Virus record (IMG/VR): IMGVR_UViG_2606217104_000012
DNA from: a virus
Lineage: Duplodnaviria; Heunggongvirae; Uroviricota; Caudoviricetes
Length of the DNA stretch: 26,763 nucleotides
Reading direction: 5' to 3' (one strand)
In this document: positions 1 through 26,763 of the stretch, piece after piece
How the letters are laid out: each line of letters begins with the position of its first letter
Numbering within the stretch: the first letter of the stretch is position 1
Position numbers and translations under genes: made by a program
Notes under the pieces: model-generated
What the model was told of the DNA's origin: nothing
What the model saw: the letters and a program-made list of their open reading frames with translations, nothing else
Database searches by the model: none

Positions 1-18123: not shown

Positions 18124-19306
18124 CGGAGGGTTTCGTGGTCATGTTCATCGGTGTGAGATAGACATCACCACCGGGACGCGGATTCATATCTTCCAGGTCG
18201 CGGCAGTCATTGGGAGAGTAAATTCCCCAGTTGATCCCGGTGGCGTAGGCTTCAAAACGGGACTTCATATCCCCGCGCAGTAACGCCCCGGCGTTAAATT
18301 TGGCGTAATAAACGCCCTGCTTACTTTTTCGTACCAGTCCGGTGTTGATCCGCTGTTCGATGCGGGTCAGATACGGCACCAGTGAATAGTTGATAAATCC
18401 CAGCCCCAGCTCTTCGATATTGTTGAAGGTGGCGCGATCGGTGTTCTGCACCATGTGCAACGGCACCCGGAACAGACGACAGATTTCTTCAAGCTGAAAC
18501 TTGCGGGTTTCCAGGAACTGGCTGTCCTCGGCGTTCAGCGCCATCGACTTCCAGTCCAGCCCCATCTCAAGGATCATCGGGCGGTGAGCATTGCCAAGCC
18601 CGGTGTGACGCTCCTCAAAATCTTTCTTCAGGCGCTCATAAGCCTGATCTGACAGCGTCTGCTCTGTACGCAACACACCCGACGTCACCGCGCCATTGCT
18701 GAACAGTCTGGCCCCGTGCTCTTCGGTCGCTGCCGCCAGCGATATTGCCTCGCGGGCATAGGCGATGGGATTCAGCCCCACCAGTCCGTCCAGCGTCAGC
18801 GTGCGCACATGCCAGATATCCTCCTGGCTCAGTACATCCGTGGAGCCATCCGGGAATGTGACCTGATAGACCGGCTCCCAGCTACTGTTAAGCTTCGGTA
18901 CCACACAGCCGGGATCGACGGGCAGCAGTTCAGCCACTTCGCCAAATGCTTTCACTTTGTAGGCGTAAAAGTTTCCCCGCAGGCACAGACAGGTGACCAC
19001 CAGCTCCCAGAACTCCTGCGGCGTCATATAGCCATTGGGATGCGTGGAGATCAGCTTATGCAGACGTTCGCCAGTGGCTCTCTGCTTCAGGCTGCCGTTC
19101 AGGTGATACAGGTTGCAGGGCAACATCCCGACCGACTCCGCCAGCACCCTGACGCAGGAAAAAACCGCCGTCAGTCGCATGGCCCTCTGGCTGCTGATCT
19201 GCTTTCCGGTATAGGTGTCGTATGACAGCCCGATAGCATCCGCCAGCTCTGCTGGCGTGGTCACCGGTGCGTCACTTTTTCGTTGAAATAATCCCGAAAA
19301 GAACAC
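18065..19306 (-). CDS. Portal protein, HK97 family
   Basis: 413 aa; position after the large terminase; size and order typical. Confidence 0.8.
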   Translation of the reverse strand: MFFSGLFQRKSDAPVTTPAELADAIGLSYDTYTGKQISSQRAMRLTAVFSCVRVLAESVGMLPCNLYHLNGSLKQRATGERLHKLISTHPNGYMTPQEFWELVVTCLCLRGNFYAYKVKAFGEVAELLPVDPGCVVPKLNSSWEPVYQVTFPDGSTDVLSQEDIWHVRTLTLDGLVGLNPIAYAREAISLAAATEEHGARLFSNGAVTSGVLRTEQTLSDQAYERLKKDFEERHTGLGNAHRPMILEMGLDWKSMALNAEDSQFLETRKFQLEEICRLFRVPLHMVQNTDRATFNNIEELGLGFINYSLVPYLTRIEQRINTGLVRKSKQGVYYAKFNAGALLRGDMKSRFEAYATGINWGIYSPNDCRDLEDMNPRPGGDVYLTPMNMTTKPSDGSKAGKQKDNANADETTS

Positions 19307-19488
19307 TATTTACCTCCACCAACAGACATCTGTGTACGGTCGAGATATCGCGCCACCAGCCACGACCAGAACAGGCACAACGCCCCGGCAACAACAAACC
19401 CCGCCGGGGGATAAATCAGCCAGGCACCATACGCCAGCAAAAGCGCCCCCAGCACGCCCACCAGAGGCGCGAGAATCAGCATGATCAT
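19306..19488 (-). CDS. Small membrane protein (60 aa, two predicted TM helices) between large terminase and portal
   Basis: GAGG RBS upstream of ATG; stop overlaps the portal start; strongly hydrophobic sequence. Confidence 0.5.
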
Positions 19489-19499
19489 AATTACCTCAG

Positions 19500-21233
19500 T
19501 TAAAGCGAGCGGATCCCATAGGACTCAATGTGGTCAGACAGCGTGTCTTCTTTCTCGTACAGCATGGCTCTGCCAACCGCCATAATCAGCGCAACTGCAC
19601 CATCGATTTTGTTTTCCGCCTGCTCTTTGACGGGCTTCACCACATCATCGTTACCCGGAATGGTTTTGCCGACCACGTTGCCGATACACCAGGTCATGAT
19701 GGGATTGCCATCATGATGAAAGCGCCCCGATTCAATTGCCGCTTCCAGCTCTTTCATCGGGTCGGACATGTTGGTGTAGTTCTGAATGATAGTGATGGGA
19801 TTCAGGTCTTCATCAGCAAGGTCATGTGACAGCCCGGTCGCCCCGAAGGGGTCGATGGGTGACTCACTGACCGGGCTGATTTTGTTCGCCGCTTTGGCCT
19901 CCTCGAGGATGTAGCGATAATCCACTTCCGCACCATCGGTAACGGTCAGAACGCCCATTTCCACCCATTTCTGAAAGCGTTCGGCTGTCCGTCGATCTTC
20001 ATTTTTCTCGACGCTGTACACCGTGTCATACGGTACCCAGAAACGCGGGGCCACACTGTAGTAATGCGTTTTACCGTCAATCTCGCGGGTATAAAGTCGC
20101 GCCATGCTGTTCATATCCAGTTTACGCGCCAGGTCAAAGGCCAGAATGCACGGCTGCCCCTCGAATTGCTCAAGAGTCAGTGATTTATCCTCGCAGCTCT
20201 GCCAGCTCACCAGGTTGAAATACGCCGAACGCGCCGACACCCAGATATTGAGGTGTTTTGTTTTAAAGACGTTTGCCAGACGGGCGTTATTTTTCGCACG
20301 CTGTTGCTGACTTAACAAAAACTCACGGTAAACCGACACCCCGATATTCGGGTTGGCTTTTTCCAGCACCTGTGGGTTGGTCCAGTCGTCACCTTCGTCA
20401 ACGGTATAGATGATCCCGAACAGTTCATCGTTGGGTACCGAACCGTTGAGCATCTCGATAACTTCCCGCCGTTTGTCGTAGCACGGCCCCTCAATGTTGT
20501 ACCCGGCAGTAGTAATGGCCCACATCAGTGGCTGACGTCGCGCCCCCATCCCGGTAAGCATCGTGGTGTAAAGCGCATCGGTGGCGTGCTCGTGATATTC
20601 ATCCACCACCGCACAGTGGGGTGATGATCCATCACCGGGGTTACCGATCAGCGGTTCAAACCGCGCGCCATCCTCCGGACGGTTCATGTTTGAGGCGTTA
20701 ACCTCAATCCCGAACGCTTCCGTCAGCATGGGTGTGCGTTTACACATCAGTCGCGCCGGGCGAAAGACTTCCCACGCCTGTTTCTCTGTCGTGGCACCGG
20801 AATACACTTCCGCGCCAAACTCGTTATCACAGGCAAAACAATACAGGGCGACACCGGCAGAGATTGCCGATTTGCCGTTCTTACGGGGGATTTCGGTATA
20901 CACCTCACGGAAGCGGCGCAGCCGGGAGCCTTTATTGACCCAGCCAAACGCGCAGCAGATCACAAAGAGCTGCCACGGCTCCAGCGTGATGGGCATCCTC
21001 TTAAATGCCCACTCACCCTTGGTGTGCGGCAACAGTTGAATAAATTTGGCGGCCCGTTCAGCCAGGTCCTTGTCGAAGCGGTAACGAAACGACTTACTTT
21101 TTTCCGCCATCAGGTCATCAAGATGGCGCTGGCAGGCCTGAATCACAAACTGGCAGGCCACAATCTTTCCCCGCACGACATCACGGGCATACTGATTGGC
21201 AGCATTTACGTTGGGGTAAGATTTCCGGCTCAT
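19500..21233 (-). CDS. Terminase large subunit
   Basis: 577 aa with Walker A-like EIPRKNGKS and Walker B-like AVVDEYHE motifs; overlaps the small-subunit stop. Confidence 0.9.
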
Positions 21234-21733
21234 GATTCGATGATTTTCAGAAACGGGTTAGTGGCTTTCTTCTGCCCCGCCAGGCCTATCAGACGCTGGC
21301 GGCTGCTGGGGTCGAGTCCGAGCATTGCCCCCGTGCTGCTCATCTCGGACTCCTGTTCTTTCTTGGCGGTCAGCTCCGGGTTTTTGACCCTGCCGCCCAT
21401 TGCACCGGTGATGGTGTTGCCCTGGCTGGCAATATTTTTCACGGCACGTCGCCAGAACTCATAGGCCACGCACCACCGCTCAAGTACCGCCAGGTCAGTC
21501 ACGCACAGCAGGCCCTGACCGCAGAGTTCTTTGGTTGTCAGTTGCCACATGATCGTGGCGAGAGGGAGATCTTCTTCTGCGAACCACTCCGGTGGCTCAA
21601 CACCTTTGATGGGCGTAAAAACAGGTTCATCTTTGTTCAGGGCTCGCTTGCCGGGGTTTCCGGCCAGCGCCTTGCGCGCCGTTGGCTTGGGGCGACGCCC
21701 GGAACGCCCCGCCGTTCCAGCCATATGCGGCAC
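21230..21733 (-). CDS. Terminase small subunit (P27 family); likely true start is ATG at 21724
   Basis: About 165 aa, basic N-terminus ([22 protein letters not shown]); AGGAG RBS 8 nt upstream of the ATG at 21724; immediately upstream of the large subunit. Confidence 0.75.
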
Positions 21734-21774
21734 TCCTGGTTAAATTTCATTTTTCGCGGGTATAAAAAAACGAT

Positions 21775-21823
21775 GGGGCGGGCAGTCCGGAAGACGTCAG
21801 GTCACAGGGATTTGACCCGCCCC
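21775..21823. other. Candidate cos / terminase recognition region: GC-rich inverted repeat GGGGCGGG...CCCGCCCC between HNH and small terminase genes
   Basis: 8-bp inverted arms separated by 33 bp, preceded by an A7 run; the GGGCGG start resembles lambdoid cohesive-end sequences; HNH-cos-TerS placement matches HK97-type packaging modules. Confidence 0.4.
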
Positions 21824-21850
21824 TCCCCCACAGACAGTTGAGAATTATTA

Positions 21851-22201
21851 TCACTTTAACCGTTCACGGGCCGTCTTCGCCTTATGACACGGCCAGCACA
21901 GACTCTGCAGATTACTGTCGGCATCAGTGCCGCCATGTGCTTTAGGGATGATGTGGTCAACGGTTTTCGCCTCACGCACCACACCGGCACGCAGACATAA
22001 CTGACACAGGCCTTTGTCACGCTTCAGTACACGTTCACGGATAGCATCCCATTTCGAACCGTAGCCGCGCTGATGACGGGACTGGCCTGGCTTGTATTGC
22101 TTCCAGCCTTCGCTTTTGTGGCTTTCGCAGTAGCCTGACGGGTCTGTGGTGGTATGGCGGCAGCCACGAACACGGCAGGCTTTTGGGATTCGTGATGGCA
22201 T
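21851..22201 (-). CDS. HNH endonuclease (packaging-associated)
   Basis: About 116 aa from ATG at 22201 (GGAG RBS); Cys-rich N-terminus (CRVRGCRHTT...YCESH) and HNH core (DHIIPKAHGGTDADSNLQSLCWPCH). Confidence 0.85.
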   Translation of the reverse strand: MPSRIPKACRVRGCRHTTTDPSGYCESHKSEGWKQYKPGQSRHQRGYGSKWDAIRERVLKRDKGLCQLCLRAGVVREAKTVDHIIPKAHGGTDADSNLQSLCWPCHKAKTARERLK

Positions 22202-22321
22202 ATGTACTCCAATGAAGAAGCCACCGACATAGCCTCCTCCATTCATCGTGAAACTATTTTCATCTACCCAGTAATGAATACTTTGTAGAGTTGTGATCAA
22301 TACAACTCACTAATGGAGAGG

Positions 22322-22343
22322 CTTGTCCAACACGTTGGACAAG
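22322..22343. promoter_or_regulatory. Near-perfect palindrome cttgtccaac-ac-gttggacaag (10-bp arms) followed by a T-rich tract
   Basis: Directly visible inverted repeat in the intergenic region between the lysis and packaging genes. Confidence 0.5.
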
Positions 22344-22493
22344 TTTCCTGTTTGATTTACTGGACACTACAGAAGGACAGAATGCCTTCATCACTCGAAT
22401 AACACCAATTAAGGAGGTTAAACATGTTTCGTTCCAAAAGTCAGTTGACTGTAATTATTATTACGTCACCTTATGCCAAAGAGCTTTTCCGCT

Positions 22494-22769
22494 TCACTTT
22501 GAGCCTGATTCACTTCTACCTGACCGGCTCGCCTCTATCTTTCTAATCCCCGCTTTATCCAAATTGCACTGCCATAATGCCGACAATAAACTGACATTTA
22601 AATCTAGGCTACCTCCATAAGTCAGAGGATTGGGGATAACTGGCTGTGGAGTTTCAGCGAGCAGGTTCGCCGGTAACGGCATCGTTGGAACCTGCACGTA
22701 AACTGTCCGCGTACTTCCGCAACCGGTCAGCAGCGGCAGCAGGCACAGCACGTGAAGCGCAATCATCAT
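22494..22769 (-). CDS. Rz1: o-spanin Rz1 (outer-membrane lipoprotein), overlapping the 3' part of Rz in another frame
   Basis: Internal start MMIALHVLCLLPLLTGC gives a signal peptide plus lipobox LTGC; proline-rich mature region (PTMPLPANLLAETPQPVIPNPL); begins inside Rz and runs 160 nt past its stop. Confidence 0.65.
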   Translation of the reverse strand: MMIALHVLCLLPLLTGCGSTRTVYVQVPTMPLPANLLAETPQPVIPNPLTYGGSLDLNVSLLSALWQCNLDKAGIRKIEASRSGRSESGSK

Positions 22770-23046
22770 TCTCAACAGCCACTTTGATATCTTCCTGGGT
22801 TCTCTGTGACTCCAGTGCGATCTGCTGTTTTGCATGCTGGTTAGCCTCCAGAACTGTATTGACGATTTGTAGTGATTGCAGGACGTTATTGGTAATGGCT
22901 GTTGCTGATTCAGCATTTCGTACAGCCTCATCAGCACGTTTCTTTTCGTGCTGATATTTGCTGTAGTAGTGGTTGGCAGACCAGATGAAAGAACCGATGA
23001 CAGTAAAGAAGAATGCAGAGATAGCCAGCTTATAGCTCAACTTCAT
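22654..23046 (-). CDS. Rz: i-spanin Rz (inner-membrane spanin subunit)
   Basis: 130 aa; N-terminal TM helix ISAFFFTVIGSFIWSANHYY comparable to lambda Rz; immediately downstream of the endolysin. Confidence 0.8.
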   Translation of the reverse strand: MKLSYKLAISAFFFTVIGSFIWSANHYYSKYQHEKKRADEAVRNAESATAITNNVLQSLQIVNTVLEANQHAKQQIALESQRTQEDIKVAVENDDCASRAVPAAAADRLRKYADSLRAGSNDAVTGEPAR

Positions 23047-23506
23047 TTACCACCCCACCAGCCTCTTTAAAACGGGAAATCAGGTCACCGATTTTATGTT
23101 CATACTGACCGTAACCTGCACCAGGTAACGACGCCCAGATATTGCTGCAACGATCGATAGCCTGACGAATATCGCCGCGATCAATCATCGGTAAAGCGCC
23201 ACGCTCTTTAATCTGCTGTAATGCAACAGCATCCTGGCTTTTAGGAGAGAAGTCTGTCAGCCCTAACTGCTTGCGGTAAGCATCCCACCAACGGGAAAGA
23301 AGTTGGTAACGTCCGGCCGCTGTTGATTTGAGTTTGGGGTTTAGCGTGACAAGTTTGCGAGGGTGATCGGAGTAATCAGTGAAGAGTTCTCCACCGACAA
23401 TAACATCATAACCGTGGTTACGTGTCGGTTGTCGCCCGTTATCCGTTCCTTCTGACCATGCCACCATATCGAGGAAAGCTTTACGCTGGGAATTTAGTAC
23501 CTGCAT
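23030..23506 (-). CDS. R: Endolysin, lambda R-type lytic transglycosylase
   Basis: 158 aa; near-identical over long stretches to lambda R as I recall it (QRKAFLDM.AWSEGTDNGRQ.TRNHGYDVIVGGELFTDYSDHPRKLVTLNPKLKST.AGRYQLLSRWWDAYRKQLGL). Confidence 0.9.
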   Translation of the reverse strand: MQVLNSQRKAFLDMVAWSEGTDNGRQPTRNHGYDVIVGGELFTDYSDHPRKLVTLNPKLKSTAAGRYQLLSRWWDAYRKQLGLTDFSPKSQDAVALQQIKERGALPMIDRGDIRQAIDRCSNIWASLPGAGYGQYEHKIGDLISRFKEAGGVVNEVEL

Positions 23507-23509
23507 AAA

Positions 23510-23836
23510 TTACTCCTTCGTGCTACCAAATTTGTTACCGATTACTCGCATTGCAGCCCCACGAATAGCATCGACACCGATCAGCCCAACACCGCCACCA
23601 ATGGCAACAGAAAGCGATTTAGGCCATCCGACATACTCAAGAGCGGATGCAAAGGTCAGCGTCAAAGCGCCACAGAGCAAAATCTCGAGCGTTTTTCGCT
23701 TCCAGCCACCACCACCGCCAAAATAGGCAATGCGCAAGCCAGCCATAACGATCGACATAATCACTGCGCCCAGCGGTGTGTCTCCACGCCACCAGCTCTG
23801 GACCAACTCCAGCCAGGTATTTGGGTTATGAGGCAT
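23510..23836 (-). CDS. Holin (three predicted TM segments)
   Basis: 108 aa, three hydrophobic segments, charged C-terminus; immediately upstream of the endolysin. Confidence 0.7.
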   Translation of the reverse strand: MPHNPNTWLELVQSWWRGDTPLGAVIMSIVMAGLRIAYFGGGGGWKRKTLEILLCGALTLTFASALEYVGWPKSLSVAIGGGVGLIGVDAIRGAAMRVIGNKFGSTKE

Positions 23837-23970
23837 TTGTAGTTATCTCTCACCTCGCAATACAGGAGGTGCAAATTGAGGGAACATCATGTACCGCAAA
23901 TCAGAAGCGGAAACGTCAAAGAAGCCGAGCCAATGGATAACTGCGGGATAGACCAGGCCCAACGAATCCC

Positions 23971-24009
23971 TAGGCCCAAAAACGACAAAACCCGCTCAAT
24001 GGCGGGTTT
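23971..24009 (-). terminator. Intrinsic terminator on the minus strand upstream of the holin gene (tR'-like late-leader terminator)
   Basis: Minus strand reads AAACCCGCCATTGAGCGGGTTTTGTCGTTTTTGGG, a hairpin followed by a U-tract. Confidence 0.6.
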
Positions 24010-24166
24010 AAGCTGTGTGGCGAAGTAACCACTCTTAACACGATATAATACTTTTTGCGTACGCGTTAACTTTTTCTGTAGTATTTAGTGTAAGATTCTT
24101 CACAAGATAGATACTTTGGAGTACATGATGTAAAGTGCTGTATGCATAAACAGTACAAAGGATATC

Positions 24167-24688
24167 ATGATGAACAAATTAGCACGCTTATTATTAACAG
24201 CAAGCTCAATTGCACCTGTTTGCGCAACTCTATTTTTTATTGGATATGTAAAAGATACGGTTTGGCTGATGCAATATAGCTTATGCGTTGGCATAGCAAG
24301 TTGGTTATTAGCAATAGGCCTGATTCAATATGCTGAGAAACAACTTGAACCTCTGACAAAAAATATTAGTTCAGTTTCTCCCGCTAACAAAGAAGTAACT
24401 AATTATTTCTTAAGCTATTTATTCCCTCTCCTAGGAACAGACTCTATTGCTGAAAATAAAGCATATGCGTTATTCTTTTATTTGTCATTGTTATTTTACA
24501 TCAGCTTTTCCGAGAACTATAACTTTAACCCAGTATTGTCACTTATCGGTTATAAATTTTACGAAGCTGAAGATGACACCGGCGTAGGTTTTGTATTGAT
24601 TTCTAAATCAGTCATTACTGATATTAAAGATATCAAATTTACAGTTATTCAATTAACAGACTACACATTTCTACATGTTAAAGGATAA
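24167..24688 (+). CDS. Predicted multi-pass membrane protein (173 aa), first gene of an AT-rich two-gene cassette; candidate defence/exclusion component (KwaA-like architecture, unverified)
   Basis: ATG with AAAGGA RBS; hydrophobic segments LARLLLTASSIAPVCATLFFIGYV, SLCVGIASWLLAIGLIQY, AYALFFYLSLLFYISF; opposite strand to surrounding late genes; strongly AT-rich. Confidence 0.6.
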   Translation: MMNKLARLLLTASSIAPVCATLFFIGYVKDTVWLMQYSLCVGIASWLLAIGLIQYAEKQLEPLTKNISSVSPANKEVTNYFLSYLFPLLGTDSIAENKAYALFFYLSLLFYISFSENYNFNPVLSLIGYKFYEAEDDTGVGFVLISKSVITDIKDIKFTVIQLTDYTFLHVKG

Positions 24689-24693
24689 TAACC

Positions 24694-25578
24694 ATGGCAC
24701 TTTTTGCAGTAATAGATAATACAATTGCAACGAGAATTGTTAGAGTCGAACTTGATGCAACAGCAAGTACTTCTGTTACGGCCATTTTCCAACAACAGCG
24801 TCAATATTTTGAAAGTCATCATAACAATATGATACCATTCTATGCCGGTTATACACCAAAACATAGTGAGTGTTTTGAAATACAAAACTTTACTGATTCT
24901 GCACGCCTGATTGACGCAGTCAATAGGCCTACCGCCGTGCCTGTCTGGGATCCCAGCCAAATTGATATTGGTTATATTAAAGCATTATTTGTTGGTGTTG
25001 ACGCGCCAGCAAACCCCAATATTATTGCGCTACAAACCTTCAACAAAAAACAAATCTTAGATACCTCAAAATCATTCTTTGGAAAGCTTTTTGCAAGCAA
25101 AACTACCTTTAGTAAAGCTAATAGCATCGGTTTTAATGTTGATGATAAACTAGTTGCAATAATTATCAATGATACAATACGATTTAAGAGTTTCTTTAAT
25201 CTAAGAAGCATTTTTGACATGTCGTCCTATTTTTCTGCTGCTACTGACCAAGAACTTAATGCATTTAGTCAACTTAGTGTATTTTCTACTCCCCAAGGTT
25301 TTGATCTAAAATCCGTTGCAGATACAGTGATAAGAAATAAAGTAACACTAATAAATCAGACTGGGATGCTAACACCCCAAAATATGTCAAAGTTTAAATC
25401 CGAAGCTGCTAAAGTCAATTTCCCCTTACAAACCATAATAGTTGGCGGTGTTGAGAAAATTGTCATGCCTTCATCAAAAAAAGAAATAAAAGCCCTTCTT
25501 GACTTTCTTGAGGAAGACATTTGGATTTCAGGGATAAGTGGAAGACGCTTTAAATCGAATTCAAAGCGCCCAATATAA
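24694..25578 (+). CDS. Soluble protein of unknown function (294 aa), second gene of the cassette (KwaB-like architecture, unverified)
   Basis: Starts 5 nt after the membrane-protein stop with AAAGGA RBS; no Walker, HNH or other catalytic motif found by eye; AT-rich. Confidence 0.6.
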   Translation: MALFAVIDNTIATRIVRVELDATASTSVTAIFQQQRQYFESHHNNMIPFYAGYTPKHSECFEIQNFTDSARLIDAVNRPTAVPVWDPSQIDIGYIKALFVGVDAPANPNIIALQTFNKKQILDTSKSFFGKLFASKTTFSKANSIGFNVDDKLVAIIINDTIRFKSFFNLRSIFDMSSYFSAATDQELNAFSQLSVFSTPQGFDLKSVADTVIRNKVTLINQTGMLTPQNMSKFKSEAAKVNFPLQTIIVGGVEKIVMPSSKKEIKALLDFLEEDIWISGISGRRFKSNSKRPI

Positions 25579-25599
25579 CTAGAAGACAGTTAAGAATAG

Positions 25600-25962
25600 T
25601 TAACAGGCAAGAGTGCAAACAATGCCTTCAATGAAACCAAGCGATGTTTGCAACTCTTTCCTGATAGTCCCATCCGAACACTTTCTCTTCTTAGCAATGG
25701 CTCGCAATGAAATCCCTACCACAAAATGGGCTATAACTAATTCATACTCTTCTGGTTTGTACTTTCTTAATCTAGCTACGCACCCATCGATCATGAGCCC
25801 CTCATCATCATCACACTGAATCCGGGACTTTTTGCCATGAGGTAAAAGCCCCTTGAAGCCAGCGGCTACCGGTTGCCAGTCCACTCCGCTATTGTCTGAA
25901 GCAGCCCAAGCTCCCCAACGATCCATCACTTCATACATATCACGCATCAACTTTCTCCACAA
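25600..25962 (-). CDS. Late-gene antitermination protein Q (QuuD/Q82 type)
   Basis: 120 aa; matches my recollection of DLP12 QuuD (ERWGAWAA...AAGFKGL...CDDD...C.ARL). Confidence 0.8.
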   Translation of the reverse strand: MWRKLMRDMYEVMDRWGAWAASDNSGVDWQPVAAGFKGLLPHGKKSRIQCDDDEGLMIDGCVARLRKYKPEEYELVIAHFVVGISLRAIAKKRKCSDGTIRKELQTSLGFIEGIVCTLAC

Positions 25963-25964
25963 AA

Positions 25965-26759
25965 TCAGGCCAGCACGCCAATTGCCAGCGCACGATCGAT
26001 AAAACGAAATATCAGCTCCAGCTGGGAGCCATACTTCTCTTCAAATGCCACGGTATCCGCATGCAGCTCGTCGTGATGCTTTCTGCACAAAGGCAACACA
26101 AAGAGGTCATGCGCTTTTGTACCCATCCCACCCTGACCGTGGCCTATCAAGTGGTGGGGATCATCAGCAGGCTTTCCACAACATGCACACGGCTGTGTCT
26201 TAACCCAGCGCGTGTACTTTTCATTAACCCAGCGGCGACGTTTTGGGCGTAACATAAAAGACTCCGGCGACTCCGGATCCACTTTCAGCGCCAGCACCTT
26301 TTTCGCCTTATCCTGGATGATGCTGGTGGCAGGAACCGAAGGCACAAGGTCACTTTCCCGGGTAACAGACGGCACAACAGGCTTCGGTAATCTCAGTGCC
26401 TTACGGGCTGCACTTTCCGGTAAGGCATCCGCCAGATCATTACGAATCAGCCACCAGCACAGTTCCGGCATTGTCACAACGTGACTGTCATCAAAACCGA
26501 GATCCCGACGCACAACAGACAACACCCAGCGGGCACAGTTATCCGTTGCCATTGATTCCAGCCGTTCCGTGAACTGATCGCGCAGCTGGTTATCGCAGTG
26601 CCAGCACAGACGGATTGCGCCCGGAGCGTGTCGCATTGTGGTCATGTTCTCGCTGTGCCAGTCGGAATGAGGCCACTGGCAGCCTTTTTCACGAAGTAAC
26701 CAGCTTTCAAGACATTCCACGCCACCAGCACGACGGATCACTGCCTCATTGCGGAACAC
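25965..26759 (-). CDS. DUF968-type lambdoid prophage protein (YdfU-like); 5' end may extend beyond the window
   Basis: 264 aa as tracked; C-terminal motif CACCGKPADDPHHLIGHGQGGMGTKAHDLFVLPLCRKHHDELH; sits immediately upstream of Q, as ydfU does relative to quuQ in Qin; GTG start 4 nt from the window edge with no upstream stop. Confidence 0.6.
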   Translation of the reverse strand: MFRNEAVIRRAGGVECLESWLLREKGCQWPHSDWHSENMTTMRHAPGAIRLCWHCDNQLRDQFTERLESMATDNCARWVLSVVRRDLGFDDSHVVTMPELCWWLIRNDLADALPESAARKALRLPKPVVPSVTRESDLVPSVPATSIIQDKAKKVLALKVDPESPESFMLRPKRRRWVNEKYTRWVKTQPCACCGKPADDPHHLIGHGQGGMGTKAHDLFVLPLCRKHHDELHADTVAFEEKYGSQLELIFRFIDRALAIGVLA

Positions 26760-26763
26760 GGCC

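Follow-up and report, generated by a model that had tools for sequence, protein, structure and literature searches.

We found that a compact, AT-rich two-gene cassette lying between the antiterminator Q gene and the lysis genes of an E. coli prophage is very probably a kwaA-kwaB Kiwa defence operon of a short-form clade (172 and 294 amino acids), carried as prophage cargo of approximately 1.5 kb and, as we propose, regulated by the SOS response. The host element is an SfII/phiP27-like prophage integrated at thrW-proA. The analysis showed that both proteins are homologous to those of Kiwa and share their folds in structure models, that the genes form an operon under purifying selection, and that prophages have repeatedly carried this operon. 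The gene call itself is unremarkable: both PADLOC-type tools and RefSeq recognise precisely these genes as Kiwa (the RefSeq names of the identical genes in 33 complete E. coli genomes are “KwaA family protein” and “Kiwa anti-phage protein KwaB-like domain-containing protein”), and the system is therefore already known; Kiwa has also been reported previously on prophages and satellites. What is new is that the Kiwa promoter carries a conserved LexA operator. The genes and boundaries of the cassette within the window (i.e., the whole stretch of 26,763 nucleotides that was analysed) are as follows:

24170..24688, plus strand: kwaA, inner-membrane Kiwa component of 172 amino acids (173 from the ATG at 24167)
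24694..25578, plus strand: kwaB, soluble Kiwa component of 294 amino acids, with an N-terminal alpha/beta part and a C-terminal DUF4868 (KwaB) domain
24157..24162, plus strand: Shine-Dalgarno sequence AAAGGA of kwaA, read from the sequence, 4 nt upstream of the ATG at 24167 and 7 nt upstream of that at 24170
24099..25599, no strand: cargo segment of ~1.5 kb between a conserved block and the Q stop codon, delimited by its junctions and the drop in GC
25600..25962, minus strand: antiterminator Q (RefSeq start at 25947; Pfam Phage_antitermQ PF06530, E = 1.5e-45; RefSeq annotation)
23510..23836, minus strand: lambda-family holin, with which the lysis cassette begins (Pfam Phage_holin_3_1 PF05106, E = 5.7e-25; PHROG 126, holin/anti-holin)

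The open reading frames at 24167-24688 and 24694-25578 bear out the two coupled plus-strand genes of 173 and 294 amino acids reported in a preliminary description of this DNA. For kwaA, both RefSeq and the consensus N-terminus of its homologues (MNKLARLL) use the second ATG (24170), so the start reported there was at most one codon early. The two genes are adjacent and co-oriented with a gap of 5 nt, the membrane-protein gene coming first and the gene for the DUF4868 protein second, and this order is the same in all homologous loci. Their location between Q and the holin gene, also described earlier, agrees with the Phage_antitermQ and Phage_holin_3_1 matches in the flanks; beyond the holin gene lie genes for endolysin, Rz/Rz1, an HNH protein and terminase. 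The AT-richness that had been pointed out is pronounced, with a GC content of 32.6% in kwaA and 35.8% in kwaB versus 52.3% in the remaining window (in sliding windows, 0.31-0.38 in the cassette versus 0.50-0.58 in the flanks). kwaB and Q are convergent, with stop codons 21 bp apart, and no terminator was predicted between these stops (25579-25599).

KwaA matched the PADLOC model PDLC00216 over its full length (E = 1.9e-83), and the profile of its clade matched the PDB entry “Kiwa protein KwaA” (9mrg_A, E = 6.9e-6). Pairwise BLASTP against KwaA of strain RM12579 gave 26% identity over 90 amino acids (E = 9e-6), and PF28043 (named KwaA in newer Pfam) was found on the cluster representative P0090, which is 99% identical to the KwaA of the window. 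Against the NCBIfam equivalog NF041622 the protein scored 46 bits, below the cut-off of 100, and it is thus a member of the family rather than an equivalog of the characterised protein. A Foldseek search with its AF2 model (pLDDT 78) returned 9mrx_A, 9mrg and 9mrr with a probability of 1.0 and TM scores of 0.62-0.70, and all significant matches were KwaA structures aligned over the full length. The model contains helices at residues 2-27, 31-58, 75-88 and 91-113, a beta segment at 61-71 and strands at 129-169; its four predicted transmembrane helices, beta segment in a cytoplasmic loop and four C-terminal strands agree with the published KwaA structure. Hydropathy likewise gives four hydrophobic segments, and together with the charge distribution it fits the topology of the model.

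KwaB matched PADLOC PDLC00225 over its full length (E = 2.3e-150) and Pfam PF16162 (KwaB) at residues 108-281 with 31.7 bits (cut-off 26.3), confirming the DUF4868 domain that had been suggested for the second gene and that in Kiwa KwaB follows a Rossmann-like domain at the N-terminus. Its AF2 model (pLDDT 78) retrieved 9mrx_D, 9nyu and 9mtn in Foldseek (probability 1.0, TM 0.51-0.61, 296-317 aligned columns), and the significant matches were KwaB structures only. The protein has no hydrophobic segment (maximum Kyte-Doolittle value of 1.2 over 17 residues), in keeping with the membrane-plus-soluble pair of the preliminary description. All KwaB chains in the PDB have the RM12579-type sequence, and the clade profile of KwaB found no match in the PDB; phmmer searches of KwaA and of KwaB against PDB sequences returned nothing relevant. 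BLASTP detected no similarity between KwaB of the window and that of RM12579 (E >1), and hhalign of the clade alignment against RM12579-type KwaB gave a probability of 0.4. A check of the RM12579 sequence confirmed its DNA-contact residues (R142, R167, K187, R233, N134 and D169) as well as the residues of the KwaA-KwaB interface. Given this lack of similarity in BLASTP and hhalign, the DNA- and KwaA-contacting residues cannot be mapped onto the KwaB of the window, and mechanistic equivalence is argued from fold alone.

PADLOC, Pfam, the PDB profile match, the folds and the RefSeq names all point to Kiwa (KwaA/KwaB), as the preliminary description had guessed. Its suggestion of a possible new variant did not hold up, as RefSeq names identical proteins and PADLOC has a sub-model for this clade.

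The upstream region of kwaA contains two putative regulatory features:

24108..24136, plus strand: putative kwaAB promoter, with a -35-like TAGATA at 24108-24113, a 17-nt spacer and a -10-like TAAAGT (TAAGT-type) at 24131-24136
24136..24155, plus strand: LexA (SOS) box TGCTGTATGCATAAACAGTA, 22.6 bits; its start lies 34 nt ahead of the kwaA ATG (24170)

The LexA operator has the form CTGT-N8-ACAG, with the consensus TACTG(TA)5CAGTA in Gammaproteobacteria. The box TGCTGTATGCATAAACAGTA is the sole site with at least 10 bits in the 26.7-kb window under a weight matrix that was built from individual SOS boxes rather than from a curated file, and in which the E. coli SOS boxes used for training score 13-27 bits. 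The pattern CTGTAT-N6-ACAG occurs once in the window, where 0.01 matches are expected by chance. The last base of the -10-like TAAAGT is the first base of the box. The promoter agrees with the consensus at 8 of 12 positions, below the scan threshold of 9, hence no site was reported there.

A LexA box was present in all 11 clade lineages examined (the window and 10 others). Where the kwaA start is correctly called (it is not in Enterobacter and Erwinia), the box begins 31-42 nt ahead of it, and in the homologous loci the box is abutted by a -10-like hexamer (TAAAGT, TATAGT, TAAGAT or TACTAT); the remaining upstream DNA has diverged among the 11 lineages, while the box keeps its position beside the -10. 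A LexA box also lies upstream of canonical Kiwa operons, namely those of the O55:H7 RM12579 type and of Enterobacter, Pantoea and Vibrio splendidus; none was found in the upstream region of the Vibrio parahaemolyticus Kiwa. Other matches to the box were almost absent from the 358 kb of retrieved loci that were scanned. Our search of the literature for a link between Kiwa and LexA found no paper.

Since the operator abuts the -10, repression lifted by the SOS response would be predicted, i.e., kwaAB expression that is SOS-inducible rather than simply constitutive. This qualifies the earlier view that the cassette has its own promoter and is probably expressed in the lysogen: a promoter region of its own is supported, and simple expression in the lysogen is what the conserved operator at the -10 calls into question. 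On balance we lean towards a joint reading in which the LexA/SOS regulon includes the Kiwa operons of Enterobacterales, together with those of at least some Vibrio, and the Q-proximal interval is a defence hotspot.

It is possible, if doubtful, that in a genuine Kiwa cassette the LexA-like palindrome has no operator function and kwaAB is constitutive in the lysogen. Such expression would fit the weak predicted -35, the scan that reported no consensus promoter in the region and the one Vibrio Kiwa without a box, and Kiwa constructs under their native promoters were found to protect uninduced cells free of DNA damage (PMC11785009, methods), so repression, if real, must be leaky or relieved by infection. 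Against this stand the position of the box beside the -10, kept in 11 lineages with diverged upstream DNA and found in a second Kiwa clade too, and scores equal to those of genuine SOS boxes at a chance expectation of ~0.01 per window.

A scan of genome contigs with the KwaB alignment yielded 5 loci, and further loci came from look-ups of exact proteins. Homologues with 46-99% identity were found in Klebsiella, Salmonella, Enterobacter, Serratia, Proteus, Photorhabdus and Gilliamella. Prophages of Klebsiella and Proteus carry kwaAB in the same slot between Q and the lysis genes, and in Gilliamella the operon follows CI, in a rexAB-like position. The Salmonella and Citrobacter operons lie in genomic islands, that of Citrobacter beside an integrase; in one copy from Citrobacter an inserted IS element separates kwaA from its LexA box. 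The short-form clade is widespread in Enterobacterales and very distant from the experimentally studied Kiwa.

The position of the cassette relative to the late operon depends on one further feature:

23978..24075, minus strand: conserved Q-proximal block, presumed to be a late promoter / Q-utilisation site / tR' terminator module (function inferred)

The core of this block, GGCGAAGTAACCACTCTTAACA, is invariant, and a 40-nt core is identical in nine phages. The block contains a hairpin (24009-23988) followed by a T-run, and an intrinsic terminator is predicted there on the minus strand. In the cargo-free phages 1720a-02, PhiR5_1 and PhiR49_2 it starts ~35 nt after the Q stop codon, whereas in the window it sits between the cassette and the holin gene; the cassette therefore lies between Q and the presumed late module. 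The junctions agree with this placement: on the left, similarity to SfII and Stx2a_1447 stops after TGTAAGATT (24090-24098), and on the right similarity to other phages returns at the Q stop codon (25600). A sigma-70 consensus scan of 23830-24200 and of the equivalent block of a cargo-free phage found no promoter, and late-promoter candidates picked by eye in the block were unconvincing. Minus-strand RNA folding of the block was unremarkable (z = -1.7), and Rfam gave sub-threshold matches only in the intergenic region (the Pseudomonas sRNA P9 at 19 bits, where 43 is the threshold, and also a Leu leader), each driven by the hairpin. A text search of the literature for the invariant block found no promoter mapping, only a deletion primer for Q of an Stx2dact phage.

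The cassette is thus probably upstream of the late promoter and not inside the late operon, convergent with Q and divergent from the late promoter/terminator module, in which case late transcription should not cross it. Two details of the preliminary description are probably wrong in consequence: stx, whose position the cassette was said to share, lies downstream of the conserved block while the cassette lies upstream, and the cassette was called antisense to late transcription although the invariant terminator block separates it from the holin gene.

Related phages carry PD-Lambda-1, PDC-M53 or cassettes of uncharacterised genes in the Q-proximal slot, and some of the uncharacterised occupants lie directly beside stx. 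That the slot between the Q stop and the late block acts as a defence hotspot in phages with a QuuD-type Q is part of the joint reading above, and we hold it with the same moderate confidence. Candidate new defence systems in the slot are Stx2a_1447 orf24/23, SfIV orf49/48, cdtI orf54/53 and the 308-aa ORF of mEp460.

The surroundings of kwaAB also bear on whether this Kiwa-fold pair might serve the prophage's own induced cycle (e.g., by holding or shielding DNA or modulating the membrane) instead of defence. LexA control would switch kwaAB on at prophage induction, and the genes adjoin Q and the lysis genes in three prophage types. We nevertheless consider this unlikely: the operon with its LexA box is also found in non-phage Salmonella islands and, in Citrobacter, beside an integrase, the same slot in related phages is occupied by defence systems, validated or candidate (PD-Lambda-1, PDC-M53), and five of five Kiwa systems tested to date protect against phages.

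It is less probable still that the cassette is what remains of a defence system in decay and no longer works. AT-rich foreign DNA and the Citrobacter copy with its IS between LexA box and kwaA could be taken as signs of decay. However, both reading frames in the window are intact and full length relative to the models, and of 5426 complete E. coli genomes, 33 carry the cassette with an identity of at least 99%. Relative to the Klebsiella copy, dN/dS is ~0.04 for both kwaA and kwaB (an approximate value, as dS is saturated). This conservation and the low dN/dS indicate that the two reading frames are real genes and not chance ones, and that kwaA and kwaB are under purifying selection. Least probable of all is that the two proteins have nothing to do with Kiwa and form a pair for abortive infection or superinfection exclusion, RexAB-like or otherwise; with RexAB the preliminary description had drawn a looser comparison. 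The membrane-protein-plus-partner architecture, the carriage by prophages and the Gilliamella operon in the rexAB position would suit it, but no Rex family was found in Pfam, PHROGs, PADLOC or NCBIfam and the significant folds are those of KwaA and KwaB only.

For a functional Kiwa operon, the mechanism worked out for the O55:H7/ECOR systems provides a model. There, inner-membrane KwaA tetramers and KwaB dimers form a supercomplex that senses the membrane disturbance caused by attaching or injecting phage or by conjugation, whereupon KwaB binds the incoming DNA via DUF4868 and blocks replication and late transcription, and the cell is not killed (PMC11785009). By extension from these characterised systems, KwaA and KwaB of the window may act in the same way, as a membrane-sensing supercomplex with KwaB acting on incoming DNA. 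The cis-elements suggest that host LexA would hold kwaAB low in the resting lysogen and that DNA damage, itself an inducer of prophages, would release it. From the comparative anatomy of the slot, late transcription would not cross the cassette; any read-through from Q would enter kwaB in the antisense direction.

If true, the LexA/SOS reading covers both the prophage-borne clade and the validated O55:H7 RM12579 system, and describes a membrane-anchored defence that LexA holds at a low level and DNA damage raises, the latter being a signal that also induces neighbouring prophages. A LexA operator in two deep Kiwa clades, the reference system included, offers a testable SOS link to a membrane-sensing defence. 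Such control could alter how Kiwa assays are read with respect to the level of expression, to its induction by antibiotics or infection, and to interactions between phages and quinolones. As its KwaB is recognisable by profile and fold only, the short-form clade is well suited for finding out which parts of the mechanism hold generally, and the Q-proximal slot offers a cheap harvest of candidate defence genes from lambdoid and Stx prophages.

Compared with known systems, the locus in the window is a member of the short-form clade (PADLOC PDLC00216 and PDLC00225; PHROGs 7312 and 15620) and shows no material difference from it, the other members having the same operon structure and LexA box. The Kiwa of E. 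coli O55:H7 RM12579, reportedly the system of Doron 2018, is alike in its kwaA-kwaB operon, its KwaA with four transmembrane helices and a cytoplasmic beta-rich C-terminus, its KwaB with an alpha/beta part and DUF4868, its AT-rich locus (~30% GC) and its LexA box upstream of kwaA. Its structure and mechanism were described by Zhang, Todeschini et al. 2025 (PDB 9mrg, 9mrr, 9mrx, 9mtn and 9nyu; PMC11785009). The RM12579 proteins are longer (KwaA of 195 versus 172 amino acids here, KwaB of 315 versus 294) and fall under other PADLOC sub-models (PDLC00219/00233 versus PDLC00216/00225). The RM12579 LexA box lies ~90 nt upstream, over the -35 and spacer, whereas the one in the window adjoins the -10 and begins 34 nt ahead of the ATG, and the RM12579 locus is in a restriction/defence island whereas that of the window is in a prophage.

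PD-Lambda-1 (phiP27 L22) and PDC-M53A/B (SfII orf50/49) share the insertion point of the cassette, from the Q stop to the conserved block. The PDC-M53 cassette is, like kwaAB, compact and oriented against Q, and the PD-Lambda-1 relative also has a defence function. By contrast, the proteins of both are unrelated to KwaA and KwaB, phiP27 L22 is on the Q strand, and scans of the PD-Lambda-1 and PDC-M53 cassettes found no LexA box. Lambda RexAB and stx-type morons resemble kwaAB as AT-rich accessory genes of prophages, located near Q and the lysis genes or the immunity region and under their own regulation. They differ in that RexA and RexB have no homology to KwaA and KwaB, and in that stx is Q-dependent and lies downstream of the presumed pR'-tR' block, whereas kwaAB lies upstream of this block and runs in the opposite direction.

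The two AT-rich plus-strand genes, kwaA and kwaB, and their flanks in the window are as follows:

24167-24688, plus strand: kwaA open reading frame, 173 aa from the first ATG
24694-25578, plus strand: kwaB open reading frame, 294 aa
25600-25962, minus strand: antiterminator Q (Pfam Phage_antitermQ, E = 1.5e-45)
23510-23836, minus strand: lambda-family holin (E = 5.7e-25), past which lie endolysin, Rz/Rz1, HNH and terminase genes

The preliminary description of this cassette (two coupled, AT-rich genes for a membrane and a soluble protein, flanked by Q and holin) was accurate, as open reading frames, GC content, Pfam matches and hydropathy agree: the genes are 5 nt apart, GC content is 32.6% in kwaA and 35.8% in kwaB vs. 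52.3% in the remaining window, and KwaA has four hydrophobic segments while KwaB has none. For kwaA, a second ATG at 24170 (172 aa) is favoured by RefSeq and by the consensus N-terminus of homologues.

We found that the cassette is real and that its proposed identity as Kiwa was correct. Both proteins matched PADLOC models end to end (KwaA, PDLC00216, E = 1.9e-83; KwaB, PDLC00225, E = 2.3e-150), and an HMM search confirmed the suspected DUF4868 domain in the second protein, which scored 31.7 bits against Pfam KwaB (PF16162, formerly DUF4868; gathering score 26.3). The first protein is 99% identical to a cluster representative that carries PF28043, a family named KwaA in newer Pfam. The cassette DNA is at least 99% identical in 33 out of 5426 complete E. 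coli genomes, where RefSeq names the products ‘KwaA family protein’ and ‘Kiwa anti-phage protein KwaB-like domain-containing protein’, and a relative at ~67% identity occurs in 38 further genomes. Compared with the Klebsiella copy, dN/dS was ~0.04 for both genes, a value that is approximate since dS was saturated. Taken alone, the cassette is ordinary, being already annotated and belonging to a known defence family; what adds interest is how deeply its clade (the short-form Kiwa of Enterobacterales) has diverged, together with a conserved LexA operator common to reference Kiwa and a Q-proximal cargo slot with uncharacterised occupants.

The LexA operator on Kiwa promoters was an unexpected result. 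When the DNA upstream of kwaA was aligned for E. coli, Klebsiella and Salmonella, almost the sole conserved element was a CTGT-N8-ACAG palindrome directly 3' of a -10-like hexamer. We scored it with a LexA weight matrix built from 19 E. coli SOS boxes (boxes from the literature rather than from a curated file; training boxes scored 13-27 bits). The site TGCTGTATGCATAAACAGTA at 24136-24155 scored 22.6 bits and was the only one of at least 10 bits in the window, where CTGTAT-N6-ACAG was observed once vs. 0.01 times expected. A box of 21-27 bits was present in all 11 gammaproteobacterial lineages of the clade examined (E. coli, Klebsiella, Salmonella, Enterobacter, Leclercia, Erwinia, Serratia, Citrobacter, Photorhabdus, Proteus and Gilliamella), among which KwaA identity falls to 46%. 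Where the kwaA start is called correctly, the box begins 31-42 nt ahead of it; the automatic start is off in Enterobacter and Erwinia, and there the box lies ~30-35 nt before an MNK-type start. In one Citrobacter freundii (L022 3450-5001), a DDE transposase (IS element) sits between the box/promoter and kwaA, which uncouples kwaAB from the predicted operator.

Canonical Kiwa loci also carry LexA boxes (21.7-25.1 bits), at 86-129 nt from the kwaA start on its upstream side; boxes at 86-92 nt overlap a promoter-like region. The validated Kiwa of E. coli O55:H7 RM12579 has such a box (23.9 bits), as does a Vibrio splendidus Kiwa locus. Positions in the comparison loci (L-numbers) are:

L035 3062-3081: RM12579 box
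L029 3911; L032 and L033 3913; L034 3915; L039 2872: other canonical Kiwa boxes

No box was found in Vibrio parahaemolyticus Kiwa (L036-L038) or in a distant Thermoanaerobaculia homologue. Across the 358 kb of loci scanned, almost all matches of at least 17 bits were Kiwa boxes; the few remaining ones were at phage methylase genes or close to a dinI-like gene. These conserved, high-scoring boxes lead us to predict that kwaAB is repressed by host LexA and induced by the SOS response; no paper connecting Kiwa or DUF4868 to LexA or SOS turned up in the literature searched. The chief caveat is that native-promoter Kiwa constructs protect uninduced cells (PMC11785009), meaning that either basal expression would be sufficient or repression would be relieved by infection itself. 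Separately, related prophages encode, outside the window, a protein of 108-130 aa consisting only of a LexA DNA-binding domain, in the nin region upstream of Q (L001 24078-24404; L011 9018-9410), which might bind LexA boxes such as that of kwaA without being cleavable.

The interval separating kwaA from the holin gene contains a conserved block (23978-24075, minus strand). Nine phages share its 40-nt core GGCGGGTTTAAGCTGTGTGGCGAAGTAACCACTCTTAACA without change, and a minus-strand intrinsic terminator is predicted in the block (24009-23988). In the cargo-free phages 1720a-02, PhiR5_1 and PhiR49_2 the block begins ~35 nt past the Q stop codon, the lambdoid site of pR', the Q-utilisation site and tR'. 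Downstream of the block, Stx phages carry the methylase, tRNA genes and stx. Given this position and the downstream stx, we infer that the block is a late promoter/terminator module and that the cassette is an insertion (~24099-25599) between it and Q; the block contained no consensus sigma-70 promoter, and a literature search found no published promoter mapping of it. The cassette would then be divergent from late transcription and outside the late operon, while convergent with Q. The preliminary description had it antisense to late transcription at the position of stx; instead, it appears to lie upstream of the block, whereas stx lies downstream. The convergent kwaB and Q stop codons are 21 bp apart, with no terminator predicted in between (25579-25599). 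A sub-threshold Rfam match (Pseudomonas sRNA P9, 19 bits vs. a gathering score of 43; 23987-24055, minus strand) covers the short minus-strand hairpin-plus-terminator unit of the block, which fits a short terminated leader RNA of ~70 nt, like lambda 6S RNA or StxS. LexA-box-like sites (21.5-23.8 bits) were also seen downstream of the block, at the 5' end of a phage DNA methylase gene, through which SOS might act on the late region upstream of stx:

L003 2010: Stx2a_1447
L004 2501: phiP27
L005 2496: mEp460
L007 2496: cdtI
L008 2000: 1720a-02

The stretch from the Q stop codon to the invariant block (23978-24098 and 25579-25599 in the window; loci L002-L010) is a variable cargo slot, whose uncharacterised proteins belong to PHROGs of unknown function.

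Occupants of the cargo slot in related phages
SfII: PDC-M53A/B
phiP27: L22, matching PD-Lambda-1
Stx2a_1447: 343 and 179 aa, uncharacterised
SfIV: 356 and 108 aa, uncharacterised, plus IS1
cdtI: 313 aa (DUF6731) and 147 aa, uncharacterised
mEp460: 308 aa, uncharacterised
1720a-02, PhiR5_1, PhiR49_2: empty

Short-form Kiwa likewise lies between Q and the lysis genes in prophages of Klebsiella and Proteus; in a Photorhabdus prophage it comes after Rz, and in Salmonella and Citrobacter it resides in genomic islands. In Gilliamella prophages (L027/L028 4154-6396), kwaAB and its LexA box directly follow the CI gene, the place of rexAB in lambda.

A prophage integrated at thrW-proA in strain TUM14664 (L001) shares 97-98% identity with the window; its baseplate and tail are Mu-like, its head is of the HK97 type, its terminase of the P27 type and its regulatory region lambdoid. 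The two differ in the tape-measure region (9785-12148) and at a second variable spot between the HNH endonuclease and Rz/Rz1 (22201-22695; L001 17892-18596), where the TUM14664 prophage has a GrlR-family regulator and the window instead contains 494 bp of different, low-GC DNA lacking any long ORF. A 64-bp stretch (433-496) matches the thrW (tRNA-Thr) end of the TUM14664 prophage (33578-33641) at 95% identity and is probably an att-site repeat marking the prophage end; no tRNA genes were called across the window. A second AT-rich moron (2456-3505 with 869-1441, both plus strand; GC 0.26-0.33) adjoins the tail-fibre genes. It encodes an Acyl_transf_3/O-antigen O-acetyltransferase (Pfam E = 2e-30; PHROG 3333) with a probable role in serotype conversion and receptor masking; a 190-aa ORF of unknown function (PHROG 4350) lies ahead of the acetyltransferase gene.

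Judged by sequence, the system is far from the CHARACTERISED Kiwa, i.e., the studied one. Direct PDB sequence searches with both proteins, and with the KwaB clade profile, returned nothing, while the KwaA clade profile found 9mrg_A (‘Kiwa protein KwaA’, E = 6.9e-6). KwaA shares 26% identity over 90 residues with RM12579 KwaA (pairwise BLASTP) and reaches 46 bits against the NCBIfam KwaA equivalog model (cut-off 100); KwaB showed no similarity to RM12579 KwaB by BLASTP or hhalign. The reference system is assigned to other PADLOC sub-models (PDLC00219 and PDLC00233), and all PDB KwaB chains are of RM12579-type sequence, so no structure of the short-form clade exists. Comparison of predicted folds closes this gap: for AlphaFold2 models built from clade alignments (pLDDT 78 each), the only significant PDB matches, in the structure comparison that the preliminary description had proposed, were KwaA structures for KwaA (9mrg, 9mrx_A, 9mrr; TM 0.62-0.70, 17-18% identity) and KwaB structures for KwaB (9mrx_D, 9nyu, 9mtn; probability 1.0, TM 0.51-0.61, 12-13% identity). 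The modelled KwaA layout (four TM helices, a beta segment in a cytoplasmic loop and four C-terminal strands) agrees with the published four TM helices and beta-barrel made by ICL1 and the C-terminus (PMC11785009).

In the studied system, KwaA tetramers and KwaB dimers form a membrane supercomplex at phage attachment sites that senses membrane disturbance; KwaB, which Gam inhibits, uses DUF4868 to bind DNA, stalling replication and blocking late transcription in a way that does not involve abortive infection (PMC11785009). Kiwa also reduces conjugation, and all five systems assayed, from three phylogenetic clusters, were protective (PMC11785009). The DNA-contact and interface residues were confirmed in the RM12579 sequences. 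Because fold and operon structure are shared with the studied Kiwa, the prophage KwaA and KwaB would, by analogy, have the same mode of action.
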